From Alphaproteobacteria bacterium (GTDB lineage: Bacteria > Pseudomonadota > Alphaproteobacteria > JBKEAR01), in assembly GCA_047973205.1 (NCBI GenBank), contig JBKEBO010000058.1, positions 5,750 through 69,749 on the forward strand: a stretch of DNA of 64,000 nt, given 5' to 3'. Made by a program: the position numbers and the translations under genes. Numbering within the stretch: position 1 is the stretch's first letter; every line of letters begins with the position of its first letter. A model generated the notes under the pieces. It did no database searches. It saw only the letters and a program-made list of their open reading frames with translations, and was not told the DNA's origin. Positions 1-64,000 of the stretch are shown here, piece by piece.

Positions 1-1810
1 CTTGCTCATTTTGCCAATTGGGGGCTGCAACTGTACCACAAGCATGCTCATTGAGCATATCACCATATTGGCTTCCACCCATTTGTCCAAGGTTATCACC
101 AACTAAGTAAACAATATCACCCTCATTCATTTGCCATTCGCTTAAAGAAGGCTTGGCAAGAGGTTTTATACCTGTTGTTACAATCACAGGGCTAGGATAG
201 ATACGCCCATGAGGGCTTTCGTTGTAAAGGCTCACATTACCCGAAACCACAGGGCATTTAAGAGCCTCGCAAGCTTCGACCATGCCTGCAATATTTTGTG
301 AAAGCTCCCAAAATTGCTCAGGTTTTTCAGGGCTTGGATGATTAATGCCATCAGTAATGGCCATAGCATCAAAACCTGCAATAGCTAAAGCTCGGATGGT
401 TGAAGCAATGAGGTTAGCTGCACCATTTTTTGGGTGGATGTAGCATTTTAAGGGGTCAGCCTCCATCACAAAACCAACACTCACATCAGCCTCAGCTACA
501 CGAATTTCAGCCACTTGATTATCAGGGCCTTTAATTGTGTTGCATTGCACCATAGCATCATATTGTTCATAGAGGCTCTTATGGCTCTTAAGGCTTGGCT
601 TGGTTAAAAGTTCAAGCAAAGTTTTTTGCCAATCGGCAGGAGCAACAACATTTTGAGGAAGCTTTTGACGAAAGCTATAATCTTTAGGCTCTACGGAATC
701 CCATGGAATAATTGGGGCATTACCACCGATAATATCAGGAGCGACATCTGCAACAAGTTTGCCATCTTCGTAAAGCTCAAACTTATCATCATCAAAACAT
801 TCACCAATAACTGAGCAGTTAAGCTCCCACTTATGAGCAAGTTCTGTAATAGCATCAATATTTTTTGGCTCAACAATGAGCAAAAAGCGTTCTTGGCTTT
901 CCGAAAGGGCAATTTCCCAACCTGTCATATTGGCTTCTCGAGTATGAACATCTTTAAGTTCAATCTTCATGCCAATTTGTGAACCTGCAGCAACTTCAGA
1001 ACTTGAAGAAATAACACCTGCAGCTCCCATATCCTGAGCTGAGGCAATCAGCCCTTTGGCATTAATCTCTAAAAAGCATTCAATCAGTTGTTTTTCAGCA
1101 AAAGGATCGCCAATTTGCACCCTTGGACGAGCCGCTTCATTATCTTGGTCAAGTTCAACCGAAGCAAAAGCAGCCCCTGCAATGCCGTCACGGCCTGTAG
1201 CTGCTCCTAAAACCATAATCTTATGACCTGCTTTAGCAGTTTTAGAGCTGACAAGCTCATCAAGTTTGACCACACCCGCACAAAAGGCATTCACTAATGG
1301 ATTATAAGTATAGCTATGATGATGAATAGTTTTGCCACCAATATTTGGTACACCGACACAGTTGCCATAGCCACCAACGCCATGGATAACACCAGGTTTT
1401 ATCCGCTGGGTTTCGTTATGCTCAGGCTCACCAAAAAATAAGCCATCCATTACGGCAACAGGGCGAGCTCCCATGGCCAAAATATCACGGATAATACCAC
1501 CGACGCCTGTAGCTGCTCCTTGATAAGGTTCAACAGCTGAGGGATGATTATGGCTCTCTACTTTAAAGGCAAGCCCATAACCATTGCCAAGGTCAACCAC
1601 ACCTGCATTCTCGCCCTCGCCACCTAGGACATATTGACCATCTTTAGGAAATTGCTTAAGAAGCGGGCGAGTAGACTTATAAGAACAATGTTCTGACCAC
1701 ATCACACCTGCTAAATAAAGCTCAGTTTCTGAGGGTTCACGCTTTAAATGATCTTTAAGGGCATGATATTCATGTTCAAAAAGTCCGACATCTTTATAAG
1801 TAATTGTCAT
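1..1810 (-). CDS. purL: Phosphoribosylformylglycinamidine synthase subunit PurL (FGAM synthase II). The N-terminal ~600 aa lie in the window and the 3' end runs past the window start.
   Basis: The minus-strand ORF is open to position 1, with ATG (plus-strand CAT) at 1808-1810. The translation begins MTITYKDVGLFEHEYHALKDHLK and continues through AIR-synthase-like repeats typical of PurL. It lies directly downstream of purQ and purS. Confidence 0.9.
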   Translation of the reverse strand, partial: MTITYKDVGLFEHEYHALKDHLKREPSETELYLAGVMWSEHCSYKSTRPLLKQFPKDGQYVLGGEGENAGVVDLGNGYGLAFKVESHNHPSAVEPYQGAATGVGGIIRDILAMGARPVAVMDGLFFGEPEHNETQRIKPGVIHGVGGYGNCVGVPNIGGKTIHHHSYTYNPLVNAFCAGVVKLDELVSSKTAKAGHKIMVLGAATGRDGIAGAAFASVELDQDNEAARPRVQIGDPFAEKQLIECFLEINAKGLIASAQDMGAAGVISSSSEVAAGSQIGMKIELKDVHTREANMTGWEIALSESQERFLLIVEPKNIDAITELAHKWELNCSVIGECFDDDKFELYEDGKLVADVAPDIIGGNAPIIPWDSVEPKDYSFRQKLPQNVVAPADWQKTLLELLTKPSLKSHKSLYEQYDAMVQCNTIKGPDNQVAEIRVAEADVSVGFVMEADPLKCYIHPKNGAANLIASTIRALAIAGFDAMAITDGINHPSPEKPEQFWELSQNIAGMVEACEALKCPVVSGNVSLYNESPHGRIYPSPVIVTTGIKPLAKPSLSEWQMNEGDIVYLVGDNLGQMGGSQYGDMLNEHACGTVAAPNWQNEQ

Positions 1811-1813
1811 ATC

Positions 1814-2509
1814 TTAACCCTCCATAATGCTTTGAAATAAAGGCTTGCCTGAGCCTGCTAAAATACCCCAAGAGATTAGAGTATCCACATTGCGTTCAGG
1901 GTGAGGCATCATACCAACCACATTACCTGCTTTATTACATATACCTGCAATATTATTAATAGAACCATTAGGATTTGTTGCATCATTAATGTTTCCATCT
2001 GCATCGCAATAGCGGAGCATAACTTGGTTATTTTGTTCAATCTCTTCAATAATATGCTCATCAGCCCAAAAGCAACCATCATGATGGGCTATGGGGAAAT
2101 TAACAATACTATCTTTAGGATATTTTACTAGCCATTTTGAGCTATTATCCTGAACTTTAAGATAGCAAGGATGAGCAATGAAATCTTGTCCTTTATTTTG
2201 GAGTAAAGCTCCAGGGAGTAAGCCAGATTCGCATAAAATTTGAAAGCCATTACAAATACCTAGAACATAACCACCCTTGTGAGCATAATCTTTAAGGGCT
2301 TCAATAATAGGGGCTCGAGCACTGATAGCACCAGTACGAAGATAATCGCCCCAACTAAAGCCACCAGGAATGATTACAAGCTTAGCATCGGAAGGAATTT
2401 GGGTTTCTTGATGCCATAAAAGATGGGCATTATAGCCTAGAAACTGAGCAGCCTTTATTGCATCTTTATCGCAATTAGAGCCAGGGAAGGTGAGAACATA
2501 TATACTCAT
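1814..2509 (-). CDS. purQ: Phosphoribosylformylglycinamidine synthase, glutamine amidotransferase subunit PurQ
   Basis: The 231 aa product is a class I GATase with a GICNGFQIL catalytic-Cys motif. It sits at the conserved purS-purQ-purL position. Confidence 0.92.
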   Translation of the reverse strand: MSIYVLTFPGSNCDKDAIKAAQFLGYNAHLLWHQETQIPSDAKLVIIPGGFSWGDYLRTGAISARAPIIEALKDYAHKGGYVLGICNGFQILCESGLLPGALLQNKGQDFIAHPCYLKVQDNSSKWLVKYPKDSIVNFPIAHHDGCFWADEHIIEEIEQNNQVMLRYCDADGNINDATNPNGSINNIAGICNKAGNVVGMMPHPERNVDTLISWGILAGSGKPLFQSIMEG

Positions 2510-2514
2510 AGCAT

Positions 2515-2769
2515 TTAAGCCTCTTCAATAAAGAATTGATATTGCTCGATAACAGGATTAGCCAAAAGTTTATGGCAAATCTCTTCTGTTTTTTGTTCAG
2601 CAGCTTTAATATTTTCTTCATCTAATTGAAGTTTTATAATCTTGCCAATGCGAATAGAGCGGTCTATATGCTCATAACCTAAATGGCTTAATGACTTAGA
2701 AACAGCTTTTCCTGCGGTATCAAGTACCCCATCTTTGAGTTCAACATGAACCTTAACATCAAATAGCAT
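2515..2769 (-). CDS. purS: Phosphoribosylformylglycinamidine synthase subunit PurS
   Basis: The 84 aa protein lies between purC and purQ, with PurS size and position. Confidence 0.85.
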   Translation of the reverse strand: MLFDVKVHVELKDGVLDTAGKAVSKSLSHLGYEHIDRSIRIGKIIKLQLDEENIKAAEQKTEEICHKLLANPVIEQYQFFIEEA

Positions 2770-2830
2770 AATAAATTTTCCTATGATTAGTTAATAAAAT
2801 AGAGATAAAAAAAGCCGAAATGACCTATTA

Positions 2831-3541
2831 TCATTTCAGCTTTTCAATGCGAGCAAAAATCTCTTCATAACCCTTCATCACATCACCTAAATCGAAGCGG
2901 AAGCGGTCTTTATCAAGAGATTCCATCGTCTCTAAATCCCAAAAGCGACAAGTATCAGGAGAAATCTCATCGGCCAAAACAATTTGACCCTTAGGAGTAA
3001 CCCCAAATTCAATTTTAAAGTCGACTAAGTAAATACCCATTTTTTTACAAAGCTCAGTAAGATGCTCATCAACCTTAAGAGCTGTTTTCCGCATAAAAGC
3101 AATTTGCTCATCGGTTGCCCAATTAAAAGCTCTAACATGTTCATCGGCAATTACAGGGTCGCCATGCTCATCGCTTTTATAGCAAAACTCCACAAGTGGT
3201 GGATTAAGCTCCATTTTTTCAGCTACACCTAAACGGCGGCAAATAGATCCTGCAGTCAGATTGCGAACAATAACTTCTACAGGGAGAATCGTTACCTTAA
3301 GAGCCTTATGGTGATTATCATCAACAAGCTCAACAAAATGTGTAGGAATATCAAACTGAGATAAATACTGGAAAAGTGCAGCAGAAATTAAGTTGTTTAA
3401 ACGCCCTTTACCTTGGGCTGTACCTGTTTTTTCGGCATTAAAAGCGGTAAGGTCATCTTTATATTCTACAAGAACAATATTAGGGTCTTCGGTATTGTAA
3501 AGACGCTTCGCCTTACCTTCGTAAAGAAAGTCGGTTTTCAT
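2831..3541 (-). CDS. purC: Phosphoribosylaminoimidazole-succinocarboxamide (SAICAR) synthase PurC
   Basis: The 236 aa product begins MKTDFLYEGKAKRLY and has the SAICAR-synthetase fold signature. It is the first gene of the purC-S-Q-L operon. Confidence 0.92.
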   Translation of the reverse strand: MKTDFLYEGKAKRLYNTEDPNIVLVEYKDDLTAFNAEKTGTAQGKGRLNNLISAALFQYLSQFDIPTHFVELVDDNHHKALKVTILPVEVIVRNLTAGSICRRLGVAEKMELNPPLVEFCYKSDEHGDPVIADEHVRAFNWATDEQIAFMRKTALKVDEHLTELCKKMGIYLVDFKIEFGVTPKGQIVLADEISPDTCRFWDLETMESLDKDRFRFDLGDVMKGYEEIFARIEKLK

Positions 3542-3811
3542 AGCAACGCTCCTTTGTGTTTGCGTTTGTGTTTTTATGTTCTAATGACTAAAAAGGTCTA
3601 AGTTTCTTGGTTTTAGGAAAACTTTTGCTTCCAAAGAAATCTTAAACGAGTTTTACGATTTAGTCATCTGTCTTTTAAAATATAAAAAAAAAATATTTTA
3701 GCAAGCTTTTTTTATCCTAAAATCAAAGTTCATTTTTTAGGGTATTTTTACACCCACAATAAAGTTTGGAGAATTAGGCAAAACATTTGTATATATGGGC
3801 AAGTATATTAA

Positions 3812-4849
<1,038 letters not shown>

Positions 4850-4861
4850 AGGAGATAAAAT

Positions 4862-5902
4862 ATGTTACTAAAGAAATATGTAGCCATTTTTACCAGCATG
4901 TTTGCTTTTTCGCAAGGTGGTATTGCGGGTGCAAATGTGCAAACACAAAAATTAGATAGCCTTGAAGATAAAGAAAAAAGCATTGCCCTTATAGCCTCCT
5001 ATGGAGCAACAGGCTCTATTGAGCCTTTAAAAGATGCGATTAAGCAAGGCTTGGATAATGAGTTAAGCATTAATCAAATAAAGGAAGTTTTGGTACAGCT
5101 ATACGCCTATGCAGGTTTTCCCCGTAGTCTTAATGCTTTAGGGGTGCTTATGGAAGTATCAAAGCAAAATCCAGAAGCTAAAATGGGTAAAGAAGGCAAA
5201 GCCTTACCTGCAGATACTGATAAATGGGCTTATGGAAATAATGTGCAAATAGAGCTAACTGGGAGCGAAGTTAAGGGCGGACTTATGGATTTTTCTCCTG
5301 CTATTGATACTTTTTTAAAGGAGCATCTATTTGCAGATATCTTTGGCCGTGATGTTCTTTCGTATAAGGAGCGAGAAATTGCCACTCTAGCTATTTTAGC
5401 AAGTATTGATGGCCTGCAATCACAATTACAATCCCATGTTAATATCTCTAAGCATATTGGCATAGATGAAGCCAAGATTAATGATATTATTACTTTAGCC
5501 AAAGAGCAAAGCTTTGATAGCATATTTCCTAAAGGAGAGATTAATCCTTATGGTGAATTTTTTACAGGAATAACCTATCTAACCATGTTAAGTGATGATA
5601 GCGATATGTTTAATGAACCCATAGGTCATGTAACTTTTGAGCCTTTGGCAAGAACCCATTGGCATAAACATTCAGGCGGGCAAATATTACTAGTAACTGG
5701 TGGTGAGGGTCGTTATCAGCCCCGTGGAGGCAAGGTGCAGATTTTACATAAAGGTGATGTGGTGCGGATTGAGCCTAATATCGAGCATTGGCATGGAGCT
5801 GCTCCCAATAGCTGGTTTGCCCATATTGCAACGACTCCCAATGCAGCTTTGGGTAATCAGGTTACATGGCTTGAGGCAGTAAGTGACGAACAATATCATT
5901 AA
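4862..5902 (+). CDS. Secreted fusion of a carboxymuconolactone decarboxylase (CMD/AhpD-like) domain and a cupin domain
   Basis: The 346 aa product has an N-terminal signal peptide (hydrophobic core, AGA|NV). A CMD-like middle domain follows, and a C-terminal cupin with HWHKH...G..........H-type metal ligands. A strong AAGGAG RBS precedes the start. Confidence 0.6.
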   Translation: MLLKKYVAIFTSMFAFSQGGIAGANVQTQKLDSLEDKEKSIALIASYGATGSIEPLKDAIKQGLDNELSINQIKEVLVQLYAYAGFPRSLNALGVLMEVSKQNPEAKMGKEGKALPADTDKWAYGNNVQIELTGSEVKGGLMDFSPAIDTFLKEHLFADIFGRDVLSYKEREIATLAILASIDGLQSQLQSHVNISKHIGIDEAKINDIITLAKEQSFDSIFPKGEINPYGEFFTGITYLTMLSDDSDMFNEPIGHVTFEPLARTHWHKHSGGQILLVTGGEGRYQPRGGKVQILHKGDVVRIEPNIEHWHGAAPNSWFAHIATTPNAALGNQVTWLEAVSDEQYH

Positions 5903-5928
5903 GTAAGAGTATTTAAAGGAGAAATAAT

Positions 5929-6978
5929 ATGCAAGCACATGGATATGCAACATATGGCTCAACAGAAGAGCTAAAACCCTATACATTTGAACGACGTGAA
6001 CCCTTAGCCGATGATGTGGTGATTGATATTTTATATTGTGGTGTCTGTCATTCGGATATTCATAGTGTACGGGGTGATTGGGGTGAAGCAAATTATCCTT
6101 TTGTTCCAGGTCATGAGGTTGTTGGTCGTGTTAAACAAGTGGGTGATAAGGTCAATAAGTTCAAAATAGGTGATCTAGTTGGTGTCGGTTGCCTTGTTGA
6201 TAGCTGTGGTCATTGTACAAGTTGTGAAGATGATTTAGAACAATATTGTGAAAATGGCTTTACAGGAACTTATAATAGTCATGATAAAATTGGTGGAACG
6301 CCCCATAGCTATACTTTTGGAGGTTATTCAGATATTATCACCGTTAAGGAAGGCTTTGTTGTTCGCATCCCCGAAAATCTTGATGCAGCGGCTGCTGCTC
6401 CTTTGCTATGTGCAGGAATTACAACCTATTCTCCTTTACGCCATTGGAATATTCAAGAAGGGCAAAAGGTTGGTGTGATAGGCTTAGGTGGTTTAGGGCA
6501 TATGGGGATAAAGTTTGCCCATGCCATGGGTGCTAAGGTTACAATGATTACTACATCACCTAAAAAAGGGGCTGATGCTCAAAAACTTGGTGCTGATAAT
6601 GTGCTTATCTCAACCGATAGCGAAGCCATGGCAAAAGCAGCAAATAGCTTTGATTTCTTATTAAATACAATTCCTGTTGGTCATGATACAGACCCCTATA
6701 TGAACTTACTTAAGCGTGATGGTACAATGACAATTGTTGGAGCTGTGGAAGCACTTAAACATGTGAGTGGTATTCCTTTTATCTTTAAGCGTCGCCAGAT
6801 GGCGGGCTCACTTATAGGAGGGTTGGCTGAAACCCAAGAAATGCTTGATTTTTGCGGCGAGCATAACATTAGCTGTGATATTGAACTGATTGATATAAAA
6901 GATATTAATAAAGCTTATGACCGCACTGTAGCTGGTGATGTGAAATATCGTTTTGTTATTGATATGGCAACTTTATAG
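5929..6978 (+). CDS. Zn-dependent NAD(P)-alcohol dehydrogenase (YahK/cinnamyl-alcohol-DH-like MDR family)
   Basis: The 349 aa product has GVCHSD and GHEVVG zinc motifs, a CxxCxxC structural-Zn cluster and a GLGGLGH Rossmann motif. Confidence 0.85.
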   Translation: MQAHGYATYGSTEELKPYTFERREPLADDVVIDILYCGVCHSDIHSVRGDWGEANYPFVPGHEVVGRVKQVGDKVNKFKIGDLVGVGCLVDSCGHCTSCEDDLEQYCENGFTGTYNSHDKIGGTPHSYTFGGYSDIITVKEGFVVRIPENLDAAAAAPLLCAGITTYSPLRHWNIQEGQKVGVIGLGGLGHMGIKFAHAMGAKVTMITTSPKKGADAQKLGADNVLISTDSEAMAKAANSFDFLLNTIPVGHDTDPYMNLLKRDGTMTIVGAVEALKHVSGIPFIFKRRQMAGSLIGGLAETQEMLDFCGEHNISCDIELIDIKDINKAYDRTVAGDVKYRFVIDMATL

Positions 6979-7062
6979 TTGGTAAAGGAAAATGCCTTGC
7001 ATTTTCTATGCTTTATTTTGGAAGATTTGTGCTATAAATAACTTAAGAAAGGAGTAGCCCTT

Positions 7063-7953
7063 ATGGATGAGAATAAAGAGGCTGGAGACTTAAAGAAACT
7101 AGCAACACTTATCGAAAAATATACTCCCCATGATGGCTATTTTAATCTTCCTGTCAATGACTTATGGGTGATTAAAATTAGTAAAATAGCCGATAGCTCA
7201 TGCTCAGTCTCACAATGTGGAATGGCTATTGTTGTTCAGGGTGAAAAGCAAGTCTTTTTAGGACAAAAGCAGTTTACTTACGACCATAATAACATGGTGG
7301 TTTATGGGGCAAATCTTCCTGTAACAACAAAAATCACTAAGGCAAGTCAGAGTGAGCCTTACTTATGCTTAGTAATAGGTTTTGAGCTTAAAAAGCTTTC
7401 GGGGCTGATTGATAAGGCTTTCCCCCATGGTGTTCCGCAAACATCAAAAACACGCAGTATTTATATCGATAAAAGCAACCCTCAGGTTATAGCTTCAGCC
7501 ATTCGGCTTATGGAAGTTATGGCTCAAGAGGATGCAGATTTACTTGCTCCTTTGGTGGTGGATGAGATTCTTATTCGTCTGCTCAGAAGTTCCTTTGGGC
7601 CTGCTATTGCTCAGATTGGTTTAGCTGATTCTCATGTGCAAAGAGTGATGCGAGTCCTTACATGGCTGGAAGAAAATTTTGCTCAAGCGGTTAAAGTGGA
7701 TGACTTAGCAGAGATGGCAGCGATGAGTCTTTCATCTTTTCATAACCATTTTAAAAATGTAACCTCGATGAGTCCTTTGCAATATCAAAAGACAATGCGT
7801 CTTTATGCGGCTCGAAACTTAATGACGACACAAATGTATGATGTAAGCCAAGCAAGCTTAGAGGTTGGCTATGGAAGCCTTTCGCAATTTAGCCGAGAAT
7901 ATAGCCGAGAGTTTGGCATATCCCCAAGCAAGGATATAGCTCAATATCACTGA
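7063..7953 (+). CDS. AraC-family transcriptional regulator (AraC_N effector domain plus C-terminal HTH)
   Basis: The 296 aa product ends in an AraC-type HTH (SLSSFHNHFKNVTSMSPLQYQKTMRL). It follows the AKR/CMD/ADH trio. Confidence 0.8.
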   Translation: MDENKEAGDLKKLATLIEKYTPHDGYFNLPVNDLWVIKISKIADSSCSVSQCGMAIVVQGEKQVFLGQKQFTYDHNNMVVYGANLPVTTKITKASQSEPYLCLVIGFELKKLSGLIDKAFPHGVPQTSKTRSIYIDKSNPQVIASAIRLMEVMAQEDADLLAPLVVDEILIRLLRSSFGPAIAQIGLADSHVQRVMRVLTWLEENFAQAVKVDDLAEMAAMSLSSFHNHFKNVTSMSPLQYQKTMRLYAARNLMTTQMYDVSQASLEVGYGSLSQFSREYSREFGISPSKDIAQYH

Positions 7954-8171
7954 TAATAAATTATAAATTATAAATTTCTAAAATTTTCTAAATGATTTTA
8001 AAGGATAAAGAACCTTTAATAATTTAACCTATAAAAATAGCTGATGGTGTAGATATAACTAATGATACAATATGGCTTATTTGGGGAAAAAACATTTTAC
8101 ATTGTTTGGTTTTTTTATTACCATACTAGCACAAGGGAATGACCCAAATATTGAAACAGGGAGAAAAATTT

Positions 8172-9149
8172 ATGCTAAAAAAAATTCTAGTTACAGCGGC
8201 GATGTTTGCCGCAATTAATGCCTATGCCAAAGATATTACTATTAAATTTTCGCATGTGGTTGCGGAAAGCACCCCCAAAGGCCAAATGGCTCTGAAGTTT
8301 AAGGAGCTTGCAGAAAGTCGCTCAAATGGCTCACTTAAGGTTGAAGTCTTTCCAAACTCGCAATTATTCACTGATAACAAAGTGTTAGAGGCTATGTTAT
8401 TGGGTGATGTTCAGATTGCAGCTCCATCGCTTTCTAAATTTGACCGTTATACAAAAAAACTTCAAATCTTTGATTTACCGTTCTTATTTGAAGATATGGA
8501 AGCAGTTGATAAATTTCAAAATAGTCAAAAAGGCCAAGAGCTTTTAGACTCTCTACAAAAAAAAGGGCTCGTTGGTTTGGGCTATTTACATAATGGGCTT
8601 AAGCAAATGTCGATGAATGGTGGTGAAATCCGTGTACCTGCTGATTTAAAAGGCAAAAAAATGCGAATTCAGGCATCGGATGTTTTACAAGAACAGTTCA
8701 AAGCCGTTGGAGCTATTCCTCTTAAAAAGCCGTTCTCTGAGGTTTTCACTTTGCTACAAACTAAGGCAATTGATGGTACAGAAAATCCATGGTCTAATAC
8801 TTATTCGAAAAAATTCTATGAAGTTCAAGATAGCATTACCGAAACGGACCATGGCTTATTGGACTATATGATTGTAACTTCTAAAGAATTTATGGCAACA
8901 CTCGATGATGAACAAAAGAAAGTTTTTAATGAGGCCATGAAAGAAGCCATTGCTTATGGTAATAAGCTTTCGACAGAATTGGCAATGTCTGATCGTCAAA
9001 AAGTGATAGATTCTGGTAAGGTGAAAGTTCTACAAATCACACCAGAAGAGCGGGCTCAATGGGTTGAGGTTATGAAGCCTGTTTGGAAAAAATTTGAAGG
9101 CGATATCGGAGCAGACTTAATTGAAGCTGCTTATGAGAGTAACAATTAG
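8172..9149 (+). CDS. dctP: TRAP transporter substrate-binding protein (DctP family)
   Basis: The protein has DctP-family homology and a signal peptide beginning MLKKILVTAAMFAAINAYA. The ORF track starts at 8139, but the ATG at 8172 is preceded by a GGGAGA RBS. Confidence 0.85.
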   Translation: MLKKILVTAAMFAAINAYAKDITIKFSHVVAESTPKGQMALKFKELAESRSNGSLKVEVFPNSQLFTDNKVLEAMLLGDVQIAAPSLSKFDRYTKKLQIFDLPFLFEDMEAVDKFQNSQKGQELLDSLQKKGLVGLGYLHNGLKQMSMNGGEIRVPADLKGKKMRIQASDVLQEQFKAVGAIPLKKPFSEVFTLLQTKAIDGTENPWSNTYSKKFYEVQDSITETDHGLLDYMIVTSKEFMATLDDEQKKVFNEAMKEAIAYGNKLSTELAMSDRQKVIDSGKVKVLQITPEERAQWVEVMKPVWKKFEGDIGADLIEAAYESNN

Positions 9150-9230
9150 GAACATAAACTTTTAAAAGCCTCATCTCTTGGAGTATGGGGCTTTCTTCTT
9201 AAAAAAATAATAGTTAAAATAGAGGTGTTT

Positions 9231-9767
9231 ATGATGAAGCTATTTAACCAAATTGAGGAAGGCTTCCTCTCCTTTTTATTGCTTTGTATGGTTGTGATTA
9301 TTTTTGTTGAGGTTGTCTTACGATTTGTTTTTAATCAAGGGCTTGATTGGGCTCAGGAGGCAACCTTAATCATTAATGCATGGATGGTTCTTTTAGGCGC
9401 TTCTTATTGCGTAAGAGAACGGGCGCATATTAGCATTGACTTTTTTACACGGAAACTCAAAGGAAATACAGCAATAACAGTTGCTTGCTTGGCCTTAATC
9501 GCTTGTATGACTTATTGTGTTATCTTCTTTTTAGGGGCTTATCGTTATGTTAGCAAAATGAAGCTTATTGGTATTGACCTTCAAGATATTCCCATGCAAC
9601 GCTGGGTAGCAACATTATGCTTACTTTTTGGCTTTGGCCTTTTATTTTTACGATTTTTAGAGGTTTTTATTAAAGTAATTTATCATAAGGATACCAATAT
9701 CTTACGCCATGTTGGTGAGGCTGAAGAGTCTATGGAACTTGCCAAAAGCATAGAGGAGGCAAAATAA
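9231..9767 (+). CDS. dctQ: TRAP transporter small permease (DctQ family)
   Basis: The ~178 aa product has 4 TM segments. An AGAGGTG RBS precedes the start, and the stop overlaps the dctM start (ATGA). Confidence 0.8.
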   Translation: MMKLFNQIEEGFLSFLLLCMVVIIFVEVVLRFVFNQGLDWAQEATLIINAWMVLLGASYCVRERAHISIDFFTRKLKGNTAITVACLALIACMTYCVIFFLGAYRYVSKMKLIGIDLQDIPMQRWVATLCLLFGFGLLFLRFLEVFIKVIYHKDTNILRHVGEAEESMELAKSIEEAK

Positions 9768-11152
9768 TGACCGTTTTTGTTCTTTTCTTTTTACTCTTTT
9801 TATTTATGTTTTTAGAAGTTCCTGTTGCATTTGCTTTAGGACTTTCAAGCATTATTACAATCCTTTTATTTTCAGATGATTCTGTAGCTTCGGTTGCCTT
9901 AAAATTCTTTGAGGCCACAACCGAACATTATACCCTATTGGCCATTCCTTTCTTTATTTTATCATCATCCTTTTTATCGACGGGCGGGGTTGCTAGACGC
10001 ATCATTGATTTTGCTACAGCAATCATTGGCCATGTTCGTGGTGGTTTGGCTATGGCTTCCGTATTGGCATGTATGATTTTTGCGGCTATTTCAGGCTCTA
10101 GCCCCGCAACAGTTGCAGCTATTGGTACAATTGTTATCGGGGGCATGGTACGTGTTGGCTATACAAAAGCCTTTGCTACAGGGGTTATTGCTAATGCAGG
10201 AACGTTGGGCATTCTTATTCCGCCTTCGATTGTGATGCTGGTTTATTCGGCAGCAACAGAAGAATCACCTGCTGAGATGTTCATGGCGGGTGTTATTCCT
10301 GGAATTATGATGGGTGGACTTTTGATGCTCGCTATCTATATTGTTGCAATTATTAAGAAATTCCCAACCCAACCCTTTGCAGGGTTTAGTCGTGTTTGGA
10401 TAACATTTACCCATGCTTTTGCAGGGATTTTGCTTATTCTTTTAGTCTTAGGTTCTATTTATTTAGGTGTGGCTTCACCCACCGAAGCTGCGGCTCTTGC
10501 TGCGGTATACGGTTATTTTGTTGTAGTGTTTGGTTACCGAGATCTTGGTCCTCTTAAGGGTAAGCCATGGCGTAAGCAGGGCGAAAATTTAGGTGTTTCA
10601 GTTATACGCAATATTACGGATATAGCTTTGGCCTTTCCGAAAAGTTTCTTTAACAAAGAGGTAAGAGAAGTCTTTGTAAACTCTATGAGAGTTTCGGTTA
10701 TGCTGCTATTCATCATTGCCAATGCGATGATTTTTGCCCATGTTTTAACAACCGAGCAAATACCTCATAAAATTGCAGCGGCAATTATGTCTATTAACCT
10801 ATCTCCTTGGTTATTCTTGATTATTGTGAATGTGTTATTGCTGATTGCAGGGAACTTTATGGAGCCTTCCGCCATTATTTTAATCATGGCACCTATCTTA
10901 CTTCCCATTGCGGTTCAGCTAGGCATTGACCCAATTCATCTTGGGATTGTGATGGTTGTGAATATGGAAATTGGTATGTTAACACCACCTGTGGGGCTTA
11001 ATCTTTTTGTGGCTTCAGGTATTACAGGGGAATCTATGGGCTGGGTGATAAAGGCTTGTTTACCTTGGCTATTATTGCTTCTCTTCTTCCTTCTTCTGAT
11101 TACTTATATTCCGCAAATCTCCTTATGGCTACCCAATACAATGGGCTATTAA
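9767..11152 (+). CDS. dctM: TRAP transporter large permease (DctM family)
   Basis: The 461 aa product is polytopic, with DctM-family conservation. It is translationally coupled to dctQ. Confidence 0.9.
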   Translation: MTVFVLFFLLFLFMFLEVPVAFALGLSSIITILLFSDDSVASVALKFFEATTEHYTLLAIPFFILSSSFLSTGGVARRIIDFATAIIGHVRGGLAMASVLACMIFAAISGSSPATVAAIGTIVIGGMVRVGYTKAFATGVIANAGTLGILIPPSIVMLVYSAATEESPAEMFMAGVIPGIMMGGLLMLAIYIVAIIKKFPTQPFAGFSRVWITFTHAFAGILLILLVLGSIYLGVASPTEAAALAAVYGYFVVVFGYRDLGPLKGKPWRKQGENLGVSVIRNITDIALAFPKSFFNKEVREVFVNSMRVSVMLLFIIANAMIFAHVLTTEQIPHKIAAAIMSINLSPWLFLIIVNVLLLIAGNFMEPSAIILIMAPILLPIAVQLGIDPIHLGIVMVVNMEIGMLTPPVGLNLFVASGITGESMGWVIKACLPWLLLLLFFLLLITYIPQISLWLPNTMGY

Positions 11153-11277
11153 GATTTTATAATTGGTTTAAGCTTGCCAAAATATCGGCAAGCTTGGCTT
11201 GATATAATATCTTGAAATATCTTAGATTTTATAGTATTGACTATTGTTAATAATACAGTAAATGAAAGGCTATACGA

Positions 11278-11613
11278 ATGAGTGAACTCCCCCCATGTCC
11301 CAAATGTCAATCCACTTACGTTTATGAGGATGGTGAGCTACTCATATGCCCAGAATGTGCCCATGAGTGGGGTAAGAATGCATCGGGTAATGATAGCGAA
11401 AATATAGTTCGAGATGCCAATGGTGCAGAGCTGAAAGACGGCGATACCGTAAGTGTTATCAAGGACTTAAAAGTTAAAGGCTCATCTTCGGTTGTTAAAG
11501 TGGGTACTAAAGTCAAAAATATTCGCCTTGTTGATGGTGACCATGATATTGACTGTAAAATTCCAGGCATTGGAGCAATGGGACTAAAATCTGAATTTGT
11601 AAAAAAAGTATAG
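11278..11613 (+). CDS. phnA: PhnA/YjdC-family zinc-ribbon protein
   Basis: The 111 aa product has an N-terminal CPKC...CPEC zinc ribbon and a conserved C-terminal block ([10 protein letters not shown]...[20 protein letters not shown]) as in E. coli PhnA. It stands alone, without other phn genes. Confidence 0.85.
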
Positions 11614-11619
11614 AGTATA

Positions 11620-11860
11620 AAAGTACAGATTTTTGTCCAAATTTATCCATAAAAAACCTGTTTCTGTCCATTTTTGTCCATTTTTTATCCCATCATAGCC
11701 AAAAAATTCCTGATAATGTCCATGCCTCTATAAAAGTTTCCCTTTTAAAGAGTGACAGTTTTGTGTCGATTCCTGTAAAAATTTGGATATAAATGGGTAA
11801 AAAATGGCAAATATGGGCAAATATGGGCAAATATGGGTAAAATCCTATTTAAGTCATATA
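11620..11860. repeat. Intergenic repetitive element, copy 1. On the left are 10-bp-phased (T)TGTCCA/TATCCA words. On the right are five tandem 10-mers aAATGGGyAA at 11791-11840.
   Basis: Read directly from the sequence. GTCCA/ATCCA words recur about every 10 bp across 11631-11690. The right-hand 10-mers are aaatgggtaa/aaaatggcaa/atatgggcaa/atatgggcaa/atatgggtaa. The architecture matches 27290-27500. Confidence 0.5.
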
Positions 11861-12667
11861 TTACAAATATTCAAAATGGCTGATAGGGCCATGGCCTTTG
11901 CCCATCTGCCAATGTTGTGAGGTTTGAATGGCATGGCTGATATACTGCTTAGCCTCTTTAACAGCGGTACGGATATCCTTACCAAGAGCCATTTGTGCAG
12001 CAATGGCTGAGGAAAGTGAGCAACCTGTACCATGGGTATTTTTGCTATTGATTCGCTTTTGTTCAAAAGAGTGAATATGACCATCGGCTAAGTATAAGTA
12101 ATCAATAGACTTTTCACCTTTTTGGTGACCACCTTTAATGAGAATATTTAGGCTTTTTCCAATATTTTTTGCTAAGATTTCAGCATCTTCCTCATCTTCT
12201 AAATCAGCTAAAATTTGAGCCTCAGGCAGGTTGGGGGTGACGAGGGTTGCTAGGGGGAGCAGCTGCTCCTTAAGGCTTGTAATTGCATCCATTTCTAGTA
12301 AAGGAGCCCCTGCTTTAGAAACCATTACAGGGTCTAAAATAATGGGGGGAAGTTTGGGTTGAGCCTTTAAGAAGCTAGCGACAGTTTGCACCATATCCTT
12401 ATCACCAAGCATGCCGATTTTAATGGCATCAATGGGCATATCTTCAAAAACGGCTTTTAGTTGTGAAGTTATTGTTTCTAAAGGAGTTTTATGAATATCT
12501 GTGACAGCATAAGAATTTTGTGCCGTAATGGCGGTAATGACCGATAAGCCATAACAACCATTGGCCGATATGCTCTTAAGGTCGGCTTGTATGCCTGCTC
12601 CACCACCAGAATCTGAGCCTGCAATACTCAGAACACAGCAGGGTCGGTTGCCTTTAATGAGTGCCAT
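11861..12667 (-). CDS. thiD: Hydroxymethylpyrimidine/phosphomethylpyrimidine kinase ThiD
   Basis: The 268 aa product has VLSIAGSDSGGGAGIQADLK and GTGC motifs of the PfkB/ThiD family. Confidence 0.9.
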   Translation of the reverse strand: MALIKGNRPCCVLSIAGSDSGGGAGIQADLKSISANGCYGLSVITAITAQNSYAVTDIHKTPLETITSQLKAVFEDMPIDAIKIGMLGDKDMVQTVASFLKAQPKLPPIILDPVMVSKAGAPLLEMDAITSLKEQLLPLATLVTPNLPEAQILADLEDEEDAEILAKNIGKSLNILIKGGHQKGEKSIDYLYLADGHIHSFEQKRINSKNTHGTGCSLSSAIAAQMALGKDIRTAVKEAKQYISHAIQTSQHWQMGKGHGPISHFEYL

Positions 12668-13287
12668 TTGCTAATCTCCTGTTTTAGATTTTGTGTGCTT
12701 TGAATAATATCTTTTGCATCAGATATGGCGGATATAACGGCGATACCTTGGCCTCCATGTTGGAAAACATCTTGAATATGCTCACTTTTTATACCGCCAA
12801 TGGCAATGATGGGCTTATGGATATGCTGAGATGCTTTGGCAATTCCTTGAAAGCCTAAAGGTGTTTGAGTATCGACTTTAGAAGGGGTTGCAAAAACGGG
12901 GCTTATGGCCACATAGTCGGCATATTGGATTTTTGGGTCATGGATTTGCTCTAAGCTTTCGATAGAAAGGCCAATAATGGCTTCATTACCCAAAATTTGC
13001 CGTGCAATATCAATGGGCATATCCGATTGGCCTAAGTGAATGCCATCGGCCTTAACAGCGAGGGCAACATCAATACAATCGTTAATTATCAAAGGGATAT
13101 GGTACTTGTAGCATATTTCTTTAAGGCGAAAGGCCGCATCTAAAAAGGGGCGTATCTGTGGCTTCTTATAACGAAGCTGAATAACATCCACACCGCCTTG
13201 TGCAGCCTTAAGGCATATATCTTCAAGTTGGGCTATATCCTCAGTTTGAGGTGTAACAAAGTAAAGGTTGTAATTAATGTTCTTCAA
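12628..13287 (-). CDS. thiE: Thiamine-phosphate synthase ThiE
   Basis: The 219 aa product is a TMP-synthase TIM barrel. It overlaps thiD by 40 nt and thiM by 14 nt. Confidence 0.88.
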   Translation of the reverse strand: MKNINYNLYFVTPQTEDIAQLEDICLKAAQGGVDVIQLRYKKPQIRPFLDAAFRLKEICYKYHIPLIINDCIDVALAVKADGIHLGQSDMPIDIARQILGNEAIIGLSIESLEQIHDPKIQYADYVAISPVFATPSKVDTQTPLGFQGIAKASQHIHKPIIAIGGIKSEHIQDVFQHGGQGIAVISAISDAKDIIQSTQNLKQEISKWHSLKATDPAVF

Positions 13288-14104
13288 TAAAAACTCCGCT
13301 CATATTCATCACCATTTCGGGGGTGATTTGTGATAGCCCATCAATAAAAGCCGTGGCAAAACTCCCTGGAGCTTTTGTTTGTTTTTGAGCCTCATTGCCA
13401 ACGAGAGACATGGTAAAGAGAGTCGAAAAAGCAGCCACAAAAGCATCATCATCGCAGCTTGAAAAAGCACCACAAAGAGCCGCCGCCGTACAACCAGTTC
13501 CTGTAACTTTGGTCATCATAGGAACATTAAGATCAATATAACCAATATATTGCTCGTTTACAACAACATCTGTTGGCCCTGTGATTGCCACGCAAATTTT
13601 ATATTTTTTTGCGATTTCTATAGCAGAAGCAATGGCTTCGTCTGTGCTATGGCTACTATCAACCCCCTTACTTGTGGCGGGAGATGTTAAGTTACCAATA
13701 GCAATAACCTCAGAGGCATTGCCTTTGAGTAGAGTAACGGCACCAGTCTCTAATATATCTTGAACGGCTTGACTCCGAAGCTGGGATGCACCGACACCAA
13801 CAGGATCTAAAATAACAGGTTTTTTGTATTTTATGGCTGCTTTAGCGGCCTCAAAACTACATTCTAAAAAGCAGCTATTAAGAGTTCCAATATTAATAAC
13901 AACAGCATGGCTAATGTTTACAAGCTCATCCATTTCATCAGCAGCAAGGCTCATCAAAGGAGAAGCCCCAATAGAAAGCAAGGCATTAGCGGTGAAGTTC
14001 ATCACAACATGATTGGTTAAACTCAAAACCAAGGGGTTAGATTTTTCAATTTTTTGGATGGACTGAAGAACTTTACTATGATTAATAAGATGATTTGGCT
14101 GCAT
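13274..14104 (-). CDS. thiM: Hydroxyethylthiazole kinase ThiM
   Basis: The 276 aa product has ThiM-family conservation and is the first gene of thiM-thiE-thiD. Confidence 0.88.
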   Translation of the reverse strand: MQPNHLINHSKVLQSIQKIEKSNPLVLSLTNHVVMNFTANALLSIGASPLMSLAADEMDELVNISHAVVINIGTLNSCFLECSFEAAKAAIKYKKPVILDPVGVGASQLRSQAVQDILETGAVTLLKGNASEVIAIGNLTSPATSKGVDSSHSTDEAIASAIEIAKKYKICVAITGPTDVVVNEQYIGYIDLNVPMMTKVTGTGCTAAALCGAFSSCDDDAFVAAFSTLFTMSLVGNEAQKQTKAPGSFATAFIDGLSQITPEMVMNMSGVFIEEH

Positions 14105-14261
14105 ATTTATAAGACTCCCATAAATTTATATATTTTAAATATCTAATATACCAACTTTAAACTTATATTCAAGGAAGTATTTGATGATTTTTATAGGAAT
14201 TTAGCCGTTTATACACGTATTCAGGGTATTCGTATCTTAAGATAAATCTATGATTTTAAGT

Positions 14262-14298
14262 ATAAAAAATGAGAAACCGCCCTTTGAGAGAAGGGCGG
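14262..14298 (-). terminator. Rho-independent terminator candidate on the minus strand (8-bp GC-rich stem, then T-rich tract)
   Basis: The stem is ccgccctt/aagggcgg at 14277-14298, followed on the minus strand by gtttctcatttttta. It lies downstream of the ATP12-family gene and upstream of thiM. Confidence 0.5.
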
Positions 14299-14397
14299 TA
14301 TATTATATGAAAAAGAGAGTTATAACAGAGGAGATAAGAGATGAGAGTTTAAAAATTGCTAAAAGTTCTGCTCTGTATAACTTTAATATAGGTAAAG

Positions 14398-14540
14398 TTT
14401 GTAACAGCTTTGCTACAAAAAATGCTTTTATTGTAACAGATTGTAACAAAGCGATTTTATGTATTATTTTCAGTGATATATTCTCTAAATATTTCTCAAA
14501 AAGTTGATAAAAGCAGCAATTTCAAACTCTTTGTTACAAA
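14398..14540. repeat. Cluster of TTGTAACA words: three direct copies (14400, 14432, 14442) and an 11-bp inverted partner
   Basis: ttgtaacaaag at 14441-14451 is the perfect reverse complement of ctttgttacaa at 14529-14539. ttgtaacag occurs twice upstream. Confidence 0.4.
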
Positions 14541-15255
14541 TTTGAGCCGTAAGTTCAGCATCTTCACCCCACTGATTCTGCTGGTAATATTCATGAATAA
14601 GTGCAGCTTGTTGAGCTTTTTTAACATCAATATGGTTTTCAGCCGCCGCAAAAGCGATAATAGCAGAACCTGTACTTTGGGTAAGAAGACTAAAAGCAGC
14701 CTGTTGCCAAATATTATAACTGTCTGTTTTTTCAGACAACTTTTTTATTGCAGGGGCTTGGTTAGCAATAGATAAACCTTGGTTGGGTTGAATATCATGG
14801 CCTAAAGTAGCACTTGCCCAACCCAATAAAGGTTGCCAGTGATGTTGTTCCTTAAGACATAATTCTTTAGGTGATGGTGAGGGAAATAAAATAAGGTCGG
14901 TTTCTAAAAATTTTATAGATGTATGAAGCCAATTTTGCCGTTTATTTTCATCCTCTTGGAGCTGGTCAATAACCGTCATTACAAGGCGAGATATGGGCAT
15001 GCTGCGAGGCTTGATATGGTCTTGCTGACTTTGCCATTCTTGAACAACTTGCATAGCGGCGGCAGGATTCGGCAGGCAGACATCCTTTTTTTGTGGAGTC
15101 TTTAAGCGGCGATTATCTAATAAGATATAAAAGTTTGAAGCATCTTCTTGAACCTCAGCCTTATGCCAAAACTTTTTTGGAGCGGTGGTTTTAAAGGCAT
15201 CATTTTGGAGTTTATTGTTAAACTCTTTATAAAAATCTTGCTCGCTTTTACTCAT
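14485..15255 (-). CDS. ATP12-family chaperone (F1-ATPase assembly factor homologue)
   Basis: The 256 aa product has a PKKFWHKAEV...LLDNRRLKTPQKKDVCLP block typical of ATP12/Atp12p homologues in alphaproteobacteria. Confidence 0.75.
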   Translation of the reverse strand: MSKSEQDFYKEFNNKLQNDAFKTTAPKKFWHKAEVQEDASNFYILLDNRRLKTPQKKDVCLPNPAAAMQVVQEWQSQQDHIKPRSMPISRLVMTVIDQLQEDENKRQNWLHTSIKFLETDLILFPSPSPKELCLKEQHHWQPLLGWASATLGHDIQPNQGLSIANQAPAIKKLSEKTDSYNIWQQAAFSLLTQSTGSAIIAFAAAENHIDVKKAQQAALIHEYYQQNQWGEDAELTAQICNKEFEIAAFINFLRNI

Positions 15256-15919
15256 GAATAAGCCTTTCTAAACTTTCGAAAAGTTGCTCTGGACTGTCAA
15301 TAATCTCATTAGCTCCTGCTGCAATAAGCTGCTCTTTTTTGTGATATCCCCATGAAACACCAATAGATTTTACATTAATTTTATGAGCCATTCCAATATC
15401 GTAGCTTGTATCTCCAATCATAATTGCGTGTTTAAGATTACCGCCACATTCGGCAATAGCCGTGCGTAATATCTCAGGGTCTGGCTTTGGAGGAAAACCA
15501 TCAGAAGCGGTCTTTAAGCTAACAAAATATTTGCGAATCCGATTCTCTTCAAGATTATTCTCGCAACTTTTGCGTTCAGCTCCCGTACAAATTGCCATAA
15601 TCCATCCAGCGTCATTTAATTTTTTTAATTGTTCTTCAACATAGGGATAGCATATTATATGATGATTTTTTGCAGTTGCTTCTTGGTACTTATGGTGGAA
15701 AAGATTTTGGCATTCCTCATAAAAATCTAAGCTTTCATTCGGCAAAATAGTCTGGATGATTTTTCCGAGGGGCAAGCTGATAAGTTGTTGAATTATATTG
15801 ATTTTTACAGATTTTTTACCAAGCTCATTTAAGGATTCGTTTAATAATGTATAAATAATGCTATCTGAGGAAATAAGTGTTCCATCTAAATCAAATACTG
15901 CAACTTTTAAGTTTTTCAT
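15248..15919 (-). CDS. HAD-superfamily hydrolase (phosphoglycolate-phosphatase-like)
   Basis: The 223 aa product has the VFDLDGTL motif I and the GDTSYD motif IV. Confidence 0.8.
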   Translation of the reverse strand: MKNLKVAVFDLDGTLISSDSIIYTLLNESLNELGKKSVKINIIQQLISLPLGKIIQTILPNESLDFYEECQNLFHHKYQEATAKNHHIICYPYVEEQLKKLNDAGWIMAICTGAERKSCENNLEENRIRKYFVSLKTASDGFPPKPDPEILRTAIAECGGNLKHAIMIGDTSYDIGMAHKINVKSIGVSWGYHKKEQLIAAGANEIIDSPEQLFESLERLIHE

Positions 15920-16089
15920 ATAACCTCTTTCTTCACTATCAAGCCATTGTTTTTGTGTGGTAAAATTACAACATACACGGCAAAGGCTTGAGACACTAAG
16001 TTTTTATTAATATCTTTTCTGTAAAAAATTTTCTATACATTAGTATATTATATAACTAAAATCTTAAAAGGAAAAAAAAGAGGTTTGTG

Positions 16090-16899
16090 ATGAGTAGTAA
16101 GTTTGTAAAAGCATGTTTGGGCATTCTCATGTTTCTTTCGGCTCCGAGTTTTGCTTCTGGTTTAGACGATGATCGTCTAGCAGGTAAGGACTTCTTGGAT
16201 CATTTGGCACGTGAGTATCGTAGCTGCGGTAATGCAGAGGCTCGTGAGCGAGATATGAAGGACGCAAGATATTTTCGTAATCTAGCAGCTAAGGCTGAAA
16301 AAGGTCAGATGGTTCTACCTGCAGCCGTTAGTAGTCGTATTATTCCATCAGATTATTTATCGGAATTAAATACGGCAAAAGAAAAGCTTGATTATCATTT
16401 AGGTTTAGGGGCAAGAGACAATACTCCAGCGGCAGCGGCAGCGGCTCAGGCATCTTATGAATGCTGGTTGCAAGAAGCTGAAGAAAATAAGCTGGATGGT
16501 GATATTGATAAAGAGAAAGCAAAGTTTTATGCAAATCTTTCTGCTTTAACAAGCCCATTAACAACAACAGTGATTTACTTCCCTGTGGATAGTGCAACAC
16601 TAACATCTTCGGCACGTTCTAAACTCAATGCAATGGTTCGTCAAATGAAGGCGAATGGTATTAGAGACGTTGCTATGGGAACATATGCTTCTTCAACAGC
16701 TTCTTATACCCATAACTTGGCCTTAACAAAATTTAGAGCCGATGCCGTGAAAAACTACTTAAGAGCTCGTGGTATTCGCGAAGCGAGTGTTATCTTAAGA
16801 ACATATGGCGAGGGCGACTTAGCCGTACCTACAGGTAACAACAGAGAGAATAAGCTTAATCGTCGTGCGGTTTTATCTTTAGTGAAAAAGCGTCCATAA
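16090..16899 (+). CDS. OmpA-family periplasmic/outer-membrane protein
   Basis: The product has a signal peptide (…LSAPSFA|SG) and a C-terminal OmpA_C peptidoglycan-binding domain (NLALTKFRADAVKNYL…NRRAV). An AAGAGG RBS precedes the start, and the ORF track begins at the GTG at 16087. Confidence 0.85.
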   Translation: MSSKFVKACLGILMFLSAPSFASGLDDDRLAGKDFLDHLAREYRSCGNAEARERDMKDARYFRNLAAKAEKGQMVLPAAVSSRIIPSDYLSELNTAKEKLDYHLGLGARDNTPAAAAAAQASYECWLQEAEENKLDGDIDKEKAKFYANLSALTSPLTTTVIYFPVDSATLTSSARSKLNAMVRQMKANGIRDVAMGTYASSTASYTHNLALTKFRADAVKNYLRARGIREASVILRTYGEGDLAVPTGNNRENKLNRRAVLSLVKKRP

Positions 16900-16925
16900 T
16901 TTAAGCATTCTTAATATTCAGTATA

Positions 16926-16964
16926 AAAGAGCCGCCTTTTTATTAAGGCGGTCTTTTGTTTTTT
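16926..16964. terminator. Bidirectional rho-independent terminator between the convergent OmpA-family gene and hemG
   Basis: The stem is gccgcc/ggcggt with T-rich runs on both sides. Confidence 0.5.
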
Positions 16965-16971
16965 AGCGGCT

Positions 16972-17484
16972 CTAAACAAGGCTCTTTGCAAAGCTACGAA
17001 CCTGATCCCAATCGGTAAATTCAATATCAGTGCTTGTATCGGTTGGCCCTTTGGTCATAATCATAATAAATTGGATGATTTTGGTTTGCCAAAAATTATA
17101 TTTTGACCATGAGCAAGCCCCTGCAAAAACAGCCGCTTTTTTAGGTGTCCATTTAATTTTTTGTAGGAGTTTTTTGGTATAAATATTTGTTTCTGGTGTA
17201 TTTTTGCCCATCTTACGAGCCACTAGATTAATACCAAAAAAGTAAGAGGGCATATTATTTAGAGCCTCATGATGTGTTTCGATAAATGCATATAAATTCT
17301 TATGATAATGACCATAGCGAATAGAAGCTCCAATCACAACCATATCATAGGCTTGCCAGTCAATTTGAGGGTTTGTATGAATATCGATAATATCATAATT
17401 ATCACAAAGCATCTCGGAGGCAATCAGTCGCATGATTTTTACGCTATGGCCATCAGTTGAAGCAGTAAGTAGTAGGGCTTTCAT
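16972..17484 (-). CDS. hemG: Menaquinone-dependent protoporphyrinogen IX dehydrogenase HemG (flavodoxin-like)
   Basis: The 170 aa product matches the HemG family pattern, with VVIGASIRYGHYH in the long loop. Confidence 0.85.
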   Translation of the reverse strand: MKALLLTASTDGHSVKIMRLIASEMLCDNYDIIDIHTNPQIDWQAYDMVVIGASIRYGHYHKNLYAFIETHHEALNNMPSYFFGINLVARKMGKNTPETNIYTKKLLQKIKWTPKKAAVFAGACSWSKYNFWQTKIIQFIMIMTKGPTDTSTDIEFTDWDQVRSFAKSLV

Positions 17485-17512
17485 TTAAATCTCTTTCTTT
17501 TTTATTATGTTA

Positions 17513-18295
17513 TTATAGGGCTAAAACTTCTTTTATGGTGGCATTGAGCCTTTTTAGGTCTCGAATGGTTGAGAGCCGATGATTGCCATCTTTAGGAAGC
17601 CAAAGCTCCACATCATTACCATTGAGCCATTGAGCAATTTTTACAGAGCGTTGCCAAGGAACAACATCATCTGCTAAACCATGAAGCAAACGAACTTTTA
17701 TGTGAGGCAAGCCAAAATCTTCACTCATAACATGTTGGCTTAAACCATCTTCATAAAGCTTTTTTGTCCATGGAACATGACCATCTTCGGCCCATTCATT
17801 AGGTTCATAAATAACGCCATCTTTCATTAAGGTTTCCATACCCTCATGGCCTAAGGCTTCAGGCATAATATCTGCCGTAAAATCAGGAGCAGGGGCAATG
17901 CCGATAAAAGCCGCAACACGCTCTTTAAGACGTTTAGCAAGCCAAAGAGAAATCCATCCACCCATGGAAGAGCCAATAAGAACAAGCCTTCCTGTGGTTT
18001 TTTGCTCAATGAGTTCTAAGGCATCATTTGCCCAACAGCTAATAGAGCCATCTTGAATAAAATCGCCCTCAGATTGCCCATTACCCGTATATTCTAGAGC
18101 CAAAAATCCTAAGTTTTTCTCTTGGGCTAGCCCATAAATTGCAGCCGATTTATCGCCATACATATCAGACATATAACCATGGAGGAAGACTAAAGTCATC
18201 TCGCTATTTTCTTGCTGAATATAAGCAAGTTTATAGCCATTACGGTTGGTAAAAAATGATGGTTGAGGTAGGGGGGTAAGGTTTTCGTAATCCAT
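17513..18295 (-). CDS. Alpha/beta-fold hydrolase
   Basis: The 260 aa product has a GSSMGG nucleophile elbow and a late His. Confidence 0.8.
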   Translation of the reverse strand: MDYENLTPLPQPSFFTNRNGYKLAYIQQENSEMTLVFLHGYMSDMYGDKSAAIYGLAQEKNLGFLALEYTGNGQSEGDFIQDGSISCWANDALELIEQKTTGRLVLIGSSMGGWISLWLAKRLKERVAAFIGIAPAPDFTADIMPEALGHEGMETLMKDGVIYEPNEWAEDGHVPWTKKLYEDGLSQHVMSEDFGLPHIKVRLLHGLADDVVPWQRSVKIAQWLNGNDVELWLPKDGNHRLSTIRDLKRLNATIKEVLAL

Positions 18296-18375
18296 ATCAA
18301 TATCTTTACTATCTTGTCAAAAAATTAATCTTTTGAGCGTATTATATAATGATTATGCAACAAGGTAAATGATTT

Positions 18376-18747
18376 ATGATGAAAAGAAGTTTTCCTTTTA
18401 TGGCTCTTTTGGGCTTGTCTTTTCTTACCGCCTGTACTTCAGTGCTAGACTTTAATAAAAAAGAAGAGCCTGTGCATCCTGTAGTTGGCAAATGGGCTGA
18501 GGCAGGTAAGTGTGATTCTATGCCTTGGATTTTTGGGCCAAAATCTGTCCGCTGGGGTAATAATGGCGGCCATTGGGTCGATATGGGTAGCAAGATTAAG
18601 GTTGTCAGTTATATTGCCCAAGAGCAAGCAACTATGACCCTTTACTTCACAAGGCCACAAAATAATGTGATGCGAACTCTCTCGTTAAATTATGGGGGAA
18701 CATCTATGTCTAATCGAGGAGGCAAGCTAACAAGATGTTCAAATTAA
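18376..18747 (+). CDS. Small lipoprotein, paralogue 1 of a 4-gene array (conserved Cys pair)
   Basis: The product has a lipobox at LTAC, a VGKW…C block and a C-terminal Cys (TRCSN). The next gene overlaps by 13 nt. Confidence 0.7.
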   Translation: MMKRSFPFMALLGLSFLTACTSVLDFNKKEEPVHPVVGKWAEAGKCDSMPWIFGPKSVRWGNNGGHWVDMGSKIKVVSYIAQEQATMTLYFTRPQNNVMRTLSLNYGGTSMSNRGGKLTRCSN

Positions 18748-19091
18748 AATTATTGATTATGTTTTTGCTCAGCTTATCTCTTGGGGCATGTGTTCATACT
18801 CAAAAGTCAAAGAATCCAATTGTCGGAAAATGGACAACATCATCTTGCAGCAATGCAATAACTCTACAAAGTAATCATCAAGTTCAAGGAAGTGTTTATG
18901 GCAATTGGGAGGAGCGAGAGCATATTGTTGAGCTTAATCTAGCCAAAAATATTAAAGGACAACGGCAATATATTCAAGTGCTACTTGCTAAGCCAAACCA
19001 AGAGAAAGTCAAGGTCTTACGCGTGATTTATCCCTTTGGAACATGGCAAGGCGGTTATAAATCAGGCGATATTCTTCGGAAATGTCGCTAG
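18735..19091 (+). CDS. Small lipoprotein, paralogue 2
   Basis: The product has a lipobox at LGAC, VGKWTTSSCS, and a C-terminal RKCR. Confidence 0.7.
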   Translation: MFKLKLLIMFLLSLSLGACVHTQKSKNPIVGKWTTSSCSNAITLQSNHQVQGSVYGNWEEREHIVELNLAKNIKGQRQYIQVLLAKPNQEKVKVLRVIYPFGTWQGGYKSGDILRKCR

Positions 19092-19254
19092 TATTTTAGC
19101 TATTGTAAAAAAGTAACACCCATCATAATAGATAATATATTTATCGATATTTTTTCTGTTTCTTTTTGATTTTTCTCTTTTTTTATGTAAAATATTTTTA
19201 CTCACACAAGGGAGACTTAAAAAAATTAACGATAAGGTTTGGAGAATATTTATT

Positions 19255-19635
19255 ATGAAAAAATTATTAGCATTATCAGCTATTGCAGGAATGATTGTTG
19301 TTTCAGGATGTACATCGGAGTTCGGTGGCTCATCATCATCTGGAATAGTCGGTACATATTCCGATAGTTGCTCAGCACCACAGTCAAGCTTCATCTTTAG
19401 AAATGGCGGCTCAGGAACCATTCAGGCTCGTGGTATGACACGCAATTTCACATGGACTCAAAATGGCCGTACGGCTTATGTGTCTGTACCAACATCAGGC
19501 GGTACTCCTGCCCAAACTTATGTGCTTAGCCGTACACAAAGCGGTGTTTATCTTTCTGGACTTACCGTTAATGGCAAACAACAGAATTTAACCGCTGTTC
19601 CTGCAAGTGAAAGAACAAAGACAAAATGTTCATAA
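19255..19635 (+). CDS. Small lipoprotein, paralogue 3
   Basis: The product has a lipobox at VSGC, VGTYSDSCS, and a C-terminal TKCS. A GGAGAA RBS precedes the start. Confidence 0.7.
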   Translation: MKKLLALSAIAGMIVVSGCTSEFGGSSSSGIVGTYSDSCSAPQSSFIFRNGGSGTIQARGMTRNFTWTQNGRTAYVSVPTSGGTPAQTYVLSRTQSGVYLSGLTVNGKQQNLTAVPASERTKTKCS

Positions 19636-20003
19636 AAAAGCATTTTGCTTTACTTTTTATTGTAAGCTTTTTAAGCGGGTGTACTCTTATGGGTACACCT
19701 TCTTTTTTAGAAGATACTTCCGTATCGGTAAAAACTGCTCAGGGGCGTTATGCCAATGATTGTTCCAATCCAAGAGAAGTCATAATTCTTAAAAAAGATG
19801 GGACGGCAATAGCCAAATATAAGAACCAAGTGAAGACTTTTTCTTGGCAACAAAAGGGAAGCGAAGTCATCTTCACCCATAGCGACCAAGGACATGTGGT
19901 AAGCCGCATTGATGAGCATGGTAATTTGAACTTATATCAACATCCCAGAGCCAAAGGACATTTCATCCCCCCCAAAGACCTTATACGTTATAAATGTTTG
20001 TAA
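19626..20003 (+). CDS. Small lipoprotein, paralogue 4
   Basis: The product has a lipobox at LSGC, GRYANDCS, and a C-terminal YKCL. It overlaps paralogue 3 by 10 nt. Confidence 0.7.
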   Translation: MFIKKHFALLFIVSFLSGCTLMGTPSFLEDTSVSVKTAQGRYANDCSNPREVIILKKDGTAIAKYKNQVKTFSWQQKGSEVIFTHSDQGHVVSRIDEHGNLNLYQHPRAKGHFIPPKDLIRYKCL

Positions 20004-20102
20004 AATTTGCCTCTTTTAAGGCTACACCTTAGCAATATAAATGGGGCTTTGAGCCTAAAGAGAATATCTTTGTTCCCACTCCCTTAAGCCTTACAACCAA
20101 AA

Positions 20103-20117
20103 TGTAGCTAAATTACA
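20103..20117. promoter_or_regulatory. Degenerate copy of the island palindrome (TGTAG-ctaaa-TTACA)
   Basis: It has one mismatch against TGTAG-N5-CTACA and lies about 290 nt upstream of the SDR/ABC operon. Confidence 0.3.
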
Positions 20118-20312
20118 TAAATAGGATAATTTGACTATAAAAATTTAAAAATACCCCTAATATTTTAAAGAAAAAATCTACTTAAATCATAAAAATAATT
20201 ATTTTTACTAAGTATTAATACCCTCAAAATCCTCAGTAAATCAGGAGTTTTTATAGGTAGAATAGAATCTTATTCAAATTTTTCTATTAAAAGGTTTGCA
20301 AAATATAAAAAA

Positions 20313-20327
20313 TGTAGTTAAACTACA
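20313..20327. promoter_or_regulatory. Candidate operator TGTAG-ttaaa-CTACA, 72 nt upstream of the SDR-SDR-ABC operon
   Basis: This is a perfect 5+5 palindrome. The same TGTAG-N5-CTACA word recurs upstream of three other operons of the island. Confidence 0.45.
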
Positions 20328-20398
20328 AAATATGATAAATTTCTACTTATTAAGATGTTAGAATAAATATCCGCAAAAGTAAAAGAAAGGATGGGGCA

Positions 20399-21172
20399 AT
20401 GTATCTTGAAAAGTTAAGCTTAAAAGGAAAACGTGCGGTTATCACAGGAGCTGCTCGTGGTATTGGGCTTGCAATTTCAGAAGCTTTAGCCGAAGCAGGG
20501 GCTGAGGTTATTTTAACCGATATGCATAAAGAAGCCCTTAAAGAGGCAAAAGATTTACTTGCTCAAAAAGGCTATGAAACACAAACATTTGTGCTTGATG
20601 TTACCAATGTTGACCAAGTGAATAAAGCGGCAGAGCATATCGAAAGCCATATTGGTCCAGTCAATATTTTGGTAAATAATGCAGGAATTGCTATATCAAA
20701 CCATCCTGCAGAAGATATGAGTGATGAGGTTTGGAATAAGGTTATTGATGTTAATCTGAATGGTGTTTTTTGGTGCTGTAGGGCTTTTGGTAAGTCTATG
20801 GTACTAAGGGAGGAGGGGGCGATTGTCAATGTTGGTTCAATGTCAGCCAATATTGTCAATCGTCCACAGGAACAAGCCAATTATAATGCTTCTAAAGCAG
20901 GGGTGCATCATCTCACACGTTCACTTGCAGCCGAATGGGCCTCCAAAGGTGTACGTGTTAATGTGGTTGCTCCTACCTATATTGATACCGAGATGAATGC
21001 CTATGTTTATGAAGATAAAGAAATGTATCGCTATTGGGTGGGAGGAACACCCATGGGGCGTTTAGGGCGTACGGATGAAGTTGCCTCAGTCGTCCATTTT
21101 TTAGTGAGTGATGCAGCAAGCCTTATGACAGGCTCAATTGTCCTTGCTGATGGTGGTTATTGCTGCTGGTAA
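20399..21172 (+). CDS. Short-chain dehydrogenase/reductase (SDR) family oxidoreductase
   Basis: The 257 aa product has a TGAARGIG cofactor motif and a YxxxK active site. It is a paralogue of the SDR at 32607-33404; both end in an unusual GG.CC(W/E) C-terminus. Confidence 0.88.
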   Translation: MYLEKLSLKGKRAVITGAARGIGLAISEALAEAGAEVILTDMHKEALKEAKDLLAQKGYETQTFVLDVTNVDQVNKAAEHIESHIGPVNILVNNAGIAISNHPAEDMSDEVWNKVIDVNLNGVFWCCRAFGKSMVLREEGAIVNVGSMSANIVNRPQEQANYNASKAGVHHLTRSLAAEWASKGVRVNVVAPTYIDTEMNAYVYEDKEMYRYWVGGTPMGRLGRTDEVASVVHFLVSDAASLMTGSIVLADGGYCCW

Positions 21173-21194
21173 GATAAAATTAAGGAGAGTAATT

Positions 21195-21944
21195 GTGCGT
21201 ATTGAAGAGACATTTCCAAATGATTTATTTAAAGGTCAAACAATATTTATATCAGGAGGTTCAAGCGGTATTGGCCAAACAGTTGCCCAAGGCTTTGCTC
21301 ATACAGGAGCAAAAGTGATTGCTACAGGAAGTTCCGCTACTAAAGTCGAAAAAGCCAATCAGGAAAATAATCTAGAAAATATCCAGTATGAGGTTTTAGA
21401 TGTTCGGAATTATGAAGCCGTTAAAGCACGTTTTGCCTCACTTGATGAGCTGCATGTTTTATTTAATTGCCAAGGTGTTGCACGCCCTGAAAGCGAATGG
21501 ACAGAAGAAGAGTTTTTAAATGTAATGGATATTAATTTAAATAGTGCGATGAGGCTTAGTCGTGAGGCCTTCCCTCATCTTAAAAAAACCAAAGGAAGTA
21601 TTGTTAATGTGGCATCAATGCTCAGCTATTTAGCCGATGCAGATGTACCTTCTTATACGGCTTCAAAAACAGGGATTGTTGGGCTTACGAGAGTTTTGGC
21701 TCATAAATATGGCATTGATGGTGTTCGGGTGAATGCTATTGCTCCAGGCTATCATAAAACCAATATGACCAAGCCTTTATGGAGTGTTGAAGAAAGTGCA
21801 GAAAAAATAGCAAACCGCTCGGCTCTTAAACGTTGGGGGACAACAGATGATCTTGTAGGCCCAGTTTTGTTTTTAGCATCACCAGCCGCAAGCTTTGTTA
21901 CAGGTATTACTCTAGCTGTTGATGGAGGATATCATATAGGGTAA
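21195..21944 (+). CDS. SDR-family oxidoreductase
   Basis: The product has an ISGGSSGIG motif. A GTG start with an AAGGAGAG RBS is preferred over the track's 21138 ATG, which overlaps the previous gene by 35 nt. Confidence 0.85.
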   Translation: MRIEETFPNDLFKGQTIFISGGSSGIGQTVAQGFAHTGAKVIATGSSATKVEKANQENNLENIQYEVLDVRNYEAVKARFASLDELHVLFNCQGVARPESEWTEEEFLNVMDINLNSAMRLSREAFPHLKKTKGSIVNVASMLSYLADADVPSYTASKTGIVGLTRVLAHKYGIDGVRVNAIAPGYHKTNMTKPLWSVEESAEKIANRSALKRWGTTDDLVGPVLFLASPAASFVTGITLAVDGGYHIG

Positions 21945-21991
21945 GGCAATAAAGCCTTACCAAAAATTTAAAAATAACATGGAGGTATAAA

Positions 21992-23023
21992 ATGAATAAC
22001 TTTAAAACAAAAATTTTAAGTACATGTATTATTGCAACGGCAATTATAGGTACAACGGCCTATGCAAAAGATAAAGAAATTAGTGCATGTATTATTACCA
22101 AAACAGATGCCAATCCATTTTTTGCAAAAATGCGTGAAGGTGCTGAACAACGTTCAAAAGAGCTTGGTATTAAGCTGAAATCTTTTGCGGGTAAATATGA
22201 TGGCGATAACCAAGCTCAGGTTGATGCGATTGAAACTTGTATTTTGGACGGGGTGGATGGTATTTTGATGTCTCCTAATGACTCAAAAGCCATTGTACCA
22301 AAAGTTAAAGAAGCTCGTGATGCAGGGATTTTATTTATTACTGTTGACTCTCCCTTAGACCCTCTTGATGCAGCCGATGCAACTTTTGGTACAGATAATT
22401 ACAAGGCGGGTGTTCTGATTGGTCAATGGGCAAAAGCAAAAATGGGAGCTGATGCGGCCAAAGCTCGTATTGGATTTTTAGATATCAATGCAAGCCAAGT
22501 AGCGGTGGATGTTCTTCGTGATCAAGGCTTTATGGAAGGTTTTGGTATTGACGTTAAAGATGCAAATTATATTGGTGATGAAGATGATCCTCGTATAATT
22601 GGTCATGCCTATTCTAATGGTGCCGAAGAAGGTGGTTATAAAGCCATGGAAACCATTTTGCAGATGGACCCTAATGTGAATATAATTCATACAATTAACG
22701 AGCCTGCAGCAGCAGGAGCCTACGAAGCATTAAAAGCCGTTGGTAAACAAGATGATGTGATTATTGTTTCGGTTGATGGTGGTTGCCCTGGTGTGCAAAA
22801 TGTTAAGGAAGGTATTATTGGTGCAACATCGCAGCAATATCCATTACGGATGACAATATTGGGCATTGATGCTATTAAAGAATATGCTGAAACAGGCAAA
22901 AAACCTGAGCCAACACCAGGAAAAGACTTCTTTGATACAGGAGTTAAATTGATTACGGATCAACCTGTAGATGGCGTTGATTCCATTGATTCTAAAGAAG
23001 GTGCTAGTCTTTGCTGGGGTTAA
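21992..23023 (+). CDS. Sugar ABC transporter periplasmic substrate-binding protein (type I PBP, ribose/fructose-binding-like)
   Basis: The 343 aa product has a signal peptide and PBP-1 fold conservation. Confidence 0.88.
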
Positions 23024-23128
23024 ACTAAAATGCATAGGAAAGCCTTTAAAAAATAGAGGCTTTCCAATATATTTTCATGAAATATTAATGAGCTTATCCA
23101 TATGAATATGGATATAAGGGAGAGCTTT

Positions 23129-24202
23129 ATGGAAGATAAGAATAACACAAAGCCAGAATATGAAAAAATAGTCACACAAGCTGCAGGAAATATTGCCGCA
23201 TTTGAAGATGAAAAAGACTCACTTGGCAAAAAGTTTTTTAGTCTTTTACATGCCAATCCTGCTTTAGCTCCTTTTTTGGTGCTTTGTACTTCTGTGATTG
23301 TTTTTGGATTGCTGCTTGGCTCAAAATTCTTTTCGCCTTTTGCTCTTACACTTATTTTGCAGCAAGTGGCTATTGTAGGTATTGTGGGTTGTGCTCAATC
23401 TTTGGTGATTTTAACCGCTGGTATCGACTTAAGTGTTGGAGCGATTATGGTTTTAAGCTCGGTAATTATGGGGCAATTTACCTTTCGCTATGGCTTACCT
23501 GTTGAATTGTCAGTTATTTGTGGTTTAGCCTTTGGTACATTAGCAGGAGCAATTAACGGCATTTTGGTGGCTATTGCTAAGCTTCCTCCTTTTATTGTAA
23601 CTTTAGGAAGTTGGCAAGTGCTTCTGGCAGCAAATTTTCTTTACTCCCATAATGAGACAATCAGAGCCCAAGATATCGCTTCTCAAGCTCCTCTTTTACA
23701 TTTTTTTGGTATTAAATTTAAAATGATGGGAGCTGTATTTACTTTAGGCACAATGATGATGTTGGGGCTTGTTTTTTTGTTGGCTTATATATTAAAGCAA
23801 ACGGCATGGGGGCGGCATGTTTATGCGGTGGGTGATGACCCACAAGCAGCTGAACTTGCAGGTATTAATGTGAAGCATCAATTGATTTCCGTTTATGCAT
23901 TATCAGGATTTATTTGTGCTTTAGCAGGTTGGGTTATGGCGGGGCGTATAGGCTCAATCTCGCCAAACTCAGGCCAGTTCACTAATATAGAGAGTGTTAC
24001 AGCTGTTGTGATTGGAGGTATATCACTCTTTGGTGGACGCGGCAATATTGCAGGCATGCTCTTTGGAGCATTAATCGTGGGAGTTTTTTCCTTAGGTTTA
24101 AGGCTTTTAGGCACCGATGCTCAATGGACAAACCTACTTATTGGTGTGTTGATTATTGCTGCAGTGAGTGTTGACCAATGGATAAGAAAGGTATCAGCAT
24201 AA
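23129..24202 (+). CDS. Sugar ABC transporter permease (CUT2/RbsC-like)
   Basis: The product is polytopic with RbsC/FrcC-like conservation. The ATG at 23129 follows an AAGGGAGAG RBS, while the track starts at 23102. Confidence 0.88.
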   Translation: MEDKNNTKPEYEKIVTQAAGNIAAFEDEKDSLGKKFFSLLHANPALAPFLVLCTSVIVFGLLLGSKFFSPFALTLILQQVAIVGIVGCAQSLVILTAGIDLSVGAIMVLSSVIMGQFTFRYGLPVELSVICGLAFGTLAGAINGILVAIAKLPPFIVTLGSWQVLLAANFLYSHNETIRAQDIASQAPLLHFFGIKFKMMGAVFTLGTMMMLGLVFLLAYILKQTAWGRHVYAVGDDPQAAELAGINVKHQLISVYALSGFICALAGWVMAGRIGSISPNSGQFTNIESVTAVVIGGISLFGGRGNIAGMLFGALIVGVFSLGLRLLGTDAQWTNLLIGVLIIAAVSVDQWIRKVSA

Positions 24203-24957
24203 TGTCGACAATTTTATATGCACGAAATTTAGTGAAACGTTATGGCCGTGTCGTTGCTCTTGACCATTGTGATGTAGACTTAAAGCGAGGGGAAATTTTA
24301 GCAATTATTGGTGATAATGGAGCAGGAAAATCTACCTTAATTAAAGCATTGTCAGGAGCAGTTATCCCTGACCAAGGTGAGATTTATCTTGATGATAAAA
24401 AAGTAAAATTCCATAACCCGATAGAGGCTCGCCACGAGGGAATCGAGACAGTTTATCAAACCTTGGCCATGTGTCCAGCCCTTTCTATTGCGGATAATAT
24501 GTTCATGGGGCGAGAGCTTCGTAAGGCGGGCATTTTAGGTAAGGTTTTTCGTCGGTTAGACCGCCAAAAAATGGAGGATATAGCAAGAGAAAAACTTAAT
24601 GAGCTTGGCTTGATGACTATCCAAAATATCAATCAGATGGTCGAAACACTCTCAGGCGGCCAAAGACAAGGCGTTGCGGTAGCTCGTGCAGCAACTTTTG
24701 GCTCTAAGGTAGTGATTTTAGATGAACCAACTGCAGCTCTTGGGGTTAAAGAAAGCCGCCGTGTGCTGGAGCTGATTAACGATGTTCGCTCCCGTGGTAT
24801 ATCCATTATCCTAATTAGCCATAATATGCCCCATGTATTTGAACTCGCTGACCGTATTCATATTCACCGTTTAGGCAAAAGGTTATGTGTGGTTGATCCC
24901 AAACAGGTTTCTATGTCTGATGCAGTCGGCCTTATGACAGGAGCTATTGAGCCTTGA
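24202..24957 (+). CDS. Sugar ABC transporter ATP-binding protein (single ABC domain, FrcA-like)
   Basis: The product has a GDNGAGKST Walker A, an LSGGQRQ signature and Walker B. Its ATG overlaps the permease stop (TAATG). Confidence 0.88.
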   Translation: MSTILYARNLVKRYGRVVALDHCDVDLKRGEILAIIGDNGAGKSTLIKALSGAVIPDQGEIYLDDKKVKFHNPIEARHEGIETVYQTLAMCPALSIADNMFMGRELRKAGILGKVFRRLDRQKMEDIAREKLNELGLMTIQNINQMVETLSGGQRQGVAVARAATFGSKVVILDEPTAALGVKESRRVLELINDVRSRGISIILISHNMPHVFELADRIHIHRLGKRLCVVDPKQVSMSDAVGLMTGAIEP

Positions 24958-25097
24958 CTCTCTTGCAGCCTCTTAATAGAGGCAAAGCCCCATTAATATT
25001 GCTAAGATTTGGTTGCAAAAGAGTAAGAGGAATACTCTTATTTATCTAGGTTTTTATGATAGTTACATCATTTTTTTATATTTTTTTTCACTTACCC

Positions 25098-25126
25098 CTT
25101 GCTCTTGGTAAAAAATCACCTTAAAT
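25098..25126 (+). promoter_or_regulatory. Possible sigma-32 (RpoH)-type promoter of groESL: CTTG-N17-CCTTAAAT
   Basis: It resembles the alphaproteobacterial RpoH consensus CTTG-N17-CYTATNT. No CIRCE (TTAGCACTC-N9-GAGTGCTAA) is seen upstream of groES. Confidence 0.3.
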
Positions 25127-25221
25127 TCTTTGTTAATGGAAAAGTATCTACTGCTTCTCTTAAGGGTAGATGCTTTGATTTTGTTAGAAAATAAAAGAAA
25201 AAATGAACGGAGTTATAAAAA

Positions 25222-25509
25222 ATGGCATTACGTCCACTTTATGATCGAGTTTTGGTTAAACGCATAGAAGCTGAGCAAAAAACAGCTGGCGGCATTATTT
25301 TACCAGATTCGGCTCAAGAAAAACCACAAGAAGGTGAAATTATTGCTGCAGGTCAAGGCGTTAGAGGTGATAATGGTGAATTTGTTGCTTTAGACGTTAA
25401 AGTTGGCGATCGTGTTTTATTTGCCAAATGGGGCGGCACTGAAGTTAAGATTGACGGCCAAGACCTCATTATCATGAAAGAATCTGATATTTTAGGCGTG
25501 CTTTCGTAA
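25222..25509 (+). CDS. groES: Co-chaperonin GroES
   Basis: The 95 aa product has canonical GroES sequence ([11 protein letters not shown]…[23 protein letters not shown]). Confidence 0.95.
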
Positions 25510-25572
25510 ATAAAGGCGTCTTCAACTAAGATAAATTAGCTTTAAAAATCAAAGTATAGATAAGGAATTTAA

Positions 25573-27210
<1,638 letters not shown>

Positions 27211-27244
27211 GCTTTCCCACACATATAACCTTATACATAAAAAA

Positions 27245-27271
27245 CCTCTCCTATTTTGGAGAGGTTTTTTT
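27245..27271 (+). terminator. Rho-independent terminator of groESL
   Basis: The stem is cctctcc-tatttt-ggagagg, followed by 7 T's. Confidence 0.8.
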
Positions 27272-27289
27272 GTGGTTCTTATAACCTCA

Positions 27290-27500
27290 ATTTGGCAAAT
27301 TCTGGCAAGATTTGTCCATAAATATCCATTTTTGTCCATAAATTTTCAAACCACAACCAAAATAAGCCAAAATAAGCCAACCTAAAAGCCCTCCACCCTT
27401 GCCTAGGAGGATGGATAAAGATGGACAAAGATGGATGAGAGTGGATAAACTTTGCCAAAATTTGGATAAAAATGGATATTTATGGACAAGTTCGGACATA
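27290..27500. repeat. Intergenic repetitive element, copy 2. It holds three 10-bp-phased TTTGTCCATA/AATATCCATT words, two tandem aataagccaa units, and at least seven 10-bp-phased ATGGA(T/C)AAAG-type words in the opposite orientation.
   Basis: Read directly from the sequence. TCCAT starts at 27315/27325/27335. ATGGA or GTGGA starts at 27411/27421/27431/27441/27472/27482. Outer ttggcaaat…tttgccaaaa words form an imperfect palindrome of about 190 bp. Confidence 0.5.
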
Positions 27501-27534
27501 AAAAAAGCCCCTAAAATATTTTAAAAGGGGCTCT
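27499..27534 (-). terminator. Rho-independent terminator of aspA (minus strand)
   Basis: The stem is agcccct/aggggct with a 13-nt loop, followed on the minus strand by a T7 run. Confidence 0.7.
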
Positions 27535-27551
27535 TTTGGATTATCTTATTC

Positions 27552-28985
27552 TTACTTCTTTTTTGCTATTTTAATATCTGTGTGGGCATGGGGAGCAAGC
27601 ATTTTCTCGGGCTGGAGAATATCATCCACCTGCTCTTGGGTCAAAAGTCCACGTTCTAACACAAGGTCAACAACTTTTTGCCCTGTCTTTAATGATGTTT
27701 TCGCAATATCTGCAGCCGCCTCATAACCGATATAAGGATTAAGAGCTGTAGCCAAACCTGTTGAATTTTCGATATATTCTCGGCATACATCCTCATTAGC
27801 CGTAATCCCACGAATACAGTTATCCACCAAAGTACGACACCCTCTGTTAATACCATTCATCGAACTTAAAATTGAATATAAAATCACAGGCTCCATGGCA
27901 TTAAGTTCCAGCTGACCCGCCTCTGCAGCCATGGTTACAGTAATATCACGACCAATAACCGTAAAGGCTATTTGGTTCATCAATTCAGGAATAACAGGGT
28001 TCACTTTGCCTGGCATAATCGAAGAGCCTGGAAGCATGGGTGGAAGGTTAATCTCGTTCAGCCCTGTACGTGGCCCCATGGATAACAGACGGAGATCATT
28101 GGATATTTTAGAAAGCTTAACGGCTAATCGTTTAAGCACACCCGAAAGGGTTACATAAGCCCCTGTATCTTGTGTGGCTTCGACCAAGTTACCTGCTAAA
28201 GTGAGGGGTAAGCTTGAGATAAGTGCAAGCTCGCTAATGGCTTTTTGGGCATATTCTGGATGGGTGTTAATACCTGTACCAATGGCAGTTGCCCCAAGGT
28301 TCATCTCTCGCATAAGGCGGAAAGACGATTTTAGCCTTGCGATTTCTTCAGCCAAGGTTGTTGACCATGCCATAAATTCTTGGCCCAAAGTCATGGGTAC
28401 GGCATCTTGTAGCTGAGTTCGTCCCATCTTAAGAACATGCTTAAACTCCTCGCCTTTATCATATAAAGCACTGGAGATATACTCCACATCATCTTGAGAA
28501 CGTTTAAGCATAGTCATCATGGCAATCCGCATGGCAGTGGGGTAAACATCGTTGGTTGACTGGCTCATATTCACATCGTTATTGGGGTGGCAATATTGAT
28601 ATTCACCCTTTTTATGACCTAAGATTTCAAGGGCACGATTCGCAATGACTTCATTGGCATTCATATTAGTCGAAGTTCCTGCTCCGCCTTGGATTGCATC
28701 AACCACAAATTGGTCATTCCATTTACCATCGGCAACCTCTAAAGAGGCCTCTAAAATGGCCTTGCCTCTTTCTTCATCAAGCCCACCAACGGCCATATTC
28801 GCTTTAGTACAGGCATATTTTACCCAGCCTAAAGCACGAACCAAATCACGGTAATGCCCAATAGGCACACCTGAGACATGGTAGATATTTTTTGCCCTTT
28901 GGGTTTGTACGCCCCAATAGGCATCTGCAGGAACATCAATGGTTCCTAGGCTATCTTTTTCTGTACGAAATTCTTGTTTTGACAT
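27552..28985 (-). CDS. aspA: Aspartate ammonia-lyase
   Basis: The 477 aa product has the fumarate-lyase signature GSSIMPGKVNP. AspA-type blocks (GEYQY.HPNNDVN.SQSTNDVYPTA) distinguish it from FumC. Confidence 0.9.
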   Translation of the reverse strand: MSKQEFRTEKDSLGTIDVPADAYWGVQTQRAKNIYHVSGVPIGHYRDLVRALGWVKYACTKANMAVGGLDEERGKAILEASLEVADGKWNDQFVVDAIQGGAGTSTNMNANEVIANRALEILGHKKGEYQYCHPNNDVNMSQSTNDVYPTAMRIAMMTMLKRSQDDVEYISSALYDKGEEFKHVLKMGRTQLQDAVPMTLGQEFMAWSTTLAEEIARLKSSFRLMREMNLGATAIGTGINTHPEYAQKAISELALISSLPLTLAGNLVEATQDTGAYVTLSGVLKRLAVKLSKISNDLRLLSMGPRTGLNEINLPPMLPGSSIMPGKVNPVIPELMNQIAFTVIGRDITVTMAAEAGQLELNAMEPVILYSILSSMNGINRGCRTLVDNCIRGITANEDVCREYIENSTGLATALNPYIGYEAAADIAKTSLKTGQKVVDLVLERGLLTQEQVDDILQPEKMLAPHAHTDIKIAKKK

Positions 28986-29200
28986 GTTGCATCCCTTATT
29001 TAAAAAAATTGATATAAAAACATTATTTCATCTCACAATAAAGTCAAACAAATTCCGCTAGAGTTACATTATTCTTTATAGAAAATATCTCTTTAAAGTT
29101 TATGGATTAAAAACATAATTCACCAATCTGTAGTTTTATGAAAAATATACACTAAATATTTTAGAAAAATTATAGATATTATTTGTTTTTCCCTTTTTTA

Positions 29201-29215
29201 TGTAGTATAACTACA
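29201..29215. promoter_or_regulatory. Candidate operator TGTAG-tataa-CTACA in the aspA/cupin-isomerase divergent region
   Basis: This is a perfect palindrome of the same family as 20313, 29224, 37737 and 37761. Confidence 0.45.
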
Positions 29216-29223
29216 ATATAGCT

Positions 29224-29238
29224 TGTAGTTTTGCTACA
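29224..29238. promoter_or_regulatory. Candidate operator TGTAG-ttttg-CTACA, 46 nt upstream of the cupin-isomerase start
   Basis: This is the second copy, 8 bp after the first, so the two sites are 23 bp apart centre to centre. Confidence 0.45.
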
Positions 29239-29283
29239 TCGCAATTGACATATTTTAAAAATATGCGGAGGAAAGAGGATAAT

Positions 29284-29910
29284 ATGATTTTTGAACCAAC
29301 AGCTCATCTCATAAACCCAGATACTGGCTCGCTTGATGGCCATACAGGAAGCTATATCAAAACACTCTTGCAACTTGAGGGCATTTATTCTGATACACAA
29401 GCCTTTGATGAAGCTTGCAAAACCCATGGAGATACAGTGGTTTATCGTGTGGAGGATGTTCGCCCTGATACGGATCATGGTAACTTAATTTTTGGTACAA
29501 CCTTTATGGAAGCAGGTGATATTGGTGGCGAATTTTATTTAACTCGAGGCCATATTCATGGCTTTGGTAATCGCCCCGAGACTTACTATGGCGAGTCAGG
29601 CCGTGGAGTTATGCTACTGGAATCTCCCGAAGGTGAGAGTCGTATTTTAGAAATAGCTCCTAAGGTGATGGTTTTTGTACCTCCCTATTGGATACATCGC
29701 TCTGTTAATATTGGCAATGAGCCTTTAGTGATGAGCTTTTGCTACCCAGCAGATTCAGGGCAAGATTATGATGTAATTGCCCAAACTTGTGGTATGGCAA
29801 AACGCATTATGAAGGATGGTATGGGCTGGAAAGCCATTGATAATATTCGCTATCAGCCCCGAACTGCGGAACAAATTAAGAGAATTTATGCCACAGGAGA
29901 CGAGAGATGA
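29284..29910 (+). CDS. Cupin-type sugar-phosphate isomerase (archaeal cPGI / glucose-6-phosphate-isomerase family)
   Basis: The product carries T.GH.H….E.YY….G.G.MLL and FVPPYWIHRSVNIG blocks that match Pyrococcus-type cupin PGIs. The ATG at 29284 follows a GGAGGAAAGAGG RBS, and the track's 29245 start lacks an RBS. Confidence 0.7.
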   Translation: MIFEPTAHLINPDTGSLDGHTGSYIKTLLQLEGIYSDTQAFDEACKTHGDTVVYRVEDVRPDTDHGNLIFGTTFMEAGDIGGEFYLTRGHIHGFGNRPETYYGESGRGVMLLESPEGESRILEIAPKVMVFVPPYWIHRSVNIGNEPLVMSFCYPADSGQDYDVIAQTCGMAKRIMKDGMGWKAIDNIRYQPRTAEQIKRIYATGDER

Positions 29911-30860
29911 ATTATCAACCTGCTGACAAACGCACATTCTATTTTATAGGGGTAACCACGGCACAATCATCTATTATGAAGGTTTTTCCTGCATGGGCTG
30001 AGTATTTAGAACTGGGTGATGTTACCATGAAGGGCATGGATTTTGTTCCCCATGATAAGCCTGAACATTACCGTAAGGCGGTAGATTTTCTCAAATCTGA
30101 CCCCCTCTCTTTGGGAGCATTAGTAACAACTCATAAGCTTGATTTATTTGATGCCTGTAAGGATATGTTCGATGAAGTTCGCCCTCTTGCTCAGCTTATG
30201 GCCGAAACAAGTAGCCTTTCTAAGGAGGGCGATAAGTTCGTCTGTGATGCTAAAGACCCCATAACCTCAGGGCTTTCCATGGATGGCTTTTTACCCAAAA
30301 ATCATTTTACCCAAACACAAGCCGAATTATTTTGTATGGGAGCTGGTGGTTCAACCATTGCCATAACATGGCATTTGCTCCAAAGCATAAGGGGAGCTAA
30401 CAGACCCTCTCGTATTATAGTTTCTAACCGCTCTCAACCACGGCTTGACCACCTAAAAGCTATTCATAAACAAATGGCTGTAGATATTCCCATTGAGTAT
30501 CATTTGGCTCCAAAGCCTGAAGATAATGATGCTCTTTTAGCCAATATGAAGCCCCATAGCTTGGTTGTTAATGCAACAGGCCTTGGCAAGGATGCCCCTG
30601 GCTCTCCTTTATCCGATAAAGCAAGCTTTCCTAAAAATTCTATTATTTGGGAGCTAAACTATCGAGGTAATCTTATCTTTTTAGACCAAGCTTACCGTCA
30701 AGAAAAAGTAAAAAACCTTCAGATAGAAGATGGTTGGACATATTTTATCTATGGCTGGACAAGGGTTATTGCAGAGGTTTTTCATATTGATATACCAACA
30801 AGCGGACCAAAATTTGATGAGATTGCTCGTATTGCAGCTGAAGTAACGAGGCAAAAATGA
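29907..30860 (+). CDS. Shikimate/quinate-dehydrogenase-family NAD(P)-dependent dehydrogenase
   Basis: The 317 aa product has an N-terminal SDH substrate domain pattern and a MGAGGS Rossmann motif. It overlaps its neighbours by 4 nt, indicating an operon. Confidence 0.7.
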   Translation: MNYQPADKRTFYFIGVTTAQSSIMKVFPAWAEYLELGDVTMKGMDFVPHDKPEHYRKAVDFLKSDPLSLGALVTTHKLDLFDACKDMFDEVRPLAQLMAETSSLSKEGDKFVCDAKDPITSGLSMDGFLPKNHFTQTQAELFCMGAGGSTIAITWHLLQSIRGANRPSRIIVSNRSQPRLDHLKAIHKQMAVDIPIEYHLAPKPEDNDALLANMKPHSLVVNATGLGKDAPGSPLSDKASFPKNSIIWELNYRGNLIFLDQAYRQEKVKNLQIEDGWTYFIYGWTRVIAEVFHIDIPTSGPKFDEIARIAAEVTRQK

Positions 30861-31780
30861 GTAAAAATATTTTAGTTACCCCTCGCTCTCTTTCTCAAGG
30901 AGAACATGTTGAGTTTGAGCCTCTTATTCAGGCAGGGTTTAAACTTATCACCCCCACACCAGGGCTTATGCCAAGTGAGGCTGATTTATTGGATGTTATT
31001 GGTGATTGTGTGGGCTGGCTAGCTGGCGTAGAACCCATAAGCGATGCGGTTATTCATAAGGCTCAGTATTTAAAGGTCATTAGCCGCAATGGTACAGGTA
31101 TCGATAATCTTCCTATGGAGCTATTAAAAGAGCATAACATTGCCATTGAACGAGCCATTGGTACAAATGCCCGTGGTGTAGCAGAGCTTGCTTTGGCCTT
31201 TATCGTCTCGGGGCTTCGCTATATTATCCCTACCCATGAAGGTATCCGAAATGGTGAGTGGCCACGGATGCGAGGTCGTGAAATTTGCGATAGTACTATT
31301 GGCATTATTGGCCTTGGCTCTATTGGTAAAATCGTTGGTGAGCTTTGTTTAGCCTTAGGGGCTAAAGTTATTGGCTACGACCCTTATGTTCACCATGTGA
31401 TTAACCATGCAAGCTTTGAGCAGGTGGATTTTATGGATGCGATTAAATGCTCGGATATTATCAGTCTGCATTGCCCCATGGCCGAAGATGGTAGGCCGAT
31501 TATCACAAAAGAGGTTTTAGCTATGGCTCGCCCTGAGCTTATTATTGTCAATACCGCACGGGCTGGACTTGTTGACGAGGAGGCTTTACTGGAGGCCTTA
31601 AATAAGCGTAGTGTAAGCAATTATATGGCGGATGTTTTTCATGAAGAGCCTCCCAAATCTAGTTTACTCACGCAAAATCCTTTTGTTGCCATGACAAGCC
31701 ATATTGGTGGTTTTACAGACTCAAGCGTCTCTCGCTCCACCAAGGTTGCTGTTGCTAATATATTAAAGCATTTCTCATGA
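30857..31780 (+). CDS. D-isomer-specific 2-hydroxyacid dehydrogenase family protein
   Basis: The 307 aa product has a GIIGLGSIG Rossmann motif, a catalytic His in the HIGGFT context, and a RAGLVDEEAL block. Confidence 0.85.
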   Translation: MSKNILVTPRSLSQGEHVEFEPLIQAGFKLITPTPGLMPSEADLLDVIGDCVGWLAGVEPISDAVIHKAQYLKVISRNGTGIDNLPMELLKEHNIAIERAIGTNARGVAELALAFIVSGLRYIIPTHEGIRNGEWPRMRGREICDSTIGIIGLGSIGKIVGELCLALGAKVIGYDPYVHHVINHASFEQVDFMDAIKCSDIISLHCPMAEDGRPIITKEVLAMARPELIIVNTARAGLVDEEALLEALNKRSVSNYMADVFHEEPPKSSLLTQNPFVAMTSHIGGFTDSSVSRSTKVAVANILKHFS

Positions 31781-32592
31781 AGATAATCCATCAACAAGGT
31801 TGGCTCAAACAAGGGCAAAAAGGAATGGTTTGGCTTGGCCAAGCAGGCTTTTGGATAAATACAGGGCGGCATAAAATACTTATCGACCCTTATCTTTCGG
31901 ATAGTTTAGCCAAAAAATATGAGGGTGAAATTTATGACCATCAACGCATGGTGGATATTCCTATTGGCCCCACAGATTTACCTAAACCTGACCTTGTGCT
32001 TATTAGTCATGCTCATACGGATCATATGGATGGAGAAACACTTGCCCCTTTAGCTCAAAAATATCCTAACTTACCTTTTTTTGTTCCCCAAGCCTCCATG
32101 GATATTGCCAAAGAACGTATTGGTGTAGATACTTACCTGATAGGGCTAAATGCTGATCAGACTTACAATTTTGATAACTATTTGAATATCCGTACATTTC
32201 CTGCAGCCCATGAGAGCTTAGAAACAGACGATTATGGTCATCATCTTTTTTTAGGCTATGGCATTGAAGATGCAGGCTTAAGGATTTATCACTCAGGTGA
32301 TTGTATTCCTTATGATGGGCTTAAAGAGCGTGTGGATGCTTTTGCTGCTCATATTGCTCTTATGGCAACTAATGGCCGTGATGAGCAACGTTTAAAGGCA
32401 AATATTGCAGGCAATTTTACTTTAGAAGAAGCCTATGAGCTTTCACAAAATGCCCAGATATTTATTCCTCACCATTGGGGAATGTTTGCCTTTAACACTA
32501 TTGCTAAAGAAAAAATTATGGCCTTTGCCCAAAAAAACACCACCCCTCCAATTATCTTACCTCAACATGGCAACTCTTTAGTTATAGAGTAG
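31777..32592 (+). CDS. MBL-fold metallo-hydrolase
   Basis: The 271 aa product has an HAHTDH metal-binding motif. It is the last gene of the cupin operon. Confidence 0.75.
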   Translation: MKIIHQQGWLKQGQKGMVWLGQAGFWINTGRHKILIDPYLSDSLAKKYEGEIYDHQRMVDIPIGPTDLPKPDLVLISHAHTDHMDGETLAPLAQKYPNLPFFVPQASMDIAKERIGVDTYLIGLNADQTYNFDNYLNIRTFPAAHESLETDDYGHHLFLGYGIEDAGLRIYHSGDCIPYDGLKERVDAFAAHIALMATNGRDEQRLKANIAGNFTLEEAYELSQNAQIFIPHHWGMFAFNTIAKEKIMAFAQKNTTPPIILPQHGNSLVIE

Positions 32593-32606
32593 CAAAAACC
32601 AAAAAA

Positions 32607-33404
32607 TTATTCACAACAAGCTCCTCCTTCAGTTAGAACAACTGAGCCTGTCATAAAGCCTGAGGCTTCACTTGCTAAAAAGTGAACAGCCGAAGCAATT
32701 TCTCCTTCTTGATTACATTGCCCTGTTGTTTTGCTGCCAACCCAGTAGCGATATTTTTCTTCACGGCCACAAACATAGGTATCCATTTCCGTATCCACAT
32801 AAGTGGGGGCAACCACATTTACTCGTACGCCTCGCCAGCCCCATTCATCCGATAAAGCCTGCGACAAATGTTGTACAGCCGCCTTAGCTGCACGAAAACT
32901 CACATGTTTTTCAACACAACTTCCCATATTTGTTGGTGGAGAATTAATATTAATAATAGAGCCAATGCCGCGTCGTAACATTTTTTTACCAAATGCCTGA
33001 CAGCACCAAAAAACCCCATTAAGATTAACATTCATAACGTTAAGCCATGTTTCGCTACTCATGACTTCAGCAGGTTGATCGATAATTTCCATATTGGTAT
33101 TATTAACCAAAATATCCACAGGACCTATCTCATCTTCAATATGCCTTGCAACTTGGCTCGTTGCTTCCATATCCCCAACATCCAATGCTAAAGTATGAAC
33201 CTCAAAGCCTTTTTCTATCAATGGAGCTTGTGCCGTTTTAAGTAATGTCTCGTCAATATCTATCAGAATAACTTTAGCCCCTGCTTTAGCTAAAGCTTCT
33301 GAAATACTCAGCCCAACCCCTTGAGCAGCCCCTGTAATCACCGCTCGCTTTCCTTTTAGGCTTAACTTTTCACCATGCATGGCCACCCCTTTCTTTTGTG
33401 ACAT
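32607..33404 (-). CDS. SDR-family oxidoreductase (paralogue of 20399-21172)
   Basis: The product shares KLSLKGKRAVITGAA…NLNGVFWCC…VRVNVVAPTY…YRYWVG…GG.CC with the first SDR at roughly 50% identity. The true start is probably the Met at 33380. Confidence 0.85.
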   Translation of the reverse strand: MSQKKGVAMHGEKLSLKGKRAVITGAAQGVGLSISEALAKAGAKVILIDIDETLLKTAQAPLIEKGFEVHTLALDVGDMEATSQVARHIEDEIGPVDILVNNTNMEIIDQPAEVMSSETWLNVMNVNLNGVFWCCQAFGKKMLRRGIGSIININSPPTNMGSCVEKHVSFRAAKAAVQHLSQALSDEWGWRGVRVNVVAPTYVDTEMDTYVCGREEKYRYWVGSKTTGQCNQEGEIASAVHFLASEASGFMTGSVVLTEGGACCE

Positions 33405-33716
33405 ATGCTAAGAATATCTTTAACTTATGGTATAATATTTCCTATTATTATCCTTAATATTTAATGATAATAATACTTATTATATAGTTATACATTTTTT
33501 TGATGCAAATTTTTAATTGGTAAAAAAAATTTAATCACCCAAATTAAATTACATAAAATTATAAAAATTTCGGCAAATTGCATACAAGTATAGAAGTGCA
33601 TATAAAGACTATATTAAATAACAAATTTTAATTCTTTACCCTATTTTATGCCATTCTTTGAGTATTTTTAGAACTATTATCTATTTTTTTTATAATTTTA
33701 GATGATTCGTGAATAG

Positions 33717-34595
33717 CTAATCGATTTTTTCATCATCATTTAAACCATAACTACGAACATCTGCAATATATTGTTTCATTGCATCAAGGCGTTCCCGCTG
33801 CTCTATGGGGCGACGAAGAACCGTATAAGTCGATAATATATCGATAATCACTAAGGCGGCCATGCGGGAAATTGTTGGTGTGTATTTATCTGTATTATCT
33901 AAAGATTCAACAATCAGGCTAATATCTGAATGTTCTGTAAGTGGGCTTTTGCTTCCTGTAAGGCCAATGACCTTTGCACCATGGCTGCGAGCCACATCGG
34001 CCGCTCGGATAATCTCTTGGGTTTTTCCTGAATCCGAAATTGCTATAACCACATCGCCTTTTTGCATCATACTCACATTAATCAACATTTGGTGAGTATC
34101 GCTTATGGATTGGCAAGGAATGCCAAAAAGCGGAAATTTTTGTTGAGCATCTTGAGCAACAATGGAAGATGCTCCTAAGCCAAAAAAGTACAAAGATTTT
34201 GCTTCTAATATACAATCAACCGCATCAGCGAGAGCTTTTCTGTCTAGCTTTGTTCGTACCCAATCAAGACTTGTAAGGTTAAAGTCGAAGATTTTGTTAA
34301 TAACTTCATTAAAATCATCTTTATCCGATATAGCCGCATGGGATGTTGAAAGACCAAAAGCAAGGGAGCGAGCGAGCTTAATCTTCATATCTTGAAAGCC
34401 CTCACAACCAATAGAGTTACAAAATCGAATAACTGTTGGCTCACTTACATCTGAGAGTTTAGCGAGCTTAGCAAGCTTCATCTGTGGTACTGATTGAGGA
34501 TTTTCTAATATCTTTTCAGCAACCTTACGATCTGAGCGTCGCAATTTATCTAGTGAGCGTTTAATCTCTTCGATTAAATTGACTGATTCAAGCAT
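33717..34595 (-). CDS. RpiR/MurR-family transcriptional regulator (N-terminal HTH_6 plus C-terminal SIS sugar-phosphate-binding domain)
   Basis: The 292 aa product has an HTH (LAKLAKLSDVSEPTVIRFC) and a SIS domain (GLGASSIVAQD…AISDSGKTQE). It is the last gene of the kinase operon. Confidence 0.88.
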   Translation of the reverse strand: MLESVNLIEEIKRSLDKLRRSDRKVAEKILENPQSVPQMKLAKLAKLSDVSEPTVIRFCNSIGCEGFQDMKIKLARSLAFGLSTSHAAISDKDDFNEVINKIFDFNLTSLDWVRTKLDRKALADAVDCILEAKSLYFFGLGASSIVAQDAQQKFPLFGIPCQSISDTHQMLINVSMMQKGDVVIAISDSGKTQEIIRAADVARSHGAKVIGLTGSKSPLTEHSDISLIVESLDNTDKYTPTISRMAALVIIDILSTYTVLRRPIEQRERLDAMKQYIADVRSYGLNDDEKID

Positions 34596-34612
34596 CTCTT
34601 ATCCTTACATCT

Positions 34613-35209
34613 CTATTGTGCAATATAGCCAACCCAACCAAGGCCATTATGCATTCCATTATGACCTGCCGCCGTAAAAGCTTCAATCATTTTATTATTT
34701 GCCGTAAAAAAGCAAACATTATTATCACCATCAAGCTGATACTCTGCTATTATACGAGCTTCTAAATGAGCAAAATCTTTCTGAGCTTTATCAAGATTTT
34801 GAGTACGAACTCCTAAATGATCAATTCCTTTGGTTGTTGTTGAACCATCTATTTGGGAGCAAAATTCAATGGGGACATTATCAGGACCTTTAAAAAAGAT
34901 AAAGCGAACACCCTCTTGCCAAAATTCTTTAATACTTGTAATGCCATCTGCAGTGTAATTTGCATCAAGCTTTAAGCCTTGCTTTTGTTTTTTTTGAGCA
35001 AAGCTATCTAAATCAATCACCTTAAAGGCAATATGGTCGAAGTGATAAGGTGTTATATTGTGATTGTTTTTCCATATATCTTGCTGCACAAGTAAAATCA
35101 CATCTTCACCATATGCAAGATGGTTCTTGCCAACATCTGCAAATGGGAGTTTTTTTGTAAAAAATGCCTTAGCATCTTCAATAGAAGTCACAGATAGTAC
35201 GGGTATCAT
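34613..35209 (-). CDS. VOC-superfamily (glyoxalase/dioxygenase-fold) protein with two tandem βαβββ modules
   Basis: The 198 aa product has two HF.H/HLG…R-type VOC halves. Its function cannot be told from the sequence. Confidence 0.55.
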   Translation of the reverse strand: MIPVLSVTSIEDAKAFFTKKLPFADVGKNHLAYGEDVILLVQQDIWKNNHNITPYHFDHIAFKVIDLDSFAQKKQKQGLKLDANYTADGITSIKEFWQEGVRFIFFKGPDNVPIEFCSQIDGSTTTKGIDHLGVRTQNLDKAQKDFAHLEARIIAEYQLDGDNNVCFFTANNKMIEAFTAAGHNGMHNGLGWVGYIAQ

Positions 35210-35247
35210 CGCTTTAAACCTTTTCTTCTTATGAATATTAAAATATT

Positions 35248-35901
35248 TTAGCCTTTTAAAAAATTCTCAATATAATCAACAGGTGACTGATTATAGGGAA
35301 TAAAATCAGCTCCTTTGGGTATTAGACTTTCATCTTGCACCTCATGTTGCGGATGATAAAGCACCTGCATTTTAGCATTAATGCCTGCCTGAGCCCCAGG
35401 GAGGCTATCTTCCACGACAAGGCAATCTTTTGGTTCTACTTTGAGATGCTTTGCTCCTAACAAATAGCTATCAGGCTCTGGCTTACCATGGGTAACATCG
35501 TAACGGCAAATATAATTAGGTATCACCTCATCGAGCTTGGTTACCTGCATGCAGCATTCAACTTCTTCTTTAGTTGAGTTAGAAACAACGGCCATTGGTA
35601 CTTTACGTTTAGCAAGCTCCGTAGCTAATGATGCTAAAGGCTCTCTACGGATAACCTCTTGAGCATGTTGTTCATAATAGTACCATTTTTTTGCTTTCCA
35701 TACCTCAAATTCCATATTCGTATTGGCAAGTTTTTGAAAGCGGCTATGTACATTTTCTAAGGTTGTTCCTGTAAGTGAAAGATGAAACTCCTCAGGAACG
35801 ATTATGCCGATTTCAGCGGCGATATTATCAAGGGCAGCATGGTGAGCAGGCTCACTGTCAATCAATGTTCCGTCCATATCCCATAAGATAGCTTTTGTCA
35901 T
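35248..35901 (-). CDS. HAD-superfamily hydrolase, β-phosphoglucomutase/sugar-phosphatase subfamily
   Basis: The 217 aa product has the ILWDMDGTLIDSE motif I and the EDS..G motif IV. Confidence 0.8.
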   Translation of the reverse strand: MTKAILWDMDGTLIDSEPAHHAALDNIAAEIGIIVPEEFHLSLTGTTLENVHSRFQKLANTNMEFEVWKAKKWYYYEQHAQEVIRREPLASLATELAKRKVPMAVVSNSTKEEVECCMQVTKLDEVIPNYICRYDVTHGKPEPDSYLLGAKHLKVEPKDCLVVEDSLPGAQAGINAKMQVLYHPQHEVQDESLIPKGADFIPYNQSPVDYIENFLKG

Positions 35902-37403
35902 GTAAGTTTGTCCAAATCGTGATAAAATTGTTGTGAGTGTTTGTAAAGTCGCTCATAAATAGGCATCATGCGATTATATCGCTCAACCCATTGAGGAGAC
36001 GGCATAATTTCTTCTGAAAAACGTACCATAGATTGGGCTGCATCTTCAACATTATTCTTTGCTCCTGTACTTGTTGCCATAAGCATTGCTGCTCCAACAA
36101 TGCCACATTCAAGCTCTTGGGGTACTCTATAAGCCACATTATACATACTCGCTTTAATCTCAAGCCATAGGTGATTTTTTGCCCCGCCACTGGCTGCAAT
36201 AATTGCTTCAGGCCGTCCATCTTTATCCACCTCATCCAAAACACGACGAACCGAAAAAGCTACCCCTTCTAAAACGGCTCGATGCAAATCTGCCATATTA
36301 TGTTCCGCTGTTAGGCCAAAAAATTGAGCCCGTGAGTTTTTGTAATCCCCAAAACGTTCTCCTGATAAATAAGGCAAAAAGAACAAACCATTAGCTCCCA
36401 CTTCTGAACGGTGAGCATCTTCGGTTATTTCCGCGTAACTTCGTTGATTATCATGAAAAGCTCGCCTTGCCCAACGTGGTGCATCTCCTCCTGCATCCAA
36501 AAGTGTCATGGCTCCCCATACACCATTAGCCGAAAGTACATTAGAGACTTGCGGTTTTAAGATAGGGCCATCATGCATCAATGTAACAATAGTAGATGTA
36601 CCTGTAACATCTGAGCCCATTCCTTGCTTAATCACACCAGAGCCAATTAATGCCATAGGATAATCCCCCGCCCCCACAAGTACAGGAATATCAGCCGAAA
36701 GCCCTATTTTTGCAGCAACTTTAGCGTCAAGCCCACCCAATATGTCTTCAGGAGCATGTAAATCAGGAAGCAAGTCTCTTGAGACCCCTGTAATCTCGCA
36801 CAATTCATCAGACCATTGACGGGTTTGCCAATCCATCAAAAAGCTTAAACTGGCTTCTGTATAATCTTGAGCTCGTTTACCTGTTAGCTTAAAGTTAATC
36901 CAATCTTTCGGCATTAAAAGAGTAGTTGAGCGAGCCAAAGCCTCAGGTTGATTTTCAGCAATCCATGCAACTTTAAGAGCGGGCCATGCAGGCGATGGTG
37001 TATTGGCTGTAAGTTCTAAAATTTTTTTTGTACTCAAAGACTTTGTAAGCTCTTCGACTTGCTTAATATTACGTTTATCATTCCAAAGAGGAACAGCTTC
37101 TAATGCTGGTTTACCACTATCATCAATTAAAACAGAACCATGCATTTGCCCACAACAACATATGGCTGCAATACGATGATGAGCGTTTTCAACCTTAGCC
37201 AAAACATCTTTCATAGTTGTTAATGTACCATGCCACCAATCTTCAGGACGTTGTTCCGACCATCCATATCTAGGAACTATCTGCTCATGTTCCTTATGGC
37301 TAAAAGCTAAGATATGCCCAGCTCCATCCACTATAGCCGAACGAAGCCCGCCTGTACCCACATCAATCGCTAAATATAAATCCCTAACCTGCTGCTTTTG
37401 CAT
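35898..37403 (-). CDS. FGGY-family carbohydrate kinase (xylulokinase/glycerol-kinase-like)
   Basis: The 501 aa product has LAIDVGTGGLRSAIVD at the N-terminus and FGGY_N/C conservation. It is the first gene of the kinase-HAD-VOC-RpiR operon. Confidence 0.88.
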   Translation of the reverse strand: MQKQQVRDLYLAIDVGTGGLRSAIVDGAGHILAFSHKEHEQIVPRYGWSEQRPEDWWHGTLTTMKDVLAKVENAHHRIAAICCCGQMHGSVLIDDSGKPALEAVPLWNDKRNIKQVEELTKSLSTKKILELTANTPSPAWPALKVAWIAENQPEALARSTTLLMPKDWINFKLTGKRAQDYTEASLSFLMDWQTRQWSDELCEITGVSRDLLPDLHAPEDILGGLDAKVAAKIGLSADIPVLVGAGDYPMALIGSGVIKQGMGSDVTGTSTIVTLMHDGPILKPQVSNVLSANGVWGAMTLLDAGGDAPRWARRAFHDNQRSYAEITEDAHRSEVGANGLFFLPYLSGERFGDYKNSRAQFFGLTAEHNMADLHRAVLEGVAFSVRRVLDEVDKDGRPEAIIAASGGAKNHLWLEIKASMYNVAYRVPQELECGIVGAAMLMATSTGAKNNVEDAAQSMVRFSEEIMPSPQWVERYNRMMPIYERLYKHSQQFYHDLDKLT

Positions 37404-37505
37404 TTTAAGCCCACCATTATTGCCATTTTTATCTAATTTTTTTATATCTTATCAATTATTTATATTACATCAAAACAACTTATTGTCTAGTATATTTTTA
37501 AAAAA

Positions 37506-37520
37506 TATAGTATAACTACA
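37506..37520. promoter_or_regulatory. Near-copy of the island palindrome (TaTAG-tataa-CTACA), about 100 nt upstream of the FGGY kinase operon
   Basis: It has one mismatch in the left half-site. Confidence 0.3.
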
Positions 37521-37736
37521 AATAATAAACTATAGTAAATTATTGATTTATAATGTTTTTTTATAAAAATATTATAAATAACTTTTGATATACAGCTATT
37601 TTCATAGAAGATTATTTTTATTTTTTATAGATTTCTCATAATAAATAATTGTATAAGATATTGATATAAATTAGCTTTATGGAAAAATATCTGTCTGTAT
37701 TTATATAAATCCAACAACTTGACAAAACCCCAAAAA

Positions 37737-37751
37737 TGTAGTTATGCTACA
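37737..37751. promoter_or_regulatory. Candidate operator TGTAG-ttatg-CTACA, copy 1 upstream of the second ABC operon
   Basis: It is part of a perfect 18-bp direct repeat tgtagttatgctacaaat ×2. It is preceded by TTGACA at 37719-37724, so it overlaps a likely -10 region. Confidence 0.5.
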
Positions 37752-37760
37752 AATGCACAT

Positions 37761-37775
37761 TGTAGTTATGCTACA
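37761..37775. promoter_or_regulatory. Candidate operator TGTAG-ttatg-CTACA, copy 2
   Basis: It is identical to copy 1 and lies 24 bp downstream, 34 nt before the SBP start. Confidence 0.5.
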
Positions 37776-37808
37776 AATATATCGACTCACAATAATTCGG
37801 AGGAAATC

Positions 37809-38774
37809 ATGAAACTTAAATCAATGCTTATTTCTACTATCTTATTTTCATCTGTTATAACCCAAGCTTATGCTGCTGATTGCAAGATTGGTATCTCCAT
37901 GAAAACACTTTCAGCTCCTTATTTTGCAGCCCAAGAACAATCCGCACGGCTAAAAGCTGAAAAAATTGGCTGCAAAGTTGTCTCTACCGATGCCAATAAC
38001 GATTTAAATAAACAAATTGCCGATGTGGAAGATATGGTTGCTCAAGGTATTCAAGCTTTAATTATTAATCCAAGAGATAGTCAAGGGCTTGTACCTGCTG
38101 TAAATGCAGCAAGTGGTGCTGGCGTTAAGGTTATTGTTATTGATTCCACTTTAGACCCTACTGCTGATTTTTTAACATTAGTTCAATCATCTAACTTACA
38201 AAATGGTATGCTTGTCGGCCGCTGGATTGCCGATAATACAAAGGGTAAGGATTTAAAAATTGCTCTTTTATCGGGAGCTCAAGGCAACGAGGTTGGCCAA
38301 GAACGCCGCTTGGGGACATTATCAGGCTTATTAGAAGGTCAGCTTAAAAATAAAGGTAACGCTGGTTTTGATGTTGTGGCTCAAGGTTGGGGAAATTGGA
38401 GTTCTGAAGGCGGTCTTACGGCTATGGAAGATATTTTAGTTGCTCATCCTGATATCAATGTGGTTTTAGGCGAAAATGACTCCATGGTTTTAGGAGCTCA
38501 AAAAGCTCTTGAGGCTAATGGCCGTAGTGATGATATTCTCCTAGTAGCTGCTGCTGATGGCCAAAAAGAAGCCCTAGAGTTGATTAAAGAAGGAAAATAT
38601 GGTGCAACAGGGCTTAATGACCCTGCTCTTGTGGCCTCAACCGCTGTAGATATTGCCAAACAAGCTATTGATGGTAAGCTGCCTGAGGGCTTATCAAAGC
38701 TTACCTATACAACTCCAGCGGTAATCTCTAAAAAGAATATTGATAAATATTACAAAGAAGATGCCGTCTTTTAA
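37809..38774 (+). CDS. Sugar ABC transporter substrate-binding protein (ribose/xylose/arabinose-binding-like PBP-1)
   Basis: The product has a signal peptide (MKLKSMLISTILFSSVITQAYA|AD). A GGAGG RBS precedes the start. The track's 37719 start merely translates the operator repeats. Confidence 0.88.
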   Translation: MKLKSMLISTILFSSVITQAYAADCKIGISMKTLSAPYFAAQEQSARLKAEKIGCKVVSTDANNDLNKQIADVEDMVAQGIQALIINPRDSQGLVPAVNAASGAGVKVIVIDSTLDPTADFLTLVQSSNLQNGMLVGRWIADNTKGKDLKIALLSGAQGNEVGQERRLGTLSGLLEGQLKNKGNAGFDVVAQGWGNWSSEGGLTAMEDILVAHPDINVVLGENDSMVLGAQKALEANGRSDDILLVAAADGQKEALELIKEGKYGATGLNDPALVASTAVDIAKQAIDGKLPEGLSKLTYTTPAVISKKNIDKYYKEDAVF

Positions 38775-38799
38775 GCTTTACCTTACAATGAGATAAAAT

Positions 38800-40278
38800 A
38801 TGAACCAAACAATTGTTAAATTATCTAATATTTCTAAATCTTTTGGAGGTGTTCATGCTCTTAAAGATGCTAGTCTTGAACTTAAAGCAGGTGAAGTCCA
38901 TGCTCTTATTGGAGAGAACGGGGCAGGAAAATCAACCCTAATGAATATCTTAGGTGGGCTTTTTGCCCCAAGCAGCGGCCATATTGAGCTTGAAGATAAA
39001 AAAATTAACCTCCATAATCCCCGTGATGCCCAGCTTAAGGGAATATCTATTATTCATCAAGAAATGGCCTTGGCTAACGATTTAACAGTTTCTGAAAATA
39101 TTTTTCTCTCAGAAATACCTACCATAATTAACTGGAAACAACTTAACCAGCGAGCAAGAGAGCTTATCCAGTATTTAGGCTTTGATATATCCCCTAAAGC
39201 TCTTGTGGGTAGTCTCTCTGTAGCTCATCGGCAAATTATTGAAATTGCCAAAGCTCTTTCTCATCGCTCAAAAATTGTTGTTTTTGATGAGCCAACCGCT
39301 GTTCTCTCAACCCGAGATGCTAATCGTCTTATGGAGGTTATTGAAGGGCTTAAGAGTAACGGTGTAGGTGTTATTTATATTTCTCATCGTCTGGATGAGG
39401 TTTTTCATATTGCGGATCGTATCACCATACTCAAGGATGGTCACAGTGTAAATACACTTAATACAAAAGATACAGATATATCTTCAGTTATTGAGCTTAT
39501 GGTTGGACGAAAGCTAGAGGCTATGTTTGGTGACAACATTCCTAAAAGCATTGGCGATATTGCTTTAAGTGTTGATGGAATTCCATATCTTGAGCAAGCC
39601 AAAGATATAAATTTTCAAATCCACCGTGGTGAGATTGTTGGTCTTGGAGGCCTTGTGGGGGCAGGGCGGACAGAACTTATGCGGCAAATTTTTGGTGCTG
39701 AGCCTCACTCTAACATTTCCTTAAATATTAAGAACAAGCCCATATCTATTCACAATCCTTATCAAGGGGTCAAAAATGGTATTGCCCTTGTCCCTGAAAG
39801 TCGTAAAGAACATGGTGTTATTTTAGATATGCCCATTAAATGGAATATCACCATGGCCAAAATGTCTGCTATAACGAATATATTTGGTTTTATTCGCCGT
39901 AAGGTTGAAAAAACTGAAGTCAACCACCTTGTCAAAGCTCTTCAACTTAAGGCTGATTCTATTAACGATGCTGTTTCCAGTCTTTCGGGAGGAAACCAGC
40001 AAAAGGTAGTTTTGGCTAAATGGCTCCATGCTGGTGGTGATATCCTAATATTTGACGAGCCAACAAGAGGTGTAGATGTAGGAGCAAAAGCTGAAATTTA
40101 TACATTGATTAAAAAGTTAGCTGCTGAAGGTAAAGCAATTATTGTTATCTCCTCGGAGCATCTGGAACTTTTTGGTCTTTGTGATCGCATCATTGTTATG
40201 CGAGAAGGTCAACTTGCAGGCGAGCTTAAACCAAAGGAATATTCTGAAACCAATATACTGAACTTCGCCATGGCTTAA
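38800..40278 (+). CDS. Sugar ABC transporter ATP-binding protein (duplicated ABC domains, CUT2/RbsA-like)
   Basis: The 492 aa product has two Walker A/signature/Walker B sets. Confidence 0.9.
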   Translation: MNQTIVKLSNISKSFGGVHALKDASLELKAGEVHALIGENGAGKSTLMNILGGLFAPSSGHIELEDKKINLHNPRDAQLKGISIIHQEMALANDLTVSENIFLSEIPTIINWKQLNQRARELIQYLGFDISPKALVGSLSVAHRQIIEIAKALSHRSKIVVFDEPTAVLSTRDANRLMEVIEGLKSNGVGVIYISHRLDEVFHIADRITILKDGHSVNTLNTKDTDISSVIELMVGRKLEAMFGDNIPKSIGDIALSVDGIPYLEQAKDINFQIHRGEIVGLGGLVGAGRTELMRQIFGAEPHSNISLNIKNKPISIHNPYQGVKNGIALVPESRKEHGVILDMPIKWNITMAKMSAITNIFGFIRRKVEKTEVNHLVKALQLKADSINDAVSSLSGGNQQKVVLAKWLHAGGDILIFDEPTRGVDVGAKAEIYTLIKKLAAEGKAIIVISSEHLELFGLCDRIIVMREGQLAGELKPKEYSETNILNFAMA

Positions 40279-40295
40279 ATAAAGGAGAGGTAACT

Positions 40296-41258
40296 ATGAC
40301 AACATTAACAAAATCTCAGATTAATATCGGTTTTTTATTAAATAAGTATGGTACTTTCATTATTTTAATTGTCTTACTTTTATTGGCTCATTCTATGTCT
40401 GATGTATTTTTGACTAAACGCAATATCTTTAATATTTTACGGCAAATGACAGGAACAGGGCTTATGGCTGTTGGTATGTTATTTGTTATTCTTACAAGAG
40501 GTATTGATCTTTCGGTAGGTTCTATCTCAGCCTTAGGCTCTGTGGTTTCCGCTGTGTTAGTTCAATCTCTCCCTATTCCCTTAAGCCTTGCAGAAACACT
40601 TGCTATTGGCGGAGTATGTGGTCTTATTTCAGGGCTACTCATTGCTTATCTTCGCTTGCCCGCTTTTGTTACGACTTTAGCTCTCATGACCATGGCAAGA
40701 GGAGCGGCTCTTATTGTCTCTAATGGCCAACCTATTCGCATGGGAAGTGCTGGAAGTAGCATTACAAAATTTGGCTCTTCCTATAGCTTTGGTATTCCTC
40801 AACCTGTTATATTACTGATAGCTGTTTTTGTTATTGCAGCTATTATTCTTAATTTTACTCGCTTTGGTCGCATGATTAAAGCCATTGGCTCTAATGAAGA
40901 AGCTGTTCGGCTTTCTGGTGTACGTGTTTCTTTTTATATTGTTTGTGTTTATGTTATTTCTGGTATATTAGCTGCTGCAGCAGGCATAATCTCAACAAGC
41001 CGTACAGGTATTGGCTCAGCCAATATTGGTGTTGGAGCCGAACTTTACGCCATTGCAGCGGTCGTTATTGGCGGAGCGAGCCTTATGGGAGGACGTGGCG
41101 GAGCTTTAAATACCTTTTTTGGAGTATTCATTTTAGGCATTATTGCCAACTTAATGAATCTAGCGGGTGTTCCAGGATTTTACCAGCAAGTCTTTATGGG
41201 GATTATCATTATTAGTGCCATGCTTTTACAATTTAGCTCCACCTTATTTAAACGCTAA
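40296..41258 (+). CDS. Sugar ABC transporter permease (RbsC-like)
   Basis: The 320 aa product has about 9 TM segments and CUT2 permease conservation. An AAGGAGAGG RBS precedes the start. Confidence 0.88.
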   Translation: MTTLTKSQINIGFLLNKYGTFIILIVLLLLAHSMSDVFLTKRNIFNILRQMTGTGLMAVGMLFVILTRGIDLSVGSISALGSVVSAVLVQSLPIPLSLAETLAIGGVCGLISGLLIAYLRLPAFVTTLALMTMARGAALIVSNGQPIRMGSAGSSITKFGSSYSFGIPQPVILLIAVFVIAAIILNFTRFGRMIKAIGSNEEAVRLSGVRVSFYIVCVYVISGILAAAAGIISTSRTGIGSANIGVGAELYAIAAVVIGGASLMGGRGGALNTFFGVFILGIIANLMNLAGVPGFYQQVFMGIIIISAMLLQFSSTLFKR

Positions 41259-41260
41259 CC

Positions 41261-42061
41261 TTATATATTCAAAAAGGATTTTATATATTTGCCAACGCCG
41301 TCTTCACTATTGGGGCGAGCCATATTAGCAAATTGTTTAATGGCTGACTTGCGTCCATTTTCCATCACTACAGGATGACCCACCGCCTTAAGCATAGGAA
41401 CATCATTGGCATTATCACCAAAAGCCATACAATTTTTTAAATTATAGCCATTTTTCTGGGCAATAAAGCGTACAGCAACACCTTTATTTGCATCTTTACT
41501 TAAAATTTCTAAAGAATTATCAAGGGCATATGTTCCCCATAGGTTTAGGCTTGTATCATTTTCTATTTGAGCATAAGCCTTGTTAAGCTCTTCTTCATTA
41601 TGCCAGCGAAATACAATTTTTGTTAATTGTTTTTGAGCAAAATCCTCTAAATTACTTACCTCATGATTAAGCCCACCAATACCAAAGTAACTTTGTGAAA
41701 GCTCATCATCTTTATTAGTATAAACTGTATCGCCACAATACCAAATTACAGTAAATCCGTGGTCTTGAGCAAGACGAATAAGGGCTTGGTTATCTGCAAT
41801 ATCAATACCTATTTGATATAAATATTCACCTGTATCAAAATTTTCGACCTTACAGCCATTAAAGCTACAAACCAAATTACGAGGCTTTAGCCCTTCGACG
41901 GAGCGAATAGATACAGAAGAGCGTCCTGTAACCACATGAAAAGGAATACCTGCATCCCATGCCGCCTGTATAACTTCTTGATTATAAGGGCTAACAACAT
42001 GATGTTCATTCAGTAATGTTCCATCTAAATCGCTAAATATAGCCTCAATTTTATTCATCAA
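41261..42061 (-). CDS. Cof-type HAD-IIB sugar phosphatase
   Basis: The 266 aa product has FSDLDGTLL motif I and a C-terminal GDNANDVPM motif. Confidence 0.8.
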   Translation of the reverse strand: MMNKIEAIFSDLDGTLLNEHHVVSPYNQEVIQAAWDAGIPFHVVTGRSSVSIRSVEGLKPRNLVCSFNGCKVENFDTGEYLYQIGIDIADNQALIRLAQDHGFTVIWYCGDTVYTNKDDELSQSYFGIGGLNHEVSNLEDFAQKQLTKIVFRWHNEEELNKAYAQIENDTSLNLWGTYALDNSLEILSKDANKGVAVRFIAQKNGYNLKNCMAFGDNANDVPMLKAVGHPVVMENGRKSAIKQFANMARPNSEDGVGKYIKSFLNI

Positions 42062-42206
42062 CTTCTCCTTTTAATAATAGTAGATATGATGCTCTTTAAG
42101 TTTATAAAGGTCAAGTCTTTATCTAGGGTCATGTTATTAAAACAAAACCTCTTGCGAAAAAAGGGAAATCGGAGTAAAACTTCTCTATTCTAAAAATAAA
42201 GAAAAG

Positions 42207-43262
42207 ATGATGAAAACCAACTTATTTGACTTCAACCTCCCTGAAAGCTGCATTGCTCAATATCCTGTTGAGCCACGAGACCATGCCAAAATGCTTGTTG
42301 TGAATAATGAGCAGCTTTATGACGATTACGCCTATAATTTAGCCGATTATTTTAAAGCTGGTGATGTGGTTGTTTTTAATAATACAAAAGTTATTCCAAC
42401 GCGTTTATTTGGCTATCGCCCCTCAGGGGGTAAGGTGGAGATTATGCTTCACAAAACCATTTATGGCACTTGTTGGCAAGCCTTTGCCAAGCCAGCTCGT
42501 AAAGCTCCTGAGGGTATGGTGCTGACATTTAACGGTGATGTAAGTGCAAAAGTAACCGAAAAGCTTGAAGGTGGTGAGGTCATTATCGAATTTAACCTTC
42601 CCTTAGCCGAGATGATGCCATGGCTAGAACAATATGCCAACCTCCCTCTGCCTCCCTATATTCGTGGTGGTATAGCCGAAGCTGAAGATAGCCAACGCTA
42701 TCAGACCATTTATGCCAAAGAAAAAGGAGCAGTCGCTGCTCCAACGGCGGGGTTACACTTTACAAAAGAATTAATGCAGTCTCTTAAGGATAAAGGTGTG
42801 ATTTGTAAGGAAGTTACGCTTCATGTGGGTGCAGGAACATTTCTACCTGTTAAAGTAGATGATATAAAAAACCATAAGATGCATAGTGAATGGGGAACGG
42901 TTTCGACAGATACGGTTAATGCTATTCATAAAGCTAAAGAGCAAGGGAATCAGATATATGCCATTGGCACAACCTCTTTACGGCTTTTAGAAACAGCTTT
43001 TGATGAGGAGCAAAAACAAATTATGCCATGGGAAGGCGAAACGGATATATTCATCTATCCAGGTTATGAATTTAAAGTTATTGATAAGCTCTTAACCAAT
43101 TTTCATTTGCCAAATTCCACCCTTTTTATGTTAGTTTCGGCTATAGTAGGTTTAAAAAATATGCAAAAGGCTTATGCCCATGCTATTAAAAATGACTATA
43201 GGTTTTACTCTTATGGTGACTGTTGTTTGCTGAGTGTCAGCCCTCAAGGTAAAGAAATATAA
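42207..43262 (+). CDS. queA: S-adenosylmethionine:tRNA ribosyltransferase-isomerase
   Basis: The 351 aa product has QueA family conservation throughout (FDFNLPES…AAPTAGLHFT…). Confidence 0.9.
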   Translation: MMKTNLFDFNLPESCIAQYPVEPRDHAKMLVVNNEQLYDDYAYNLADYFKAGDVVVFNNTKVIPTRLFGYRPSGGKVEIMLHKTIYGTCWQAFAKPARKAPEGMVLTFNGDVSAKVTEKLEGGEVIIEFNLPLAEMMPWLEQYANLPLPPYIRGGIAEAEDSQRYQTIYAKEKGAVAAPTAGLHFTKELMQSLKDKGVICKEVTLHVGAGTFLPVKVDDIKNHKMHSEWGTVSTDTVNAIHKAKEQGNQIYAIGTTSLRLLETAFDEEQKQIMPWEGETDIFIYPGYEFKVIDKLLTNFHLPNSTLFMLVSAIVGLKNMQKAYAHAIKNDYRFYSYGDCCLLSVSPQGKEI

Positions 43263-43269
43263 AGGATAA

Positions 43270-44400
<1,131 letters not shown>

Positions 44401-44459
44401 TTACGATACTCTGACAAGCTTGAGGAAGTGGGAGCAAAGATGTTTCAGAATAAAGCATA

Positions 44460-44524
44460 GGAAAAGCGTCATGTTGAAAACATGCTTTCAGCATGATGCT
44501 TTTCCCTTTAGAGGGGGTTTTTTA
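44460..44524 (+). terminator. Nested hairpins followed by a T-run downstream of tgt (terminator candidate)
   Basis: A 13-bp imperfect stem ggaaaagcgtcat/atgatgcttttcc encloses an inner hairpin. It is followed by …gagggggtttttt. Confidence 0.45.
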
Positions 44525-44595
44525 AGGGGGCGGGACGCACCCTTAGCATTATATATTACGTGGCAAATCCCCATTAATACATATAAACAAAGGCT

Positions 44596-46689
44596 TTAAA
44601 TCAATGCCGAAAAGTCGGCTACATCGTTAAGGCTTTCGCTAATATGAGCCAAAAGATGCAGGCGGTTGATACGGATATTATTATCATCCACATTGACCAT
44701 CACATTATCCAAAAAGCTATCAATGGGTAAACGTAATTTAGCTACCTCGCCCATAGCTTTGGTATAGTTATGCTCGGCTAAAGCAGGTTTAATTTGCTTT
44801 TGGGCATCATTTAAAGCTTCAAACAGTGATTTTTCAGCTTTATCACTTAAAATATCAGCTTTGATAGCCCCTTTATAGCTTGTTTTATCTTTCTTTTCTT
44901 CGGCTGTAACAATATTTCCTGCACGTTTAAGGCCTGCAAGCATATTGACACCATCATCGGTTTCCAAAAAGGATTGTAAGGCTTTTGCACGCTCATTAAT
45001 GAGCCATGGAGTAAAGCTATGGGAAGCCTTATGGGCATTTGCACCTAATAAGCTGTTGCCAATATGGGCATTAAAGCCCTCATCTTTAAGGGAAACACGC
45101 ATCCGTTCAGCAAAGAATTCGAGGAGTTCATCTGGTACAGATTTGAGCTGTTCAGCAGTTAAAAGTCCTGACTTTTGCCAATTTTTTATAGCTTCTTCAA
45201 TAAACTGTGTAAGGGGTGTCATTTGTTGATGATATAAAAGTAAGCGAATAATACCTAAAGCGGCACGACGCAAAGCAAAAGGGTCACCTGAGCCTGTAGG
45301 CTTTTTGCCAATAGCCCAAAAACCCACAAGAGCATCGAATTTATCAGCCAAGGCAAGAGCCACAGAGATTGGATTTTGCGGAACATCATCATGGCTACCA
45401 GCAGGCTTATAATGTTCTTCAATGGCTAAAGCAACTTGTGCATCTTCGCCATCGTTAAGAGCATAATAATGCCCCATAACACCTTGAACTTCGGGTATCT
45501 CAAAAACCATACCTGTAACTAAATCAGCTTTAGCAAGCAAGCCTGCACGCTCAACCTTAGTCTCATCGGCTTTTAATAAAGGAGCGTATGTTTTACCTAA
45601 TTGGCTTATACGTATGCTGCGGTCATATTGTGAGCCAAGCTCAGCCTGAAATAACATGGACTTAAGCCCATCAAGGCGGCTTTGTAATGTTTGCTTGCGG
45701 TCTTGATCCCAAAAGAATTTGGCATCATAGAGGCGAGCCCTTAATACTCGCTCATTACCTGCACGGATAATCTCAGGCTCCATCGTGACCATATTCGATA
45801 TGGTAATAAAATGTGGAGAGAGCTTGCCTTTGGCATCGCTCAAGGTGAAGTATTTTTGATGGTCACGCAATGTATCTACCAAAACTTCAGGGGGAAGTTC
45901 CATAAACTCAGTATCAATATCACCAAGGATAATATGCGGCCATTCAACAAGCCCTGTAACTTCTTCTAAAAGAGCTTCATCCTTATTAAGGGTTAAATTA
46001 TTGGCTTCGCAAATATCATCTAAGGCCTTTATAATACTGGTCTTACGAGTGTTTCGATTTGTGATAACCATGGCTTCGAATAAGCCTTGCTCGTAAGATT
46101 GAACATCATGGACTTCCAAAGGCTCAGGATGCATAAAACGGTGGCCAAATGTTTGATTATTTGCTTTAACGCCGCCAAATTCAAAATCTAAAACTTGACC
46201 ATCAAAAAGGCATAAAATATTGCGAATAGGGCGTACCCATTTGGTATTATTGCCTTCTTCTAAAAATCGCATACTTTTTTGCCAAGGGAATTTAGCCAAA
46301 ATATCAACAAGTTCTTTTTGTAGAAATGTACTGACTTCTTGGCCTTTAACTTCAGTAGTTGCAAAATAATAGGTTTTGCCCTTAATTTCTCGCTGTTCAG
46401 CTTGGGTAATATCGCTTAAGTTATTGGCTTTCATAAAACCCATAAGAGCTTGTTCAGGAGCATCGATTTGAGGGCCACGCTTTTCTTCATGGCGGTCTTC
46501 TTGTTTAAGGGGAAGCCCCGAAATATGAATGGCAAGGCGGCGAGAAGCACTAAAATTTTGTACCTCATCAAAGGTAATATTGGCTTCTTTAAGCTTGGTA
46601 CAAAGCAGGCGTTCTAGGTCGTTTGATGCTTGCTTTTGCATTCTTGCAGGAATTTCTTCGGATAAAATTTCTAAAAGTAAATCAGCCAT
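44596..46689 (-). CDS. glyS: Glycyl-tRNA synthetase beta subunit
   Basis: The 697 aa product has GlyS family conservation. It lies immediately downstream of glyQ. Confidence 0.92.
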   Translation of the reverse strand: MADLLLEILSEEIPARMQKQASNDLERLLCTKLKEANITFDEVQNFSASRRLAIHISGLPLKQEDRHEEKRGPQIDAPEQALMGFMKANNLSDITQAEQREIKGKTYYFATTEVKGQEVSTFLQKELVDILAKFPWQKSMRFLEEGNNTKWVRPIRNILCLFDGQVLDFEFGGVKANNQTFGHRFMHPEPLEVHDVQSYEQGLFEAMVITNRNTRKTSIIKALDDICEANNLTLNKDEALLEEVTGLVEWPHIILGDIDTEFMELPPEVLVDTLRDHQKYFTLSDAKGKLSPHFITISNMVTMEPEIIRAGNERVLRARLYDAKFFWDQDRKQTLQSRLDGLKSMLFQAELGSQYDRSIRISQLGKTYAPLLKADETKVERAGLLAKADLVTGMVFEIPEVQGVMGHYYALNDGEDAQVALAIEEHYKPAGSHDDVPQNPISVALALADKFDALVGFWAIGKKPTGSGDPFALRRAALGIIRLLLYHQQMTPLTQFIEEAIKNWQKSGLLTAEQLKSVPDELLEFFAERMRVSLKDEGFNAHIGNSLLGANAHKASHSFTPWLINERAKALQSFLETDDGVNMLAGLKRAGNIVTAEEKKDKTSYKGAIKADILSDKAEKSLFEALNDAQKQIKPALAEHNYTKAMGEVAKLRLPIDSFLDNVMVNVDDNNIRINRLHLLAHISESLNDVADFSALI

Positions 46690-46690
46690 T

Positions 46691-47545
46691 TTATTCTTCC
46701 TCCCCTGCTATATAGGCAAGACAACAAGCCTTGGCAAGCTCCCTCACACGGCCAATATAGCCTGCACGTTCCGTGGTGGATATGGCTCCTCTTGCATCGA
46801 GTAAGTTAAAAACATGGCTCGCCTTAATGCAATAGTCATAAGCAGGTAAAGCCAATTTGGCTTCTATGGCTTTTTGGCATTCAGCCTCATAATCCTTAAA
46901 GTGAGCAAAAAGCATATCAGTTGTAGCAACTTCAAAATTATAGGTGGAGAATTCTTTTTCACTACGTAAAAATACATCGCCATAGCTTAAGCCTGCACCG
47001 TTAAAGTCGAGATCGTAAACATTCTCAACCCCTTGAATATACATAATCAGACGCTCTAAACCATAGGTGAGTTCTACCGTTACAGGATTACAATCAATAC
47101 CACCAACTTGCTGAAACCATGTAAATTGCGAAACTTCCATACCATCACACCAGACCTCCCAACCTAAGCCTGCAGCTCCTAAAGTTGGAGATTCCCAGTC
47201 ATCTTCCACAAAGCGGATATCATGTTCCATAGGTTCAATGCCAATATGGCGAAGAGAATTAAGGTAAAGCTCTTGAGCATTAATAGGACCAGGCTTTAAT
47301 ACAACCTGAAACTGATAATAATGCTGCAAACGGTTAGGGTTTTCGCCATAGCGGCCATCGGTTGGACGACGTGAGGGCTGAACATAAGCAGCCTTCCACG
47401 GTTTTTTGCCCAGTGAACGCAATGTTGTTGCAGGGTGGAATGTTCCTGCTCCCATCTCCATATCATAAGGCTGCAAAATAGCACATCCTTGTGTTGCCCA
47501 GTAGCTTTGTAAAGACATAATAAGTGACTGAAAATCCGTCTTCAT
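46691..47545 (-). CDS. glyQ: Glycyl-tRNA synthetase alpha subunit
   Basis: The 284 aa product is highly conserved GlyQ (…[34 protein letters not shown]…). Confidence 0.95.
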
Positions 47546-47625
47546 CTTATTTGTTTTCCTTAAAGTTTATAGTTATATTTATGGCTATTCATTACGATAT
47601 ATTCGGTTGTTTTGCAATTGTTTTT

Positions 47626-50190
47626 CTAATAAACAATATTGACAATACGTCCTGGAACCACAATGATTTTCTTAATTTCTTGCCCTTCAAGTTCTTTTTG
47701 AACATTATCCAAAGCAAGGGCAGCTTTTTCGGTATCGTCCTTAGAGGCATCGGCCGCAACTTCGATTGTACCCCGCATTTTCCCACGAACCTGAACAGCT
47801 AAGGTAATGCTATCTTGCACAAGCCATGCGTCATCGGCCTTTGGCCAATTTTGATGGGCAAGCATATCATCATAACCAAGCTGCGAGTAAATTTCTTCGG
47901 TAATATGGGGAGCATAAGGATTAAGCAGCTGGCAAACAATCTTTAAAACATTTAAGCGTAAGATACTTGCATCATCACCTGCTTGCTTATATTTTTCAAG
48001 GCCATTAAATAGTTCTCGAATGCGGGCAATGGCATTATTGGTGCGAATTTGGCTTAAATCTTCGGTAACTTGGGCAATGGTTTTATGGGTGAGTTGCCAT
48101 AAACTTTTTCCCTCACCTTCGAGATTTTGTACCTCACCTTTTTGAAAATAATCAGTATTTTCAGTAGCAAAGCGGTAAATACGTCCTAAGAACTTCCATG
48201 AGCCCTCAATGCCACCTTCTGTCCAGTCAATATCACGTTCAGGCGGATTATCCGATAAAATAAATAAGCGGGCTGCATCGGCACCATAGGCTGAAAGAAC
48301 AATCTCAGGGTCAACACCATTGAGCTTGGATTTTGACATTTTTTCGGAACGTCCTGCAAAAACAGGGCTTGCATCTGAGATTTTAACAAAGCCATCACCT
48401 TGTTTTTTAACATCATCTAAAGCTACCCAATTATTATCACTATCTTTATAGGTCATGTGATTGACCATTCCTTGGGTGAGTAGGTTCTGAAAAGGCTCAT
48501 CAGGAAGGCTTGGATAGCCAATTTTTTTAAGAGCCTTGGTAAAAAATCTTGCATATAAAAGATGCAGTACAGCATGTTCAACACCACCAATATACTGGTC
48601 TACCGCCATCCAATAAGCAATGTCATCAGCATCATAAACTCCATCGCTTAAGCGAGGGGAGCAGTAACGTAAAAAATACCAGCTTGATTCCATAAATGTA
48701 TCAAAAGTATCGGTTTCTCTTTGAGCATCATGGCCACAATTTGGACATTTGGTGTGCTTCCATGTGGGATGATGTTCTAAAGGATTACCAGGCTTATCAA
48801 AGGTAACATCTTGGGGTAAGGTTACGGGGAGTTGCTCGTCAGGAACAGCGACAACACCGCAATCCTTACAATGGATGATGGGTACTGGGCAACCCCAATA
48901 ACGTTGACGGCTAATGCCCCAATCTCTTAAGCGGAAGTTGACTTGCTTTTCACCCTTATGATTATTTTCTAAATGTTTAAGAGCAGCATCAAAGGCATCT
49001 TGAAAGCCCATACCATTCATAAAGTCGGAGTTTACATGAATGCCATCTTCTGTATAGGCCTCATTGGCAACAACCATATGGGGATTATCTTTAGGAACAA
49101 CAACGGTTGTTACATTAAGGTTATATTTGCGGGCAAAGTCTAAATCTCGTTGGTCATGAGCAGGACAGCCAAAAACAGCTCCTGTACCATATTCCATCAA
49201 TACAAAGTTAGCCACCCAAATGGGTATATTTTTCGTGTTATCAAAAGGATGTATGGCTTTAAGTCCAGTATCAAAACCTCTTTTTTCGGCAGTCTCAATG
49301 GCTTCTTCAGCAGTTCCTAAGGCATCACATTCGGCAATAAAGTCCTGAAGTTCTTTATTTTGTTGAGCAAGCTTTTGGGCAAGAGGATGATGAGCTGCAA
49401 TAGCAATAAAGGAAGCTCCAAATAATGTATCGGGGCGGGTGGTATAAACGCTGATATTATTTATATCGCTTGGGTTATTTTGGGCTAAAATATCCCAATG
49501 AACTAAAGCCCCCTCGGAGCGGCCAATCCAGTTAGATTGCATGGTTTTGACGGCATCAGGCCAGTCAATTTTGTTAAGGTCAGCTAAAAGCTCATCGGCA
49601 AAATCGGTGATTTTAAATGACCAGGTAGCCATTTGCTTGCGTTCGACTTGAGCTCCTGAACGCCAACCTTTGCCATCTACCACTTGCTCATTGGCTAAAA
49701 CTGTATGTTCTACAGGGTCCCAATTGACCCATGCAAATTTACGCTCAACAATGTCTGCTTTCATAAAGTCTAAGAACATTTTTTGCTCATGCTTATAATA
49801 TTCGGGGTGGCATGTGGCGATTTCTCTATCCCAATCAATGGAAAGTCCTATGGATTTGAGCTGAGTTCTCATAGCATCAATATTTTTATAGGTCCAATCG
49901 GCTGGATGAACATTATGTTGCAAGGCAGCATTTTCGGCAGGTAGGCCAAAAGCATCCCAGCCCATAGGGTGTAAGATATTATATCCCATAGCTTTTTTAA
50001 AACGAGCAGTTACATCGCCAATAGCATAGTTACGCAAATGCCCCATATGGAGTTTACCTGATGGGTAGGGGAACATTTCTAAAACATAATATTTAGGCTT
50101 ACTCTTATCTTCGCTTACAGAAAAAACCTTTTGATCGTTCCAGATTTTTTGCCATTTTTGCTCAGTTTCAATAAAATTATAACGGGACAT
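47626..50190 (-). CDS. leuS: Leucyl-tRNA synthetase
   Basis: The 854 aa product is a class I aaRS with HMGH and KMSKS motifs and LeuS-specific CP1/editing blocks. Confidence 0.95.
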   Translation of the reverse strand: MSRYNFIETEQKWQKIWNDQKVFSVSEDKSKPKYYVLEMFPYPSGKLHMGHLRNYAIGDVTARFKKAMGYNILHPMGWDAFGLPAENAALQHNVHPADWTYKNIDAMRTQLKSIGLSIDWDREIATCHPEYYKHEQKMFLDFMKADIVERKFAWVNWDPVEHTVLANEQVVDGKGWRSGAQVERKQMATWSFKITDFADELLADLNKIDWPDAVKTMQSNWIGRSEGALVHWDILAQNNPSDINNISVYTTRPDTLFGASFIAIAAHHPLAQKLAQQNKELQDFIAECDALGTAEEAIETAEKRGFDTGLKAIHPFDNTKNIPIWVANFVLMEYGTGAVFGCPAHDQRDLDFARKYNLNVTTVVVPKDNPHMVVANEAYTEDGIHVNSDFMNGMGFQDAFDAALKHLENNHKGEKQVNFRLRDWGISRQRYWGCPVPIIHCKDCGVVAVPDEQLPVTLPQDVTFDKPGNPLEHHPTWKHTKCPNCGHDAQRETDTFDTFMESSWYFLRYCSPRLSDGVYDADDIAYWMAVDQYIGGVEHAVLHLLYARFFTKALKKIGYPSLPDEPFQNLLTQGMVNHMTYKDSDNNWVALDDVKKQGDGFVKISDASPVFAGRSEKMSKSKLNGVDPEIVLSAYGADAARLFILSDNPPERDIDWTEGGIEGSWKFLGRIYRFATENTDYFQKGEVQNLEGEGKSLWQLTHKTIAQVTEDLSQIRTNNAIARIRELFNGLEKYKQAGDDASILRLNVLKIVCQLLNPYAPHITEEIYSQLGYDDMLAHQNWPKADDAWLVQDSITLAVQVRGKMRGTIEVAADASKDDTEKAALALDNVQKELEGQEIKKIIVVPGRIVNIVY

Positions 50191-50329
50191 TTTAAAACTC
50201 TTAAATTTTCATTATTTTTGTTAGAAAACATAAGATAAACCGCTTAGGGCAAAAAGAAAAGTATTTTTTAAATTTTCTAATGGCATTAGGGCAAATAATA
50301 TTATGTTATCAGAGTTTATTGGTGTAGAA

Positions 50330-52144
50330 TTATCCCTTGGCTTGCCGCAATGCTTTTTTGCGATCATTAGCATCTAAGATAACCTTACGTAAGCGAATAT
50401 TTTGTGGCGTAACTTCAACACATTCATCATCGTTAATATAAGATATAGCTTGCTCTAAACTCATACGACGTGGCGGTGTAAGACGGATGTTTTCGTCTGT
50501 TCCCGAAGCACGAATATTAGTGAGCTGCTTACCTTTTGTTGGATTGACATCAAGGTCATTATCACGGCTGTTTTCACCAATAATCATACCGATATAAAGC
50601 TCTTCACCTGAGCCAATAAACATGGTAGCTCTTTCTTGGAGGTTAAATAGAGCATATCCAACGGATTTCCCTCCACTATTAGAAATATAAACCCCTAAGG
50701 AACGCCCTGCAATATCTCCAGCCCAAGTACGATAGCCCGAAAATAGACGAGCCATAGTACCTGTGCCACGGGTTTCGGTTAAAAATTGCCCCTGATAGCC
50801 AATAAGGCCTCGTGAGGGAATATCAAAAATAAGACGTTGTTTACCACCACTAATTGTATCCATAGATTTTAGCTGAGCCTTACGAGTTGATAGGCTTTCT
50901 ACTACTGTACCCGAATAAAGTTCATCCACATCGACTTGGAGTTCCTCCCAAGGCTCTAAAACACTATTATTAGACTTTTGAAGTAGGACCTTAGGGCGAC
51001 CAATGGTCATCTCAAAGCCTTCTCTTCGCATGGTTTCAATAAGCACACCAAGCTGAAGCTCACCACGGCCTGCAACCTCAAAAGCATTTTCATTTTCTGT
51101 TTCAGAAATTTTAATAGCTACATTGCCTTCAGCCTCACGAAAAAGCCTATCTCGTATCATACGACTGGTGAGCTTTTTACCTTCCCGACCTGCAAGAGGA
51201 GAGTCGTTAATGCCAATGGTCATGCTAATGGTTGGTGGTTCAATAGATGGGGTATCTAAAGGCTCATTCCATTCAATGGAGGCCAATGTATCGCCAACAG
51301 TAGCAGCCTTTAAGCCTGCAATGGCGATAATATCACCAGCTTTTGCCGCATCTGTAGGAGTGCGTTCTAAGCCACGAAAGGTCATGAGTTTCGATACACG
51401 GAACTTTTCTACAACCCCTTCATCTTGACGTAAAGCTTGGATCTGATCTCCCACTTTAATATGGCCTTGTTCAATACGGCCCGTAAGAGTTCGGCCTAAA
51501 AAGTCATCTAAATCAAGTAGGGTTGCAGCCATGGCAAAAGGTTTATTTTCATCAAGCTCAGGGGGGGAGACTTTATCGATGATTGTATCGAATAATGGCT
51601 TTAAATCTGTACCTTTTTCATCTTCATCATAAACGGCCCAACCTTCACGACCCGAAGCATAGATACAAGGAAAGTCTAATTGTTCTGCCGAAGCATCAAG
51701 GGCAACAAATAAGTCAAAAATCTCATCTAAGACTTCATGGGCTCGACCATCAGGGCGGTCAATTTTATTAATGACAACAATGGGTTTTAAACCTAAAGCT
51801 AAAGCTTTTTCGGTTACAAAACGTGTTTGGGGCATAGGGCCTTCAGCCGCATCCACTAGTAAAATCACACCATTAACCATCCCTAAGATACGCTCAACCT
51901 CACCACCAAAATCTGCATGGCCTGGAGTGTCAACAATGTTAATGCGTGTATCGGCATATTCTACAGAGGTACATTTGGCCAAGATGGTAATGCCTCGTTC
52001 TTTTTCTAAATCGTTACGGTCAAGAGCTCGCTCGTCAATTCGTTGATTCTCACGATATACGCCCGATTGACGGAACATACTGTCTACAAGAGTTGTTTTA
52101 CCATGATCCACATGGGCAATGATTGCAATATTTCTGGTTTGCAT
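50330..52144 (-). CDS. typA: Translational GTPase TypA/BipA
   Basis: The 604 aa product has G-domain motifs (AHVDHGKTT, DTPGH, NKID) and EF-G-like domains. Confidence 0.95.
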   Translation of the reverse strand: MQTRNIAIIAHVDHGKTTLVDSMFRQSGVYRENQRIDERALDRNDLEKERGITILAKCTSVEYADTRINIVDTPGHADFGGEVERILGMVNGVILLVDAAEGPMPQTRFVTEKALALGLKPIVVINKIDRPDGRAHEVLDEIFDLFVALDASAEQLDFPCIYASGREGWAVYDEDEKGTDLKPLFDTIIDKVSPPELDENKPFAMAATLLDLDDFLGRTLTGRIEQGHIKVGDQIQALRQDEGVVEKFRVSKLMTFRGLERTPTDAAKAGDIIAIAGLKAATVGDTLASIEWNEPLDTPSIEPPTISMTIGINDSPLAGREGKKLTSRMIRDRLFREAEGNVAIKISETENENAFEVAGRGELQLGVLIETMRREGFEMTIGRPKVLLQKSNNSVLEPWEELQVDVDELYSGTVVESLSTRKAQLKSMDTISGGKQRLIFDIPSRGLIGYQGQFLTETRGTGTMARLFSGYRTWAGDIAGRSLGVYISNSGGKSVGYALFNLQERATMFIGSGEELYIGMIIGENSRDNDLDVNPTKGKQLTNIRASGTDENIRLTPPRRMSLEQAISYINDDECVEVTPQNIRLRKVILDANDRKKALRQAKG

Positions 52145-52333
52145 AAGCTGATGAAGTCCTTGTTTTTAAAATAGCCTATAGAGATTGCAGAATCTAGGGC
52201 AATGGTCAAGCTTTTATTTTAGAGATTTCGCTCTATTTTTCCTTTGCTCTTATATTATTTTGGCTTTTTTATCCTTAATGATTATGGTAGAATATGCAAA
52301 ATATAATTTTTAAGTTGGAGGTAAAAAAATCCC

Positions 52334-53884
52334 ATGGCTGATAACATCAAAAATAACGCAAATCCTAGTAAAAGCACAGATGATAAAAAGGTCAAAGAGG
52401 CTAAGGATAAGGTAGAATCCGATGTAATAAAAAAGGATCAAAAAGATCCAAAATCATCTATAAATGATCCGAAGCCATCTATAAAAGAAGAAAAAAAACC
52501 AGTAAAGGTTGAGTCTTCGAAAGATAAAAAACAGCCTCCTCAGCCAATAAAAAATGAGCAAAAATTACCAAAAGATGAACCTAAAGTGGTGAAAGATGAG
52601 CCGAAACCACCAAAGAATGAGTTGAAGCCACAAAAAAGCGGGCAAAAAAAGTCAATCTCAGGATTTTTATGGCCTGTTGTTTGTTCAGTTGCAACTGCAG
52701 GTGGTTTAGTTGGGACGCAAAGTCTATGGATGAAAGATGTTGCTAGCATTGATAACCCTCAAGTTTCTTCTGAGACAGTTCAAATGGTAGAAACCAACAA
52801 AACAGCCATAGCTCAGCTTGCAGCTCAGTCAGGTGAAATTACCAACTTAAAATCTCAAATAGATGCTCTTACGGCAAAACTCCAAGAAAAAACGGAGGCA
52901 GCGGCGGTTGTAGTTGATACTCCTGAAACAGCCACAACGGTTGCAGAAGGTGCGGAAGATACCACCGAAGTGCCTGCAAAAGAAGTTACGGAAACTGTAG
53001 CAGAGGCAACAGAGGTTATTACTGATACGAGAGAAATAATGGATGCAAAAGTTACGGAAACTGTAGATGATGCAACAAAAATAGTTGATACAGCCACAAC
53101 AAAAACTGTAGATAATGGTGTTGATGATGCCGTTGAAACAGCAGGAATTCCTGAAGATGTATTATCAGCTGAGCCTGCAGTGGTTCAATCACAAGCAACA
53201 GCTGCTTTAGAGGCCAAAATTGCGGAGCTTTCTAAAGAAATTGCAGTCCTTAAAGAGCAACAACCACAGTTTGAAGGCTTTGAGGGAAGAGTGAGCCAAG
53301 TGGAAACACAGCTAGGGACTTTAAGCAGCTCAGTCAGTGATTTGCAATCGGGTATAAGTAGCAATAATACAGATATGGCCAAGCTTGTGGCTCTTGATAA
53401 TATTGCTCGTCAGATTGATTTAGGCCAAGATTATAGCCAGTCGCTGGATAATTTAGCAAGTGAGCTTCCTGAAGAGGCGAGTGGTGCAGTTGCGACATTA
53501 CAACAAAGTACTAAAAAATTAGCTCCTTTATATAAACTTCAGGCAAACTTTAACGATATTTCTCGTGATATTATTATTGCACAACGTAAAGAAAAAGCAG
53601 CTCAATCTGGTGATAAAAAGCAAGGGCTTCTTTCGAGCCTTAATGACCTTGTAACGGTTAGTCGCACTGATGGTGGAACAGAAGGAAGTGCAGATCGCCT
53701 TGTTTATAATATTAAACAGGCTCTACGCTCAGGTGATTTAAATGCTGTAAACCAGCTGCTTTCTTCGGCAAGTCCAGAGGTTCAAAAAGTTGTAGCCCCA
53801 TGGCAAGAACAGCTTAAAGCAAAACTTGATGCAGAGGCGGCCTTAAGTGAAATTCGTCAGCATCTTAGCGGTACAGGAGAGTAA
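52334..53884 (+). CDS. Mitofilin/Mic60-like coiled-coil inner-membrane protein (alphaproteobacterial Mic60/HemX-like homologue)
   Basis: The 516 aa product has a Lys/Pro-rich low-complexity N-terminus, a single TM (FLWPVVCSVATAGGLVG), long coiled-coil regions and a conserved C-terminal domain. It lies immediately upstream of a HemY_N-family gene, as in other alphaproteobacteria. Confidence 0.55.
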   Translation: MADNIKNNANPSKSTDDKKVKEAKDKVESDVIKKDQKDPKSSINDPKPSIKEEKKPVKVESSKDKKQPPQPIKNEQKLPKDEPKVVKDEPKPPKNELKPQKSGQKKSISGFLWPVVCSVATAGGLVGTQSLWMKDVASIDNPQVSSETVQMVETNKTAIAQLAAQSGEITNLKSQIDALTAKLQEKTEAAAVVVDTPETATTVAEGAEDTTEVPAKEVTETVAEATEVITDTREIMDAKVTETVDDATKIVDTATTKTVDNGVDDAVETAGIPEDVLSAEPAVVQSQATAALEAKIAELSKEIAVLKEQQPQFEGFEGRVSQVETQLGTLSSSVSDLQSGISSNNTDMAKLVALDNIARQIDLGQDYSQSLDNLASELPEEASGAVATLQQSTKKLAPLYKLQANFNDISRDIIIAQRKEKAAQSGDKKQGLLSSLNDLVTVSRTDGGTEGSADRLVYNIKQALRSGDLNAVNQLLSSASPEVQKVVAPWQEQLKAKLDAEAALSEIRQHLSGTGE

Positions 53885-53886
53885 TC

Positions 53887-64000: not shown

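What the first reader, a model, noticed from the sequence alone, without database searches (positions are those of the whole stretch)
27290..27500. Second copy of the phased-repeat element between the groEL and aspA terminators, organised as a ~190-bp imperfect palindrome
Three 10-bp-spaced TTTGTCCATA/AATATCCATT words (27311-27340) are followed by ccacaaccaa/aataagccaa/aataagccaa. At least seven 10-bp-spaced ATGGA(T/C)AAAG-type words then run in the opposite orientation (27411-27490). The block is flanked by ttggcaaat…tttgccaaaa inverted ends and bracketed by the two gene terminators. It has the same architecture and word family as 11620-11860, so this is a repeat family, not coincidence. gtggataaa reverse-complements to TTTATCCAC, a near-consensus DnaA box, but the location is not where alphaproteobacterial oriC normally sits (hemE region).
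Basis: seen in the sequence. Interest (0 to 1): 0.6.

Follow-up and report, generated by a model that had tools for sequence, protein, structure and literature searches.

The report
Mirror-image decamer repeat between convergent genes
A 210-bp stretch between the groEL and aspA terminators is a real mirror-symmetric DNA element built from a 10-base word repeated once per helical turn, and it has a second copy 16 kb away. It looks like a lineage-specific, protein-binding or once-mobile intergenic repeat rather than a replication origin or a small RNA gene, and its function is not shown.

Summary
Positions 27291-27500 hold a left arm of 7 decamers (TTTRTCCAT type), a 30-bp core of 60% GC, and a right arm of 9 decamers (ATGGAYAAA type). 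Steps are 10 bp with one 11-bp step per arm. The block sits between two intrinsic terminators.

TGGAYA-N4-TGGAYA occurs 7 times in the window against 0.03 expected, and every hit lies in this block or in 11630-11845. The second block has the same layout and the same anchor-to-anchor length (169 vs 170 bp). It also fills a gap between convergent genes (yjdM|thiD).

The DnaA reading is weak: there is no perfect box and only 2+1 one-mismatch boxes. The sRNA reading has no support: no Rfam match and no promoter signal above shuffles.

My best reading (about 0.4) is a DNA-level element whose arms are helically phased binding sites for one oligomerising protein. It would be a MITE/foldback-like or att-arm-like module that survives in transcriptionally sheltered convergent gaps.

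The rivals are a host DnaA, gyrase or nucleoid-protein site, and a two-way Rho-loading (rut) site. No relatives exist in any searched collection, so mobility, copy number and binding partner remain untested. Interest is moderate.

The parts
27239..27270 (+). groEL intrinsic terminator. The hairpin has an A-run before it and a T-run after it, so it could work in both directions. It forms the left boundary of the sheltered gap.
   Evidence: Terminator scan: 13 pairs, 5 G-C pairs, loop of 6, tail TGTGGTTCTT preceded by TTTTTT. Inverted repeat I11 is 100% complementary.
27291..27310 (+). Two outlying TGGCAA-type decamers (TTTGGCAAAT, TCTGGCAAGA). They are in phase with the left arm but in the opposite orientation.
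   Evidence: Rows of 10. TRF period-10 array at 27289-27314. Three-word PWM score 16.4.
27311..27380 (-). Left arm: 7 decamers read on the minus strand as WTGGAYAAAW (ATGGACAAAT, ATGGATATTT, ATGGACAAAA, TTGAAAATTT, TTGGTTGTGG, TTGGCTTATT x2). Steps are 10,10,10,11,10,10 bp. GC is 29%.
   Evidence: nhmmer arm profile E=1e-18. GC.
27381..27410 (.). Core: CCTAAAAGCCCTCCACCCTTGCCTAGGAGG, 60% GC. It contains CCTCC...GGAGG and the palindrome CCTAGG. The dyad axis of the outer arms is at 27400/27401.
   Evidence: The dyad axis follows from the anchors 27316-27485. The core cannot be aligned with the core of copy 1 (A1).
27411..27500 (+). Right arm: 9 decamers (ATGGATAAAG, ATGGACAAAG, ATGGATGAGA, GTGGATAAAC, TTGCCAAAAT, TTGGATAAAA, ATGGATATTT, ATGGACAAGT, TCGGACATAA). 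Steps are 10 bp with one 11-bp step. GC is 33%.
   Evidence: (family D1). nhmmer E=1e-18.
27501..27537 (-). aspA terminator hairpin (GCCCCT...AGGGGC). It has a T7 run on the minus strand and TCTTTT on the plus strand. It forms the right boundary of the sheltered gap.
   Evidence: Inverted repeat I13. A 7-pair stem appears in the folds.
11630..11723 (-). Copy 1, left arm: TTGGACAAAA, ATGGATAAAT, CAGGTTTTTT, ATGGACAGAA, ATGGACAAAA, TGGGATAAAA, TTGGCTATGA and further weak words. Steps are 10-11 bp, averaging about 10.5. It starts 17 bp after the yjdM/phnA stop codon.
   Evidence: nhmmer E=2e-14. YjdM Pfam assignment.
11724..11780 (.). Copy 1 core. It contains a small hairpin CTCTATAAAAG-TTTCC-CTTTTAAAGAG (11726-11752). 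It is unrelated in sequence to the core of copy 2.
   Evidence: Alignment A1.
11781..11845 (+). Copy 1, right arm: TTGGATATAA, ATGGGTAAAA, ATGGCAAATA, TGGGCAAATA x2, TGGGTAAAAT. It ends 16 bp before the thiD stop codon.
   Evidence: TRF 11806-11841: period 10, 3.6 copies, 96% matches.. nhmmer E=2.5e-13. ThiD Pfam assignment.

Best explanation
The block is one copy of a lineage-specific, dyad-symmetric intergenic DNA element about 210 bp long.

Anatomy:
- Each arm is an array of 7-9 decamers with consensus (A/T)TGGA(T/C)AAA(A/T), spaced 10-11 bp apart.
- At that spacing the invariant TGG and the A-run 4 bp after it recur on one face of the helix.
- The two arms are mirror images around a short core that is not conserved between copies.

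Proposed mechanism: the element works at the DNA level as a nucleoprotein-assembly module. One DNA-binding protein that oligomerises would occupy the phased words of each arm cooperatively, and the two oppositely oriented arms would be brought together. This is how transposon ends with several subterminal sites, foldback elements and attP arm-site arrays work.

On this reading the element is most likely a non-autonomous (MITE/foldback-like or att-arm-derived) module. Its protein partner, a transposase, recombinase or domesticated relative, would be encoded elsewhere in the genome. Copies persist in gaps between convergent genes, where they break no promoter. In copy 2 the element is also shielded from transcription by a terminator on each side.

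Shown: the anatomy, the phasing, the statistical excess, the family relationship of four arms, the conserved unit length, the convergent-gap location, and the predicted curvature.

Inferred: that a protein binds the words, which protein it is, and that the element is or was mobile.
For: 1. Helical phasing. Steps of 10-11 bp, averaging 10.1-10.5, hold over 70-90 bp per arm. This is the geometry of cooperative protein arrays on DNA.
2. Family and unit. All four arms align (A1). An arm profile finds exactly four arms and no solo arm in 64 kb. Both copies match one inverted pattern with spans of 169 and 170 bp although their cores are unalignable.
3. TIR-like ends. The outer 39 nt of the arms of copy 2 are 85% complementary (I2).
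4. Location. Both copies fill gaps between convergent genes: yjdM|thiD and groEL|aspA. The window has only about 7 such gaps among roughly 59 intergenic regions. An ordinary convergent gap here holds just one bidirectional terminator (16931-16952).
5. Shielding. The better-preserved copy 2 is insulated by intrinsic terminators on both sides. That argues against an RNA-level role as the reason for its preservation.
6. Same architecture in known systems.
   - Viral contig L280 carries four TTTGTCCAT decamers at 10-bp phase plus inverted TGGACA words, 54 bp from a tyrosine integrase gene.
   - L205 has inverted phased TTACCA words beside an integrase fragment.
   - L280 is the best outside match to the arm profile (E=1.7e-6), but that locus was pre-selected by a pattern.
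   - Multi-copy foldback-like families built from inverted 10-bp units exist in metagenomes.
7. Predicted curvature. The arms fall in the top 0.05-3% of the window for predicted intrinsic bend over 70 bp (wedge parameters recalled from memory).
8. Local identical neighbours (AATAAGCCAA x2, ATATGGGCAA x3) show the arrays grow by unit duplication.
Against: - No target-site duplication flanks either copy.
- No transposase, integrase or RAYT gene lies in the 64-kb window.
- The two copies are far more diverged than typical recent MITE copies: arms are about 60% identical between copies, against 77% within copy 2.
- No other copy or relative was found in metagenomes, viral contigs, phage or plasmid records, or the protein collection. 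Mobility and copy number therefore rest on two copies.
- Word information content is low. Only TGG and AA are strongly conserved. That would also fit a purely structural (bendability) signal or an RNA-level YC signal.
- The cores differ between copies, which does not fit a shared recombination crossover site.
Confidence: 0.4

Rival explanations
1. It is a host chromosomal protein-binding site with a housekeeping role. One version is a DnaA-titrating or reactivating box cluster of the datA/DARS/B. subtilis DBC type. Another is a wrapping site for gyrase or a nucleoid protein, placed where convergent transcription piles up positive supercoils. Phased low-specificity words on both arms would let an oligomer or a two-fold symmetric enzyme wrap about 200 bp.
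For: - Helical phasing and dyad symmetry.
- GG/CC and A-runs alternate half a turn apart, which is a bendability pattern.
- Predicted curvature is in the top few percent of the window.
- Insulation by terminators suits a DNA site that must not be transcribed.
- It lies downstream of groEL, usually a very highly expressed gene, in a convergent gap.
- Some words fit relaxed DnaA boxes: TTATCCACT, TTATCCAAA, TTATCCATA.
- From established knowledge: E. coli oriC has two oppositely oriented arrays of weak DnaA sites, and B. subtilis DnaA-box clusters lie in intergenic regions (the ChAP-chip paper was listed but not read here).
Against: - Only 3 one-mismatch DnaA boxes lie in the two elements, and none is perfect.
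- The consensus has T at DnaA-box position 8.
- No origin-linked genes are nearby.
- A pure wrapping signal would not need a consistent word polarity within each arm.
- The unit length is conserved while the cores are unrelated, which looks more like a common-descent unit.
- Nothing here tests binding.
Confidence: 0.2
2. It is a two-way Rho-dependent terminator. Each arm, read on the sense strand of the gene running into it, gives a G-poor RNA with a UCC/CCA about every 10 nt over 70-90 nt, which is an idealised Rho loading (rut) site. Two convergent genes need two such arms in mirror orientation, and that alone would create the imperfect palindrome. The second arm then pairs with the first to form a pausing hairpin.
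For: - C/G ratio is 2.3-3.3 in all four arms on the incoming sense strand.
- The arms are among the strongest period-10 YC signals in the window: amplitude 9.2-10.5 against a mean of 2.3-2.5 and a 99.9th percentile of 8.1-8.6.
- The literature describes rut sites as about 60-80 nt, C>G, with YC dimers spaced around 10 nt or 11-13 nt (PMC13613805; PMC6407284).
- Copy 1 fills a convergent gap that has no canonical intrinsic terminator.
- The only strongly conserved bases are the CC and a U-run.
Against: - Copy 2, the better-preserved copy, lies behind strong intrinsic terminators on both sides, so little RNA should reach it.
- Because the family is dyad-symmetric, the agreement in orientation is worth at most one coin flip.
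- No solo arms occur after tandemly oriented genes.
- The occasional 11-bp steps that keep a phase of about 10.2-10.5 bp, and the conserved unit length of 169/170 bp, have no rationale at the RNA level.
- Folding shows no strand bias from G-U pairs.
- High C/G with spaced YC is common in random sequence (PMC13613805).
Confidence: 0.2
3. It is a by-product of replication slippage. A 10-bp AT-rich unit expanded locally in a neutral spacer and was copied in inverted form. There would be no trans-acting partner and no function.
For: - Neighbouring units are often identical: AATAAGCCAA x2, and GGCAAATATG x3.6 at 96%.
- Word information content is low.
- No homologues were found anywhere.
Against: - Two unlinked loci share the same words, the same mirror layout and the same 169/170-bp span.
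- GG is invariant in 56 of 58 positions while other positions drift.
- No comparable array occurs in any other intergenic region of the window or in 1.46 Mb of control bacterial loci (these are mostly GC-rich, so the control is weak).
Confidence: 0.1
4. It encodes small RNAs. One version has divergent transcripts starting inside the element and ending at the two bidirectional terminators. The plus-strand right arm would carry 8-9 (A/U)UGGA motifs, like a CsrA/RsmA-sponge RNA. The other version is a single long hairpin RNA.
For: - There are terminators on both sides that could work in both directions.
- GGA motifs are repeated.
- A strong long hairpin forms on either strand, with z-scores from -4.7 to -6.5.
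Against: - No Rfam family reaches threshold. Sub-threshold matches are to generic long hairpins.
- Promoter-like sites are weak (9 of 12 matches) and no more frequent than in shuffles: 3 found against 1.4+/-1.1, and 1 against 2.0+/-1.6.
- Copy 1 has no terminators.
- An exact 10-nt phase is not a feature of known sponge RNAs, which present GGA in hairpin loops (established knowledge).
- There is no strand asymmetry in folding.
Confidence: 0.05

Closest known systems
Bacterial MITEs and interspersed palindromic repeats (Correia/NEMIS, ERIC/IRU, RUP, Rickettsia RPE)
   Same: A unit of 100-250 bp with inverted arms. Several copies per genome. It sits in intergenic regions, typically at gene 3' ends, and can fold into a long hairpin if transcribed.
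   Different: The arms here are internally periodic arrays of 7-9 decamers, not a simple terminal inverted repeat. No target-site duplication is seen. The copies are very diverged. No cognate transposase is known.
Foldback-type elements (Drosophila FB and similar), whose inverted arms are made of short tandem repeats
   Same: The arms are inverted arrays of about 10-bp units. The metagenome scan found multi-copy families of exactly this build, with CCCCATTAAT/CTCCATTAAT units.
   Different: Those families sit on contigs with almost no long ORFs, so they are probably eukaryotic DNA. Their words differ. To my knowledge this class has not been described for bacteria.
attP arm-type site arrays of tyrosine integrases (lambda P/P' arms; viral contigs L280 and L205 here)
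   Same: About 10-bp words are set at 10-11-bp phase in oppositely oriented groups around a core, spanning 150-250 bp. L280 even uses TTTGTCCAT.
   Different: No integrase gene is adjacent or anywhere in the window. There are 16 words where attP sites have 4-7. The two copies share no core sequence (A1). The element lies between housekeeping genes, not at the edge of an island.
DnaA-box arrays (E. coli oriC low-affinity arrays; datA/DARS; B. subtilis DnaA-box clusters)
   Same: Two oppositely oriented arrays of phased 9-10-bp sites. The location is intergenic, away from promoters. Some words are one mismatch from TTATCCACA.
   Different: The word consensus is TTRTCCAT and the box count is low. 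The spacing is 10 bp rather than 11. The gene context is not origin-linked.
Rho utilisation (rut) sites
   Same: 70-90 nt, C>G, with YC about every 10 nt on the sense strand of the incoming gene.
   Different: Natural rut sites are not tandem copies of one word or parts of a palindrome. Copy 2 lies downstream of intrinsic terminators.
MraZ operators (GTG(G/T) boxes with 6-nt spacers) and other oligomer-on-direct-repeat regulators (OmpR/PhoB family, BldC, ParR-parC)
   Same: Direct repeats with a 10-bp period, read cooperatively by an oligomer. The core resembles TGG (PMC12957436).
   Different: MraZ operators have 3-4 boxes upstream of mraZ. Here there are 7-9 per arm, the first base is A or T rather than G in 27 of 29 words, and the element sits between gene 3' ends with no promoter.

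Membership tests
DnaA-box cluster / oriC-type array | Several 9-mers matching TTATCCACA with at most one mismatch, clustered within a few hundred bp | tested here: not met
   No perfect box occurs in the window. There are 33 one-mismatch boxes in 64 kb against 19 expected. Only 27440, 27461 and 11643 fall in the elements.
DnaA-box cluster / oriC-type array | Linkage to origin genes (dnaA, dnaN, hemE, parAB, gidAB) or a GC-skew switch | tested here: not met
   Pfam on all 56 ORFs of at least 120 aa found none of these. GC skew follows gene orientation only.
DnaA-box cluster / oriC-type array | DnaA binding in vivo or in vitro | not testable with these tools
   This needs ChIP, DAP-seq or footprinting.
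MITE | Terminal inverted repeats | tested here: met
   Arms 27312-27350 / 27451-27489 are 39 nt and 85% complementary. All four arms align.
MITE | Target-site duplication flanking the element | tested here: not met
   Copy 1 has no flanking direct repeat. Copy 2 has only a low-complexity ACATAAAAAA pair, which belongs to the two terminators' A-runs.
MITE | Many dispersed copies in the genome, plus empty sites in relatives | tested here: inconclusive
   Two copies lie in 64 kb. The rest of the genome and any close relative are unavailable: AspA is at most 60% and GroEL at most 80% identical to anything else. The only other assembly covering this site is the same organism, with an identical sequence over 27297-27500.
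MITE | A cognate autonomous element with the same ends and a transposase | tested here: inconclusive
   None is in the window (Pfam calls). None was found by pattern or BLAST in metagenomes, viral contigs, phages or plasmids. The genome outside the window could not be searched.
REP/BIME | A 20-40-bp GC-rich palindromic unit, with an associated RAYT (Y1 transposase) | tested here: not met
   The units are AT-rich 10-mers that are not individually palindromic. No Y1_Tnp hit is in the window (Pfam calls).
attP-type recombination site | An adjacent tyrosine recombinase gene | tested here: not met
   No PF00589 protein is in the window. In contrast, L280 and L205 have one.
attP-type recombination site | A common core (crossover) sequence shared by sites of one recombinase | tested here: not met
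   The cores of the two copies cannot be aligned (A1).
Rho-dependent terminator (rut) | 60-80 nt, C>G, regularly spaced YC on the transcribed strand | tested here: met
   C/G is 2.3-3.3. The period-10 YC amplitude lies beyond the 99.9th percentile for three arms.
Rho-dependent terminator (rut) | The site is transcribed and unstructured, and termination is sensitive to Rho inhibition | not testable with these tools
   Copy 2 lies behind intrinsic terminators. The arms pair with each other if the whole element is transcribed. This needs Term-seq with and without bicyclomycin.
Known small RNA / cis-regulatory RNA family | A match to a curated covariance model at its gathering score | tested here: not met
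   There were 0 matches at gathering thresholds. The best sub-threshold match scores 30.6 bits against a gathering score of 139.7.
MraZ operator | 3-4 GTG(G/T) boxes with 6-nt spacers upstream of mraZ | tested here: not met
   Only 1 of 29 words starts GTGG. The element lies between gene 3' ends. No MraZ gene is in the window. The motif is taken from PMC12957436.

The most novel reading that the evidence does not exclude
The elements are dedicated, transcription-insulated chromosomal stations placed in convergent-gene gaps. They would be sequence-encoded, two-fold symmetric wrapping or loading sites, built from helically phased TGG/A-tract decamers, for a host machine such as gyrase, the initiator DnaA or a ring-forming regulator. 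Alternatively they are natural idealised two-way Rho loading sites. Either would be a way of hard-wiring supercoil relief, initiator buffering or termination into the spacer between convergent genes that has not been described.
Probability: 0.15. Interest if true: 0.75.

Novelty: new variant of a known kind. Interest (0 to 1): 0.4.

Why it matters
If the arms are binding arrays for one protein, this is a compact natural scaffold of 16 phased sites in 210 bp. That would make it an easy bait to identify an unknown DNA-binding or transposition system in a poorly sampled alphaproteobacterial lineage.

If it is mobile, it would extend foldback-type architecture, with arms made of tandem decamers, to bacteria.

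If instead it acts on supercoiling, initiator levels or Rho loading at convergent genes, it would be a rare case where such a function is readable directly from sequence.

As it stands it is a well-defined curiosity. It should also be masked or annotated, so that it is not mistaken for an origin, an sRNA gene or the spurious 70-aa ORF that spans it.

Tried and rejected
1. Synteny and empty-site test. The single genome-contig scan, run with AspA, returned nothing above 60% identity, and the hits were mostly Beta- and Gammaproteobacteria. No relatives were available to compare.
2. GroEL homologues. Only the MAG itself is close. The three high-scoring 698-734-aa proteins are odd GroELs: P0004 sits on a 69%-GC contig, and their GroEL-coding regions are 72-79% identical to the window's GroEL.
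3. Exact-protein look-ups.
   - They returned only short Logan contigs of the same organism (SRR30067251, SRR30067236).
   - The one contig that covers the element is identical across it; its single mismatch lies in aspA.
   - The extra 3.4 kb beyond the left end of the window has no arm.
   - The NCBI contig is not retrievable.
4. BLAST of the element against phage and plasmid records gave only chance 20-36-nt matches.
5. Pattern scans.
   - A three-word pattern is too unspecific in viral contigs, with more than 120 hits.
   - A strict inverted pattern that hits both copies gave 0 hits in metagenomes.
   - A looser one gave 66 metagenome hits, none with the window's words. Most are probably eukaryotic foldback repeats or unrelated loci.
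   - An exact 25-mer of the arm gave 0 viral hits.
6. The 70-aa ORF spanning the element was searched against 5.8 billion proteins. Nothing was found, so it is treated as spurious.
7. Looking for solo arms or weaker arrays elsewhere in the window, with an nhmmer profile, TGG chains and PWM triples, found none.
8. A strand test using G-U pairs and fold energy showed no asymmetry: -61.4 vs -60.8 and -58.8 vs -57.0 kcal/mol.
9. Concerted evolution of the arms. The two arms are more alike within copy 2 (40/52) than between copies, but not within copy 1 (32/52), so the result is inconsistent.
10. MraZ, OmpR/PhoB, Tn7-end and CtrA readings were considered from memory and from one paper. I rejected them as memberships because the core bases or the context do not fit. 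They remain only as analogies.
Full report
**What is in the sequence**

The region 27291-27500 lies between the stop codon of groEL (25576-27210, plus strand) and that of an aspartate ammonia-lyase/fumarase-family gene. That gene is at 27552-28985 on the minus strand and carries Pfam Lyase_1 and FumaraseC_C.

Printed in rows of ten, the periodicity is plain:
- Two outlying TGGCAA words lie at 27291-27310.
- The left arm, 27311-27380, has seven decamers that read on the minus strand as ATGGACAAAT, ATGGATATTT, ATGGACAAAA, TTGAAAATTT, TTGGTTGTGG and TTGGCTTATT x2.
- The core, 27381-27410, is 30 bp at 60% GC.
- The right arm, 27411-27500, has nine decamers of the ATGGAYAAAG type.

Each arm has one 11-bp step, and the mean period is 10.1-10.2 bp. 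Copy 1's left arm averages about 10.5 bp. The arms are 29-33% GC against 39% for the window.

The block is bracketed by the groEL terminator (27239-27270) and by a hairpin with T-runs at 27501-27537 that serves aspA. Both have A-runs upstream and T-runs downstream, so they could act in both directions.

**Is it more than chance?**

Yes.
- TGGAYA-N4-TGGAYA occurs 7 times against 0.03 expected, and all hits lie in the two elements.
- Word density singles out only these two loci.
- Tandem Repeats Finder and the repeat finder independently report period-10 arrays and inverted arms of 39 nt at 85% and 44 nt at 77%.
- A PWM built from 29 words gives three-word scores of 29-32 bits for the five best arrays, all inside the elements. 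The background maximum is 15.7 bits.

The one error is that 'tttgccaaaa' is an internal word of the right arm and not an end.

**The second copy and the family**

The block at 11630-11845 has the same layout: a left arm of minus-oriented words, a core, and a right arm of plus-oriented words that includes TGGGCAAATA x3.
- The outer 45-60 bp of all four arms align (A1).
- A profile built from the arms finds exactly those four places in 64 kb, at E values of 1e-13 to 1e-18. The next hit is at E=0.3.
- One inverted pattern hits both copies with spans of 169 and 170 bp, although the cores are unalignable.

Both copies fill gaps between convergent genes: yjdM/phnA(+)|thiD(-) and groEL(+)|aspA(-). 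The window has about seven convergent gaps among roughly 59 intergenic regions. The ordinary state of such a gap is a single bidirectional terminator, as at 16931-16952. Copy 1's gap has no canonical terminator.

**What is conserved**

Across 29 words only T2, G3, G4 (G3G4 in 56 of 58 positions), A7 and A8 carry much information. In effect a TGG, and an A-run half a helical turn later, recur every turn.

With the Bolshoy-Trifonov wedge model (parameters recalled from memory), the arms rank in the top 0.05-3% of the window for predicted bend over 70 bp. Neighbouring words are often identical, so the arrays grow by unit duplication.

DnaA boxes:
- There is no perfect TTATCCACA in the window.
- Of 33 one-mismatch boxes, only 2 lie in this copy and 1 in copy 1.
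- The consensus TTRTCCAT has T at box position 8.
- There are no origin-linked genes and no skew switch.

The reading is weak, though the organism's own DnaA specificity is unknown.

sRNA or cruciform:
- The element folds as a long imperfect hairpin on either strand. RNA z-scores run from -4.7 to -6.5, and the DNA fold gives -5.0. Any palindrome would do this.
- There is no strand bias.
- No Rfam family reaches threshold.
- Promoter-like sites are weak and no more frequent than in shuffles.

**Searching for relatives**

The organism is an isolated lineage. NCBI names it 'MAG: Alphaproteobacteria bacterium'. Its GroEL is at most 80% identical to anything else among the best-scoring homologues from the 5.8-billion-protein collection. 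AspA is at most 60% identical to anything in 185,579 species genomes, and its best hits are Beta- and Gammaproteobacteria.

Only short Logan contigs of the same organism were retrievable. The one that covers the element is identical across it.

BLAST against phages and plasmids, a strict pattern in metagenomes, an exact arm 25-mer in viral contigs, and a protein search with the spanning ORF all found nothing. Copy number, empty sites and any autonomous partner therefore could not be tested.

**What looser patterns found**

- In viral contigs, phased decamer arrays sit next to tyrosine integrase genes. L280 has four TTTGTCCAT words at 10-bp phase plus inverted TGGACA words, 54 bp from an integrase gene. 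L205 has inverted TTACCA words beside an integrase fragment. L280 is the best outside match to the arm profile, but it was pre-selected by a pattern.
- In metagenomes, the inverted two-plus-two-word pattern found 66 loci. These include multi-copy families built from inverted CCCCATTAAT/CTCCATTAAT decamers on contigs with almost no long ORFs, so they are probably eukaryotic foldback-type repeats.

None of these shares the window's words. They show that the architecture itself is a recurrent solution for elements recognised by a recombinase or transposase: two mirror arrays of about 10-bp units, roughly 150-170 bp across.

**Weighing the mechanisms**

I favour a DNA-level element for four reasons:
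- The phase tracks the helical repeat, including the corrective 11-bp steps.
- The unit length is conserved while the core is not.
- There are never solo arms.
- The better-preserved copy is shielded from transcription on both sides.

The closest working analogies are transposon ends with several subterminal sites, foldback elements and attP arms. I therefore read the arms as cooperative binding arrays for one oligomerising protein. The element would be a non-autonomous (MITE/foldback-like or att-arm-derived) module that survives in harmless convergent gaps (confidence 0.4).

Against this reading: no target-site duplication is present, no transposase or integrase lies in the window, the two copies are strongly diverged, and word information content is low.

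**Rivals**

Host housekeeping site (0.2). This could be DnaA titration, or a gyrase or nucleoid-protein wrapping site where convergent transcription builds positive supercoils.
- For: the bendability pattern, the curvature, the insulation, and the position downstream of groEL all fit.
- Against: there is no positive evidence of binding, and the DnaA match is poor.

Two-way Rho loading site (0.2).
- For: each arm on the incoming sense strand has C/G of 2.3-3.3 and one of the strongest period-10 YC signals in the window. This matches published rut descriptions, and copy 1's gap lacks an intrinsic terminator.
- Against: copy 2 lies behind strong terminators, the orientation agreement is worth only one coin flip for a dyad-symmetric family, and RNA-level function explains neither the helical phase nor the fixed length.

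Slippage by-product (0.1) and small RNAs (0.05) are less likely.

**Verdict**

The DnaA and sRNA readings are not supported.

It is best filed as a new variant of a known kind: an interspersed palindromic repeat with phased-decamer arms. It fails the tested membership criteria for DnaA-box clusters, REP/BIME, attP sites, MraZ operators and Rfam RNAs. It meets only some MITE criteria: terminal inverted repeats are present, a target-site duplication is absent, and copy number and a partner element are untestable here.

Interest is moderate at 0.4. The anatomy is unusually clean and the partner protein should be easy to fish out, but everything beyond the anatomy is inference from two copies.

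Noticed in passing
window 27552-28985 (-): The aspartate ammonia-lyase gene has no relative above 60% identity in one genome per 185,579 species. Its best hits are Beta- and Gammaproteobacteria (Rhodocyclaceae, Enterobacteriaceae, Caballeronia), and alphaproteobacterial hits reach only 44-46%. It may have been acquired horizontally. The element sits at the groEL|aspA junction.
   Followed up: no
window 27287-27499 (-): A 70-aa ATG-started ORF spans the element almost exactly. It has no homologue in 5.8 billion proteins. Because the DNA has a 10-bp period, which is not a multiple of 3, it is almost certainly spurious, but gene callers could annotate it.
   Followed up: yes
L280 3545-3626 and 3639-4634: A viral contig carries four TTTGTCCAT decamers at 10-bp phase plus inverted TGGACA words, 54 bp downstream of a tyrosine integrase gene (PF00589). 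This is an attP-type arm array that uses the same decamer as the window element.
   Followed up: partly
L208-L213, L221, L228, L237-L243, L247, L249, L252, L260, L261, L267, L269, L270 (JAAUYA01/JAAUXW01 metagenome contigs): A very abundant family of inverted arrays of CCCCATTAAT/CTCCATTAAT decamers (foldback-like). The contigs have almost no long ORFs, so this is probably eukaryotic host DNA in a metagenome.
   Followed up: partly
window 52441-52488 and 52592-52635: Two 21-bp tandem repeats (2.2-2.3 copies each) lie inside ORF 52334-53884, a 516-aa protein with no significant Pfam family. This would be a 7-residue repeat in a protein of unknown function just upstream of a HemY-like gene.
   Followed up: no
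window 11614-11860: The yjdM|thiD convergent gap has no canonical intrinsic terminator on either strand. Other convergent or 3' gaps do have bidirectional ones, for example 16931-16952 and 14276-14299. Copy 1 may be the only thing that separates these two transcription units.
   Followed up: partly
window 27235-27244 and 27496-27505: An exact 10-nt direct repeat, ACATAAAAAA, precedes both terminator stems flanking copy 2 (D4). It is low-complexity and probably chance, but it is the only candidate flanking duplication.
   Followed up: partly
L082-L084 (P0002-P0004): Three GroEL proteins of 698-734 aa score nearly as high as the self-hit because their contigs give overlapping or duplicated GroEL segments. 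P0004 lies on a 69%-GC contig. They may be internally duplicated or mis-assembled chaperonins.
   Followed up: no
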